A stretch of DNA of 63,922 nt, filler included, from Globobulimina sp. (taxonomy: Eukaryota): the NCBI GenBank assembly GCA_003354225.1. It is 22 parts of 22 records of this genome, joined end to end, with 100 filler letters (N's around TTAATTAATTAA, not from the genome) between each part and the next. Parts side by side here need not be neighbours in the genome. Positions count along the whole stretch, not along the records: positions 1 to 2,813 come from PIVH01004775.1; 21 more parts are not named here. One strand, 5' to 3'. The stretch's first letter is position 1; each line of letters begins with the position of its first letter. This document shows, piece by piece, positions 1 through 63,922 of this stretch. The position numbers and the translations under genes are program-made. The notes below the pieces were generated by a model, which worked only from the letters and a program-made list of their open reading frames with translations, did not search any database and was not told the DNA's origin.

Positions 1-517
1 TCTCACTTACTCACAGCCAGAAACATTTGTTTGTTTTATTATATTAATTAAATTATTTTAGAGTTTTGGATTATTTTAAAATATTATATTGATTCACAAG
101 ACAATCGTAATTTGTAATTTTTGTACTGATTACAATCAAGTACACAATGCTTCCGTTTCGCTTGTATCAAATTTGCCCAAATTTATCCCTCTACAAATTC
201 TTTATTTGGTGTACAAATTGTATTGTAATGTATTGATTACCAAATTCAAACAAACAAGAAACAAATTTTTACCATATAAATATGAGTTTCACCATATCCA
301 ACGAGAGATTTTACAACATCGACGAGTCAAAGTGTTGATGAACATGGTTCAACAAATAATCGAACTTTGTATATAAGTGTATTTGTCATTTTGTTTGTTT
401 GGGTTTTTTTTATGAAGATATAAAATAAAGATTTTCACGAAGTGAGCAAGTTTCAGTCTGAGGTTGAGGTGATCCTCTAAAGCAACCAGTGATATATTCT
501 ATATAAAACAAAAAATA

Positions 518-1850
518 ATGTTGTGCCAAATGCAACGAGTAAGACAATCCAATATTGCAACAATCTCCTTAGCCAAAAGATTTTTTGCTGATAAACCAGT
601 AAAACCCGCAAAAAAAGGAATCATTGATCGGCTGAAAGAGGGTGTAGTGATTGGTGATGGTGGTTTTGTCTTTGCGTTGGAAAAAAGAGGTTATGTCAAA
701 GCAGGTCCGTGGACTCCTGAATCAGCCGTAGAATTTCCTTATGCTGTAAAGCAACTTCATCGCGAATTTGCCAGAGCAGGATCTGATGTGATGCAAACAT
801 TCACTTTCTATGCATCGGAGGATAAGTTAGAAAACAGAGGCAATTATGCAGCGCAATCGTTTGGTTCAAAAGATATAAATGAAGGCGCCTGCAAAATAGC
901 GCACGAAGTAGCCACTGAATACAACGCATTGGTCGCCGGCGGAATCAGTCAAACACCCACTTATTTATCCAATATTGGCCAGACTGAAACAAAAAAACAA
1001 TTCAAGGTATTATCCCACATTCCCACTCTCATTGTATATACTTTATATATTACAGAAACAATGTGATGTATTTGGTGCATCGACAGCAAACATAGATTTT
1101 ATGATTGTCGAATATTATGAACACATTGAAGAATGTTTGTGGGCGATAGAGACTGTAAAGGAGGAGATGCCGAACACTCCCATTGCGTCGACATTGTGTA
1201 TTAATGACGAAGGGGATTTACATAATGTACCCACTGGAGATTGCGCATTAAAAATGGCCGAAATGGGAGCAAAAATAATTGGGTTGAATTGTCATTTTGA
1301 TCCCTTTATTACATTAAAAGCGATTGAAAAAATGAAGATTGCATTGGATAGAAATGGTTATTTGTATGATGCGGAGAGTAATGTAAATGGAGTGTTTTTA
1401 ATGACGCAGCCAATCGCATATATGACGCCGGATGCAAATAAACAAGGTTTCATTGATTTGCCTGAGTTCCCGTTTGCATTGGAACCGCGTATTTGTACTC
1501 GATGGGACATCCATAAATATGCCCGCAATGCGTATGATTTGGGTGTAAAATATATTGGGGGTTGCTGTGGATTTGAACCATATCATATTCGAGCTATTGC
1601 GGAAGAATTAGAAAGAGAAAGGTGGCAAAGTGGATTACTTGGCGATGCATCCAAAAAACATGAACGATGGGGAGGTGGATTGGAAATGCACACCAAACCC
1701 TGGGTGCGAGCAAGAGCAAATAGAGCTTATTGGGAAAATATGGAGCCAGCAAGTGGCAGACCACATTGTGCTGCTTTATCAAAGCCCGATGCATGGGGTG
1801 TCACTCAGGGCCATATGGAATTGAACCAAATGAAAGAAAGACATGAATAA
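518..1850 (+). CDS. BHMT: Betaine-homocysteine S-methyltransferase, 2 exons (518-1006, 1056-1850)
   Basis: Motifs [69 protein letters not shown] and [18 protein letters not shown] (Zn-binding Cys). A 49-nt GT-AG intron at 1007-1055 joins the two ORFs in frame. Confidence 0.95.
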
Positions 1851-2094
1851 TAACATGTATATGTACATAAGTTATATCACGACACTAGTCACCTAAGTAC
1901 TGCAATAGCAATTGTCATGACAAAGGTTACTTGGCGTTATGTACTATGGCAGTTTTTTGTTTGTTGAATGGCGACGGCCCGGAATCACAGATGAAGATAT
2001 TTGATAACATTTTAAATGTCATTCACCAATCCTCCAATGAATATATTAGAAAAACGTTAATCATATAATACAAATGCATTAACAGTACTAAATT

Positions 2095-2105
2095 AAAAAA
2101 TAAAA
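2095..2105 (-). terminator. Putative Pol III oligo-T terminator
   Basis: The minus strand reads TTTTATTTTTT about 10 nt after the 3' end of the tRNA-like element. Confidence 0.4.
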
Positions 2106-2115
2106 TTATTAATAG

Positions 2116-2419
2116 TGACTCAGGTGGGAATTAAACCCACATCGATGTGAATTGTGTCAATCAATGTTGTATTTATCATATTGCCCAATATGACTTGGAT
2201 TAAACGGTAGTTCTGTGCCAGTAGCGGTGTTTCATGGTCGTACATCAAATGTACTGCCTCTTACTATCTTTTCCGAGCATCAAAGAACATCACAATAAGG
2301 AATGTGAATACGTATTACAGAACACGTAGGCTTAGAGATGGTTGACATTGATTTGTAGATCGATGACAAGAAACGACTTTACGTCGCAGACACACACTCT
2401 ATGTTTGAGTTACTGAGTC
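2116..2419 (-). ncRNA. tRNA-like RNA gene candidate with a 225-nt structured insert in the anticodon loop
   Basis: On the minus strand: acceptor stem GACTCAG (2419-2413)/CTGAGTC (2123-2117) plus A, D stem ACTC/GAGT, anticodon stem TGTGT (2394-2390)/ACACA (2157-2153), and T arm GTGGG-TTTAATT-CCCAC. The insert spans 2159-2383. Confidence 0.6.
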
Positions 2420-2813
2420 GAGTCATGTTTTTGAAGTGAGGTTCGTGCTCAACATCTATATAAACAACAAAATTATATTATACATTTTCTCATGGGAATG
2501 AATTATTGATTAGTTTCTTTCATAAAAAATACAAATTATTCTAAAGAAACACTTTCTGCGATTTCAGTAAGGACATAACAAATGATATAAAAATTAAGAT
2601 ATTAATCGATTTGTATAGGGATTAATTAGTGCACATATGATAACTGGATGATTTTTTTATAATTCCCTCATGTTAAATGTGTTTATTGATGATGTATTTA
2701 TTTTGCTGTATGTGTAATGATATTTGTAACAGATCAATTAATATGACCATCATACCGTATATACAGATTTATATTTATGTAATTCGCTACCTCAACTCCT
2801 CTTCCACATACAG

Positions 2814-2913
2814 NNNNNNNNNNNNNNNNNNNNNNNNNNNNNNNNNNNNNNNNNNNNTTAATTAATTAANNNNNNNNNNNNNNNNNNNNNNNNNNNNNNN
2901 NNNNNNNNNNNNN
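2814..2913. other. Artificial contig spacer (N44-TTAATTAATTAA-N44), first of 21
   Basis: The same 100-nt spacer recurs about every 2.91 kb. Contigs are 1-2813, 2914-5725, 5826-8637, 8738-11549, 11650-14461, 14562-17373, 17474-20285, 20386-23196, 23297-26107, 26208-29018, 29119-31928, 32029-34838, 34939-37747, 37848-40656, 40757-43565, 43666-46474, 46575-49382, 49483-52290, 52391-55198, 55299-58106, 58207-61014 and 61115-63922. TTAATTAATTAA puts stops in all six frames. Confidence 0.98.
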
Positions 2914-5725
2914 CCAGTCAGATATTGGACGATTATACTAATTTATTGGCACAATGTTACAAAATGATAATTACATCAAATGATAATCGGTTAATAGAAT
3001 TATATGAGAAAATACTGAGCCTCGCACCGAAAATAATTTTAAACGAAAATAACCCGTGGAAGTGGCAAATGTTGAAAATCAGAAACAAAGTATACAATTC
3101 ATGCAAAATAAGATAAAAGCTTTCAGAGAATTAGATTTTGAGCAAATTATTAAAGCGGCTGCAACAAATAAATCAAAAAATAAATATAAGGCATTAAGCG
3201 GCGTTGAATTAGAGAATAAAATTAGTAAAATGCGGCAAAAACGAATTACGAAATACGCGAAACTTAATGATTTGAGTAAAGCGTATAAACAAACTGAATA
3301 TAAGCCGGCGATGGAAATTACACAGCAAAAAAAAGAAAAATGGCAAAGCAAATTTATTAAAATGAAAGAATATACAAAAAAGATTGAATACATTAATGGC
3401 TTTTATAAACACATTAAAGTGGATAAAAATATTGGAGTACTGGCAGTCCGGACCAACAATCTGCGTTTCACCATCAACAACTTATAAACGCAAACAATGA
3501 GGAATACAATAAATGGTTTATTAAATACATAGTTTGTAATAATCAATTGACTGACTTTCAAGTCATAAATATAATGACATCGAATGGGATACCGATTCCT
3601 AAGAAAGATCCATTAGATTTAAGGCCATTGATATTGAATAAAGTAAGGCCATTGAGATCGAGAGTTTGCCAGCAGTTCAACTTAAAAACCAGTACGGAAT
3701 GAATAAAAAGAATGCATTGAGCATAATTGTCCATTCTATGGATAAATTCATTGAATATGCAACACACAAAAACGATCATTATTTTGATACAAAGAAATTA
3801 AATCATTGTCAACCAAATAAAAATTGTGTACCAATCAAATTCAATTTAATGCAAAATAAGAAAGATAATATTAGAAAATGATAAGTTTACATTTGGCGAT
3901 GATGCACATATCAACGATGAGATTATAAATATGCTCTGTTGGGACAATTCTGATTTGGATAATATTAACATTTTGATGAAGGATGATATGGCAAATTTTT
4001 TTAATCGAATTTTAAGGAAACCGTCACTCAAAAATTTGAATATGAGAGCGCCAAATTTTTCTACAATATCGCGTACGTAAATTATAGTGCGCCGACTAAG
4101 GTAATTTTTAACGGAGAAATGCAGGAAATGTCCGATGGATTACACCAAGGAAATACAGTGACGAATATTATTGTCATTGTTAACGAGAGAGATATAATGG
4201 AATTAGTTGGCGATATGGCGGCGAATTAAACTACATTGACGATACAAACAAAGGCGATACAATACGTAAATGCATAATTAATCATTTATTAAAAAAGAAA
4301 ATTGGTATTAAATTTGCTAATAAGTTTAATAATAAAAAAACAGAAATTATATTGACAAATTATAGGAATAAATTGAATGATTCTACCAATCAATATTTCG
4401 CAAATTATAAATTTAAGATTTTGGAGAATTCGGAGTTTGAAATGCTTGGCGTACAACGTGGAAAAGGCAAATATAATAATATGATGAAGAAAAAATTAAA
4501 TAAAATGAATGATAAGATTGATATTATTAAATACATTGAGAGTGACTGGCACAAATATAAATTATTAAATTCATGTGAAAAATTTGAGAATTTGAACTAT
4601 TTTTTACAATGCAACGATAATATACCTGATATCGACGAAAATGGTAAATATGTGATTGGCGAAAACAATGAGTGGATAATTAACGCAGATAAAATACATG
4701 AAAAAATACTTAAGTCCGCAATTAATATACCAATCAATGATGAAACAAAGCAAATTTTTTCAATTGGAAAGGGTTTTGGAGGATTATGCATTCGCAGTAT
4801 TTCTAATTTAATCGCGCCAGCATACATTTCCTGTATCCATAACGTTGTTAAATTGCTATGGAATGATTTGAAAATTGAATTATTATTTGAGACTGACTTA
4901 AAAATTAGAAATAACATTGAAAGAGCAATTGGATGGAATAATTTTAATACAACAAAGAAATTTAATATTGATATAAATGCAGTTTTTCACAATTTAGATA
5001 ATTTGAACGTAAATGCGCACAAAAACGAAGAAAAAGAGTGCGACATTGAGATATTTGAAAGTATGTTAAAATTAGCAAATTTACGAATTGATTTACGAAA
5101 TTGACGTAGACGAAGAAAGAATACGAAAATAATGTTTTATATGATATTAATAGTAAATTTAAAATGAATTCTATGTCGTACGGCATTGAAAGTAAAATAT
5201 ACCATAAAATATTTAATAACGCAAATATTAGAACGAAAATTATGATGAACGCAAGAAGATCGAATAAAACCATGGCATTTTTAAATAATATCATTGGAAT
5301 TGATTGGTTGAATGAGATGTTTATGAATAACAATGATTGGAAATTATTGATTCGGATTTTATACGGATTGCCGTTAATTGATATAAATAAAAAGGTGATT
5401 TGCAACCAATGCCATCAACAGATTAAACACGAACAAATAATTGAACATATAAATAAATGTAGGTTTGGGATAATTTATTTGAAGCGGAATGTGGCAATGT
5501 TACATATGAAACTAAGTCAAGAAAAGTGGGCAAAGCAACGAAAAACCCGATATTTGGATTCATAATAGTATTGAATATGAGAAGGATAAATTTAGCAAAG
5601 TTATGTTGGATGTTATTATCACCGATATTTTTTGCAATGAAAATAAGATAAATACAGAGAATCAAAAAATTACACATTTTATGGCAGGTAAAATTGGAGA
5701 AAAGAGCAAATTAAATAAATACAAA
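2914..5725 (+). mobile_element. Degenerate non-LTR retrotransposon with RT and restriction-like endonuclease (CRE/NeSL/R2-type), frameshifted
   Basis: Read across frames: PIPKKDPLDLRPL, DDMANFFNRI, DGLHQGNTV, NYIDD (about 4230), GGLCIRS, zinc knuckle CNQC-x9-HxxxC, then KPDIWI...MLDV...EKSKLNKY, matching the PD-(D/E)xK RLE tail. Multiple stops and frameshifts. Confidence 0.8.
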
Positions 5726-5825
5726 NNNNNNNNNNNNNNNNNNNNNNNNNNNNNNNNNNNNNNNNNNNNTTAATTAATTAANNNNNNNNNNNNNNNNNNN
5801 NNNNNNNNNNNNNNNNNNNNNNNNN

Positions 5826-6311
5826 AAAATATAAATCAAGTGAACCTCCTTTTTGTTGCCAATCGCTATATTTTATTCTGAGGTAATGTCGCATTTTGCG
5901 TATGGGAAATACAGCATTTTCCTGGTTGATCCAACCAATTCGTATTCCAATATCATCATTTTTTGCAACAGGATTAATATTTAATATTTTTAACTTCCAA
6001 TGATATTTACCAGTGTTTGGTTTTATTAACTTCCTTCCAACAGCAATCGGTTTGATGTATTGTATGTGTGAGCCGTTTCCGTCCAATACATGACAATTTG
6101 CAATTGTATTGTTTAATCCTTCGATATTTATTTCTTTGCTATTTACTGGTATTGCATCGTTAAACTCATCCAAAATAAAACAATAAAATATACAGATAAA
6201 AATAATATCAATTGGCACACATTCATATTCATTGTAATTTGTAAGGAAATATCCTTTTACTAATGATCTTTCAAATTGTCTCAATTCACTTATCATGGTC
6301 ACACGCGACAT
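5826..6311 (-). CDS. Hypothetical protein with an N-terminal LVxGY..P.DI motif and a B30.2/SPRY-like region (3' truncated)
   Basis: LVKGYF...VPIDIIFICIFY followed by GKYHWKLKI...IRIGW...GGSLDLYF, which resembles SPRY beta-strands. Confidence 0.5.
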
Positions 6312-6401
6312 GGTCACACTTCTTATAAAAATAGTCGAAGTCAAGTCACTGAAGTCAGGTTTTTAACAAAAAAAACCGTTTTTATTTGTGGTGCAACGAG
6401 C

Positions 6402-7723
6402 ATGGGAGCTTGCACATCAAATGCCAATATGAAGAAACACTATCATCCACTGAAACAACCTATTGCCAAAGAAAAGTCATCAAATGGTCCACTACGAAGA
6501 GAAGTAAATCCGGATTTTAGAATGGTACTTGTTGCTGCATATATTCATAGCATTCAACGTTTATATGATATAAATGCAACAATACACAACGTACCTCAGT
6601 CAATAACGTTTCTAATAATAGCCTACTATCCAAAGTACACCATATACGGCATAAATGCAACTGATATGGATCAACATTGCATATTTAGGAAATTAAATCA
6701 ATTTGAAAATGCGTTGCTAGACATCAAATATATCCATCCCGGACGTAATAATTTTTTTATAGATAATATCTATAATGAAATACAATCATTTGAAGGATTT
6801 AAATATTCACATAATTGTGGATCAAACCAACAATTCAAAAAAGAGAACCAATTATTTGAAATCCCTAAAATGGAATTAATTCGCAATTCGCATTCGTCAC
6901 AATTGAATAAATGGATACAATCCGGATTTCAACAAATAAAAAAGAAAAAACATAAAAGAATTACAATTAAAATAATACAGATTGAGTGCGGAATCAGTCA
7001 TGTTCTGCTGCTATCATCTCGGGGTTATTGTATATATTAAAAACATGAAAATATAATATGTAAATATATATACTCATATACTTAGGCACTGTGCATGCAA
7101 TGGGCCTCAATCATAACGGAGAATGTGGTATTTCTAAATATCAGGCAAATGTACAACAACCGACATTGATTCAAACATTTGTAAATAAAGGATGTAATAT
7201 AGAGAGTATATCATGCGGCGATTATCACAATTGTTGCGTTGAAGGCAATAGAAATCTAAATTTACTATGGACATTCGGTAAAAATCAATACAAACAATGT
7301 GATGAGAGTAGCAATAACAATGTTGTGTTGATACCTATCGTTCCAAAAAGATTTAAAAATAAACATATAATGAAAGGAAAATGCTGTAAGGATTTTACCA
7401 TTTGTTTGGATGACAATGGATCGTTGATAACATTTGGAAATATAGTAATTGAATATAGTAATTTGGAGCTAATGGAAACGAATTCATACGTTGACGATTT
7501 TTCTGCGGGATATGATCATATTATTATTATCAATGATGAAAAACAAATCTCAATAGTTAAACCTCGAAAAAATGAGCTCGTGTCCACGAGAATTCCATTT
7601 TTTATTGGCGATGATTCATTCGAATCATTCCCGACATTGATGGTCGATGTTAGTTCAACACTTTGTTCTATGATCACTGCTTCACAGCATTCTATCATGA
7701 TTTTTGAATTTACACACAGTTGA
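6402..7723 (+). CDS. RCC1-repeat protein with predicted N-myristoylation, 2 exons (intron 7024-7085)
   Basis: Starts MGACTS. RCC1 motifs IECGISHVLLL, AMGLNHNGECG, ISCGDYHN, TFGKNQYKQC and FSAGYDH. A GT-AG intron restores the frame. Confidence 0.75.
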
Positions 7724-7761
7724 ATAAGAACCCCCAAATTAATTATTTAAGTTTGAAAAAC

Positions 7762-8637
7762 ATGGCATTTACCATATTTATAATGTCTTCTGCTAAAAGC
7801 TTACTCATTTTTGTAATGACTTTAGCTATGTTAAATTGCAGGGCACAGAGAAATCCACCATCTGTAATGTTTGATGATTGTAAAGTGTTAGGCAAATGGG
7901 ATGAATATGCTTTGAATGTTGCCCAATTCCAATCAATTCCTTATTCACAACCACCACTTGAGAATTTAAGATGGGCGCCATCTGTGCAAATATCAAATTA
8001 TAGTGACACAAATAATGTCTGTCAAAATAGTAATTTAATCAATGCAACTTACTATCATTCAAGATGCTATCAACCATTCTATGCTGGTTGGACACCCATT
8101 GGCAATTATCCTCCACAAAGTGAAAATTGTGTTCATCTCGACATATATTCGCCATCATTCGCATCGTCCTCATCTCTTCCTGTTCTGGTATGCATATTCT
8201 ATAACTACTTTTTTATAATTATGCAACCTGTACATTTTGTGTATACACTTTTGTCTTGTAGGTTTATTTTCATGGTGGAAGTTCGTACACTGGTGGCAAT
8301 TTCCAATATGATTTCACTAATTTCTCACATTCAGAACAAATTGTGGTGGTTGTGCCTAACTAGTATGTCAATTAATATATGCACTACAATGACTACATAA
8401 TGCAATCTACACAATTCAACATAGTCGATTGGGATTACTTGGTTTTTTATCATTTGAAGCGTTAACAAATACATCCAATACAGTCCCCAAACAATCAGGA
8501 AATTATGGTTTAATGGATTTAAAATTGTCCCTTATTTGGATCAAACAACATATCACAGCATTTGGTGGCAATCCTAATGATATTACAATCAGTGGTAAAT
8601 CCACCGGCGGCACAGTAGTATTAGCAATGTTGGCAAT
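7762..8637 (+). CDS. Type-B carboxylesterase/lipase, secreted (3' truncated; introns 8188-8261, 8363-8424)
   Basis: Signal peptide, FQSIPYSQPPLENLRWAP, SENCVHLDIYSP, spliced LPVLVYFHGGS and NYRLGLLGFL, GNYGLMD, FGGNPNDITISGKSTGG. Confidence 0.9.
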
Positions 8638-9217
8638 NNNNNNNNNNNNNNNNNNNNNNNNNNNNNNNNNNNNNNNNNNNNTTAATTAATTAANNNNNNN
8701 NNNNNNNNNNNNNNNNNNNNNNNNNNNNNNNNNNNNNATGAAATATAGAATAAAAGTAAAGATTGCAGATGTGGAGAACCGGATTTGTGAGATATTGGTT
8801 TATAAAATTAACCCTCCTTTGACCTATACGCTACTGAATGTCGAATTCGGTTTGGAAGAATATGAGCAACATATTGAAGAGGAGAAACAAGAAACATTGG
8901 CAATGTTTGAATCGTTTAGTTCAAATAAGTTGAAGCATTTAGCAAAAAGTAACACTAAAAAACATTTGGAACTGAGTGATGACGATATTGATTATGAAAA
9001 TGGAAATTGTCCAATTGTTTCAACTATAAATGACAATACAATGAGTCATGTTGCTTTATTGGATGGATTGGTACAATCCTTTGAAAAAAACTGATGAAAA
9101 ATTCTTTTTTCTAACGTCGTATCTTGATCTTACACCAATACGTATTTTTAATTTCATAATATTCTATCCGAGTTAATAGAAAATTAAAATGATATAAGCA
9201 CAATAAGTAAAGAGTTT

Positions 9218-11549
9218 TTGCTTAATATCATGTCTATTTCGCAACTTAAACAGGAGAATAACAGACTTAAAAATAAAGTCCATACACTGGAAAGGAAAAT
9301 ACTTACTTTGAAACTGCAAATACAATCACCACTATCAAATAAAAATGGCACAAATGGCAATATACCACCAAAGAGAAGCAAATCTGTCAAAAATATGACT
9401 AATGTATTAAAAGATAGAACAGCTCCAAAGACAATGATTGCAGTCAACATCAACAGTGCTAAATTCGCATTAATAGCTAAATTGGGAAACACTGATTCAC
9501 AGTCCAATGCATCACAGGATGCTCCAAATAAAGACTCATTATTTAAAAAATATAATTTAATGTTGCGAGTCGGAGTAGATTTATCCGGAGTTACCACTCA
9601 AATGAGAAAAGATAATATGAATCCAAAGTTAATTAATGAATTTAATGTAGCACATGGCCATGGCACCATGTCCACTCTCATCGATTTAACGGACCCCAAG
9701 TTCTCAAAATATACTCGCATGAAAAGATTAAAAATGCCAACTAAAACCATCACAAATAAAATGAAATTGGACGGCTTATCAACTGCAGAAATTGATGCAT
9801 TTCGCGGTAAACCACACAATCAGTCCTCGCAAGACCCATTAGTTATGGCCAAAGACTTAGGATTGCCGTCCAAACCAATCATCCCCAAACCAGTCAACCA
9901 AATGAAACGTGTGCATTGGACGCCTGTGCAATTAAATAAAATCAAATCATCGATATGGAATAATATTGACCATGAATGGTTTGCTTATGATCCAATAATG
10001 TTCGAATCAAACTTTTATGTTCGGAAACGTAAAGAGAAACAGCTCCATATAAATAGCGACATTTGCACAGAAAGTCGTGTCAAAGTCAAAGAACAAGATG
10101 TGCAGTTTGTGGATGTGAAGAGATCGCAAATGGTTCAAATTGGACTGAAATCATTCAATATGAGTCATGCTGAATTACGCGCTGTGATATTGAGCCTAAA
10201 TGACGAGAAGTTAGATGTGGACCATTTAATTGCTTTGGTAGATATTGTGCCAACGTCTGAGGAACAAATACAAGCTGAGAAAGCCTGCAAAGGTCGAGAC
10301 ATTGCGCAGTTTGGCGTCGTTGAGAGGTTCTTTTATTCTCTGTATGACATTATTGAGTTGAAAGAGAGATTAATTAAATGGTTATTTAAGCGGCAGTTTG
10401 GGTCGAAATGTAAGAATTTATTAAAACAAATGGATATTATTAATCAAGCTAAATTGACCATATTCCGCAGTCATAATTTGCGACATATATTGAGCATATT
10501 GTTGGCTTTTGGCAATCATATGAATTATGGAAATAAGAAAGGCAATGCTTATGGGTTTACGTTCGATTCTATTTCGTTACTGCCCCAAATCAAAACTACA
10601 GCCAATGATATGACATTTCCTATGTTTTTATGGGCGTTTCTTGACAGGAAATACCCGCATTTAGCACGCATTTTGCATGAGTTTAAGATCGTGAGTGGTG
10701 CAGCACATATTGATATTGATGCGCTTGAGAAAAAATATAAAAGATTGAAAAATGAGATTGTTGATTTAAATGCAATGATAGCGCGTTATAAGGAGGAATA
10801 TTTTGAAATCATTGATTTTGAGGACAGGTTTTTAAATGAAATGGGTGCTTTTATTGGAATTTGTGAGACAGAGATGTTTGCGTTGAAAGATAAAATGGAT
10901 AAATTGCAGCAATCTGAAAGAGAATTAATTGCATTTTTTGGTTATGATATGGAAGCGGATAAATCTGTATCGCTTCATTCCATTTTTTGTGATGTGAAGG
11001 AGTTCATAAATATGTTATTTGTGTCAAAGAAGAAAGTGTTTGAACTAGAAAAGGAACAAAAAAAGAAAGAAAAAAGATTAGAAAGGAAGTTGATAAGGAA
11101 AAAGAAAAAAAGAGCCAATACATTGCATTTAACACGACAGAGATTTGAAGATTTAGTGGATAAAAATGAGAATGATGAAAAACAGGGAAAACATTATGGG
11201 GAAACAAAAGCAATTGCAACCATTGATTTTTATAACGCGATTAAAAAGAAAGGCAAAGCTCGGAAAAGTAAACATTTTGACAGAACAATCCATTCTTCGT
11301 TTGAATTATTTCAACGTTCACATACAGAAAAGTACAGAAAAAAGAACAAAAATATAGGATTTCGAACAAATTCTGATACTGATGATGTTAAACAGGAACA
11401 TAAAGAAAAAGAAAAGAAGAAACATCGTCGGAAAGTAACACGCGATGATACAGAACTGTCACAATATAAATTTGATTTAATTGATGCAGTGAATAATAAT
11501 ACAGCTACAATGAAAGGGAATGATATATGTTCAGTGCAGATGCTTAGTA
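9218..11549 (+). CDS. Formin (FH2 domain), 3' truncated; 8738-9070 may be an upstream exon
   Basis: FH2 motifs MKRVHWTPV...SSIW, DVKRSQMVQIGL and LAFGNHMNYGNKKGNAYGF, followed by a Lys-rich tail. Confidence 0.9.
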
Positions 11550-11649
11550 NNNNNNNNNNNNNNNNNNNNNNNNNNNNNNNNNNNNNNNNNNNNTTAATTA
11601 ATTAANNNNNNNNNNNNNNNNNNNNNNNNNNNNNNNNNNNNNNNNNNNN

Positions 11650-14152
11650 TCTCGGAACGTATTCTATTCTCATTCATCTCCGGGGCCTCCTCCTTACTCT
11701 CATCGAACTTATTCAGACCGGCATTGCTATCATAGGATGGAATATATCGATGGCCGCCGACTGTGGTTGGCCGCGGCTGTATATTCACCAAATCCATCGG
11801 CGTTTGATCCAAATCATTATTACATTCATTATCCTCCTCATCATCCAAACTATAATGCTTTGCCCTCAATGCCCGATGCCGAGAGACACGAGTTTTATGC
11901 TTAGTTTCTGGCGCATTTTCTCTTTCTTTCATAATGGTTGATTCGTTTTCATTTTCCCTTTTTTCGTCGGTTTTTTCTTCTGAATCTTCTTCACTGATTG
12001 GCTGCATTGGCAATGTATCCAAGATCGACTTTTCCTTTCTATGTTTTTTAGGCATTTCATCTAAAATGCGGTTCTCATTCAATATTGCTCCATTTTCTTC
12101 CTCCTCCGCCTCCTCCGCACATACTTCGACTTGTTCGGTGAAGGAATGTCTGGGCGATATTACAATATCTTTTTCTTTTTTGTATAACATATCTTGTAAA
12201 TTCTCACTTTCATTGTTTACAACGACTGTCCGATTGGCTGTTGTATATTTATTTAATTGTGGTGCCACCTCATGGTCAATGACAGCATCATTGTCTCCCA
12301 TACCCGCCATGATATGTTGTCTCATATCCATCGCCATTTTCTTTTGTTTATAATATTGCAACATTTTAGATTTCCTCATTTCTACACTATTCTGCTGCTG
12401 TTGCTGCTTATCACTATGCTGTCTATGCACAGATTTCTTTTTAATTTTGCTTATTTTGCCATTTTTATCTCGTTTCTGCTTTCTTTTATGCTTCGAACCT
12501 GCCACCTTTTTCTTTCCTTTTTGCGTGTGTTTGTGTTTGTGTTTGTGCTTTGTTTTATGCTTTTTTCTGTGTACATTCCCGTTCTCATTGCCATCGCCAT
12601 CCTCATTCTTACTTTCTTGCCTTTGCTTATGTGCCAAGTGCCTCTTATAAGCTTTTTTCTTTCTTGACAGGTATTCTTTGTACCGAATTTTTTTCACTTT
12701 CTTATCCAACAAATATTGGCGTTTTTTATCCTCATTAATCACATAAAATTCTGTATGATTCTCATTCACATTCCCGTTCTCCACATAATATAACATTTCT
12801 TTCTTATTTTCTTTCCCTTTGAAAATCTCTTTGGATGATATGCCAACAATACATGGCTCGCTATCGTCGTCATCGTCATTCTCCTCATCTTCATCCTCAT
12901 CCTCTTGATAGCTTTTAGTAAACAATAAACTTTTTCTTTTATCATGCTCCGTATGGTCAACTTCCATCATATTGGAACTTTGCGACGAATCCGAATTATT
13001 TCCATTCTCTATATACGCGCCGTCTTTATGCTGATTGCCATCATCGCGAAATAATGACTCTTTTTGTGCGTTATGATATTGCCGACGATGATCAAATACG
13101 CCCAATAAATCGGTCTGTAATTTATGTTTTTTATTATGATTCTTCCTCGCTTTGGTTTGGAACAGATTTGTTATCACATTTTCATCGTTCTGCGGCGTTA
13201 TATTGCTCGCCATGCCATTATATTTATAAATATTTGACTGTTCCATATGTCTTCTCAAATGGACGTGTATTAACATAGTATATTCTTCGTAATTGGATAA
13301 ATATGGGAAATCCCCGCCGCATTTCATCAAACTGTTTCGCGCATTGTTCAATAAATTATATAGCTGTTCTTTCATCGTTTGGTGCAAAGCAGTGCTCGTT
13401 ATATCATACACTTCGATGATGTTTATATTTTCTTGCGGATAATTTAGATTTACTTTGTCGATCATATGCTTACTAAAATTGAGCGCCAATCTGGAGGATA
13501 ACTGTTGCTTTGTCAATGTGTTGATTTCTTTCAATACAAAGTCAATGGCTAACGAGATGTGTATGGATTGCTGCTTATTGTTGGGCAATGCGCCGGTTAT
13601 ATATCGTCTGAGGTAGAATTCTGGCATTATGTCCGAGGACAGCCACGGTGCGTTGGCCTGATATAACTGTGTGTTTATAAATGCGTTTGTTAGGATTAAT
13701 GATAAAACGCGTGAGGGATACTGTGACGTATAGGATAATGCCAAGTAGCCACCTAATGATGTGCCTAATAAATGGAATTCGTCGATATTTAGATAGATTA
13801 GAAATTTATTGAATGATTTTATAAATAGTTCGACTGTCGGTGTGCTGGGGATGGTCACTGATATTAATCGATATCCTCGTAATCCTAAGCTTAATAATTG
13901 CTGAAAAAATACTTTTGCTGTGCCGGTAGTGCCTGGTATTAATATCAATGGTATTGTGTTACCGCCTGTATCATAATAGAACCATTTGTCAGCGGATACC
14001 ACTATTGATTGTAGAAAGTATTTGGATTCAAATAATCTAAAATTTTCTGATTTATCATAGGGTATACTATTCAAAGAATATTGTGCTTGTTGAGTTACTT
14101 CTGTGTGAGGATTGATTGTCTTTGCCACAAAATTAGTTAAAGATGAGAACAT
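11650..14152 (-). CDS. SPG21: Maspardin-like alpha/beta-hydrolase with a long low-complexity C-terminal extension (3' truncated)
   Basis: PLILIPGTTGTAKVFFQQLLSL, HLLGTSLGGYLA, LSSRLALN and KCGGDFPYLS...IHVHLR match maspardin. About 550 aa of acidic and His/Lys-rich tail follows. Confidence 0.85.
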
Positions 14153-14224
14153 GGTTCAACAGTAAGTCATTTTTGTCATTAAAAAAACTAGTAACTTAAG
14201 TTTTTATTGCTTACCATAGCTAGC

Positions 14225-14461
14225 ATGTGCCACCGTGTTCTTGGCAAGAATTTTGTGTATATATGTGCATTGACAGCATGTTTATCATCGGTTTTATTAG
14301 GCTATGATATTGGAGTAATGAGTGGAGCCATAGTTTACATGGAACGAGATTTATTATTATCCAAATGGGACGAAGAAATAATAATATCCTCACTCTCATT
14401 CTTTTCCGTTTTTGGTGCATTATTTGGAGGACAATTAGCATCAACTTACGGAAGAATGAAA
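14225..14461 (+). CDS. MFS sugar porter (polyol/monosaccharide transporter), N-terminal fragment
   Basis: SSVLLGYDIGVMSGA and GALFGGQLASTYGR are sugar-porter motifs. Confidence 0.85.
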
Positions 14462-14805
14462 NNNNNNNNNNNNNNNNNNNNNNNNNNNNNNNNNNNNNNN
14501 NNNNNTTAATTAATTAANNNNNNNNNNNNNNNNNNNNNNNNNNNNNNNNNNNNNNNNNNNNTAAACGAATAGATGCAACGATACTATTCGCAATGACTCT
14601 TTTCATATTGGTGCTGCGAAGAGCATTCCCAATATTGATTGATACCGACATCACTTGATGTAGACTTGTTTCTTGTTTTGTTTGTTTCTTGTTTTGTTTT
14701 GTTTGTTTGCTTACTTATTGAAAAACGAAAAACTTTTAACTGATTCTAAAAAACTTGAAAAAAGACTTAAATATAAACAAACAAATATATAATAATATAA
14801 TATAA

Positions 14806-15972
14806 TTAATTATGAATCTCTCCCATAAAACCCTTGTTCCACGAATACAACATTGTGTTTTTCTGTAATTTGGGTTGTTTGTCCATTTCCTGAAACACCA
14901 TATCTGCAGAATCAACAAAAATAAATGCATCCATAATACTAAAAACAAAGAAATCAAAAGTAATCCAAAAGTAAACGCCATAAAAAGCAGCCACCACAAC
15001 GAGAATAAATGGCAAAATAATAACAGCGAACAGTATATAGCTCACATAACACAACGCACAAATTATCCGTCGACATTTACTGGAATGAGAAAAGTCGCGG
15101 AGAATACTGGCAATCATTTCGAAATAAATGTCGTGCCATTTTACCAAATAACATACGATCCACACACACAAAATAGGAGTAACCTCAAAGAAATGTATCA
15201 AATAATAATCATATATGTATTCTACAGTAGGATACACTGCAATGTTGCTAAAATAATAACTGATTAACAAGAATGAAGTGAACAAAATCCTCGTGATATT
15301 TAGAGCAAATGCACATAACTTAAATCGTAAATGGTTTTTACTGATTGATAATAAAGGCATAAATAGCGGATATATGGACAGAATGGAGAGGAAATATAAT
15401 ATGAAATAAATCAGCATTAATAGTTGATGCCATTTAGTTGGATTGAATAAATCCGCGGGATGAGCCACCACGTAATAACACAATGTTAAGTAAATTGGCA
15501 GTCCGTTGAATAATAAATTTAGGAATATTGTGACATAAAAGAATCCGCGAATGTTTTTCTTGACATGGCTGACATATATGAGGGTGATTAGGAGTGGTTG
15601 GAAAATTGCTGCAAATATCGATACACAAAGGAAACACGATTTGGCTGTTTCTTTGTTGATTTGATATTCTTCGATTAGTGTTTCTGACATAACGCAGGAA
15701 TAACCACATACGATGACTGTGAAACCTACGGAGAGATAGAGTATCAATAACAAATTACCAATGGAATCTGGAGAATCTGGGCCATAATTCCAAAAATAAT
15801 ACATTAAAAAAATAGAATAAAAATGTCGTAATAAATTGATAATAAAAGTGCTTTTATCCCATGCCTTATTAATATCGGAAGTGTTCTTTTTTGCATCGAT
15901 TGATCTGCTGTTCAAAAGTGGACGCATTGTATTATTTCTATTATAGGAAAAGCGTTTTTGGGGACAACTCAC
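14806..15972 (-). CDS. Multi-pass membrane protein of unknown function
   Basis: 388-aa ORF with many hydrophobic segments. The start codon is uncertain. Confidence 0.55.
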   Translation of the reverse strand: MSCPQKRFSYNRNNTMRPLLNSRSIDAKKNTSDINKAWDKSTFIINLLRHFYSIFLMYYFWNYGPDSPDSIGNLLLILYLSVGFTVIVCGYSCVMSETLIEEYQINKETAKSCFLCVSIFAAIFQPLLITLIYVSHVKKNIRGFFYVTIFLNLLFNGLPIYLTLCYYVVAHPADLFNPTKWHQLLMLIYFILYFLSILSIYPLFMPLLSISKNHLRFKLCAFALNITRILFTSFLLISYYFSNIAVYPTVEYIYDYYLIHFFEVTPILCVWIVCYLVKWHDIYFEMIASILRDFSHSSKCRRIICALCYVSYILFAVIILPFILVVVAAFYGVYFWITFDFFVFSIMDAFIFVDSADMVFQEMDKQPKLQKNTMLYSWNKGFMGEIHN

Positions 15973-15990
15973 TTTTTCTCAAATCAAACA

Positions 15991-17373
15991 ATGGCGTGGC
16001 AGCAACCAGCATTGACTGATCCAGACAAACTTGGATTATTAATACAGTGTAGGATGAAAATGGATAAATTAAATGATATCCAATTGCATGGTTATACAAA
16101 TTCAATTCTTAAATTATTACCAATTCAACAATTAAAAAAACTCTTATTTGTTGGATTAAATTCAATAAAAAATGATATTCAATATGACGATTTATTTCAA
16201 ATGAGATCCTCAATCAATCAAATTATCGAAGAAGCAGAAAAATTAAAAAATAAAAATAAACCAATTAAAAAAACAACAAACAAACCGACAATACCCATTG
16301 TCAGAAAGAATGCATCATTAACTATGACAATACCATTTGATATTTTAAGTAACCATATTTGTGCATTTCTTAAAATGTCTTCCATTACAAATTTAGCAAA
16401 ATGCGATAGAAAATCAGCGATTGTTTGTCATACTCCGGTAGCAATTAGCAATTTAATGCATAGATATAATCCATATAATTATGTCAGGTGCACAGGATTA
16501 GACTCAGAGATGAGTTCTCTTTTAATTGATGGCCATTTTCCCAATATGCTCATTTCTGACTTTCATCGATTTAAAAATGTAGAAACATTAGCAATTTCAT
16601 TACAAATTATTGGAAACAGTTTGGAAATGTTAAAATTTATTTCGTTTCAGAATGTTAAGCATTTATCGTTGTATGATGCGGATTGGATTCGTTTCGCAAA
16701 TTTTAATTATATTAATGGAATGAAAGTATTTCCATCATTGCAAACAATTTCATTTGTCAATGTATTTGAGTTTTGTGTCATATTATCTTTTCTTGACACA
16801 TATATATCTTCTGCTGATCCATGGCCACAAAAACAATATTATAATAAAACTATTTATGGAATAAAAAGTATCCAATTCATTGATACTGGCTTTGAAACTA
16901 GCACTATATTCGCAAATGACGGCAAATTTTATATTGCAATCCCAACCAAATAATTTACAGATACTTAAATTTGAAAATTCATATTTTGAAAAAAGTAATC
17001 GGTCAGAATGTAATGATTCAAATGAAGAATTTTCAAACATGTAGAGAGTTGAAATGTCATTGACAGACTTAAAGGGATTTGTCTATGGGGAATCATCATA
17101 CGCTACTAACCAAAATATATTTTTTACTTTAACGCATTCAATTTTATCAAATTTAATATCATTCAATAAATTAGAATCATTACATATTCATTCATCATCA
17201 TCAAATGCATTGTGGTTTTTAAATGATAAAAATAAAAATGCATTAAAACAAATATCGGAATTATGTATTTCTATTTCTATGAATCAAACCCTGCCATTAT
17301 CACTCACTAAACTCACTCCATTGATGCCCAAGTTAAACAAGTTATGTTTAGTAATGAATATATCGGACAATAT
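15991..17373 (+). pseudogene. F-box/LRR-like protein, interrupted
   Basis: F-box-like TIPFDILSNHICAFLKMSSITNLAKCDR and LRR-like repeats. A frameshift near 16930 and an in-frame TAG at 17042 precede the continuation at 17054. An unrecognised intron or a sequence error is also possible. Confidence 0.5.
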
Positions 17374-17473
17374 NNNNNNNNNNNNNNNNNNNNNNNNNNN
17401 NNNNNNNNNNNNNNNNNTTAATTAATTAANNNNNNNNNNNNNNNNNNNNNNNNNNNNNNNNNNNNNNNNNNNN

Positions 17474-19515
17474 GTTAATTCTCCTTTGTGGCGTAAGTAT
17501 GGCTCATCTTCCAGGCAATCAAGGCTCCTGTACATAGATTTGAAGCGTTTGAGTTTCTGACAGTGGTTCAGATTCGCAAAGTTTACTGTGTTGCTGCGCA
17601 ACGTGTCAATTTTGTCCTGTTCATAGAGTCTGCGGGCATCATCCAAGATTTCCCTGCCCTGAGCGTATTCGTTGTTCGTGTTATCAAGACATTGTTGTTT
17701 TATGTTCAGATCCAATCTGTTTATGGAGGAATCTGACCATTTTGAAGCTGATTCAAAGTCAGAGACACCGAACGCTTTTATGGTGGCTAAGTGTAACGTG
17801 TATATAGAACACAGGGATGAAATATTTGAGATGAATTCTCGGTCTTTGGGGGCGGTATACGATGCGGTACAGGAATTGAATTTGGCTATATGCGGTATTC
17901 GATCTGCTATTATTTTCCTGTGCACATCTTTTAGTTTCTCCTTTGGATCATAGCCTCGCAGAACAAAGTGTTGATCGGCATATTTGACATCACATTTCGT
18001 GTTTTTGAGGGCAAATATGACGGGTCTGTGATCTGTAAAAATTGGGTTAGTATCGACTTTGAGTGAGTTAATGGAAGCTAGCTTGTCAGTCATCACATAA
18101 TCAATGATCGAACCGCCAGAGTGCGCCGTATCTTTGGATAGGCAGGTTAGAAAGTGAGGAGCAAATATCGGATTGGCAATCCGGAGTTTGGTATGATTTA
18201 GCAGTGCTTTCATGTGTCGGTAATGACCATTGGTATTATGGTCAGTTGTTTCAATTCCCAATCGCGCATTAAAATCGCCAATGACAAATATGTTATTACA
18301 CTGTTGTGTGAAGTTCTGAATGTCTGCAGTTAATGTGTTATAGAATTTTGTGCTGCGATCTGGGGATTTGGCGTTGTGTGGTCTAACATAATTGATTGAT
18401 AAACATGTGGGTTTGTCTTGACCCGTGAAGTCAATGGAGAGCCAGATGGTGTTCATTCCTCTGGTCTTTTGTATGTATTTTATCTTATTTTTTAGGTGTC
18501 TTTTTTTATATATCATTATGCCTCCAATGTTGCCGGGATTGTTGGCATGTGTTGGAGCTTTGTGGGCGATCAGGGAATACCCAGGGACGGTCCAATCGGG
18601 GCGTTTAGGGGACCTGGTATCGATGAGGCAAATTAGGTCGAGTTTATGTTGTATCACCAACTGCTGCATGTAGGGGTGAACGTGTTGCGTCTTATACTTG
18701 GCGTTTCCATTTATATTCAGGAAACCTATAGTCAGGTTCTTGAGGGATATTTTGGTGGCAATTATGGGCTCAACTTTGGGTGCGTACATCTGAAGGAATG
18801 GAAACCGTTGGATGATGTTGGGGATATCATCTTGTTTGAAAACGGAATCACTGAGATGGGCTTGGATAGTTTTATGGATTAAGTACTTTTTGTACTTTCT
18901 CAACTTGCTATGTACAGTGCGGTTGGGGGAGACAGCATATTTGAAGAGCTGATTGAGAGCGAGGATTGCATTGTTTTTCATATTGTTTATGTGGTTTGAG
19001 CGCCTTATTGGGTGCAAATTAATGCAATTGAAGCGCTGAATGGATTGCCAATGTAATATTATCTCTCTCGCACTTTTATTCTCATGGACATCCCAACGGA
19101 TGTGATATTTGTTATGTTTTATGGATTGCTGAACTGTGGGCTCTCCATCGATGTATTCGAACTCATTCAGGAAGTTATATATTTCTTTTATAACTGCAGG
19201 GTCTCTATGATAGGCATGCAGTTGTTCGCAGGAGATGTCTTCGACGGACGTGTCGGTATATGGTATCTTCTTGAAACGGAGAGGGATGTGTTTGGGGAAA
19301 GTATGGAGGATATGATATTTTATAGGGTTAAAGCGATGGACAGGCATTCTCAGTGTGATCCAACGAAATGATTTGTGCATTATTATTTGTATATGTTTGA
19401 AATAACCGCGTATGGAATGTTGATTGCGCTCAATGTATTTGTACAGATGTTGTATATGTTTATAATGCACTGTACTGAGCATATATCCAGTGTTATATTT
19501 GTGTTTCTCAGTCAT
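17474..19515 (-). mobile_element. Non-LTR retrotransposon ORF with an APE (EEP) endonuclease, truncated before RT
   Basis: APE motifs GFLNING, CLIDTR, GGIMIY, GDFNARLG, IIDYVMT and TDHRPV in an intronless 697-aa ORF. Confidence 0.8.
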
Positions 19516-20111
19516 TTATTTAGTACGGCTGAGAAGTAAATTATTTGTGTTTTTATTGCTATGGTGGGCGCTGATAAAATCAGAATGATTACGAGAGCGT
19601 ACAATAAATTTAAAACTAACAAATAAATACTTAATGATGGAGATATAATACAAAATAATGCACGCAAATTAGGGGAAATATGTATAATAAAAAAAACGGA
19701 AAACTAAAAAAAATAAAAAGACATAAAAATATGTATGATAAAAGGGGGCCAGTTCCAGCCTCCTCTCTCCTCTAAAAATCCGCTGTAATGCGCGAATAAC
19801 CGCTATCATTTTCATTTGGCACCGTTGCAGTAATCGTATATCTAACTTCTTGCATTAATAACGGGCCTGAACCAAACGAATATTTCTTGGTTAACAACGC
19901 GTTGACTTTGTCCATATTTACTGCCACATCAACGGCTTTCTGCTCATCCAATACTGCCGATTTTTCTTCTTTTCTCTCAACTAAATCATTGAAAAAAAAT
20001 CCGTCCAAACCGATATTCCCAATTAACCGCTTTGTAGTCCCTTCCAACCGCCAATCCATCAATTTACTGTCCGATATAGAATATGGGTTTTGACCCAACA
20101 TTTTCTGAATG

Positions 20112-20174
20112 ATCACGTTTTGGGTGAACATGATCTTGGATGTATCACGTTTTGGGTGATCACGTTTTGGGTGA
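20112..20174 (+). repeat. Three copies of ATCACGTTTTGGGTGA
   Basis: Exact 16-mer at 20112, 20144 and 20159. Confidence 0.85.
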
Positions 20175-20403
20175 ATTGAGCCAGAGGTAAATATCAATGC
20201 TTGAGAGCCATCTCGTTTGTCGCGGGGACGATCTTTCCACGCTTTACATCGTTCATGTTTCGTTGTGTAATTATCGCCACAGCGGNNNNNNNNNNNNNNN
20301 NNNNNNNNNNNNNNNNNNNNNNNNNNNNNTTAATTAATTAANNNNNNNNNNNNNNNNNNNNNNNNNNNNNNNNNNNNNNNNNNNNTCACAGACAGAAGAC
20401 GAA

Positions 20404-21345
20404 CTATTTTGATATGGATGATGTATTACTAATGGTCGGATTATTTTTCATTGCCTCAGCTGTTTCAATTGTTATTGTCGATAAATCAGTTTTAGTTTTA
20501 CACTTGGAATTTGTTTCCATTTCAATTGTTTTCTGCATCAAGACAACATTAGAAATACCAACACATTTAAAACAACATAAATTACATTTTACATGCGCAC
20601 CGCCGCATATTTTCTTATAATAATTATCAAAACAGGAATATGTCAACATAACACACCATAAATTACTATACGCATCAAACAGTGTAACTAAACACATAAC
20701 AATCATTGCTTGCGAATATAACAGAAATAAAGGAACCAACAATGTGAACGAAATACTAATAATATTTAAAATTGCTAATTTCGTAACGATTTGAATTAAG
20801 TCATCGTCTTCAACACAAACATGGCGATATATTGCGAGTGTTTTACCGACAAAGATTGCGAACGTTGCTATAAAAGACAGACACAAAATAAACAACGCGG
20901 CAATGGGCAAAATGTAAGCCAACGATGGCAATAAAATACCAAATATTATCAATACTGGTATCGCAATAAAAACTGTTCTGTACACAAAAACAGTGCATTT
21001 TGATAACGCAAAGGCGCTGGATTTAAATATTAAATTTAACCTCAAATAACCTAATAATAATAAGAAATAATTCTGTGCACAATAAGAAACTGGCCATAAT
21101 ATGTCTAATATGCTGTGTGTGATATTTGAATCGTAATTTGATTGTTGAGTACAATCCATACAAAGATGAATGATCATTGATACGTAGTATGCAATATTAC
21201 ATACAATAAATGCCATTCCTGCATAAAATACAAATTTCACTGATTTCTGAGAATTTTGGATAAATTTGTATAAAATTGGTAGTGTTGTTAATAAAATCAA
21301 TCCATACAAAAATATGAATATCTGAGACTCGATAGAACACGGCAT
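20404..21345 (-). CDS. 7TM GPCR-like membrane protein (lineage-expanded family)
   Basis: About 7 hydrophobic helices, RLNLIFKSSAF after TM3, and a Cys-rich tail YYKKICGGAHVKC. It resembles 59991-61014. Confidence 0.7.
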   Translation of the reverse strand: MPCSIESQIFIFLYGLILLTTLPILYKFIQNSQKSVKFVFYAGMAFIVCNIAYYVSMIIHLCMDCTQQSNYDSNITHSILDILWPVSYCAQNYFLLLLGYLRLNLIFKSSAFALSKCTVFVYRTVFIAIPVLIIFGILLPSLAYILPIAALFILCLSFIATFAIFVGKTLAIYRHVCVEDDDLIQIVTKLAILNIISISFTLLVPLFLLYSQAMIVMCLVTLFDAYSNLWCVMLTYSCFDNYYKKICGGAHVKCNLCCFKCVGISNVVLMQKTIEMETNSKCKTKTDLSTITIETAEAMKNNPTISNTSSISK

Positions 21346-21379
21346 GCTTACCTTAAAAACTTTAATTAATATTTAATCA

Positions 21380-23089
21380 ATGACAACTCAAATAATGAAT
21401 TCAGAGCAAACATACGATCCTAATTCAAATTCAAATTCAACACCAATCACACCAGATTCTCCCCCATCCTCTGGCAACACACCTCAATCTCCAGTATCTC
21501 CACCACCACTGACTCCACTACCTCCACCACACAACAACCCAAATAATACCTCATTCGCCACAAAACTCATCCCGGCATCCATGATATCCATGAATAAGAC
21601 ATCCATACCATTACCACCCACCAAACCAACCAAAAACAATACCAATTATCCTAGCGCCAAAATGAACAAATCCCATCACTCAGATTCGCGCCAATCACGC
21701 AGTCGCAGCCGCAGCCGCAGTCGTGAACGTAATTCGAAAAACAAAAAATGCAAAGCCAAGCGGCACTGCACACACAATCACAACCAAAAAGACAATGTAT
21801 GCATGGATTTAACCATGACAACGACGCCAATATCCCCCGATAGCGACAGCTCCGAAAGTGACATCCAAATCATTGGCGCCAGAATGAACCCCTCCACATC
21901 CACACACTCACAGTCACAGTCTCGGTCTCGCGTAGCCGCTACGAACCAAATCATCAACAAATCCTCAGATATCTCATTTTGTGACAACTATAATTTCGAA
22001 CGTTACACCTTAGATGGAATTGGCGGCAAATTATTGCGCAAAGCCGGCTGGGACGGCAACAAAAACACGTTGTATGAGAAGGAGAATGGTCCCATTACAT
22101 TGTCCACCAAATATCGATCGTTGCAGAGGAAAAAAAATGGATTGGGTTACAACCACACAAACCATAATGGGCTATCATTGCTGAATGGTTATCGGCCAAT
22201 GATAATCGGTGCAAAACGTGTACCGTTTCCCACGGCATGCCGACCGTCGCTGGGCTCGAATACCATGGCTACGGCCATTGTGTTGGATGATGAGTCGGAG
22301 GAAGGCGACGATGATGTTATTATATTGGAGCAATATGAGATAAAACAGAAGAAGAAGGCACACAAAAATAGATCCTATGATAAAGTGATTGCGAAACTGA
22401 AGGTTGAACGCGAAGGAATTACAAAGAAATACATCTTGAAACAGTTCAGAAGTAAACAGTGTGCCGTGACCAAGATGGTGGTCAGTCTCATCGACTCCTA
22501 TTCGCAGTGCAGGATCGGCGTACCGGTGCGGGGCAAATATTGCAATCATTTGCAGCCCTTTGATGCGCAGTGCTTTTTGCTGCGGGCCAGGAAGTATCAA
22601 AAATGTACGCAGTGCAATCAGAGTATTAAGCGGAAGGATTTATTGCGGAATGAATACTTTGAAAATATATTTGAGTGCATTGTGGATGAGAATGTGGAAC
22701 AGATTGAGATTATGAAGGATGCGACGTGGAAAGTTGTGGCGGGGAAAGGCAAAAAAGAGCAAATAAAACAGAGGAAACTGAGAGAGAAAGTTATTGTGGA
22801 TTTGAGTGATAATGAAGAGGATGAGGGGGATATATGCGACAGTGATGAGGAGCGAGATGTTGATATTGATGGAAATGATGATAATCTGACGGATGATATG
22901 GGTATGAATAGTGAGAATGTGATTGTATTGAGTTCAGATGATGAGGATGAGGATGATGACGATGATGATTATGTTAATGATCCACGAATTATTAATCAAA
23001 TTTTAAATAAAAAAAATAAAAAAAGGATAGATGTGGGAGTCCTCGATGTGGTGGATTTGTTAGATTCAAGTGATGATGAATCATGCTGA
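21380..23089 (+). CDS. G-patch plus SP-RING (zf-MIZ) protein with RS repeat and several SUMO-interacting motifs; putative SUMO E3 ligase
   Basis: G-patch GIGGKLLRKAGWDG...RKKNGLGY. SP-RING VSLIDSYSQCRIGVPVRGKYCNHLQPFD...CTQC. RS repeat SRSRSRSRSRE. SIMs AIVLDDE, DDDVIILE, VIVDLSD, VIVLSSDD and VVDLLDSSDD. Confidence 0.8.
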   Translation: MTTQIMNSEQTYDPNSNSNSTPITPDSPPSSGNTPQSPVSPPPLTPLPPPHNNPNNTSFATKLIPASMISMNKTSIPLPPTKPTKNNTNYPSAKMNKSHHSDSRQSRSRSRSRSRERNSKNKKCKAKRHCTHNHNQKDNVCMDLTMTTTPISPDSDSSESDIQIIGARMNPSTSTHSQSQSRSRVAATNQIINKSSDISFCDNYNFERYTLDGIGGKLLRKAGWDGNKNTLYEKENGPITLSTKYRSLQRKKNGLGYNHTNHNGLSLLNGYRPMIIGAKRVPFPTACRPSLGSNTMATAIVLDDESEEGDDDVIILEQYEIKQKKKAHKNRSYDKVIAKLKVEREGITKKYILKQFRSKQCAVTKMVVSLIDSYSQCRIGVPVRGKYCNHLQPFDAQCFLLRARKYQKCTQCNQSIKRKDLLRNEYFENIFECIVDENVEQIEIMKDATWKVVAGKGKKEQIKQRKLREKVIVDLSDNEEDEGDICDSDEERDVDIDGNDDNLTDDMGMNSENVIVLSSDDEDEDDDDDDYVNDPRIINQILNKKNKKRIDVGVLDVVDLLDSSDDESC

Positions 23090-23370
23090 TGGTTTTTTTT
23101 TTATTGTTTTTTTTTTGTAATTTCGGTTTGTTTGTTCTTAACGCACCGAGAAAATTGTTCGGAACTGTATTAATTTTAACTTGTACCCCAACACAGNNNN
23201 NNNNNNNNNNNNNNNNNNNNNNNNNNNNNNNNNNNNNNNNTTAATTAATTAANNNNNNNNNNNNNNNNNNNNNNNNNNNNNNNNNNNNNNNNNNNNATGA
23301 TTAGTGCTAATATATTGATCATATATATATATTATCTAAACTAATATATATATATATTAGCGAGCTCATA

Positions 23371-23989
23371 CAGTGAAGTAAGCTTAAAATGACGTTTTTT
23401 CGAACAGCAGCATAATGACAACTTTGAAACTTTCAAGTGTCAAAATTAGCATCTGGCATATGGTATCATCACGCACACGCATTAATATTTCAAATTGGGT
23501 CATTTTAATGGTACAATCAAGGAATATATTAAATCACAAACGAAATACACGAAACTGATGAATAAGTATTTATGTGTGAATAGAATTTATGTGATTGATT
23601 CAAAATTTTTATTGTGATATGTATCGCTCATCATGAGATATACTCCATTATAGAAATCATATGGCTGTAAAGTAATAATGGAGTAAAACTGAAAAGGAAA
23701 GACATGGATAGCATAACGAATCACAAAACTAGACATCAAATGAAGCATTTTTGAAGATCCAATCTCTTATTTTGCGCATTTGGCCATTCAATCATTGCAC
23801 CAAAACTCCAGCGACCATACCATGATAAAAATCGTTAGAAAATTAGTTGTGCACAAAATCAGTTCATACTCTTATTTAGTATTCTTCAGAAGGATATTAC
23901 TCGCTCTGTGAAATAATTTTGCCAAAAAGTCGTGTTCCTTTTGAGAAAACCAGTACACGAAAAAACGTGATTTTAAGCTTACTTCACTG
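23371..23989. mobile_element. Non-autonomous Tc1/mariner-type MITE (619 bp)
   Basis: 32-bp TIR CAGTGAAGTAAGCTTAAAAT(G/C)ACGTTTTTTCG with one mismatch, flanked by TA on both sides (23369-70, 23990-91). No coding capacity. Confidence 0.9.
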
Positions 23990-24075
23990 TATATATATTA
24001 TCAAAAAATCATATATATTATCAAAAAAATCATATATATATTATCAAAAAAATCATATATATATTATCCAAAAAA
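23990..24075 (+). repeat. AT-rich minisatellite of about 20-23 nt (TATATATTATCAAAAAA(A)TCA), about 4 copies
   Basis: Direct tandem copies immediately right of the MITE. Confidence 0.75.
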
Positions 24076-24310
24076 TTAGATAATATATGTATTACATGAA
24101 TTTGGAAAAACTAGATATAAAGACTCAAGTTAGAATTTGGAAAAACCTTCTTATCCTTGTTTTGTTTATACTATTTATTAGTGTTCCTTGCTTTTGTATT
24201 GGGTGAAATCTTTAATTGCTTTCTTAGTGTTTTGAAGAAAAAAAAATAAATACAATAGAAAAGAGTGAATGTCATGAAACAATGCCATTATGTTACTTAT
24301 GTTACGTATA

Positions 24311-26107
24311 TCATCTCTTTGAAAAGAAATTCAATATCGATTTCTGTCCTGAGTCTGGCTTCAATTTATTTTTCTTATTTTTCTTTCTTTTCTTCTTTGC
24401 TGGTTTCTTATTTTCATTCTTATTCTCGTTCTCATCCATTTCCAACTTCCTTTTTTTTGTATTTTTGTTATTTGTTTTAATTAATTTCTTTGGCTCAATG
24501 TTCTCTTTCTCGCCCTCCACACATAAATTATGATTTTTATTTTTGTTTTTTACCATTCTCGGAATTTTAAATTTTCGTTTTTTAGATTTATTATTTCGAA
24601 TTTTAACCTCATTCTCATTATTTTCCAATGCACTCGCTTTTTGAAAGCCAGTTCCAAATTTTTCAACCATTTTTTTTCGTTCATTTCGTAATTTTATTCC
24701 TTTATCTTCAAAACATAAACCATTATAATTGATATTCGCGGTTTGAAATCCATTTTTATTTTTATTCTGATCATTATTTGCATATTTTTTCCGTTTTTTA
24801 AATACATTTTTCCTGCTTTTTTTCTTTTTTTTCTCATGTTTATTGTCATAATATCGATTATATTGTATACTTTCCAATGGACATCCTTTGAAAAACTGTG
24901 AAATGGATGTTTTTGATATATGACGGTTAGAATTTTTATTTTGATGATCATTTCTATACATTGCATAACTTAAAAACAATCGTTTTTGTGCCCGCGTAAC
25001 CGCCACAAATGTTAATCGCCGTTCTTCCTCAATGTCATTGGCTGCGATGGCCCGGAAATGTGGTAATTGGCCGTGACTGCAACCGATTACAAACACATTT
25101 CGCCATTCCAAGCCTTTGGATTTATGGATTGTACTTAATTCAATTCTGCCTCTTATGGCACAAAATGGATGCTTATGCTCACCACCATCACTATCATCAT
25201 AATCCAATAATGGTTGTCTTAATGCAATAAATTGCAAGAAATCAGTCAATTTATCATTATTTTCATTGTTATGATCGAATTCATTTGCAATTTTTATGAA
25301 TTCTGTTACATTTTGCCACTTATCATCTGCATCATTTTTATTTTTAATGATTGAATATATGTGTTTTTTATACTCAATTTCTTTTATTATTTCCTCCATT
25401 AAATCGGATATATTGCACATGATATCGTCTTTCATTGTTCTTAACTGATAAATATTAGTTATATTATCCATAAATATCAAAGCTAAGAATCAGTTCGATT
25501 TAAATATTTATGGATAACATTACCTTAACAACAATCTTCAAAAAATGTACAATTTGGTCTTGTTTGGCCGCAGATATTTTCTCAATTTGTCTGATTTTAA
25601 ACAAACTTTGTTGGAATGACAAATTTATGTCCTTTCCATATCGAATAATTTTCTCAATCATTGCATCGCCGATTCCTGTAAATAATTTGAATGAAGATTT
25701 AAAGATTTGTTTCAATGATTTATCGTCAAACACATTATTCAATATTTTCAAAAATAATATAATTTCAACTATCTCCCTCCTTTCATAAAACGAGAGGCCG
25801 CCGGAAATCTTATATTTGAGCATTGATTGGCTTAATTTCTCTTCGATTACACGCGTTTGCGCTGAGGCTCGGTATAAAATGGCGGTATTATCCAAATTAA
25901 ACAATTTATGCGGATTTTCACGCCTAAATTCTTGATAAATCTCACTCAGTTTACTGATAATAAAATGCGCTTCGTCCTGATCACTGGAACATTGTTCAAA
26001 TATAACCATTTCACCCACATTCCCGTCACAGTCCGTTATCATTTCCGTATGCTTTCTGTCCGAATCTCCGCTGCAATTTATAATGTACTTTATAATGATA
26101 AAAATCC
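24311..26107 (-). CDS. UvrD/PcrA/Srs2-family SF1A helicase, C-terminal half (intron 25445-25523)
   Basis: AILYRASAQTRVIEE, GGLSFYERREI, LSTIHKSKGLEW and EEERRLTFVAVTRAQKRL. The Lys-rich tail ends in QKSILNFF. Confidence 0.9.
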
Positions 26108-26207
26108 NNNNNNNNNNNNNNNNNNNNNNNNNNNNNNNNNNNNNNNNNNNNTTAATTAATTAANNNNNNNNNNNNNNNNNNNNNNNNNNNNNNNNNNNNN
26201 NNNNNNN

Positions 26208-28454
26208 CATGACACTTAGGAGCGGGGGATTTGAAGAATTCGTATTTTTTGGGGTTTTGGGCAGGAATAACCATCGAATGTCCCGATGTGATATTAGAAC
26301 TAAACCATCACAAACTGGAGATGAGTGAAGCTTTTTTTTACCAGCAGTCCTTTTTTGCGTTAATCTCGCTGACCTCTCAGATATTTTTGCCTGGTCAGGG
26401 ACCCGGTTTCTTCGGCGCGTCACCGCAGTCTGCGGAAAATGTCATGATTCGCAATGGCGAATTAGGGCTATGTTCACATCACGGTACGTCCACACTTTTT
26501 ATACTGTATACAAACAAATAACTGCGTATACTGTATACAATGGGTTGTTTTACAGGAATTCAAGGCAATTTTAATAAGAATGTATTGATTGAAAATATGA
26601 AGATTCATGATTTCAAGACGCATGGAATACAGTTCAATGGTTTTGATGGCTTAACCATAAAGAATGTGGACGTGGGACCAAACCGAAAAGTGGATGGCTT
26701 GACCCCTTATTATGCGCATATGAAGGCACTATTGCCGACGTATAAGATGATGGTGGAAAGAGAAGAAATCGCCAGAGATACCTGTGTCAATTTTGGCGAT
26801 GCTGAAGATTGTGTCACTATGCCAGAGCTAATTGACGATGTTCAGATATTGTTAGATATGGCATTTGAATATGTCGTGTTTGATAGGGTATGCCACTGCA
26901 TTTTTTTTAGCATTTTCACCTTAAAACCGATCGAAAACGCAACGACTCGGTGTTTCAAACCAAAATTACTGAAATAATTTTTTTGTAGACTGAAAAAAAA
27001 ATTTTGTAGACTGAAAAAATAACTTTTTTTTACAGAATTATGATGAAATCGACGTCGGTCAATATGAAAATGACCCCATTTTCAAGAAAAAAATGGGTCT
27101 ATGGGCCAATAACCGCGACGTCTTAATCAACGATCACCATTCCACGCAAACCGCCACTTTGTACGGAATATTTTTAAATTACATCGGATCGAACGTGATC
27201 GGCTGGTACGCCGGCTCAGAAAGCACCAAATCGCACAACGCATTCTTAGACAATGTGAAAATCCACGATTTGCACCATGACACTTACGAAAACATTGCCT
27301 TTTCGCAAGGCGAGGAGACGGCGGCACAGCGGATCTTAAGTTGTCTGAATGCGCCGTTCAATGCGTACCATATCTTCGGAGAGCAGCAAGTTAATATGAT
27401 CTCCAAATGCAACAATTACATCGCGGACAACGGCCGCAGCAAAGAATGCAGCCAATGGAGGGCTGCGGGCCTCTCGTATCAGGGCAACGCCATCGTAGAT
27501 ATACAATTGCTGTCCTTCGAATTGATTAATACTTACGGGCTGTCGTGGAATTACTGCAGTTCGGGCGCCGCCGACATGGGCGCTTTGGTGGATTTCGCGC
27601 TTCGCGGCGTGCCCTTCGACGAGAAGACGCCGCTATTGGTGGGCAGCCACGATCCGATGATCCATCCGGGCAAAGGAGTGATGGGTTTGCGGCTCAACGG
27701 CGTGGACAAGATCGATATTAAGGACGTGAAGGTGGAGAACATCCACTCGTCGACGGGCATCGGCTCGCTGTTAGGCGGCGACTACGATAACGTGGTCTCG
27801 CAGCAAGCTCCGTATATGAACGGCTTCAGTATGAATATGGTGAATGGGCTGACCATGACCTTTTCGACCAACGTGAAGCTGTCCAATGTGGAGGTGAGCC
27901 ATATTGTGTCCAATACGGGCTTGGCGTACGGCGTTGCGGCGTGGTTTGAGACGATGGTGAAGATTGTGGGCAAGAAAGGCTTGACGATCTCGCACGTTCA
28001 CGCCGGTGCACAGTTGGCGCCGTCTAGCGATTTCCGAAGGGACTCGTACCCGAATCTGAAGCCGGAAGGCTGCGCCTTTCGCGTCTACGATGATGTGATT
28101 TATAATGCGGTGATTGACTTTGATGACAATGTGAACAGTGAGGACAACCTCAATATACAATGCATTTCGGGGCATACGGGATGTTTAATGAACAATGAGC
28201 AGTATACGAACATCGGCATTGTGGAGGAATGCGAGGAGGGGACTATGGGCAGTATGGATGCGGCGAATGTTGGCGCAGTGCGTAGGAAAAAGCGCAGATT
28301 GTTCAAGGTTGGGAAGGTGACGTATGGCATGATTGGGTTTGGTGCGATTTTGGTGTTTGCTGTCGCTGCTTATTATTGTTTATTTTGTTTGAATGGTAAG
28401 GGATTGGCGAATACGTTTAGAAATTCAGAAAATACCCCATTGTTGAAACAATAA
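26208..28454 (+). CDS. Right-handed parallel beta-helix protein with a C-terminal TM helix (5' truncated; introns 26484-26555, 26888-27035)
   Basis: Beta-helix-like repeats (NVMIRNG, NVLIENMKIHDF, GLTIKNVDV, NVKLSNVEVSHI), spliced LGLCSHHGIQGN, a TM segment and an ENTPLL tail. Confidence 0.7.
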
Positions 28455-28946
28455 AGCAAATCTTTTTAGCAGTTAATTTTAATTTGTTTTGTTATACCAC
28501 AACTTATAATTTTATATTTGTAATGACTATGACTGTTGACCTATTCATGCAATATTTATTTTTATTTTTTTTTGTTTTTTAAATTTATGATTAATTTGAT
28601 TAGTCCAAGAAACATATTTTTTGCTGGATTCAAAATGGTCTCTTTGTTGTGTTTTTTTTTGTTCTTTTTTTTTCTTTTTTGTCGTATTTTTTAAGTTTTT
28701 TTTTAAATACGGATATTATTTGTATTCCTGATGAATTACATGAGAGTAAATACCAAAAACATCGTGTTTGATAAAACTACAAAACTGTCTTAGTTTAGGT
28801 TTTATTTTGTGTTTTTTTACAAATGTTTGCTTGTGTTTTGACAATTAATTTTAATTTTTGCATGTTTTGATTTTTTTATAAATATTTTTGTTGTTTCGCA
28901 ACTTAGATTGAAGTCACACTAAATGTAATGAAAACTTTTGAATTCG

Positions 28947-29018
28947 ACAATGTAAACAACGTTTCAATAACGTTTCGGATTTGCTGTTTTGTTATAGAAA
29001 CAACGTTGTTTACATTGT
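28947..29018. repeat. Inverted repeat at contig end
   Basis: ACAATGTAAACAACGTT and its exact reverse complement AACGTTGTTTACATTGT end the contig. Confidence 0.8.
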
Positions 29019-29118
29019 NNNNNNNNNNNNNNNNNNNNNNNNNNNNNNNNNNNNNNNNNNNNTTAATTAATTAANNNNNNNNNNNNNNNNNNNNNNNNNN
29101 NNNNNNNNNNNNNNNNNN

Positions 29119-30263
29119 TCATAATCGTCGTTTTTATTTCTGTATGGAATGACAAGAGACAATCTATAAAGTTCATATATTGATTGCATTTTTGATGATT
29201 GGTGTACGTGAGGACCATATTTGTTTTTATTAAAAATAAATGTTATTTCTTTGATCATACGAATTAAATTATGATTATTAAAGCATATGAATGTATTTAA
29301 TAAACCATATAATGATAAACATAAATAAGCGGCATAGCGCAGATAATTGTCACTGTGAACAGTGTTATCGTAATGTGAAAGTATCAGTTGTCGGTAGCGA
29401 TCAATGCATGGAATCATCATACAAAAAATATATACGATAATAAACCAAAACGTTTTTAAATATTCATAATAGCTGTACTTGGTTTTGTAATTTTGGTTAT
29501 TTGTTTTACAAAGCAAATGGCAGTGCGTATTAATCAAAAAAATGGATAGAAACAAAATTGTAAAAGATGCGAGCCAATAAAATGGTGTTCCAAAGTATTT
29601 GTTTTCATCCCCATCCATGTCAGTGATCCAACAAAATATATCTTTGGAATAAGTTTGGTTTTTGAGCAATTTAATTGGAAATGGTATGCAGGTAAATAAC
29701 AAAGAAAGTGACCAAATGGTAATGTGGTGGATTTTAATTAGTTTATTGGGTAAAAAGGGGAAATATTTTGACATATTATAGTGGTTTGTATCTGCGGTAC
29801 TATCTGAAGTATAACGTAATGAATTTACATATTTCTCAGAATTTGATAATAACCGCAGTGAATGTGGCTGATCGCTATAATCAGCATTCAGTGAATTTTC
29901 ATATTTAGAATCCGAATCAGAGTACTTCCATAATACGTAAATTAATGCAATACACCAAATGGACAGTGAACAGAATGAGAATTGAGACAAAAATGACACA
30001 AATATGCATTGCCACAATGAGGTGACATCAATATCTCTAAAATATACAACCAATGACAATGAAAATAAGCAGTCACATAATACCAAATAGTACAAATATG
30101 TTGTGAATATGTCATATTTTTTGCCATTGTGATTTGAGTATTTCCATTTTTTACTTTTGGATATCAATATTTTGCAAATGGACAATGTAGCAAATAACAA
30201 CAATGATGATACAAATGATATAATGCTTAATATCATGCAAGAAAGATATATTTCAGACGACAT
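29119..30263 (-). CDS. GPCR-like 7TM protein (cAMP-receptor/GCR1-like), 3' truncated
   Basis: SIISFVSSLLL, YLVLCDCLFSLS, CIFVSFLSQF...W, FCWI and SLYGLLNTF follow the CAR/GCR1 pattern. Confidence 0.7.
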
Positions 30264-30286
30264 GATGGGATGACTAGATCCTTAGC

Positions 30287-31618
30287 TTAAATGTACAACA
30301 AACGTCTCAATTCCTGTTTTTTATCAAGTTGTAACAATTGATCTGCTGATATTTTACATTTCATCCATTTATCTGTCCGAATATCCAATATTTCAATAGT
30401 TCCCAAATTGGATTGTGTCCTCTTATCACACATTACTACTAACAATTCATTAGCATTACCATTTGTTGTCAATTTAATACACGGATTATATTTGTGTGGA
30501 AAATTACATTTTGGAAATGCATACCATTTATTTTTATTCAAATCATATTTTTCAGCATGAAATTCAGCAAAAAAACTGCCATGTCCACCCATTATAATTA
30601 GCGAATTGTATCTATTCCAATTTAAAATATTCGAAGCAAATGAACGGCAATAATTCATTGAACATATCCTATTCCATTTGCAATCCGCAGTATTAATATT
30701 GTTCAGATTTATGCATTCCACAGTATTCAAAACAGCCGCTGCTCTGCCACCACATACAAACAATAAATCATCATATAAACCGATTGCTGGATGGCGAGAT
30801 CTTACGTCATTTGTTGGTGGAATTAAATCTGTATTCCATTCAAATTCATTATCCTCAATTTGTAATACTTCAAATGTGTTTAAAATTACTTTTTTATTCG
30901 ATCTTCCACCATAACAAATTAGACCTAACTTCGGAGAATAAATTGAGGCACAATTATTCCGCGATATTTCCAGTGATGGCAATTTAAACAATTGTACCAT
31001 TGAGTCGTTATTATTTATCATATATCCATCGCAAAGAGAGCTGGTTTTCAATGCATTCATTGCATAACATCCACCACATTTGATCAATACATCACATTTC
31101 TTATCTTCATCCTTTTTTATATCTGTATCTGTATCTTGTTCTTGTTTGTTATCATTGTTTTTTGCACTTTCAATCATCGAATATGCATAATTTTCAATGG
31201 CTGAATATGACACATTTTTAGCAATGCAAAATGAACAATATTCTCGGTCCCAAATATTAGCAATGTTTGATTTAGATTTTCGCGATTTTTTTGATGTTAA
31301 TCCTTTGTTCAATTTTGAATGTTTTTTTGCCAGATATTTATTGAATCTTTGTATATATTGAGTTGTTTTGTTGATGTAATTATTGCCAATGTCAGTATCA
31401 TTTGTGACTTTAATGCATTTTATTTGACTCAAATTTGTTTGTTGACCTAAATAACTGCCGGTCACTGCGAGTACATCAAACGGATCAAAATCATCATCAT
31501 ATTGTTCCCTTTTTGCATTGTCAATCATATATCGATAAATATTGTATGCTGTAACTATTAAATAAATGCAATTTATATACAAACGGTTCAGGTGTATCAG
31601 GAGTTGATTTTTCTTCAT
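30287..31618 (-). CDS. Kelch-repeat protein (5' exon structure unresolved)
   Basis: Kelch motifs ICYGGR...FEVL...W, LFVCGGR...TVECI...W...MNYCRS and IIMGG...EKYDLNKNKW. Confidence 0.8.
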   Translation of the reverse strand: MKKNQLLIHLNRLYINCIYLIVTAYNIYRYMIDNAKREQYDDDFDPFDVLAVTGSYLGQQTNLSQIKCIKVTNDTDIGNNYINKTTQYIQRFNKYLAKKHSKLNKGLTSKKSRKSKSNIANIWDREYCSFCIAKNVSYSAIENYAYSMIESAKNNDNKQEQDTDTDIKKDEDKKCDVLIKCGGCYAMNALKTSSLCDGYMINNNDSMVQLFKLPSLEISRNNCASIYSPKLGLICYGGRSNKKVILNTFEVLQIEDNEFEWNTDLIPPTNDVRSRHPAIGLYDDLLFVCGGRAAAVLNTVECINLNNINTADCKWNRICSMNYCRSFASNILNWNRYNSLIIMGGHGSFFAEFHAEKYDLNKNKWYAFPKCNFPHKYNPCIKLTTNGNANELLVVMCDKRTQSNLGTIEILDIRTDKWMKCKISADQLLQLDKKQELRRLLYI

Positions 31619-32028
31619 CTTCGTCCTGTGTAGTCATTCATTTATAATATTTAATAAATATGGTTCAGATATACCTACCAACTGTGCCATGTACCAACAA
31701 CGTTTTTTACTACTTAATTTAGATAATTATACAAACAACTCTTGTTTACCGGAATTCGCAAGCATATTTTGTAAATAATTATAGCCAAAATTATATAAAA
31801 CAAAAACCCACTCAAATAATATTAAATATGGCAAATCAAAACCAAGAATCATCATCATAAAGATGGTAATCTCTCGTTCTTAAATCCAATGCTCCAGAAA
31901 ATCGCCTATCAATACACCTTCGCATTTTNNNNNNNNNNNNNNNNNNNNNNNNNNNNNNNNNNNNNNNNNNNNTTAATTAATTAANNNNNNNNNNNNNNNN
32001 NNNNNNNNNNNNNNNNNNNNNNNNNNNN

Positions 32029-33807
32029 GTCTAAGACTACAATCCCTTAGTAGTAACTTCAATTTGGGAATTGTCATATTTGATGTTCCAATATTTTTGA
32101 CTAATCCCATTTCTACTAATTGCTCCATCTGTTGCCATGCATTCATGTAGTCTTTATGAATATAGGGTTTAGCATTAGGATTACGAGAGTTTACATCACA
32201 ATGTGGCGGATGAAAATTTGGAAAAGGCCAATGAATAAGATAAAGATCCAAATAGTCAAGATTAAGATCAGCTAAAGATTGTTTGCATGATTCAATTATG
32301 TCATCATGTTTATTATTCCAGACTTTCGATGTTATCCACAACTCATCTCTTTTCACTATCCCCAATTCGAAACATTCAATTAATTTTGAGCCAATTTTTT
32401 TTTCATTTCCATAAACTGATGCACAATCAATATGTCGATATCCACCAATAAATTCAGGCAAAGTATAAATACAGCCATTATTCCCATTTTCTACATTGGC
32501 TAATAACTCTTGAATATAATCCATCATTTTACAAACAATAAATGGTATTTTTGATTGCTTGGAAGGACACAACACATCAAATAACATATCGACGCATTCA
32601 TTTTTTGCAATTGCGCGGAAATGTAATTTATTGCTAAATTCGTCAATCAGTTTCAAACTATGTATATACGTATCGTCCATCACAAAATAGCACAAACACA
32701 AATATTCAATCTCTTGCGGTATAATTATAGCTGCGTCTAAACCTAAGTTATTATGTGATATATACGCACGTAATATTAATCTGCATCGACTTATTACCAT
32801 ATCTGTGATATGAAAGGAACTCAACCTCTCATAACCCACTCTGGTATTGATTATATCGCGTTTTTTAATATTATAAATACCATAATTATGTTCATCATAA
32901 ACTTTATATTTTTCATATTGTAACGTTTTATTCATAAATTTATCATATTGTAACCTATTATATTTGTCATATACCGGCACAAATTGAATAGCGCGGTTTA
33001 AACATTTTATTTTGTATTTGTCCTCTAAATCGTACCAGTCATTGCCTTTTGCTTTGACTATGTCCATACATAAGGCGACATATTCACGTTTGATCTTAGC
33101 TTTTTGTGTGCGTTTAGCGTATGAATATAAATAATTTAATGTTTCTGCCATGGACAGAACGGATTCATTCCATTTACGCCAATTTAATACATATTCATTG
33201 ATGTATTTGAGCTCTGTTTTATTGCTTAATTGTATGGCACGGCAAAAATATTTATTTGCTATTTGGTCACCATCAGAGGCCTCTAATCGTAGTGCTGTTT
33301 TACCAGCAAAGTAGTGATAATTTGCAATGGATGGTTTTAGAAACGCGGCCCTTTCAAAATAATGTAAGGCCTCTCTGATATTGCCACAGTAATCTAAGAC
33401 TTTGGCATAATGAAAATTTGTGACTGCTTTGCGGTTATCGATGGAAAGACATTTATGAAATGTTGCTCTTGCTAAAGCATAGCGTTTTTCTTCCATAAAT
33501 AGGTTTGCTTTCAATAATTTTTTATACAAATTAAAAATCTCAAAAAAAAATGGATTGTTATACCTAGTTTGAAATAACCAAAATCGTTACTTTCGTCAAC
33601 TTTTATTGCTTTTTTATAATACATCTTTGCAGCATAAAAATTACCTAAGTTTTGATAAACATTTCCGAGTTTAATTGAGATCATAAAATTATTTGGTGAC
33701 AATTGTTGCAGTTTTAATAATATTTGATGTGCTTCAAGCCATTGAGATTTGGATAATAGGTCTTTTGCTTCTTGTTTTAAATCAAGACACTTTTGGGAAT
33801 TGGCCAT
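32029..33807 (-). CDS. TPR-repeat protein in frame with an N-terminally incomplete aldo-keto reductase (intron 33508-33563; 3' truncated)
   Basis: TPR helices (LGNVYQNLGNFYAAKMYYKKAI, AKVLDYCGNIREALHYFERA). AKR motifs GYRHIDCASVYGNE, RDELWITSKVW, LDYLDLYLIHWP and GLVKNIGTSN. Confidence 0.75.
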
Positions 33808-34014
33808 CGCAGTGTGTAATGACTGTGTATGGCGGTCAATCGTCGGTTATTGGATGGTATTTTGTGATGGTATTATGCATGGAATGGTGACATGGTAATA
33901 TAGCATGTATGTGTTTAAAAAAAAGTTTACTTTCCGTACATTAGGAATTCTTTTGGTTTTTATAATTAAATTTCAAGCAAGAAAATAACACAATAATACA
34001 GTACAATAAATAAA

Positions 34015-34720
34015 TTAATCAATACTTTGAAATTCCTCAGTTGATGATTGTTTTCTTTGATCACCATTTTGATTGTCATCGATATCTTGTTTACGCTCAA
34101 TTGCATCATTTAAAACCTTTAACCATTGCTGTATCATCGCAATATATTCACAAACAACCTCTCTTAGACATATTACACTCATTTTAATTGCTTCCAACTC
34201 ATTCATATTAATCTCGACCGCATCCACTGAGTTGCCATTATTGCCATCAACAATAACCACTGAATCCGATTTACTATCATCCACATTTAGGCCATCCGCA
34301 TATTTACTAATCTGCGAATTGGTTGATATCCATTGCATAGTTTCAATGCACCCATTTAACACAGCAATCATTTCTAAATGTAACGGATTAATCATATCCA
34401 TTTTGCACATCCCATATTGTATGAATTTTGCATTTAAAATGGTTTGTAATTCTTTATTTGATGCATTATTCATACCCTCTTTCAATTTATTTTTCAATTT
34501 TTTCAACTCATCAGATGAGGATATTTTATATGTTACATACTGCGATTTTAATTTGTCAAACACCTCAACCTTATCAGACAAATCTTGTTTTATTTTCATA
34601 TATCTTCTCTTTAATTCTTTCATGTTTACCGAAGCTTTTTGCAATGTTTTCCGTAATTTCTCCGATTCCTCTGATTTTCCCATTGTTTCTTCCTCAAAAA
34701 TACTGATTTTATTTTCTTCA
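34015..34720 (-). CDS. Coiled-coil hypothetical protein, C-terminal exon
   Basis: Heptad-rich ORF. Upstream exons are cut by the contig end. Confidence 0.55.
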
Positions 34721-35463
34721 CATTCCTTTTTTGTATATATTTATATATAAATACATTATAAATAGAATAACTTAACTTTTTTATGTGCGTTTATTGTATC
34801 AATTTCCTTTTGTAATCTAATCGTTTTTTCATTTAATTNNNNNNNNNNNNNNNNNNNNNNNNNNNNNNNNNNNNNNNNNNNNTTAATTAATTAANNNNNN
34901 NNNNNNNNNNNNNNNNNNNNNNNNNNNNNNNNNNNNNNACATAACACAACAAAGGTGCTTCGATTACACACATACACAAATTATAACACACAAACAACAC
35001 AAACACACACAATAACCGACAAATTCAGCTACAATTCATTCAAATTGGCCAAACGGTTCAAGCTCAGGTTGTGGTTCTGTTTCATGCTCTCTTTCTCGTC
35101 TGATTCCAGTAAATAATTGCTTCTCTTTCTCGTCTGATTCTTCCTCGATTACCACAATTAATTGCATAAATAGGAAACAATTTCGTCGCATAATTCAACA
35201 TCTCAGATTACAGCTGCTATATACATCATTTTAATGAATGGAAAGTTCACTACCATGTTAATAGATGAAAAACTTGTTAAAATGTCAATTGCTGATTGTA
35301 GTCCTTGCACACTGCCTTTATGATTAGCCATTAGTGCCCATTACGCGATGAAATTGAATATGGAATCAACAAGAAAAAATAAGAAAATACACACAAAAAA
35401 CCTTTCATCACAAACAAAAAGCAACAAAAAAAATTAACAAAAATAATAATTAATTTAGAATAA

Positions 35464-37557
35464 TCAGAAATCAGTGGCCCAAACAAATTCATTTACAATG
35501 GATGGCATACACTGTATAATAAAATAAAAGGGAGCTACCACAATCAACAAATTTGGTGAAAACAAAGAAAAAAAGATTCCAGTTTGATAGATCCAATTGT
35601 ACACAAACGATAAATATATAGATATAAAAAACCATAAATTAAAAACCTCGCTATGTACAGATATCTTAGCATCGTTTTGTATATTTACGTGTTCCCAAAT
35701 ATGTTTCAACAGTCCAATGGTCCATGGAACGGTTACAACCATCCAATAAAAAAAGGTAACATCCATCACATTATTATACCAAAACACAATCGACAACAAA
35801 TATGCCAACACAATTTCCACGCAGTATAATAATTTTATATTCACTGTTTTATAAACAGATAAATTGCGCAGTAACATGGATGAATGCGTTATAAACCAAG
35901 ATATTAATATTATATTAAATAATCCATACGGAAATATGTAAAACAACTTATTAAACCAATACAGTGTATCATCCATCTCCTCATTCAACGGCAATTCCTG
36001 TCGAACTGCTTCCGTTTCTGTTTCATTTTGGGGCTGCTCTGTTATTTGTACCTGCTGCTGCTGCACAGTCTCATTTTCATCCAAAGCATATGTGATATCC
36101 AACATATTCCAGAAATCATTAAATATCACAGTAATTATATAATAAATCACATTAAAAATGTACACCAGCCAACTTTGTGGTGTTTCTGTGTCATTTATTA
36201 CTGTGTCTGCAGCAACAACCTCTTCCACAATGACATCATGTACAAATACATCAGTCATAGCTTCATCAGGTTGCAATGTCAACGTTTGCATCTCTGGTAA
36301 CTGCAAATAATACGCAAACAAAGGCAATCCGCAATTTAATAACAAACAGACCCAAATCTCATCAAAATTCCTTTGTTTTGCGTATATCGGACCATGTTTA
36401 TACTTATAGGACAACAATATGGCCATAATTAATATAAACGACACCGTTGTATTAAAATAGTAAGAGATCCAAAACAATGATAAATATATCAATACCACTG
36501 ATAAAACCGTTGCAATTATAAACTCATTTCCATATTTTTTCCCTGTACCGGATGAAATATTGAAGCAATATCCAATTATCATCACTATAAACACCAAGAA
36601 AATACCAAATAAATATGAAAATATGCTCACATTTGCATTGCTATCCACACAAAAATACAAAACACCGCAGGAATATAACACAGCGGAGGAAGTTACTAAA
36701 CTGACCGCCTTGGGGTTGGACGTTAATTTCATAGCCATTTCGAGTGCATATCCCATGGAATAATCCATATTTCGATACAGTCTCTGTTCAATACTCGGTC
36801 TCCGTTTATTCTTTCTGGATCGACTCCAATTTGTAGCGGTGTCATGCTTCAATTTATTATAAAAATCGCTATCTGCCTCCTTTACATTGGCATGCGATTT
36901 GTCATAGATTACATTTTGTATCATGCATTCCACCAATTTCATATTATTTGCATGTATTCCTGATAGCATCGCAAGTGGCTTATCATCAGAACTATATTTA
37001 TCATTATAATATGTGTTGACAGCATGGAAGTTGTCGTCATTTATATCTATGTTTAGCAACGATTCCAAGTGTTGTAATCTGGACTGTAATTCTAAAAAAT
37101 ACGCCAGTGTGGTGGTGGATGTATCATTTTCGTGGTCATTGTCAGGTAGCAATGATGATATATGGTCTGTGTTACTCGTATTAGGGTTATTTGTGTCGGC
37201 TTTGGTGATAATATGGGTGGGATTGATAGTGTTAATGTCTTCGTATTCTTTTTTTTCATCTTCATCGTATGTAGGCACGTGGGTTAATGGCTGGTTGTAA
37301 CCTGAATTTAGTGGCTGTTTGGTGTGAGATTGCTTTATTTTTGATGGAGCAAATGGCATTCCATTGGCACTTATCGTGTTATTGATAGCTTTGGATGTGG
37401 TGATCGTGTTTTGTTTTGGTGGTGGTGATTTTTTGGGTCTTGATGGTGGAGCATATAGCTGGATATTTATATGGTGTTTACGGTATAAACTCAATGGTTT
37501 TATTTTAGTTGTTATGATGCTAAACTTCATAAAGGTTGTCTGCTGCGCCGGCAACAA
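35464..37557 (-). CDS. Multi-pass membrane protein, possibly a divergent UbiA/MenA-family member
   Basis: Soluble N-terminus followed by about 8 TM segments. YKYKHGPIYAKQRNFDEIWV...LFAYYLQ resembles the MenA/UBIAD1 YxxxP...GE...YYxQ region. Confidence 0.45.
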   Translation of the reverse strand: MLPAQQTTFMKFSIITTKIKPLSLYRKHHINIQLYAPPSRPKKSPPPKQNTITTSKAINNTISANGMPFAPSKIKQSHTKQPLNSGYNQPLTHVPTYDEDEKKEYEDINTINPTHIITKADTNNPNTSNTDHISSLLPDNDHENDTSTTTLAYFLELQSRLQHLESLLNIDINDDNFHAVNTYYNDKYSSDDKPLAMLSGIHANNMKLVECMIQNVIYDKSHANVKEADSDFYNKLKHDTATNWSRSRKNKRRPSIEQRLYRNMDYSMGYALEMAMKLTSNPKAVSLVTSSAVLYSCGVLYFCVDSNANVSIFSYLFGIFLVFIVMIIGYCFNISSGTGKKYGNEFIIATVLSVVLIYLSLFWISYYFNTTVSFILIMAILLSYKYKHGPIYAKQRNFDEIWVCLLLNCGLPLFAYYLQLPEMQTLTLQPDEAMTDVFVHDVIVEEVVAADTVINDTETPQSWLVYIFNVIYYIITVIFNDFWNMLDITYALDENETVQQQQVQITEQPQNETETEAVRQELPLNEEMDDTLYWFNKLFYIFPYGLFNIILISWFITHSSMLLRNLSVYKTVNIKLLYCVEIVLAYLLSIVFWYNNVMDVTFFYWMVVTVPWTIGLLKHIWEHVNIQNDAKISVHSEVFNLWFFISIYLSFVYNWIYQTGIFFSLFSPNLLIVVAPFYFIIQCMPSIVNEFVWATDF

Positions 37558-37848
37558 TAACTATAAACACACAGATGAATAACACGGATACTATGTATTC
37601 TGTTAGTGGCATGAAGGACAAATATCTTAGTATAAAGTTTTTGAGTACTAGTAATTGATAATTATTAATAAATGTATAAAATACTATTATATGAAACAAA
37701 GAAGAAATAATTAATAAAAAGAAAATAGGTCAAAAAAAAACCTAATTNNNNNNNNNNNNNNNNNNNNNNNNNNNNNNNNNNNNNNNNNNNNTTAATTAAT
37801 TAANNNNNNNNNNNNNNNNNNNNNNNNNNNNNNNNNNNNNNNNNNNNC

Positions 37849-37908
37849 ATGCTCATCATCCACGAAGTGATGGGCCGCAGCTGCGGATGGCTCACGGCAT
37901 ACACTGCG
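37849..37908 (+). other. 60-nt fragment of a PPi-dependent phosphofructokinase gene at the contig start
   Basis: GC-rich and translates as MLIIHEVMGRSCGWLTAYTA, containing the PFK E-x-MGR motif. Confidence 0.7.
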
Positions 37909-38257
37909 CATGTATACAATGACTATCTGCAATGGGTAACGTCTGGATTCCGTAATAATACGTAATAATCATTAAAAAATAACAAAAACCACGAAACCAT
38001 ATATTTATTATATATGGTTTATTACCATACCATTTTTTCAGTGCAAAATCATTATTTTTACTTTTGTTTTTTAATTTAAGTATCAACCACCACAGTATAG
38101 CACAAATTAATTGAATTAAAAAGCGCGCAAATAATATTTGTGTTGCCACCAAACTGCAATATTTTGCAAGTGAATCATTAGTGGTAAACAATAATTGTGC
38201 AATTGCAATACATATACTCCCAATAATAATTTTCTTAGATTTGCTTCTGTTCTCCAT
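37900..38257 (-). CDS. EamA/DMT-family transporter, N-terminal part cut by the PFK fragment
   Basis: NDSLAKY...QILFARF...RGFC...YYYGIQTLPIADS follows the DMT pattern. Confidence 0.75.
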
Positions 38258-38368
38258 CTCGAGTCACACTTAAAAACTTTTTCTTTTTGTGATATATTAG
38301 TACTTTTATTTTAGATACTTGTTGTGATTGGTCATTGGTGTCAATGGAACCACCATCTTTTGATGAAT

Positions 38369-39773
38369 CTATTCAATCGTACAAGTACTCTGTCTTAGTC
38401 TCAAGTGCTTTAAATCATCTTGAAAGATGTCAATCAAATTCCAAAACTTGTGTTTAGCACTTTTATCCTTAAAACCTGCTAAATCATTACTACCCATTTT
38501 TAATATATTAATCATTTGTTGTCTTATACACCATCTGCTGACATATAACTTATTATCATTATAAAAGTCAATGCCTTTTCTATTTTTGACATTTCTGAAC
38601 AATCTCATTTCAATATTTAATTTCAATAAATCATTACACATTAACTTAGAATTATTATTTGCAATTTTATTACAATAAAAATGTACAAAACTATGAAATA
38701 TAATACTTACTATCTCATACTTCTTACTGTATATTGCAAATTCACTAAATCTATGCATGCATTCTGTACTATAATTGTCCAGACCATGTTCCATATTATA
38801 TTTCCTCCGGAATTCCAATCTTTTTTGTAATGTATTCATGTAATACCATGTCGTCGGAGGACATGTATGCGCCACACACTTAAAAATAGCATCAGAGTTC
38901 AACCAAAAATACGCATCATCTTCAAATATGTCACCAAAATCAATCACGTACAACTTTGCATTATCTCTATGTATTAATATATTCCCTTCATGAAAATCAT
39001 TATGATACACATGCAATTCCTTCGTTTTATTCATTACAAGCATGATATCATTATATCCATTCAATAAAAACCTCAATATATTACCATGAATATCAACAAT
39101 TCCATCATAAATATCATCGCCATATTGAGTGAGTGACTCCATCTCATCCCATTCTATCGCATTATTTAATTGTTGAATAAATATAAAACAACGAAACTTT
39201 CTCTTTTCATGTTTGGCATCTTTCTTAATGTAAAAATATGGTCGGTGCAGTGGGTGAAGCCATGGTATATTCAATGAGATATTGCTGTGAATAGCATATG
39301 ATCTGAGCTTGAAAAGAAAATTATATTCACCGCGTACTGCCGTTGTACTGCCATAGTTAAACTGCACAAGCATTGGAATTGTTCATTTGACAAACATTTA
39401 CGTTCAGAGACATCGCGATCGCACAAACCTTCATTGCATAATATTTGCCATCATCAAATTTAACGGAATAAACTATGGCCACAGCGCCTCTGCCTAACTC
39501 TTTTATGATTGTAAACGATGAGTTTAATGGCAGGTAACATGTTGTATTGAATATCATTGCTGTTATGCATGCTCGATATTGTTTTGCTAAATCGCCTGGA
39601 ATTGGGGGATGGACAGAGGCCAACTGTACAATTTGAATTTCATCCGGTTGTTTTGTTTCTTGATCATACAGAAACGAATTGATATGGATGATAATAATTA
39701 CGCTAACGCCCACTACCAATACAGTAATGGTTCGGAGACACACAGCAAACCTACGACTGCGAGTTAGTGTCAT
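38369..39773 (-). CDS. Protein-kinase-like protein with an N-terminal signal anchor (intron 39362-39428)
   Basis: TM segment ITVLVVGVSVIIIIHI, then LGRGAVAIVY, YAMK, HNDFHEGNIL and VIDFG. Confidence 0.75.
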
Positions 39774-39800
39774 GCTTTGAACACGCAAAAAGTTTTTAAA

Positions 39801-40656
39801 TTATAAAATATGACAAGATTTAATTTGTTTCAGTTTGTGCTCTATGCTGTTCTTTTTGCCTTGGTTTAAGTGTTTCTGTTCATTACGTATCGATTCTCCG
39901 TTAAACACCTTAACAAACATTATAGTGCTATCTGGCAAAATCGTTTCTAATGTACCGGTATATGGTTTATCATCAACTCTTATTTCTAATGGGCCGTTAT
40001 CCAAAATATCTCTATCTTTTTTACTGTCCCAATTTTATCTTTTATTAACTCTTTATTCCCGCTCATTCCATTCAAATATATATGTTGATGATACTGGGTA
40101 ATCGCTGTCGGTATTTTATTTCTCAAAAACATTCTAAACTCCCATAACGTGTCAATATTATGATTCCATTCCCTAACAATAACATATAACTCGAGATTCT
40201 GTTCATTTTGCTGTAACATCGCCATGTTGATATCAACGAACGTTCGATAACTTCTACAAAATAGTTCAACACTTTCACTCCCATTATAAACACGTAACGC
40301 ATTCATAGCTGATCTGTAAAATGAATGTATGATATCCATATTATCAATTTCTTTTTTTTCATCCCTTTGTTTCATCAGTTCGTGCTTCAATAATTTAAAC
40401 ATTGCAATTGATTCCAATGCGGAGTCTTTCGGAGATCTGGTTGATAATCTCACAAAAATGCCGTTGTCTTTGCAATTCATAGCATTTATAATGGTGTCAA
40501 TATTGGTTGCCAGCTCAGTTAATGAATCAAGATCGTTTTGGTCTATTCTTGCCTTTTCCCAATGAAATCGCTCTCCGTATTCATAGTTATTTTTACTATC
40601 GGTATTATTCAGATCGTTTTCAAGTGTTTTCATTGAATTTATCAATATGTTTATAT
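39801..40656 (-). pseudogene. Cdc123/D123-like ATP-grasp protein with an apparent internal deletion
   Basis: FVRLSTRSPKD, VIVREW and EFRMF...TAITQY. The frame jumps near 40031 directly to WDSKKDRDILDNGPLEIR. Confidence 0.7.
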
Positions 40657-40756
40657 NNNNNNNNNNNNNNNNNNNNNNNNNNNNNNNNNNNNNNNNNNNN
40701 TTAATTAATTAANNNNNNNNNNNNNNNNNNNNNNNNNNNNNNNNNNNNNNNNNNNN

Positions 40757-40958
40757 CGTCGTCATCATCTGTTAGGCCCAAATCGCCAATGCCATCTTCT
40801 TCATCAAAGTCCATTCCTTCATCTACATCATCATCACCGTAATCTACGTTATCTGCCCAATCATTCGTGTTGTTATTGTTGTTATTGTTGTCGGCATCAT
40901 TATCACCGTAATCTACGTTTTTTGCCAATTCAGTGTCGACCAAATCCACGGTCGACAT
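40757..40958 (-). CDS. Acidic low-complexity N-terminus of an unknown protein (truncated)
   Basis: Asp/Asn-rich ORF with a duplicated NVDYGD motif, running into the spacer. Confidence 0.5.
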
Positions 40959-41382
40959 GCTTTATGGCAAAGTTTTTTTCGCTGTTTTCTGTCTTTTCTT
41001 TGCATCTTTCTCTTGTGTCATCCCGAAACTTCGCAACCTCCCAAACCAAAGGTTGTATTGCTGCACAACAAACGCGTTTGTTCCACAACCCGATTTTTCA
41101 GGGCGTATTTATTGTACGCCTTTATCCCCAATTTCTAACACAATAATCCGAACCAATAACAACAAAAAATCAACATCTCGCAAACCACATTATTCCAATC
41201 CAATCCACCAACCCCCAACAAAGCATGGCTCATCTACACATCCCAATGTTTGGTCAGCTGAAGCACTAATAAATAATCAAACAGCTTCAATCAAAGTTGA
41301 CCAAACTCAAACAACCTCGCAGCAAACAACCAAACCGATCTCCAATTTACCACCTTTTGCGTCCAAAACCAAACAATCGCCA

Positions 41383-43431
41383 ATGTTTAATAATAATAAC
41401 AATGCCAATACCAATACCAATTCAATGTGGGATTGTCCATCATGTACATTGACCAATGAATCGCATATTATTCTCTGCATATTATGTTCCACTCAGCGAC
41501 CATCTCACACATTGCAATTGGATTATTATCACACACCGAGCCCAATTACACACGGTATGACACTCTGACTATGACATCACTCCATACGTATAATATATAT
41601 ATCAATGTAAATAGAATTAAATTCAAATTCAATGGCACATACTCCGCGACATACGAAATGGAAAAGGGTATCATCCGCATCCTCGTATCTGCAGTTTGAA
41701 TATAAGCATCATAACGAGAGGCATGTTGAGAATGAGAACCAGAATCAGTTAGATGGTGATTTAGATTTTGGTGGCTATGTAGATGGTGATTTAGATATCG
41801 ATACAATTATCAATGGTGATATGAGCCATTCGAGCAGCAAAAATATAAAACAAATCAATAAAAAATGCAATCTAAAATTATTAGCATCGAATAAGAATAA
41901 TAATAATCATTTTATGTCCATGCAACATCGTAAATACATGCACAGGAAGAAGAAATATAGCATTACGGATATATTTGCAAGTAATAGCTCCTTTACATTG
42001 GATTATGAATATGGAGAGAATGATATTTGTAATCTAATACTAAACAATTCAACTCAAACACAGACAAAGTTGAAATTTTTAAAGTCAATCTGGCCGAATA
42101 TATTAAGGGTAACAACGCGTGTTTTGAATGGCTCAAAGTTTCGATGTCCGATCTGCTTAAACGAAGATATTTATATTGGGAGGATTACGAAATGTGGGCA
42201 TTGTTTTTGTGGGATGTGTTTAATACATCATCTAAATCAAAATGATGATATAAATGAGGTATGTTTGACGCGCAAGTTTGCGAATTTGCGTGTTAATAAA
42301 TGCAAAACCGACAATGGTTATAATTTTCGAGATTTATTTGGAAATTGTCCATTGTGTAACGACTATGTATCGTTTGAAGAGTGTCGGCCATTGACAGTGC
42401 TGCGGTCCATCGATTATAAAGTCGGCGATCTGATCGATATTCAGTTAATAGAAAGAAGAAAAGGGCAGCAACCACAATTTCCAGTACATTGTAATATTAA
42501 TAACAATTTAAATGATTTAAATATTTCAACATTTCGGAAGTTTGAAGCTGAGAAAAATGAGCTATCCAAATGTGATCATGAATTGAATGACATTAATAAT
42601 TATATGAAATCATCCGATCCTATTTATGAAGCCCCATATTTGCAATTATTATCCATTCAAATTCGACAGTATAAAGCCTATATTTTAAAACAAAGACAAG
42701 AATATAGAATTAATGAAGAAAATTATTATGAAATTAACGTATCACCAACACCGCTGTTAGTAACACATAATGATAACAACTGTAATAGATATAGGAAAAA
42801 AAAATATGTCTATCAATCCAGTGATGGACAGTTAATATTTTTGCATCCGCACAATTATAATATGTTAAAACATGAAATTAATTATAATTTTGCTCGATTA
42901 CCGAGCCTTTTAGCAAGCTGTAAAATATTGCAAATCGATCGACATATTCAATCGTATGATTTACGGCGGAAATATCCATTTTTAGCGTTCATTCCCGTTG
43001 ATATTTCGTTTAGTTTTATTGAAGTCGATTTGTCATTGAATAATATGGTCAGTAAAGGTACACTAAAATATTTCGAGAAGCAATCATTAGATCGCAAATC
43101 ATTTCGTGCTGAAAAAGAGAAATTAATCGAAAAAGAATTAAAACAGAACGAAATTGTGGAACAACAAAGGATTGCGGAACGAAAACAAAAATATGCAACG
43201 CCAGATGTTAATGATTACGGTGAATTTCCATCGTTATCTAATGATAATGATACTCATTCTCATTCTCATTCAAATAGTGACAATCAAAGTGATCATTTGC
43301 CTTCAAAGAAATCAGCAGCACAGAAATCATGGTCGCAAATTACTGTCTGTGTCAATCATAGTGATGGTCATAAAAAGAAACGACGGAGAGGGCGGAAGAA
43401 AAGAAAAAGAAAAAATAAAGAGAAAGATTAA
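41383..43431 (+). CDS. RNF10: RNF10/Mag2-like RING E3 ligase with an N-terminal RanBP2-type zinc finger (intron 41555-41614; start uncertain)
   Basis: WDCPSCTLTN...CILC, RING CPICL...RITKCGHCFCGMCL...CPLC, and RNF10 motifs YQSSDGQLIFLHP and LRRKYPFLAFIP. Confidence 0.8.
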
Positions 43432-43665
43432 TTGTATTACTTTTCTTTGTATAACATATCATATGTATCGCAGTGAAAAAGTTACTCTGTTTTTACTTTT
43501 TATGGTAGTAACAAGTATGAGTTGCATTTTTGCTGTGATGCTTTGCTTATTGTTTGTTGTATTTTNNNNNNNNNNNNNNNNNNNNNNNNNNNNNNNNNNN
43601 NNNNNNNNNTTAATTAATTAANNNNNNNNNNNNNNNNNNNNNNNNNNNNNNNNNNNNNNNNNNNN

Positions 43666-46474
43666 AGTAACAAAGCACATTATTATACTCGTTACTGTTA
43701 CAGTTGTGGCAGCTAACTTGTGTTGTGCTATATTGTGTAACGTGCAAAAACGGACCCTTCACAGGTTCAGTAGCTATTGATCAATCACTCGGTACGAAAA
43801 GGCATAATATGGGAGACAAATCGTCAGATAAATTATCGTCGTCGCGTCCAAACACTCGTGCAAAGACAGCAGCTAATGCGAGTATGTCTAAAATCGGGAA
43901 TAATTCGACTCCAGCGTTACCAAATGCGTCAAAAAGTAAACGGGCGAACAAAGTAGCCGAAAAACGTGATTTAGAAAAAGAAACGCAAAATTCTTCGCGT
44001 TCGGTTGACGATCAGGCATCCAACAGTGAACATGTGTTGCCACAAAATGGTATTAATAGTCCAGATGATGTACTATTAACCCCATTGCTTTCGACGGAAA
44101 ATGATTCGACCACAACGACACCAAAAGGGGATGGATTGATTAAGGAAGTAGATAATACGGTTGTTGACGTTTCCCCCCCCTTTCAGACATGCAAAAAACC
44201 GGACGAACTGTCGAATCGTGTGCAAACAACTGAGTCGATCGAAAAGGACCCAATTTCTATTTTACAATCGCCATTAGGGGGTCCAGGCAAACCCAAAGCC
44301 ACATCGTCTAAAATGAGTTTTGCGAATCCATTTTCGGGTTTATTTGGCCGTGCGTCATCGCGTAGTCAGTCGGCAAATCAAAATGTACAGGATACACCGA
44401 CCAAATTACAAGTCGATGACGAAGTCGACCGTTTGCGGGACGAAAATGCGAAGTTAAAATTGGCAAATGCCCAAAATCGAACAGATTTAGAGAACACCAA
44501 ATTGGGTAAAAACGATCTCGAGAGTATGTATCAAGGTTTATTGGATGGAAAAGACGCAAAAATCGGGGAATTACGTAAACAAAAAAACGTAGCAGTGTCA
44601 AAAGTCGATAAATTGACACGGAATCAAACGGTATTATTGGGTAATCAAACGATCTTGACCGAAACGAACAGAGAAATTGAAGCCCGCATTATACAAATTG
44701 AGTGGGAAAATGCACAACGATCACAATCTAAAGCTGATAGCATTAATAAACATTCAAAATCTTCTTTTCAGAAAAATTCAAAAATTCATTCATCAACCCA
44801 AGATCCAAATCCAACGGGTAAGAAGGATGTTATTATTGACAATCAGCCATTGAAGCCTCAATGTCAAAGTGGGCCAATTAAAATCGGTCAAAATGTTTCG
44901 AAAGATACCCAGTATTCATCCACATCGATTTGCACTATTCCACCGATTCCTCAACCACCTTTGGTAAAGGATACAGGTAAATTGGGGGCAAAATCATTCT
45001 ACATAGATCAGATCACTTCCCCCCCCGTCATACCCCCTTTAGATCGCCAATTTACTGCGCATAGACAGACTAAAAGTGTGAGTCAACACAGTCAACAAAT
45101 TCCCATTGTTTTGGACGGTTATAATCAGCCATTGCCAGTTACTGCACAACAAGTAGGTAATAATGCGCAGGGAAACCGTAGCACTGCGTCAAATCGACAC
45201 GGTCATGTGCAAACGACAAAATGCCACTCGCGTAGCCCAACCGAATCGCCTAAAAAAGCAAAATCGTATCTTGAGCGTGAACAACGACATCGAAAGGGTA
45301 ACCCACCCGATCCATCCGAACCATCTGAGTCATCCGATGCGAAAAGTGACCATCGCGGATTTCGTGGTGACAGCCGTCGTGACCATACTGATTTTAACGA
45401 CAAAAAGCCGCGAAAACAAACGCCGTATCCGGGGGAAACTGTCGACAATACTATTTATGTCAAAAGTTCGCGTTTACGATTCGATGGTCGATGCGTAGAA
45501 CCAAGCATGGTATTTAATGGGTTACAGGGCGAAAATTTGGAAGCTTGGATCGAAGGAGCACGTATTGTATGTAAATTGCAGGGCGACCGTAAATATTTTG
45601 AAGAATATTTATTTCTTTTTTTGGGGGGAGCGCCAAGAGAATTATATAAGCAATTACATTCACAAATGGGCGAAAGTTTCCAACCTCGAATGGTTCTGCG
45701 TGCTTTACGGAAACGGTATGGTAACGCATCGTGCGATCGTGGTGCTTTGGCTGACGCTTATGACAATTTACAACAAGGTAACCGATCACTTTTTGAATTT
45801 CTTAATGTGTTTCAAGTTTATTTCGATCGTGCTTACCCACCAAGTGAGTTCATGTTCAACCGAGATGAACGGATGTGTCGGGAATTTCAGCGAAAAATAA
45901 ATCGCGAAGAAATCAAAACGATACAAACGTTTTTGTCGGGTATGGACGAACCAGACTGGGATCGTATGGCGCGTCGTATTGCTAATACTGTGCAAATAAA
46001 TCCAGAAAATCAACCCGTAGCGCCAAGGCGAACTGTGGGGATTCATGCCGTCGTTGAGGACTCAATAGAATATCATTCGGCAAATAGTAATTCGTACACC
46101 CTTTTTCCAACAAAGGTAGGCGCAGCTAGATCCAACGATCGGGGAGCACACTTTGAAGTTGAACAGGCAACTCGTAATTTGGCTTTGCGTACAGACAAAG
46201 AGTTGGATGTTATTGAGTCTGAGGAAGCCAAAAAGATTATTAAATTTATTCAGGACAATGCACGAGCGGGACATCCAGTCACACTTCAAGACATGACAAC
46301 TCGCTTGAAGCCATTAAGTAAATGCGACGTGTACACAGTTATTTCCTATTGTTTAGACGGTAGTTTGGGCAATGCAGCTAGACATACGGGTATGCAAGTT
46401 ATGCCGAATTTTCCAAAAATTTTTGACAAAGATATTTGCGAAATTGAGAAAAAACGGGTTTTGAAAATCGCTTT
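43666..46474 (+). mobile_element. Ty3/gypsy-like LTR retrotransposon 5' part: long gag-like ORF with a possible primer-binding site
   Basis: Intronless ORF of about 900 aa with gag capsid-like FNG...LEAWIE...LGGAPRELY...LRKRYG...LQQGNRSLFEF. TTACA-gttg-TGGCAGC at 43698-43713 may be an LTR end plus PBS. Confidence 0.65.
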
Positions 46475-46936
46475 NNNNNNNNNNNNNNNNNNNNNNNNNN
46501 NNNNNNNNNNNNNNNNNNTTAATTAATTAANNNNNNNNNNNNNNNNNNNNNNNNNNNNNNNNNNNNNNNNNNNNGATATGGATTGGAAAAATAAATAAAA
46601 TGCACAAAGCAGGTGCAAAATCCAAAAATCATAATGCAATGCTTTTCGTGGTACAATGCCACAAAATCCCCATTAAAAAATCATTTTTGTGTTTTTTTTT
46701 TTAGACAGGGGGGGAAATACTTTGAGTTTGAAATTTAAATAATTATTGGTAATGAACAATTTGTGAGATGGTCAACAACTGCATACATCCTTTTCACGTT
46801 GATAAATTGCCTAAGCAATATAGGACGATCCACAGTCTTAAGCCGACCAAAACACACACACAAAATAACAAAAAATAAACAACATCATAACCAAACAACA
46901 TCTAACAAATAACTTCAATCAAAACTGACTATCACT

Positions 46937-49382
46937 TTAATTTTTATCAATAACATATCTATCTGTCTCATTGATAAATTCGCAGAATACCTTCAAAACT
47001 TCGATACGTAACTTCAAACAATTTCTTTTCTTCACCGGGTCTCTATTTATGTTCTTATCCATCAATTCTTCCTGATATGGGAATAATAAATTGTATAATA
47101 ATTCATTTTTATTCGCCATGATAAGTTGTTGATATTTCTCATCGATTTCAACCATTTTTGATTTCATTTCTTCTCTCTGTACCGCATATTCCTCACAACT
47201 GCATACAAAGTGTTGTGTATCTTCAACTATTTCCCGTTGTTTCTTATCTTTACAATGCGTACAATTTCTGGTTAGATATCCGTATTTTTTTTGGCCGTTC
47301 AGAGCCGTATGACCTGAACGAAGCTGCGATACATATTTCCATTGCTTCCTCACTAGATTTTTCATCTCATATTTATACGCGTCAATATACCGCACATTCC
47401 AATCAATCAAATTCTTGCTCAATATCAAATCCTCATTCTTTTTCTTATTAATTCGCATTTTCTTGTACTGATCCCAATGATTCAATGTCTCATAAAATCC
47501 TTTTCGTTTATTCTCCTTTTTTACTGCTGAATAGCTATAATTATCCCATTCATGATTCGTAAAACGTTTCTCAATCTCATTCCATTTCATTGTCCGATAA
47601 ATGTCAAACATTCCTGCTTTGGCCATATCGTCGGCGATCTCGTTACCTGTTTCATTGTTATGCGCTTTGACCCAAATTAAATGTACATCTAATCCAAAAT
47701 CCTCTAAATCGATAATCAATTGGTGTATCGCCTTTATTTTATCATAAATTATCACATTTTTTATCTCATACAGCCCCGCAATCCAATTTACCACGGTTTC
47801 ATTGTCAATGATAACACATACATCATCCGGCACTAATTCTGTGTCTCTTTCATAGATTTCGAAACAATATCTGTATAAAGCACTTAATCCTTTGGCAGCC
47901 GCGTCCAATTCACAGTGATCAATGGAGCTTCTCAAACCCGTTGAGGAGGCGCCATAATAATAATTACTGTATCCGTTATCATACGGACCTTCTAATTGTT
48001 GATAGTTTCGTTGTCGCAGTGTTTGTAAGTCCGCTGTCTTCAAATAATAATCCAAATTACACGACCAATAACCCGCACCACCAAATCCATCCTTATTTGA
48101 TCCGTCGGAGAATAATAATTGGATCTTTTTCTTATTTGCCTGTCTTAAATCTAATGGGTTCACATCGTAATAGAATAAATTCTCAGACCATTCTTTTGCC
48201 CAATCTTTGTCAAACGATATCTTTTCTCCCTTCTCATTCTTAATGTAACATAATAAATTCTTCGGTAGTTCCAATGCCTTCAAATGATATGATAATCTTT
48301 TCGGCACCACATCAAAACTAACGTTTTTCATGTAATTAATGTCTGAACTTTTGATATTTACGGCGGCATCAAATAATTCAAAGAATATATGATATCGTTT
48401 ATCGAATTTCTTTCTAAACTTGTTCTTTTTTGCCGATTTCAACCATTTTTTATCCACAAATATGTCATCATCATCCTCGTTGGCAACAAACATCCAATTT
48501 TCATCCAAATCGTTTCTGTGTATTTTATTACTTATTTCAATCTTATCCGAATCAAATGTATTGATTTTATGACTTGATTTCTTTGCTTGTTTCTGTTTAA
48601 AATTATCATTTAAATCCAATCTCTCGTCATTCCACAATTTCCAATATCTTTTCTCAATTATTTCGCTTAAGATATTAGTCTTTGGCGACCTAATTAACCT
48701 CGACCAAAAAGACGATTTTTTTGATGCAATTAAGTCATCATAACCTGTCTCACCTATTTGTACCAATTGCCATTTGATAGGGTTTGTTCGCTCGGAATAA
48801 TTTGAGTGCCTAATCGTGTCATTATAGAGCGATTTCAGTCTATTTGCATGACAATGCTTTGAATTATACCAAATTTCCGCTGCGTACAATAATTTTGGGT
48901 AAATTAGCGCTTTATATATATTCACTAAATATCTTGCAATGAGATCTGATGCGTATTTATATCGTCTGTATATATTTAGGAATGATCTTCTTCCATTTAC
49001 TATAACTGACTGAAATTGGGCATTCCAGTTTAAATTCCAATCAATCCATACTCCCAAATATCTAACTTTATCAAATATCTTCGTAATGAGTTGGTCGCCC
49101 ATTTTTATATTAAAATATAGGTCTTTGTGTATAGCATTGTTTGTTGTTACTGCAATAACCATATAATTCTGTTTTATTGGTTGCAGAAACAAACGTTTTT
49201 TCTTCGCTAAATAATAAACGTAATCAATGGCAAATTGTAAATTCTTCTTCAAGTCGTCACCAAACACTGTGCCATCTGACGCCATCGTATTGTCGTCTGC
49301 GTAGCCGATAATTATTATGCCTATTTTCAGTCCATTTATCGCATCAAATTCTATTGTAATGAATATAAATATGATCGGTAAG
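46937..49382 (-). mobile_element. Non-LTR retrotransposon ORF2 3' part: RT, RNase H and CCHC (I/R1/Tad1-like)
   Basis: GYADD near 49295, RYLGVWID, RNase H motifs FSDGS, ELDA, IDN and WVKAH...GNEIADDMAK, then LRSGH and CTHC...EDTQHFVCSC. The frame is open throughout. Confidence 0.9.
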
Positions 49383-49502
49383 NNNNNNNNNNNNNNNNNN
49401 NNNNNNNNNNNNNNNNNNNNNNNNNNTTAATTAATTAANNNNNNNNNNNNNNNNNNNNNNNNNNNNNNNNNNNNNNNNNNNNAATTCATGATCACTATAT
49501 CT

Positions 49503-49860
49503 AAGGAGCTGCAAAATATGGATCTGTACTAAAATTAAACAACATACCAGCAAACAATGTTATTTATACATATTATTATGACATCACCACCATACAATCG
49601 AAGATGTATAAATACTGCTTCTTTATCTCATTGATAAACTTATGGGTATGCCTAGATGTTAAGCATCATTTTTCCTTTCCACTAAGTGAGAACATCCAGT
49701 TACAGCTTTCACTTTGCGTCAACATATGCAAAGACAGCAAAGTTTATCAATGATATAAAGAAGCAGTATTTATACATCTTCGATGGTATGGTGATGTCAT
49801 AATAATATGTATAAATAACCTTGTTTACTTCTAGCACAGATCAATATTTTGCAGCTCCTT
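49503..49860. mobile_element. Foldback/MITE-like element with long imperfect inverted arms
   Basis: Arms 49503-49641 and 49740-49860 are reverse complements, e.g. AAGGAGCTGCAAAATAT/ATATTTTGCAGCTCCTT and GAAGATGTATAAATACTGCTTCTTTAT/ATAAAGAAGCAGTATTTATACATCTTC. The spacer is about 98 bp. Confidence 0.8.
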
Positions 49861-50340
49861 GACTGCCTCCTTCTTCATACTCAATATACTTATGCTAATA
49901 GAAAAAGGTTTTGTAACATGGTGCCTTGCACATGTCCTCTGACGGTGTGCATGTGCAACAAAAACATTATTGAATAAATTTTAATTTGAACACGATAAAT
50001 AAAATAATGGGTATAAATTCACAAAAAAAACATTCAGTCTTTGATTTTTGGATTTAATTAATAACAAAGCAAAAGAAAACACACAACAAAAGGAAAATAT
50101 GATATCGATATGTGTATTGTAATGAAATCAAATAAATCCAAAAAAACAACAATTATAAATATAAAAAAGCGTATAAAAATAAAATGAACCGTTATGATCA
50201 GACGAGAGAAACTGAGAAAGAAAACAAAATTTAATTTGAGCCAAGATTAATTTGACAAAAAAGGGTAAAAACTATAATATATTTACACATCAAACAAGCA
50301 AGCAAAAAGACCCATTATTCCCAGACAAAATATAGCAATA

Positions 50341-52290
50341 TTAATCAATATATTTGCCAGGAATAATTGCATTCGTGTTGTGATCCGTCGATGATTGCTC
50401 GTCATCATTATCCTCATAATGACCCGATACTTCAGGTAATGGAGTATCAACCGATAATCTTCGCGATGGAAAGCGTGTTCTTGCCGCATTTGAAAATTGT
50501 TCGTATAATGATGGTTCTGCAGTGCTTGTTGAGTGTGATTCAAATCTATTAAATATGCTATGTTTATGGTATGGTGGATGATCATTTTGATTTGCATTGT
50601 TATTATCCACTGATTCTAATTGAGATAAATTTGGTAATGTAGACAGTGATTTTCTTTCTTTTTTAACAAATGTAAGGGATGGCGAAGGGGTCGCAATCGA
50701 TCTGTAATTACTAGTGCCAGTGCCAGTGCTTGATATTCTGTTATGTGCCATTTCTGTGCAGATGTCGCTTGAACTGGGTAGATGTCGCATTTGTGGGTTA
50801 TATTTTGGCATATTCGAATTTTTATTTGTGTTTATGTCTTCTGGCTGCATTACGCGGATATTATTATATTCTCCACGCGATTGCACCACAAAAGCATGAG
50901 ATTTCCGAGATTTTGTATTATCTCTCAAATTATTATTGTTTTGGATGTGTTGTTTGACAGCAATTCTATTTGTAATACATGGCAATGTTTTACATTTTTT
51001 GTAACATTTTATCCAAACTGGTTTATTATTATAGCTATTAATTAACCTCTTCGTACCACCGCTATATAAATGATATATGATACACAATGAGAAAAATTCC
51101 AGACCCATATCAATTACACGCCACATGAATGAATATTTAATATCATGATTGAGCTGTACATGTATCGACAAATAGATGGACAATGTTGTTTTTACCACAA
51201 AATAGACCGCCAATAACACGGACACAGTCAATAATTTTCTTAGTAATTTACTATCTTCGTTTTGTTCCTTGCAGACAATATCATTTTGAACGGCCGTAAC
51301 TGACTTCCATATCACTTTAATAGCAGAAGTCGCATAAATTACATAACCGACTGTAAATATTGACATTATAATACACCATATAATCTCACCATAAATGTAA
51401 TAATTATGTCTTGAAAATATTAAGATGGTTTCTATGATGATAAATAGAAGAAACAATATAATAAAATATCGCATTCCTTTTTCAAATCGTTGTATAGTAA
51501 TCGTATCATTGTTGAATGAATATGTAATACGTATCCAGGTTCGTAATACGCCAAAAAACATCCAACAAAACGTCAACAATGGAAATAACAATGTCAATAT
51601 TATGACATTTGTGTTGTTTTCATTTGAATTGTCCATAAACGCAAAATGGAATTCAACGCAAAGTAATAACTCAAAAAACGTACAGATATAAACAGTGCCC
51701 GGTCCATTAAATGCACCATCTTTGTAATGTATTTTCAATCTTTTCCAAAAACCGCCGTCGAAAATAAGTATCAAATCGGATGTTATTTTCAGAAATAAAA
51801 TGAAAAACAACATCAGAAATATTAAATTGGATAATATTGGAAAATCAGAATAACTCAAATTGGAATATTTGTCATGGGATAAACAATCATTATATAAAAA
51901 CTTTATGGTTGAAAAGGTAGTTAAATGCGAACAGGAACATACTATCTGTCCCGCATCATTATCAATAAATGTATCACAGCCAAATGTATCCCAGATGCCG
52001 TCCTCTTCATTATACCATACACATTGTATTTTATCTCTGTTATCTGCTTCGTTAAAAGTAATATTTATATTTGATGTTAAATTATTTGTATTTGAATCCG
52101 AGGATAACATAATCGTAGCACTCTTTCCTTGTAATTCGCTTTTCTCTTTTTTATGCGTACATGGATCGACTACAAACGCTTGCGATTTATTAGTGTATAA
52201 AAATATAACCGAAATATCCGCAGCATTCAAGTCCGGGTCAATATCATTTAATGTGTGTCTACCATTTTGTGTGTTGTTTGAGGTTAACAA
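50341..52290 (-). CDS. GPS/GAIN-domain 7TM protein (adhesion-GPCR-like), 5' truncated
   Basis: GPS motif CVWYNEEDGIWDTFGC...VCSCSHLTTFS, followed by about 7 TM helices and a Ser/Thr-rich tail. Confidence 0.85.
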   Translation of the reverse strand: MLTSNNTQNGRHTLNDIDPDLNAADISVIFLYTNKSQAFVVDPCTHKKEKSELQGKSATIMLSSDSNTNNLTSNINITFNEADNRDKIQCVWYNEEDGIWDTFGCDTFIDNDAGQIVCSCSHLTTFSTIKFLYNDCLSHDKYSNLSYSDFPILSNLIFLMLFFILFLKITSDLILIFDGGFWKRLKIHYKDGAFNGPGTVYICTFFELLLCVEFHFAFMDNSNENNTNVIILTLLFPLLTFCWMFFGVLRTWIRITYSFNNDTITIQRFEKGMRYFIILFLLFIIIETILIFSRHNYYIYGEIIWCIIMSIFTVGYVIYATSAIKVIWKSVTAVQNDIVCKEQNEDSKLLRKLLTVSVLLAVYFVVKTTLSIYLSIHVQLNHDIKYSFMWRVIDMGLEFFSLCIIYHLYSGGTKRLINSYNNKPVWIKCYKKCKTLPCITNRIAVKQHIQNNNNLRDNTKSRKSHAFVVQSRGEYNNIRVMQPEDINTNKNSNMPKYNPQMRHLPSSSDICTEMAHNRISSTGTGTSNYRSIATPSPSLTFVKKERKSLSTLPNLSQLESVDNNNANQNDHPPYHKHSIFNRFESHSTSTAEPSLYEQFSNAARTRFPSRRLSVDTPLPEVSGHYEDNDDEQSSTDHNTNAIIPGKYID

Positions 52291-52464
52291 NNNNNNNNNN
52301 NNNNNNNNNNNNNNNNNNNNNNNNNNNNNNNNNNTTAATTAATTAANNNNNNNNNNNNNNNNNNNNNNNNNNNNNNNNNNNNNNNNNNNNCACGGTACAA
52401 GAAATCGGGCAGTGCCTCCATCGGCACTTCGCCCCTCACTTCGCCCATCGTATCCTCCTCGCAT

Positions 52465-54852
52465 ATGATGGCCAGTCCGCCGCGCATCAAAATGCCCAAC
52501 GCGCATAATCATACAACAAATGTTCATAATCATACAGCACATAATAATATTTATCATACACGAAATATAGCGAAGACAAATGACAATAATAATAATGGTA
52601 AAAATAAGTTAGCTCAAAGTACGAATTTATATCCTATTAATTTTGCGATATTTGCACAAAAAGATTTAATTTGCAATACAAATGATCCAAATATGTGCTT
52701 ACAGTCACAACGAATAATCGAAGCATTGAAATATTATGAATCAAGCGATCCAGATAAATTTAGCACATTTATCTGTGAGAAATATGATCATTTTTTAAAT
52801 GATATTATTCATTTCAAAGAAAATCATATGCACCAAATAAAGCAAATTACTGCCATAAATAATAAATGTGATCCCCTGTTTTGTAAATTTATATCAATTC
52901 GGAGAAATTCAGCACACAAAGAAAGTAATTATATTAATTATAATGAAAATGCATTTATTCAGCAAGAATGGAATGAAGTACATTTTATATTGCATCATAT
53001 GTTTGAATTAGGTTGGCGAGGCCGAGGGGGAAATGATGAAAAGACAGATAATAATGAGGATGAGTATACATTTGCGGAGGATATGAGAAAGAAATATGTT
53101 GCCTTTTTTTCAAGGATTACAACCAAAAATAAAAATAAGTTTACTCTGGAAATTGATAACACAAATAACCAGCATACTACATCAGATTCAACAGATTTAG
53201 ATGACATTTATAGAAAATTAAGTCTAATTCGTGGCACAGATCAATTATTTATGAAACAATTTGTAAGTTTTATTAATGAGCAAGAATATGATACTGATTC
53301 CATAAGAGATGATATCGATGTTTTTGGCCATGGAAATAACTCGAATTCGAACATATTGGCTGATGGTGTTGCAAAGAAAATAGATATGCAACACATCATG
53401 TTCGATATACAAATGCCAACTAATACATTTAGTGAAGGCATTTGTTTCGAGTTCCATGATAATAAAAATAATGAAGCACATACCGGAAATATTATACATG
53501 TAAAACCAACATATGCTTCATTTAAAGCTGAAATTTCAAATTATCCTTGCATTGAAATGAATGACTATAAAACATTGGTAATTGTTAAGGCAAACAGATT
53601 TATGCAAACCAATCGTGTGAAGGCAATGAAGTGTCGTTTGGAGTTTGACGAATATGGCTATGGAATCAATGCTGATGCACCAGTGCAATATGACCATATA
53701 ATGTCTTTGATATTATATTGCGACTTTAGTGATCTATCAACGCATTTCAGTGCAACATTTAGAAGGAGCGATCGTCAGAGTATAGCGGACATTGAACGAG
53801 AAAACAGTAAATATTATTTTCTTAGCCGTAGCTTACGGGAATTGGTCGTATATTATGGAATATCTGCAGATCAAACATATATCGATGATGCAAAAACCCG
53901 CGAATTCTCAACAAGAGGGCCATTTTATTGTGGAGTGTCTCGTGTAATGGCAATGCCGCGTATTTGTATCCGGTTATTTGGCCCTACCTCGACCTCCATG
54001 CACATTGCGGTAGCAATCAATTTTAGCCAAAGAGCGGGTATGATCATACAATTTGATTATGAAAGACAATGTGGTTTGTTTGATGAACCATCATTCGATG
54101 CATCCTGGATCTCAAGATATCCTCAAGAAGCTGAAAGATTATTCTTTTCCGGCATGTACTCTGAGTCTGGTTTGCAAGTTGTGTCAATCAGAGTCGTTGA
54201 AACAAAGAATAATTACGAACGCTTTTATAAAGTTTTATATTGGTTTGATTGCCTTATAAATGGTTCCGAACATCAGTGGTTTGCTATTAATTTTGATGAT
54301 GGGGATGAATCTGTCATTGAACTCATTCAAAGTATAATATCTGGCAACGTGGAGAATGTTGATCAATTTTTATGGAATCAATTTCAAACATTTGTAGCAT
54401 ATAAAAAAGAATTAACTCTAAGAATGGTGAGCTTGACAAGCAAACTGTTATATGGTAAGTATGGAGATATGATAAAGATTGTAATGCCATTATTGGTGGA
54501 AGATAATGAAACAAATGCAATGATCTGGCAATCAGATAATTCTATTGCAAATATACCCAATTTCCAGGTACTTAGAATGTTTAGAAACGTTAAAAATATT
54601 TCTATATTATCAACAACTGATACTGGATCTGTTTTAAAATATAGATCATGTTCAGTTGTAATAAAATCATTATTTGATAGTATTCAGTCGAATATGAAAC
54701 ATAAAGTCAAATATACAATAATTGCAGCACGGAGAAAATGTGGAGGAAGTTGGATTTCTGATTTATTTGCCAGTGCATTGGGTCCAAGTTTTGAAAAAAT
54801 CGAATTTCAGTTAAATCAAAATGAAGAGGATATCATGAAATTTGAAATGTAA
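52465..54852 (+). CDS. Large protein with a putative ADP-ribosyltransferase-like domain
   Basis: ILYCD, PFYCGV, GPTSTS and SRYPQEAERLF occur in the order of the R-S-E ART motifs. Confidence 0.55.
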   Translation: MMASPPRIKMPNAHNHTTNVHNHTAHNNIYHTRNIAKTNDNNNNGKNKLAQSTNLYPINFAIFAQKDLICNTNDPNMCLQSQRIIEALKYYESSDPDKFSTFICEKYDHFLNDIIHFKENHMHQIKQITAINNKCDPLFCKFISIRRNSAHKESNYINYNENAFIQQEWNEVHFILHHMFELGWRGRGGNDEKTDNNEDEYTFAEDMRKKYVAFFSRITTKNKNKFTLEIDNTNNQHTTSDSTDLDDIYRKLSLIRGTDQLFMKQFVSFINEQEYDTDSIRDDIDVFGHGNNSNSNILADGVAKKIDMQHIMFDIQMPTNTFSEGICFEFHDNKNNEAHTGNIIHVKPTYASFKAEISNYPCIEMNDYKTLVIVKANRFMQTNRVKAMKCRLEFDEYGYGINADAPVQYDHIMSLILYCDFSDLSTHFSATFRRSDRQSIADIERENSKYYFLSRSLRELVVYYGISADQTYIDDAKTREFSTRGPFYCGVSRVMAMPRICIRLFGPTSTSMHIAVAINFSQRAGMIIQFDYERQCGLFDEPSFDASWISRYPQEAERLFFSGMYSESGLQVVSIRVVETKNNYERFYKVLYWFDCLINGSEHQWFAINFDDGDESVIELIQSIISGNVENVDQFLWNQFQTFVAYKKELTLRMVSLTSKLLYGKYGDMIKIVMPLLVEDNETNAMIWQSDNSIANIPNFQVLRMFRNVKNISILSTTDTGSVLKYRSCSVVIKSLFDSIQSNMKHKVKYTIIAARRKCGGSWISDLFASALGPSFEKIEFQLNQNEEDIMKFEM

Positions 54853-55036
54853 ATAAAGTGATTTATAATTTTATATGCAATTTTTTTGTTGTTGTTGTTT
54901 TGGTATTCCTGTACATATTTATTATTATACATATGTTTTTAATGTTCATTGGTCATATAAACTACAATTTACTGTTCGATCGACCATAATCAATACCTCA
55001 AACAAAAAGATACGTTTAAAACTTTTGGGTTAAGCC

Positions 55037-55198
55037 ATGTCGTCAGAGTTTGAAAGCAAAGATGAGATAAAAAATGATTTTGAAAGCATGGTGATGGTGT
55101 ATGGTGATGTTGGGGATCGTTGTTGTGCTCGCATTGCCTGTTTTTGTTGTTTTTTTTGTGTGGTATACAGGGTAAGTATATGTGTGGTGGGTTGTTTT
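55037..55198 (+). CDS. Short Cys-rich protein, first exon (truncated)
   Basis: ATG at 55037, a CC-rich stretch and a GTAAGT donor near 55172. Confidence 0.35.
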
Positions 55199-55298
55199 NN
55201 NNNNNNNNNNNNNNNNNNNNNNNNNNNNNNNNNNNNNNNNNNTTAATTAATTAANNNNNNNNNNNNNNNNNNNNNNNNNNNNNNNNNNNNNNNNNNNN

Positions 55299-55479
55299 TA
55301 TTACAAGACGTTTTATCAATCCATTGGTACCTTTTATAATTACCCTTTTCGAAAAAATGATGAAAGTCAGCGTGGTATCGAACACAAACTTTTTCTTGTG
55401 TTTGGTATTGAATGTGATCTGGTATCCATTGCTGAATGCTGGATACAAATACTTCTACACTCTCCTCTAATTTCCACAT
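55299..55479 (-). CDS. Short Agenet/Tudor-like N-terminal fragment
   Basis: VEVFVSSIQQWIPDHI...VCVRY resembles an Agenet/Tudor beta-barrel. Truncated. Confidence 0.3.
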
Positions 55480-55567
55480 GATGCAAATAAATAAAACAAA
55501 AAAATCTCAGTGAAAACTTCTCTTTGCCTGCATGCTGTCGTTGTGTTGAGCCATTACACAACAAACA

Positions 55568-57107
55568 ATGAACGACGTACTACGAGGCGTATTATTCTCC
55601 CTCGCCGGCAACATTGCAATTAGCCTCGGCGACCATTTAAAACTATTTGGTGATCAAGACCAGAATGGCAAGAAATTATATCACGGCAAAACCAAAAAAA
55701 AGCTAAATCCCCTATGTTCCCATCGCCTTTTTTTTGGTTTATTAGGTTACATTGTGATGATAACCGGGCAAATATGCAACGGCTATGCCTTAGCCTTCGC
55801 ACCGCAAACTTTATTGGCCTGCATCGGTTCCATCCAATTTATCGTCAATTTAATATGTTGCGTTATTTTGCTGTCGCGGCCCATAAAAACCATCCATATT
55901 CTCGGCACCTTCTCCATTATCATCGGCTGCTTAATAATGATATTTGGCTTCTCGCCAAAAACGGACCAGTCACAATTAACGGTTCATGCATTGTTTTATA
56001 ATTTCAACTCTATCCATTATAGGAATTATCTGCTTGTCGTCGTCTTTGTCTTTTTATTAAATACGGTGTGGCAATATTTTGAGAGCAATTATCTTAATTT
56101 CGACCATGATGTCAAGGACAAATTGCATAAAAAAAGAGCGCTGAGAACATCGCAAACGGCGCGCAATAAAAATGCACACAAAAAAAAGTCTCAGTGTGTG
56201 GACGCAAAATTAGTCTCTGGCCTTTTCTATTCATTTAGCAGTGCAATGGCTGGAACACAGAGCGTTGTCTTAGGCAAAACCTTAGCGATCATCCTCAGGA
56301 ACTACGCGGATGGCAAAATTGTGATATTTCAGCCGGATTTATTTACTTTGTTCTTTATCATTGTTGTCTTCATATGTTTTGTCATTACATTTGCATTTTG
56401 GTTGTATCGAAGGACAGAATCCATGGTTCTGTTCGACACCGTCTTCATTGCGCCAATGAACCAAGTTAAGTACACATATTTTTATATATATTTGTTGTGC
56501 GCGGTGCGCATTATCGCAACGCACTGCTTTGAAGGTAATGTGGTTGACCTTTTCCACCGTTGCGGGTGGAATATATTTCCATGAGTTTGAATCCGCGAAC
56601 ACCTTTCAATGGATCGCGTTGATTGCGGGTATGATGTTTAATTATTTTGGTTTATATTATTTGGTTCCCACCGCCTCCGATCAGCCGATGTTGATTATAA
56701 ATATGGAGAAACCGCTGAAATTTAAACAGAAACTGGATGATGATGAGGGTGAATATGATGATGTGGACAGCAAATACATTGAAACTACGAAGGACAGTGA
56801 TAATATACATAATATTGACAAACCATTCATGGCGAAAATGAGTATCAAGGATAAGATAGAAATTACACGAAAGCAGCAACGAAAATGTGTGAAAACCAAA
56901 ACTTTAGTTAAGAAATGGCATTATTTTGATGATGGGGTTATTGATAATGACAAAGAACATGAAACGGATGAAAGTGATGATGATAATTACGAAGATATGC
57001 CATTATTAAATGTGCAGAATAACAAAAGTATAAATATGACAGCAAATGTATGCAATGATAGTAATTCTGCAAAATGGTATGAATTTTTTGGAACCAAAAG
57101 ACGATAA
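55568..57107 (+). CDS. NIPA-family magnesium transporter-like protein (intron 56465-56534)
   Basis: ALAFAPQTLLACIGSIQFIVN, SSAMAGTQSVVLGK and spliced FIAPMNQVMWLTFSTVAGGIYFHEF. Confidence 0.85.
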
Positions 57108-57704
57108 TATCCGGAAAACAAATAACATAAAAATGTAACAATTATTTAATTATTGTATTATTCATTGTATCCTCTCATTGACTCTCTTTTTTTTATTCTT
57201 GTTATATTCGATTCTAATATGAGATAAGTTGAATTTGTTAATTTGTAATTATTTTTTTTCTCCACGTACCGTTATTGTGTGATTATGATTTATTCCTTTT
57301 TGTTTTTGTTGTCCTTTAAATTTTAATGTACAAATTGGTTGGCATTAATTTATTGAAATATGTATAGATTCAAAGAAGATATTTGGGTTTCATTTCAATA
57401 TTTTTTTGTGTTTAACTGTTATTTCTGTTGCTTTGTTCTGGTTTGAGTTTTCTTTTATATTTATAATTATTGGTTGTTTTCATCCAAATTTCCCCTCTAT
57501 CGAATATTCAATTTTATACAGATTCTTATTTTGTTATAAATGTTGTACATCTGATGTAAATTATTTATTTTAGTATTTATCCTTTCTTTTTTCTACGTTT
57601 GTTTTAGATGGGATTAAGACTGTACATTTTTTTTTAGTTAAACGTGATCATTAGCGAGCTGTTCAAGTGCCATGACTCAAACTGAAGTCAAAAATTAGCT
57701 ATAT

Positions 57705-58106
57705 TCAGACAAAAGGAATCATAATCTTGTTACCAAGCCAGCTTAAAGAACCAAAAAGTAAAATAAAGAAGGAAATAAGATATTCTGTGATCCTGTTTAT
57801 AAGCCAGACAACAGCCATCGATATATATTTTAAGGCAAGTAGTAACATTTTAAATGGCCATGCCAAAATCGTTAAATATTTAATTACTAATGTTTTAAAA
57901 GGACCTCTCTCAACAGTTGGTTTTACAGGTTTTTCAGGAATAGTAACCGGTTCATCACCAAGAATAACTTTTTTTCTAGCACCAAATGATGACAGCATTG
58001 GAATCACCGTCAAGGCAACAATTAATGAAATGATTAATGCAAAAGTTACCGTCAAAGCCTGATCACTAAATAGTTGACCTGCAATTCCATCGATAAATAC
58101 CAATGG
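57705..58106 (-). other. Bacterial-type RND efflux permease (AcrB/AcrD/AcrF) internal fragment
   Basis: PLVFIDGIAGQLFSDQALTVTFALIISLIVALTVIPML matches the TM5-6 region of HAE1 RND pumps. It ends abruptly and sits at the contig end. Confidence 0.8.
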
Positions 58107-58259
58107 NNNNNNNNNNNNNNNNNNNNNNNNNNNNNNNNNNNNNNNNNNNNTTAATTAATTAANNNNNNNNNNNNNNNNNNNNNNNNNNNNNNNNNNNNNN
58201 NNNNNNTGTTTTTGATGTGACGGTATGCTGAAAATGTTTTTAAGCAAGCACACAATTTA

Positions 58260-58817
58260 ATGGGTTGTTGTTGTTTCAATAATGGCGAGCGGAATACAGA
58301 AATGTCAAATCAGGTCAATGGGAAAACGTCACCAAATGTACGAACACCACTGAGTGCAAACATAAAAATGGCACAAGATTTCAGCTCCATTGTACTTGAT
58401 GGGAATATAACACCGTTTGAAGATTATATGCAAGACTTAGACACTCAAAAAAGTAGAAATCCAAGTTTCCCAACACTCAAAAATGTGAGATCCATTTCAG
58501 AATATAATGTAGAAACATATGCTACGAGGAACGCTTCAAAAAAAGAATGGAAATTAAATATAACATTTGATGCAACAAATAATGAAATAACATTTTTTTT
58601 ACGCAATGATAAAACAAATAAAATGTGGATAAAAAAAGTGAATGATACTGAATTGAACATGAAAGAGGATTTGTATGGCATGAAAAAAGAATACATGAAA
58701 ATACAAAATATTATCAATTATGGACATGTTAAATATACAAACATGGATGGTGGACATTGTAAAATATATCTAGCGCAAAATAATGATAGTTATGAGTTTC
58801 TTGCTGAACCGACATAA
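58260..58817 (+). CDS. Hypothetical protein with a predicted N-myristoylation/palmitoylation signal
   Basis: Starts MGCCCF. Complete 185-aa ORF. Confidence 0.6.
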   Translation: MGCCCFNNGERNTEMSNQVNGKTSPNVRTPLSANIKMAQDFSSIVLDGNITPFEDYMQDLDTQKSRNPSFPTLKNVRSISEYNVETYATRNASKKEWKLNITFDATNNEITFFLRNDKTNKMWIKKVNDTELNMKEDLYGMKKEYMKIQNIINYGHVKYTNMDGGHCKIYLAQNNDSYEFLAEPT

Positions 58818-59197
58818 ATATTGCCAACACGTTGTGTTTCCGCCATTGTTATTTTTAATTATACGTACATTATATATCATAAATGTAGTTACTTTTAATT
58901 TGGTTGTTTGTTATGGCAGTTATGCTGTGCTGATGCTTCCTTACTTTTAGTTATAACGAGTCTCATCATCTGAGAGTTTATACGATGTTTATGTGTAAAA
59001 TATTCGTGCTAATCTTTATATTTGTACATTTCCAAATAACTGACGACCACTTTACAAACACGAAAACGGATAATTGATTTCTTAGTATTTTGAAGAAAAT
59101 GTTTTTTTTTGACTTACTTACAACATTTAAACAGTGCAAGGATTAATACATTAAATACAATCGGATTTATTACAATTAATTAAACTATGAACGTTTT

Positions 59198-59940
59198 TTA
59201 ACACAAATCAGGATGAAACCAAACTTGATTATCATTGTTATCTCGATGGTGTCCATGTTTACTATGATTTAATTTAATTAGTTCCTTTGAAGACATTGCA
59301 ATCATTGACATTGAACCTGTTCCAAACACTCTGAATCTCGGTAATTTTAATGAGGTGAAAGGTGTAAATGTTTCTAATTCCAAATCCAAATCGAAATCAT
59401 GTTCAGATTTTTTTGTGTGATTTTCTTTTTTATACACAAAAGGTGGAGGTGGTGATGGTACCGATGGCATACACACATCATCAAAATCATCCATTTTATT
59501 ATCTTCATCCGACTCACTGATTAAATCGATAATTTCTGAAATTATTTTCCTTTTTTTTGTTGGTTGAACTTTTTGAATGTCATCATAATCATCAACATCT
59601 ATTACAATCATATCTCTTTTTTGTGGGATTGTTTTTGTTGTTTTGTCAGTTTTTGGTTTGTTTGCTTCCAATTTGTTATATTTATTTCTGATTTTCCGAG
59701 TTCTGTTTATTTCGTATTGTTTCCTTAGTTATGCATGTTGTGTGTAAGAAGTTATTTAAATTAGTAATAACAGAGACAATTATACCATTTTTTACAATTC
59801 TTTACATTTTCCAATGGTTCCCATGTACTCTCATCAGAATCATATCCTTCCCATTTAACCAACCAATACATCACATGCTTATAATCTGCATTGAGGAATG
59901 TTGTATGATTCAAAACTGCCTCAACTTGCACGACTGACAT
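59198..59940 (-). CDS. Chromodomain protein with SIM-like motifs and an NLS (intron 59724-59785)
   Basis: Chromodomain VEAVLNH...WLVKWEGYDSDESTWEPLENV. The intron joins it in frame to the 59198-59671 ORF carrying VIDVDD, IIDLISESDED and KKRK. Confidence 0.8.
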
Positions 59941-59990
59941 ATGTTGCAAAAAATGTAAATGCCAAAAGTTTTATTTCACATAATTTTGCA

Positions 59991-61014
59991 ATGGACGTGT
60001 TTACTGATTTAGAACATTCAAACTATGTGTTGTTGTCCTCTATCACAGTCATCATAGTTGTGTTCACATTGCTATTATTGAGTTATAAATTATTTTGTGT
60101 TTCTGAAAACAGAAATATAATTCAGAACAAAATCATCCAATACGTTGCTATTATGCAACTAATATCGTTTGCATCCTCATATTTATCGTGGATTGTCCAA
60201 CTAATAATGTTTGAAACAGATGAAAATTCCGCAATGTACTATTTAGTCTCAGCCCTAATGTATTTGAGTTGGACAGCTGGTTGGGTCTCAATATATATTT
60301 TCATGGTGGCAAGGTTATATACCACATGTTTAGTATTACAGAAATGCATATTAATTTTCTACAATATATATTTCCAATTATTAAATATATGCAGTCAAAG
60401 AAAGTGTATATAGAATGCATAAAAACTCATTGAGATTCCATATAATAATCATTATAATTATCCCCATATGGTATTTAGCACTGGTTCTCATTGACCACAC
60501 CGGGAATAATGAGGAAGATGAATTTCTTTCGTATTTGACTGTGGTCGCAGTTGGATTCCCCCTCATATTCATTGGTTTGATGCTATTAATATTCCAATTT
60601 AATCGTAAATTATATTTATTGATAGTATCACAGAGACAAACCATTGCAACGGAGGAAGATGCACAACGAATAAAACTTAGTCCCACACAAATGTCAACGT
60701 TGTCTGTTATGACAAAACATGTATTGTTGGGAAGTTTAATTCTTTTATTTTTTGTATTATTTCTGTCAATTATTCCAATAATAACAGTGATTCATAATGT
60801 AATTAAATTGCAGGTTTCATGGCTTTTATATGAATGGTTTCTGGCACTGTTGGTGGTTGTAAATACTATTTGTGTCTACCTAGGATTTAAAATAAATAAA
60901 AAGGAATATGAAATTTGTTGCGATTCTTGTCATTGGAAATGTCGTCGATTATGTGAATATTGTGCACAAAAGAATTTGTCGACTTATAACAAGAAACGGA
61001 AAAATTATATTTCT
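59991..61014 (+). CDS. 7TM GPCR-like protein (intron 60328-60394; 3' truncated)
   Basis: About 7 TM helices, spliced RLYTTFKESVY and tail EYEICCDSCHWKC. Same family pattern as 20404-21345. Confidence 0.7.
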
Positions 61015-61114
61015 NNNNNNNNNNNNNNNNNNNNNNNNNNNNNNNNNNNNNNNNNNNNTTAATTAATTAANNNNNNNNNNNNNNNNNNNNNNNNNNNNNN
61101 NNNNNNNNNNNNNN

Positions 61115-62819
61115 ACAAATAGAACTTAAACGAATCGCGTAACGCAATAAATGAGTCGTAACTCACTGGCGATAAATTGTCCATAATCTGCAGGCATTTA
61201 CCAATAAATCTCGCTAAATTCAATGACGTCGAAGTCAGACATGGCTCACTCCCATCATCCGACGGACGGAGACAGTTCATATTATTCTCAATCTCCATGA
61301 AAATATTGGAAGGTTTCAACTTTTTATTTAAATCCGAGCGCCTCTTTTCTGCGCATAATTTGTCAAAAATGTTCTCCCCCGACAACAATTTCTGGTATAT
61401 CGAGATTTCATTATTCAACGCATTGCCATCTTTGTGCTCGCATTCATCGTCGATGACCCATTGCGTGTTCCGTTGCAATTCTTTGATGGAATGAATGCCA
61501 AAATTGCTCGGAATGGGCAAAACAACCCACATTTCGTTGTCAAAGTTGGTTTTCATCGATTCCCAAAACGTTTTACGAAAATGCGATAAATAGGAAGTGC
61601 ATTTCTTGCGTATCGAATTTGTGAGTTTCAAGCTCTCGCTGCCGCTGAAAGACTGTCCTATCATTTTGAATATGGAGGCACCGTGCAACGCTAATAGCAA
61701 ATCTTCCATTTTTATCTGCGTTTTTAATGAAAATTGCGATAATTCCAATAAGCCACCCAACAAATTCTGCGTTTCGTTCCATATACTTTTACGAACCAAA
61801 CTCTTCATATCTTCCGATTGGATGTTGTTTGCATTGCGGAATTTGATTAAAAACGATTCTGTTTTATAATATAAATGTAAAATGTCAAAGATCCGGCCAC
61901 AAATATCCATAAAACACAGCATAAAGGATTGAGGTTTCACTTTCTTACACAATGCGCGGTATGTATTCAGATTGACATTTGGCGCGTTTTTATTTTTATT
62001 CTTCGATGTATTAAAGCCATAATTTCGGTCAATATACGCTTGATTATATCCGTTGTGTTTGCATACAATTTGCGTACATTTGATAGTTAATATTTTAATG
62101 CTATTATCTTGCAACAATTTGTTAATTAAATGGAACTGTGATAATTTATAATAAGATTCGAAGATAATTTCCAATTTAGCCATATTTGCATGCGGTGCCT
62201 CGTAAATTAATATCAATAATTCTTTGCTTAATTTGTTCGTAATTACTTTAGTTCCGTCGCGGAAACGTTTTCGCATTAATTCGAGGCACAAAATGCTCGA
62301 AAACGGCCCAAATATTTTACTCGTGATTTGTTGATGGACATCGATGGCCGAAATGAAGTCATTTGCCTCTAAATATTTATGAAACTCTTGCTCCAAATCT
62401 ATCAATTTCTGGATTTCATACAAACTTCCAAGTGTATCTACCATTCGTTTTCTACGTTGATAGTTATTTATCACTGAAAAACATTTATGAATTAAGCACT
62501 TATCGCCCTCTCGCAAGGTACGTCGCGCATTGCGGCATAACACATTCGTTAAATGCAAATCCAACTTTACATCTTGGATTTGTTGCATACCAATGATGAA
62601 AGAATGAGAATTGTCCATTAGTCTCTTCTTGAATGTACGTTCAACGGCGTCTGCATATTCCTTGTAATATTGTGATTTTTCAACTAAATAATCCATGGTT
62701 AAGCCTTCTGTCGGCGGCAAGTTATCCATTACAGATTGGACAGAATCGAATTCTGGATCTTTGAATTCCAGTTTCATTTCCTTTAATAATTTCTCATCAT
62801 CCATGTCATTGCGACGCAC
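61115..62819 (-). CDS. VPS50: Syndetin/VPS50 (EARP subunit); 5' exons unresolved, 3' truncated
   Basis: FIIGMQQIQDVKLDLHLTNVLCRNARRTL, SFSGSESLKL and LTSTSLNLARFIGKCLQIMDNLSPV resemble VPS50. Confidence 0.8.
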
Positions 62820-63922
62820 GGATCCCTTTTATTGTGCTGTTTGTTAATTATTATCCTCGCACATAATATATGTTTTTTTTGTAACTTTAACACGTATTGC
62901 ATTTGAGTTTGAGCCGACATTGTCTAATTCTGGGTTTTGCGCTGATTCTTTGATTGCTTTCAGTTTAGCCTTTTTTGTTTTGAATTGAATTTTGGAGATG
63001 TGGTATTAATATACGTTTGTGTAATAACCTTGCGTTTTTTAAATCGACTTGATAGCTTTTTAAACAGTTTGGGACCGCTTTTCTTACTGTTGCTCATGGT
63101 GAGAAGTAAGGATTGATCGTCTTGACAGTTTTTGATGTGAAAATGTGTCTTGGCAGTTTTTGATGTGAATTTATTTACTAAACCAACAAATCCTTTTGGG
63201 ATTACTATCTTCCAAATTTATTTTGTTGACAATCTTCGTCCAGTGGGTCTGAACACCGCCGGAACTCTTCTTTTTCCTAATTTTTGTGGTGCGGACCTGC
63301 ATCTTCGTACAATCAATCGAGTTGGATATGATGATTGAAGTGGTCTTCTTGGCGGATTATTGCGATTCTGACTGGCATTGTAGTCGTAATTCAATTATCG
63401 ATACAAAACGATAACTAGAGTTGAAATCGGTGATAAGCGGAGATTGTTGTTTTGGGGAAAAGGGCAAACGTATCGTGAAATGTCTTCTTTTTGTGTACTA
63501 TATGCAATATAACAGCTGTATCATAAAATAGATTCATAATAGCACCATTTCTAAAAATACGGCGGAACTATCAACTATGCAATTGGAGGCTTAATACGAT
63601 AATGAATGGAGATTCACCATCACCAGATCCCTACGAAGACATTGATGAAATTCATATTGATTTACATGAAGATGAAATCAATAAATACAATCACAAACGC
63701 AATAAAAAATGCGAGATATGTATTAAAAACGATAAATTAAAACAAAAAAATATTATCATAAATAATGCGTGGATGGTTTGGGAATATGTTAAGTAAATAT
63801 ATTCAAACAATTATACAACAACACAGCAAATAAATATATTACAAGTTTGTGATAATGAGTGATTTCGTTACAGATTTTTACATCATAGTTAAGTGTGTCT
63901 TGAAATTTTCTACAACATCGTC

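Follow-up and report, generated by a model that had tools for sequence, protein, structure and literature searches.

The window analysed here (positions 1–63922) consists of 22 contigs of about 2.81 kb each, chained by N44-TTAATTAATTAA-N44 spacers (2814–2913, 5726–5825 etc.) across which features are unreadable. Since the unit described below lies within the first contig (1–2813), its real genomic context is 2.8 kb only. The plus strand of this contig carries a two-exon gene at 473–1850, with the stop codon at 1848–1850. Both exons match the Pfam family Homocysteine S-methyltransferase (E = 3e-17 and 7e-18), and exon 2 matches solved structures of betaine-homocysteine S-methyltransferase 1 with E = 3e-103. 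By this homology, the gene is an animal-type betaine-homocysteine S-methyltransferase (BHMT) gene. Its single intron (1005–1053, 49 nt, GT..AG ends) is absent from the BHMT contigs of the public runs X5, X6 and X7, which splice position 1004 to 1054. This suggests that these three runs hold cDNA, a nature that for X5 and X7 is deduced from the spliced BHMT, with none of the seven runs (four studies) listed as RNA. The skipping of a 49-nt GT..AG intron in the contigs also indicates that the DNA comes from a eukaryote with very short introns. Run X1 covers the whole first contig, including the BHMT intron, and probably stems from the source organism or one near it. The contigs of all these runs carry no strand, RNA-end or level information.

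Some minor features of the BHMT gene were seen alongside. The motif AATAAT overlaps its stop codon, and an X6 contig and an X5 contig (the latter about 10% different) end at 1845 and 1852, respectively, a weak hint of a very short BHMT 3′ UTR. In the X7 BHMT contig, 42 nt of exon 1 (832–875) are replaced by GGC, an in-frame change of 13 codons. X5 also holds BHMT-like contigs over 1054–1852 that are about 10–15% different (23/236, 25/172 and 30/282 letters), which suggests a second gene copy that has diverged, or a related organism in this run.

On the opposite strand, 266 nt past the BHMT stop codon, begins a unit of 304 nt (minus strand, 2419 to 2116) whose ends fold as a tRNA cloverleaf around a 225-nt middle (Table 1). 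No contig of runs X1, X5, X6 or X7 links it with BHMT. In the sequence as given, all four stems (7+4+5+5) pair perfectly, as the sequence-only reading had claimed, with 21 of 21 pairs being Watson–Crick. The perfection holds for that sequence but not for the runs: every covering contig (five of X1 and two of X5) has A at 2154, and A instead of G turns the pair G28–C42 into G-U, leaving 20 Watson–Crick pairs and one G-U. The 5′ strand of the anticodon-like stem lies within a TG repeat, and other pairing registers are possible there.

Table 1. Features of the cloverleaf-framed unit and its immediate surroundings in the first contig, by position along the window
Feature	Position	Strand	Remarks
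TATATA	2457–2462	−	38–43 nt 5′ of the cloverleaf; at the upstream border of the G+C island
Acceptor-like stem, 5′ strand GACTCAG	2413–2419	−	perfect pairing with 2117–2123
D-arm-like hairpin	2396–2410	−	2410–2407 with 2399–2396, ACTC/GAGT; loop AAACATA (7 nt), without G18 G19
Anticodon-like stem, 5′ strand TGTGT	2390–2394	−	pairs with 2157–2153
Hairpin GCGAC-GTAAA-GTCGT	2373–2387	−	includes the supposed anticodon GCG
Central domain, 225-nt 'insert' between the cloverleaf halves	2158–2383	−	ARAGORN places the 225-nt intron here
Variable spacer	2351–2371	−	X5 substitutions and indels at 2356–2367; mostly missing in the X7 loose end
Conserved core of the central domain	2187–2327	−	X7 contig 21: 6 other letters and 1 gap in 141 nt
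Anticodon-like stem, 3′ strand ACACA	2153–2157	−	2154 = A in covering X1/X5 contigs
Variable region, 12 nt	2152–2141	−	no arm formed
T-arm-like hairpin GTGGG-TTTAATT-CCCAC	2124–2140	−	stem 2140–2136 with 2128–2124; B-box-like, T at position 56
Acceptor-like stem, 3′ strand CTGAGTC, and discriminator A	2116–2123	−	discriminator = 2116
3′ module: trailer, acceptor 3′ strand, T arm, variable region	2097–2154	−	recurs in other contexts, X1/X5
T4, then A, then T6; Pol III terminator-like tract	2095–2105	−	begins 11 nt past the unit

The consensus of tRNAs has G18 and G19 in the D loop and T54, T55 and C56 in the T loop. Among these conserved hallmarks, G18, G19 and C56 are absent from the unit. The tRNA-like letters that its loops do hold are U8, A14, U33, a purine at 37, G53–C61, U54 and A58. 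The proposed U8, A14, A15/U48 and U54/A58 are present, and the loop letters and the 12-nt variable region, which forms no arm, are as described; the A19–U56 pair, however, holds only if position 17 is counted as a missing D-loop base. A second T-arm-like hairpin was seen at 2355–2371, within the variable spacer (altered in X5, absent from X7).

The chance occurrence of such a shape was assessed with our own split-cloverleaf scan, which called for an acceptor stem of 7 bp, a D stem of 4 bp with a loop of 7–11, an anticodon stem of 5 bp, a variable region of 4–21 and a T stem of 5 bp with a loop of 7, the insert being free within a span of at most 500. With both strands scanned, the window holds exactly one Watson–Crick-perfect case (2419–2117, minus). 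Six of 300 random windows of the same size, generated from a first-order Markov model of the window, held at least one perfect split cloverleaf (mean 0.02). When up to one G-U pair was allowed, the count rose to 37 of 300 (mean 0.147); this count is relevant because every X1 and X5 contig over 2154 reads A, not G. With unlimited G-U pairs, 25 cases were found in the real window against a random mean of 15.75. On these counts, the cloverleaf is moderately beyond chance only.

Gene finders gave a similar picture. ARAGORN at default settings called no gene in the window, and with introns of 0–400 nt allowed the unit was uncalled at thresholds of 100, 98, 96 and 94%. From 92% downwards it was reported as tRNA-Arg(gcg) with a 225-nt intron, one of three calls in the window. 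Shuffles also reach this level: in 20 trials, dinucleotide shuffles of the 22 contigs yielded 12 calls at 92%, spread over 9 of the trials. Two further calls at 92–94%, an 83-mer like tRNA-Val with weak AT stems (4531–4613, minus) and a 'tRNA-Gln' with a T-rich 301-nt insert (28593–28982, plus), look like chance. When the insert was removed in silico, the joined halves (79 nt) were called as tRNA-Arg at the 99% threshold and uncalled at 100%. With the stems fixed, 23 of 1000 randomised and 21 of 1000 permuted loop sets reached the same 99% level. Because only about 2% of altered loops do so, the real loops carry tRNA-like information that is independent of the stems (P ~0.02). The Rfam comparison proposed along with the initial description matched no family, tRNA included. 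At gathering scores nothing was found in the whole window, and a search of 346 bases around the unit up to E = 10 returned only junk matches, with no tRNA, group I intron, vault, SRP, RNase P, MRP or 7SK among them; the best box C/D match (E = 1.6) is on the plus strand. RNase P/MRP, 7SK, SRP, U3, telomerase RNA, spliced-leader RNA and box C/D RNA were considered by eye as identities for the unit and rejected, being without Rfam support and having candidate motifs that X7 does not keep.

The insert had also been described as structured in itself. The helices named for it exist, but its folding is no better than that of shuffles: the 225 nt reach −43.4 kcal/mol, the shuffles −43.18 on average (z = −0.06), and 97 of 200 shuffles are equally stable. 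For the whole unit, folding compared with shuffles gives z = −2.04 on the minus strand and z = −1.66 on the plus strand. In X5, an A>G change at 2345 breaks the end pair of the 9-bp helix (2159–2167 with 2345–2353) on the minus strand.

The composition of the unit stands out from its flanks, with a G+C content of 0.395 against 0.302 and 0.269; that of the BHMT exons is 0.40. Along the G+C profile there is a sharp rise near 2115 and a fall near 2455. The resulting island matches the cloverleaf 3′ end and continues for about 35 nt past the 5′ end, consistent with a leader. T4 is absent from the minus strand of the unit, as previously noted, and T4 (2105–2102) and T6 (2100–2095) follow it there; the plus strand has one T4 inside it, at 2269. 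A T4-free unit of this kind is not rare (P ~0.16 from 20000 shuffles). The consensus of box A is TRGCNNAGTGG and that of box B is GGTTCRANNCC. Compared with these by eye, the A box agrees at 4 of 9 and the B box at 8 of 9 specified positions, the B-box miss being the critical C56, and the two stretches lie about 260 nt apart. On the plus strand, 2438–2450 contains a B-box-like GGTTCG without a paired stem, in the 35 nt of raised G+C that separate the cloverleaf 5′ end from TATATA. A bacterial promoter and terminator scan was set aside as irrelevant to a eukaryote.

The unit has cDNA-like contig cover. Run X5, which bears another organism label and differs over BHMT in 8 of 949 letters, has contigs at 2126–2294 (one other letter) and 2265–2409 (seven other letters and four gaps), and the two jointly bridge both insert junctions unspliced. 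X5 contig 15 covers the D-arm-like hairpin to 2409, and none of its differences lies there among the five of seven that were listed. A contig of X7, which bears a third organism label, spans 2187–2327. No joint across 2158–2383, forward or backward, was listed in the four runs; mature tRNA is rare in contigs from ordinary libraries, so that this absence alone speaks neither for nor against a spliced product. X6 has no cover on the unit, a coverage hole that proves nothing. For the same reason, an isolated expression island was rejected, although 1881–2068 and 2445–2813 are depthless in X5, X6 and X7. The end of an X5 contig in adapter at 2409 was likewise dropped as an RNA end; contigs stop in adapter within coding sequence too (1795).

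Divergence between X7 and the window is 61 of 1098 letters in the BHMT exons. With nine synonymous changes among the 16 differences listed, this corresponds to a synonymous-site divergence of about 0.13, as a rough estimate. In the core of the unit, X7 differs in only 6 of 141 letters (~4%). The comparison points to constraint or, should the unit be a mobile element, to a recent origin. Past 2327, the X7 contig continues with letters that can be matched to 2343–2350 and 2372–2389, lacking about 15 and about 19 nt that are present in the window between 2327 and 2372. These gaps, together with the X5 indels, mark 2351–2371 as a variable spacer. Two differences bear on the strand, each preserving a pair only when the minus strand is read, whereas the X5 change at 2345 counts against that strand. 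Where the runs have A instead of G at 2154, the minus strand forms G-U but the plus strand A.C. The hairpin stem GCGAC/GTCGT has become ACGAC/GTCGT in the loose end of X7, so that the closing pair passes from G-U to A-U on the minus strand and from A.C to A-U on the plus strand; the loop of this hairpin changes from GTAAA to GTGCA with the stem retained.

The 3′ part of the unit is not confined to this locus. At least five X1 contigs overlap 2154, and X1 loose ends share a border at 2097, inside the T6 run, and have three different continuations behind 2154, 2155 and 2193, of which the one behind 2154 is present in X5 too. These overlaps and loose ends indicate that the trailer, acceptor 3′ strand, T arm and variable region recur in the X1 genome; the recurrence in X1 contigs is limited to 2097–2154 (up to 2221). 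The X1 word depth, which is not a copy number, falls from the 3′ end inward through 55, 19, 8.5 and 6.4. The entire cover at 2296 comes from two X1 contigs (depth 3.15 and 4.43), a pattern expected of two alleles. The other copies of the 3′ module would be either paralogous genes sharing the 3′ half or 5′-truncated retro-copies of a Pol III transcript. No copy of the unit was found in the other 21 contigs of the window, and the T-arm 13-mer, with up to two mismatches, was found once against 1.59 expected. No target-site duplication surrounds the unit: the best flanking repeat is an 8-mer, which was equalled or beaten in 137 of 500 shuffles. A DNA transposon was rejected for this reason and for the lack of a terminal inverted repeat longer than 7 bp. 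X1 word depth rises again at 2445–2538 (13.6 in the bin; 24.4 at 2473), which suggests that part of the AT-rich upstream flank also recurs elsewhere. A coding role was rejected as well, with stop-to-stop frames of only 46 aa (minus, 2120–2260) and 44 aa (plus), both of which contain indels in related X1 contigs. The minus-strand frame, 46 codons long, occupies the 3′ third of the unit, with its end in the 3′ strand of the acceptor-like stem. It is probably not coding, since related X1 contigs interrupt it with a deletion of 5 nt and an insertion of 1 nt.

We propose that the unit is a tRNA-derived or tRNA-mimicking, Pol III-type small non-coding RNA gene that is kept unspliced, and give this reading a probability of roughly 0.4. 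Between the two identities offered by the sequence-only reading, the tRNA-mimic ncRNA fits better than a tRNA-Arg(GCG) with a long intron. The tRNA-like loops, the G+C island, the T tract and TATATA, the cover of the junctions, the conserved core and the two pair-keeping differences together point to a unit on the minus strand. The pairings, the composition island, the contig cover and the low core divergence are observations; this strand, the polymerase, the RNA ends and any function we infer. The gene would lie in the 3′ flank of BHMT on the minus strand, starting near 2430 and ending near 2100. Its two ends would derive from or mimic a tRNA, with an acceptor-like terminal stem and D-, anticodon- and T-like arms, and the 225-nt central domain would replace the anticodon loop and stay in the RNA. 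Transcription would be of the Pol III kind, with the upstream TATA-like element and the weakened B-box-like T arm as putative promoter, and would terminate in the T runs at 2105–2095. The cloverleaf may serve as a scaffold for stabilisation or processing, with the conserved core as the presumed working part. More tentatively, we hypothesise a 'tRNA-scaffold' RNA: a lineage-specific, stable RNA of about 300 nt, made by Pol III, in which a complete tRNA frame of four arms with co-adapted, non-canonical loops permanently holds a conserved functional domain of 225 nt in place of the anticodon loop, and which belongs to a small family sharing the 3′ half. As a near variant of this tRNA-scaffold hypothesis, the unit may be a tRNA gene with the longest known canonical intron, retained because this intron would be a stable RNA in its own right.

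If the unit is real, it would represent a new architecture among tRNA-derived small RNAs, in which a whole cloverleaf frames a large conserved domain, and a natural counterpart of the tRNA scaffold that engineers use for RNA expression. It would extend the known distance between Pol III A and B boxes, or the known length of tRNA introns, in animals, and would provide a testable case of tRNA genes becoming new ncRNA genes or SINE-like families. If the shape arose by chance, it is useful as a calibration: with the insert length free, a perfect 21-pair split cloverleaf is expected in about 2% of AT-rich windows of 62 kb. The finding as a whole is worth following up, not yet established, and real as an observation, save that the insert is not demonstrably structured.

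Among known systems, vault RNAs have paired ends and a variable centre and are roughly 80–150 nt long. Their genes are of Pol III type 2 and share box A and box B with tRNA genes (PMC7904556, in excerpt). The unit is similar in its tRNA-like promoter remnants near the ends, its paired ends, its own central domain and its T-run terminator. However, it is 304 nt long and has no Rfam vault match, and a full four-arm cloverleaf is not a feature of vault RNAs. Its architecture resembles that of vault RNA genes and of a SINE master gene, but on the tests of membership it fails to group with either. Archaeal tRNA-Trp genes offer another likeness: a 65-nt intron with a bulge-helix-bulge nests a box C/D small RNA (PMC4090602, in excerpt), so that a functional small RNA, putative in our unit, sits inside the anticodon-loop insert. 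In contrast to these genes, the unit is non-archaeal, and no box C/D family matched it better than E = 1.6 (plus strand).

Chance is a serious rival because the case was selected among very many windows in a very large scan. On this reading, which we regard as somewhat less probable than an RNA gene, the stems have no role, and what is transcribed or constrained here is a different kind of non-coding sequence, for example a stretch of lncRNA, the UTR of an unseen neighbour or a repeat fragment. Cloverleaves in 6/300 (perfect) and 37/300 (one G-U) random windows and ARAGORN calls of equal level in 9 of 20 shuffled windows are consistent with it, as are the position of the anticodon stem in a TG/CA repeat, an insert that is not unusually stable and the lack of an Rfam match. 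Chance alone fits poorly with loops whose likeness to tRNA exceeds that of about 98% of random loops when the stems are kept, with the coincidence of the G+C island 3′ edge and the T runs with the cloverleaf 3′ end, and with two differences that retain the minus-strand pairs as G-U or A-U. Rather less probable is a SINE-like retroposon or other repeat copy of Pol III derivation, whose 3′ tail (2097–2154) is shared with 5′-truncated copies elsewhere. The cover of 2154 by at least five X1 contigs with at least three continuations, the left border at 2097 in a T run and the fall of X1 word depth from 55 to 6.4 inward from the 3′ end all argue for such an element. The unit also resembles tRNA-derived SINEs in its length (about 300 nt), in having sequence related to tRNA and a terminator of Pol III type, and in its recurring 3′ tail (PMC5786205, in excerpt); according to the same excerpt, SINEs are built from a small-RNA head and a tail shared with a LINE, with which the shared 3′ tail accords. 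Yet the tRNA-like parts of the unit are split between two ends 225 nt apart rather than forming a contiguous 5′ head, the body at 2296 consists of two X1 contigs that look like alleles, and neither a target-site duplication nor a copy in the other 21 contigs was found.

A working nuclear tRNA gene (GCG, Arg) with a record 225-nt intron at the canonical site, the intron perhaps persisting as a stable or circular RNA, is in our view improbable. The perfect stems with U8, A14, U33, purine 37, G53–C61, U54 and A58 favour it, and the joined halves miss the ARAGORN default by only 1%. Against it, however, neither the full unit nor the joined halves are called by ARAGORN at default, Rfam gives no tRNA match, and G18, G19 and C56 are missing from what would be a class I tRNA with a variable region of 12 nt. 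In eukaryotes, CGY codons are normally decoded by a tRNA with ACG (inosine) rather than GCG. The 5′ cut site would fall inside the GCGAC/GTCGT helix, no bulge-helix-bulge is apparent by eye, and the contigs are solely unspliced across both junctions, with no forward or backward joint listed. A self-splicing group I intron within a tRNA, of the kind known from bacteria and organelles, is so improbable that we give it almost no weight. Although an insert in the anticodon loop fits such introns, and 225 nt is a typical size for small ones, no Rfam match was found up to E = 10 even with 346 bases scanned, and the DNA is of nuclear type, beside a spliced animal-type gene. Among intron-bearing nuclear tRNA genes, Drosophila CR31905 has a highly conserved intron of 113 nt and yields a stable circular RNA (PMC4536317, in excerpt), which keeps the long-intron option alive. 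The unit is like these genes in the interruption of the anticodon loop, the conserved inner part and the T run after the gene (PMC4536317, PMC4090602, both in excerpt). Its insert nevertheless exceeds the 6–133 nt reported for eukaryotic tRNA introns in the excerpted source (PMC4090602), being about twice the longest given there.

The T arm was also compared with other sequence collections. A pattern scan for the T-arm stretch gave no hit in the collection of genome contigs or in viral contigs. A 20-nt T-arm stretch occurs at four loci in metagenome contigs (L001–L004), where the likeness extends over 21–45 nt only and ARAGORN finds no tRNA. Upstream of the T arm, the metagenome sequences and the 5′ half of the unit are not significantly alike: of 2000 shuffles, 90 scored as well for L003, 891 for L004, 1008 for L002 and 1850 for L001. 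A D-arm likeness to L003 seen by eye was dropped on these counts. L003 (1960–2045) and L004 (1440–1525) contain contiguous tRNA-like sequence, with an A-box-like TGGCTCAACTGGTGGAG and the T arm of the unit but no pairing acceptor stem, which is possibly a tRNA-derived repeat of another eukaryote. The presence of the T-arm 20-mer inside this tRNA-like sequence makes the T arm of the unit a plausible tRNA derivative.
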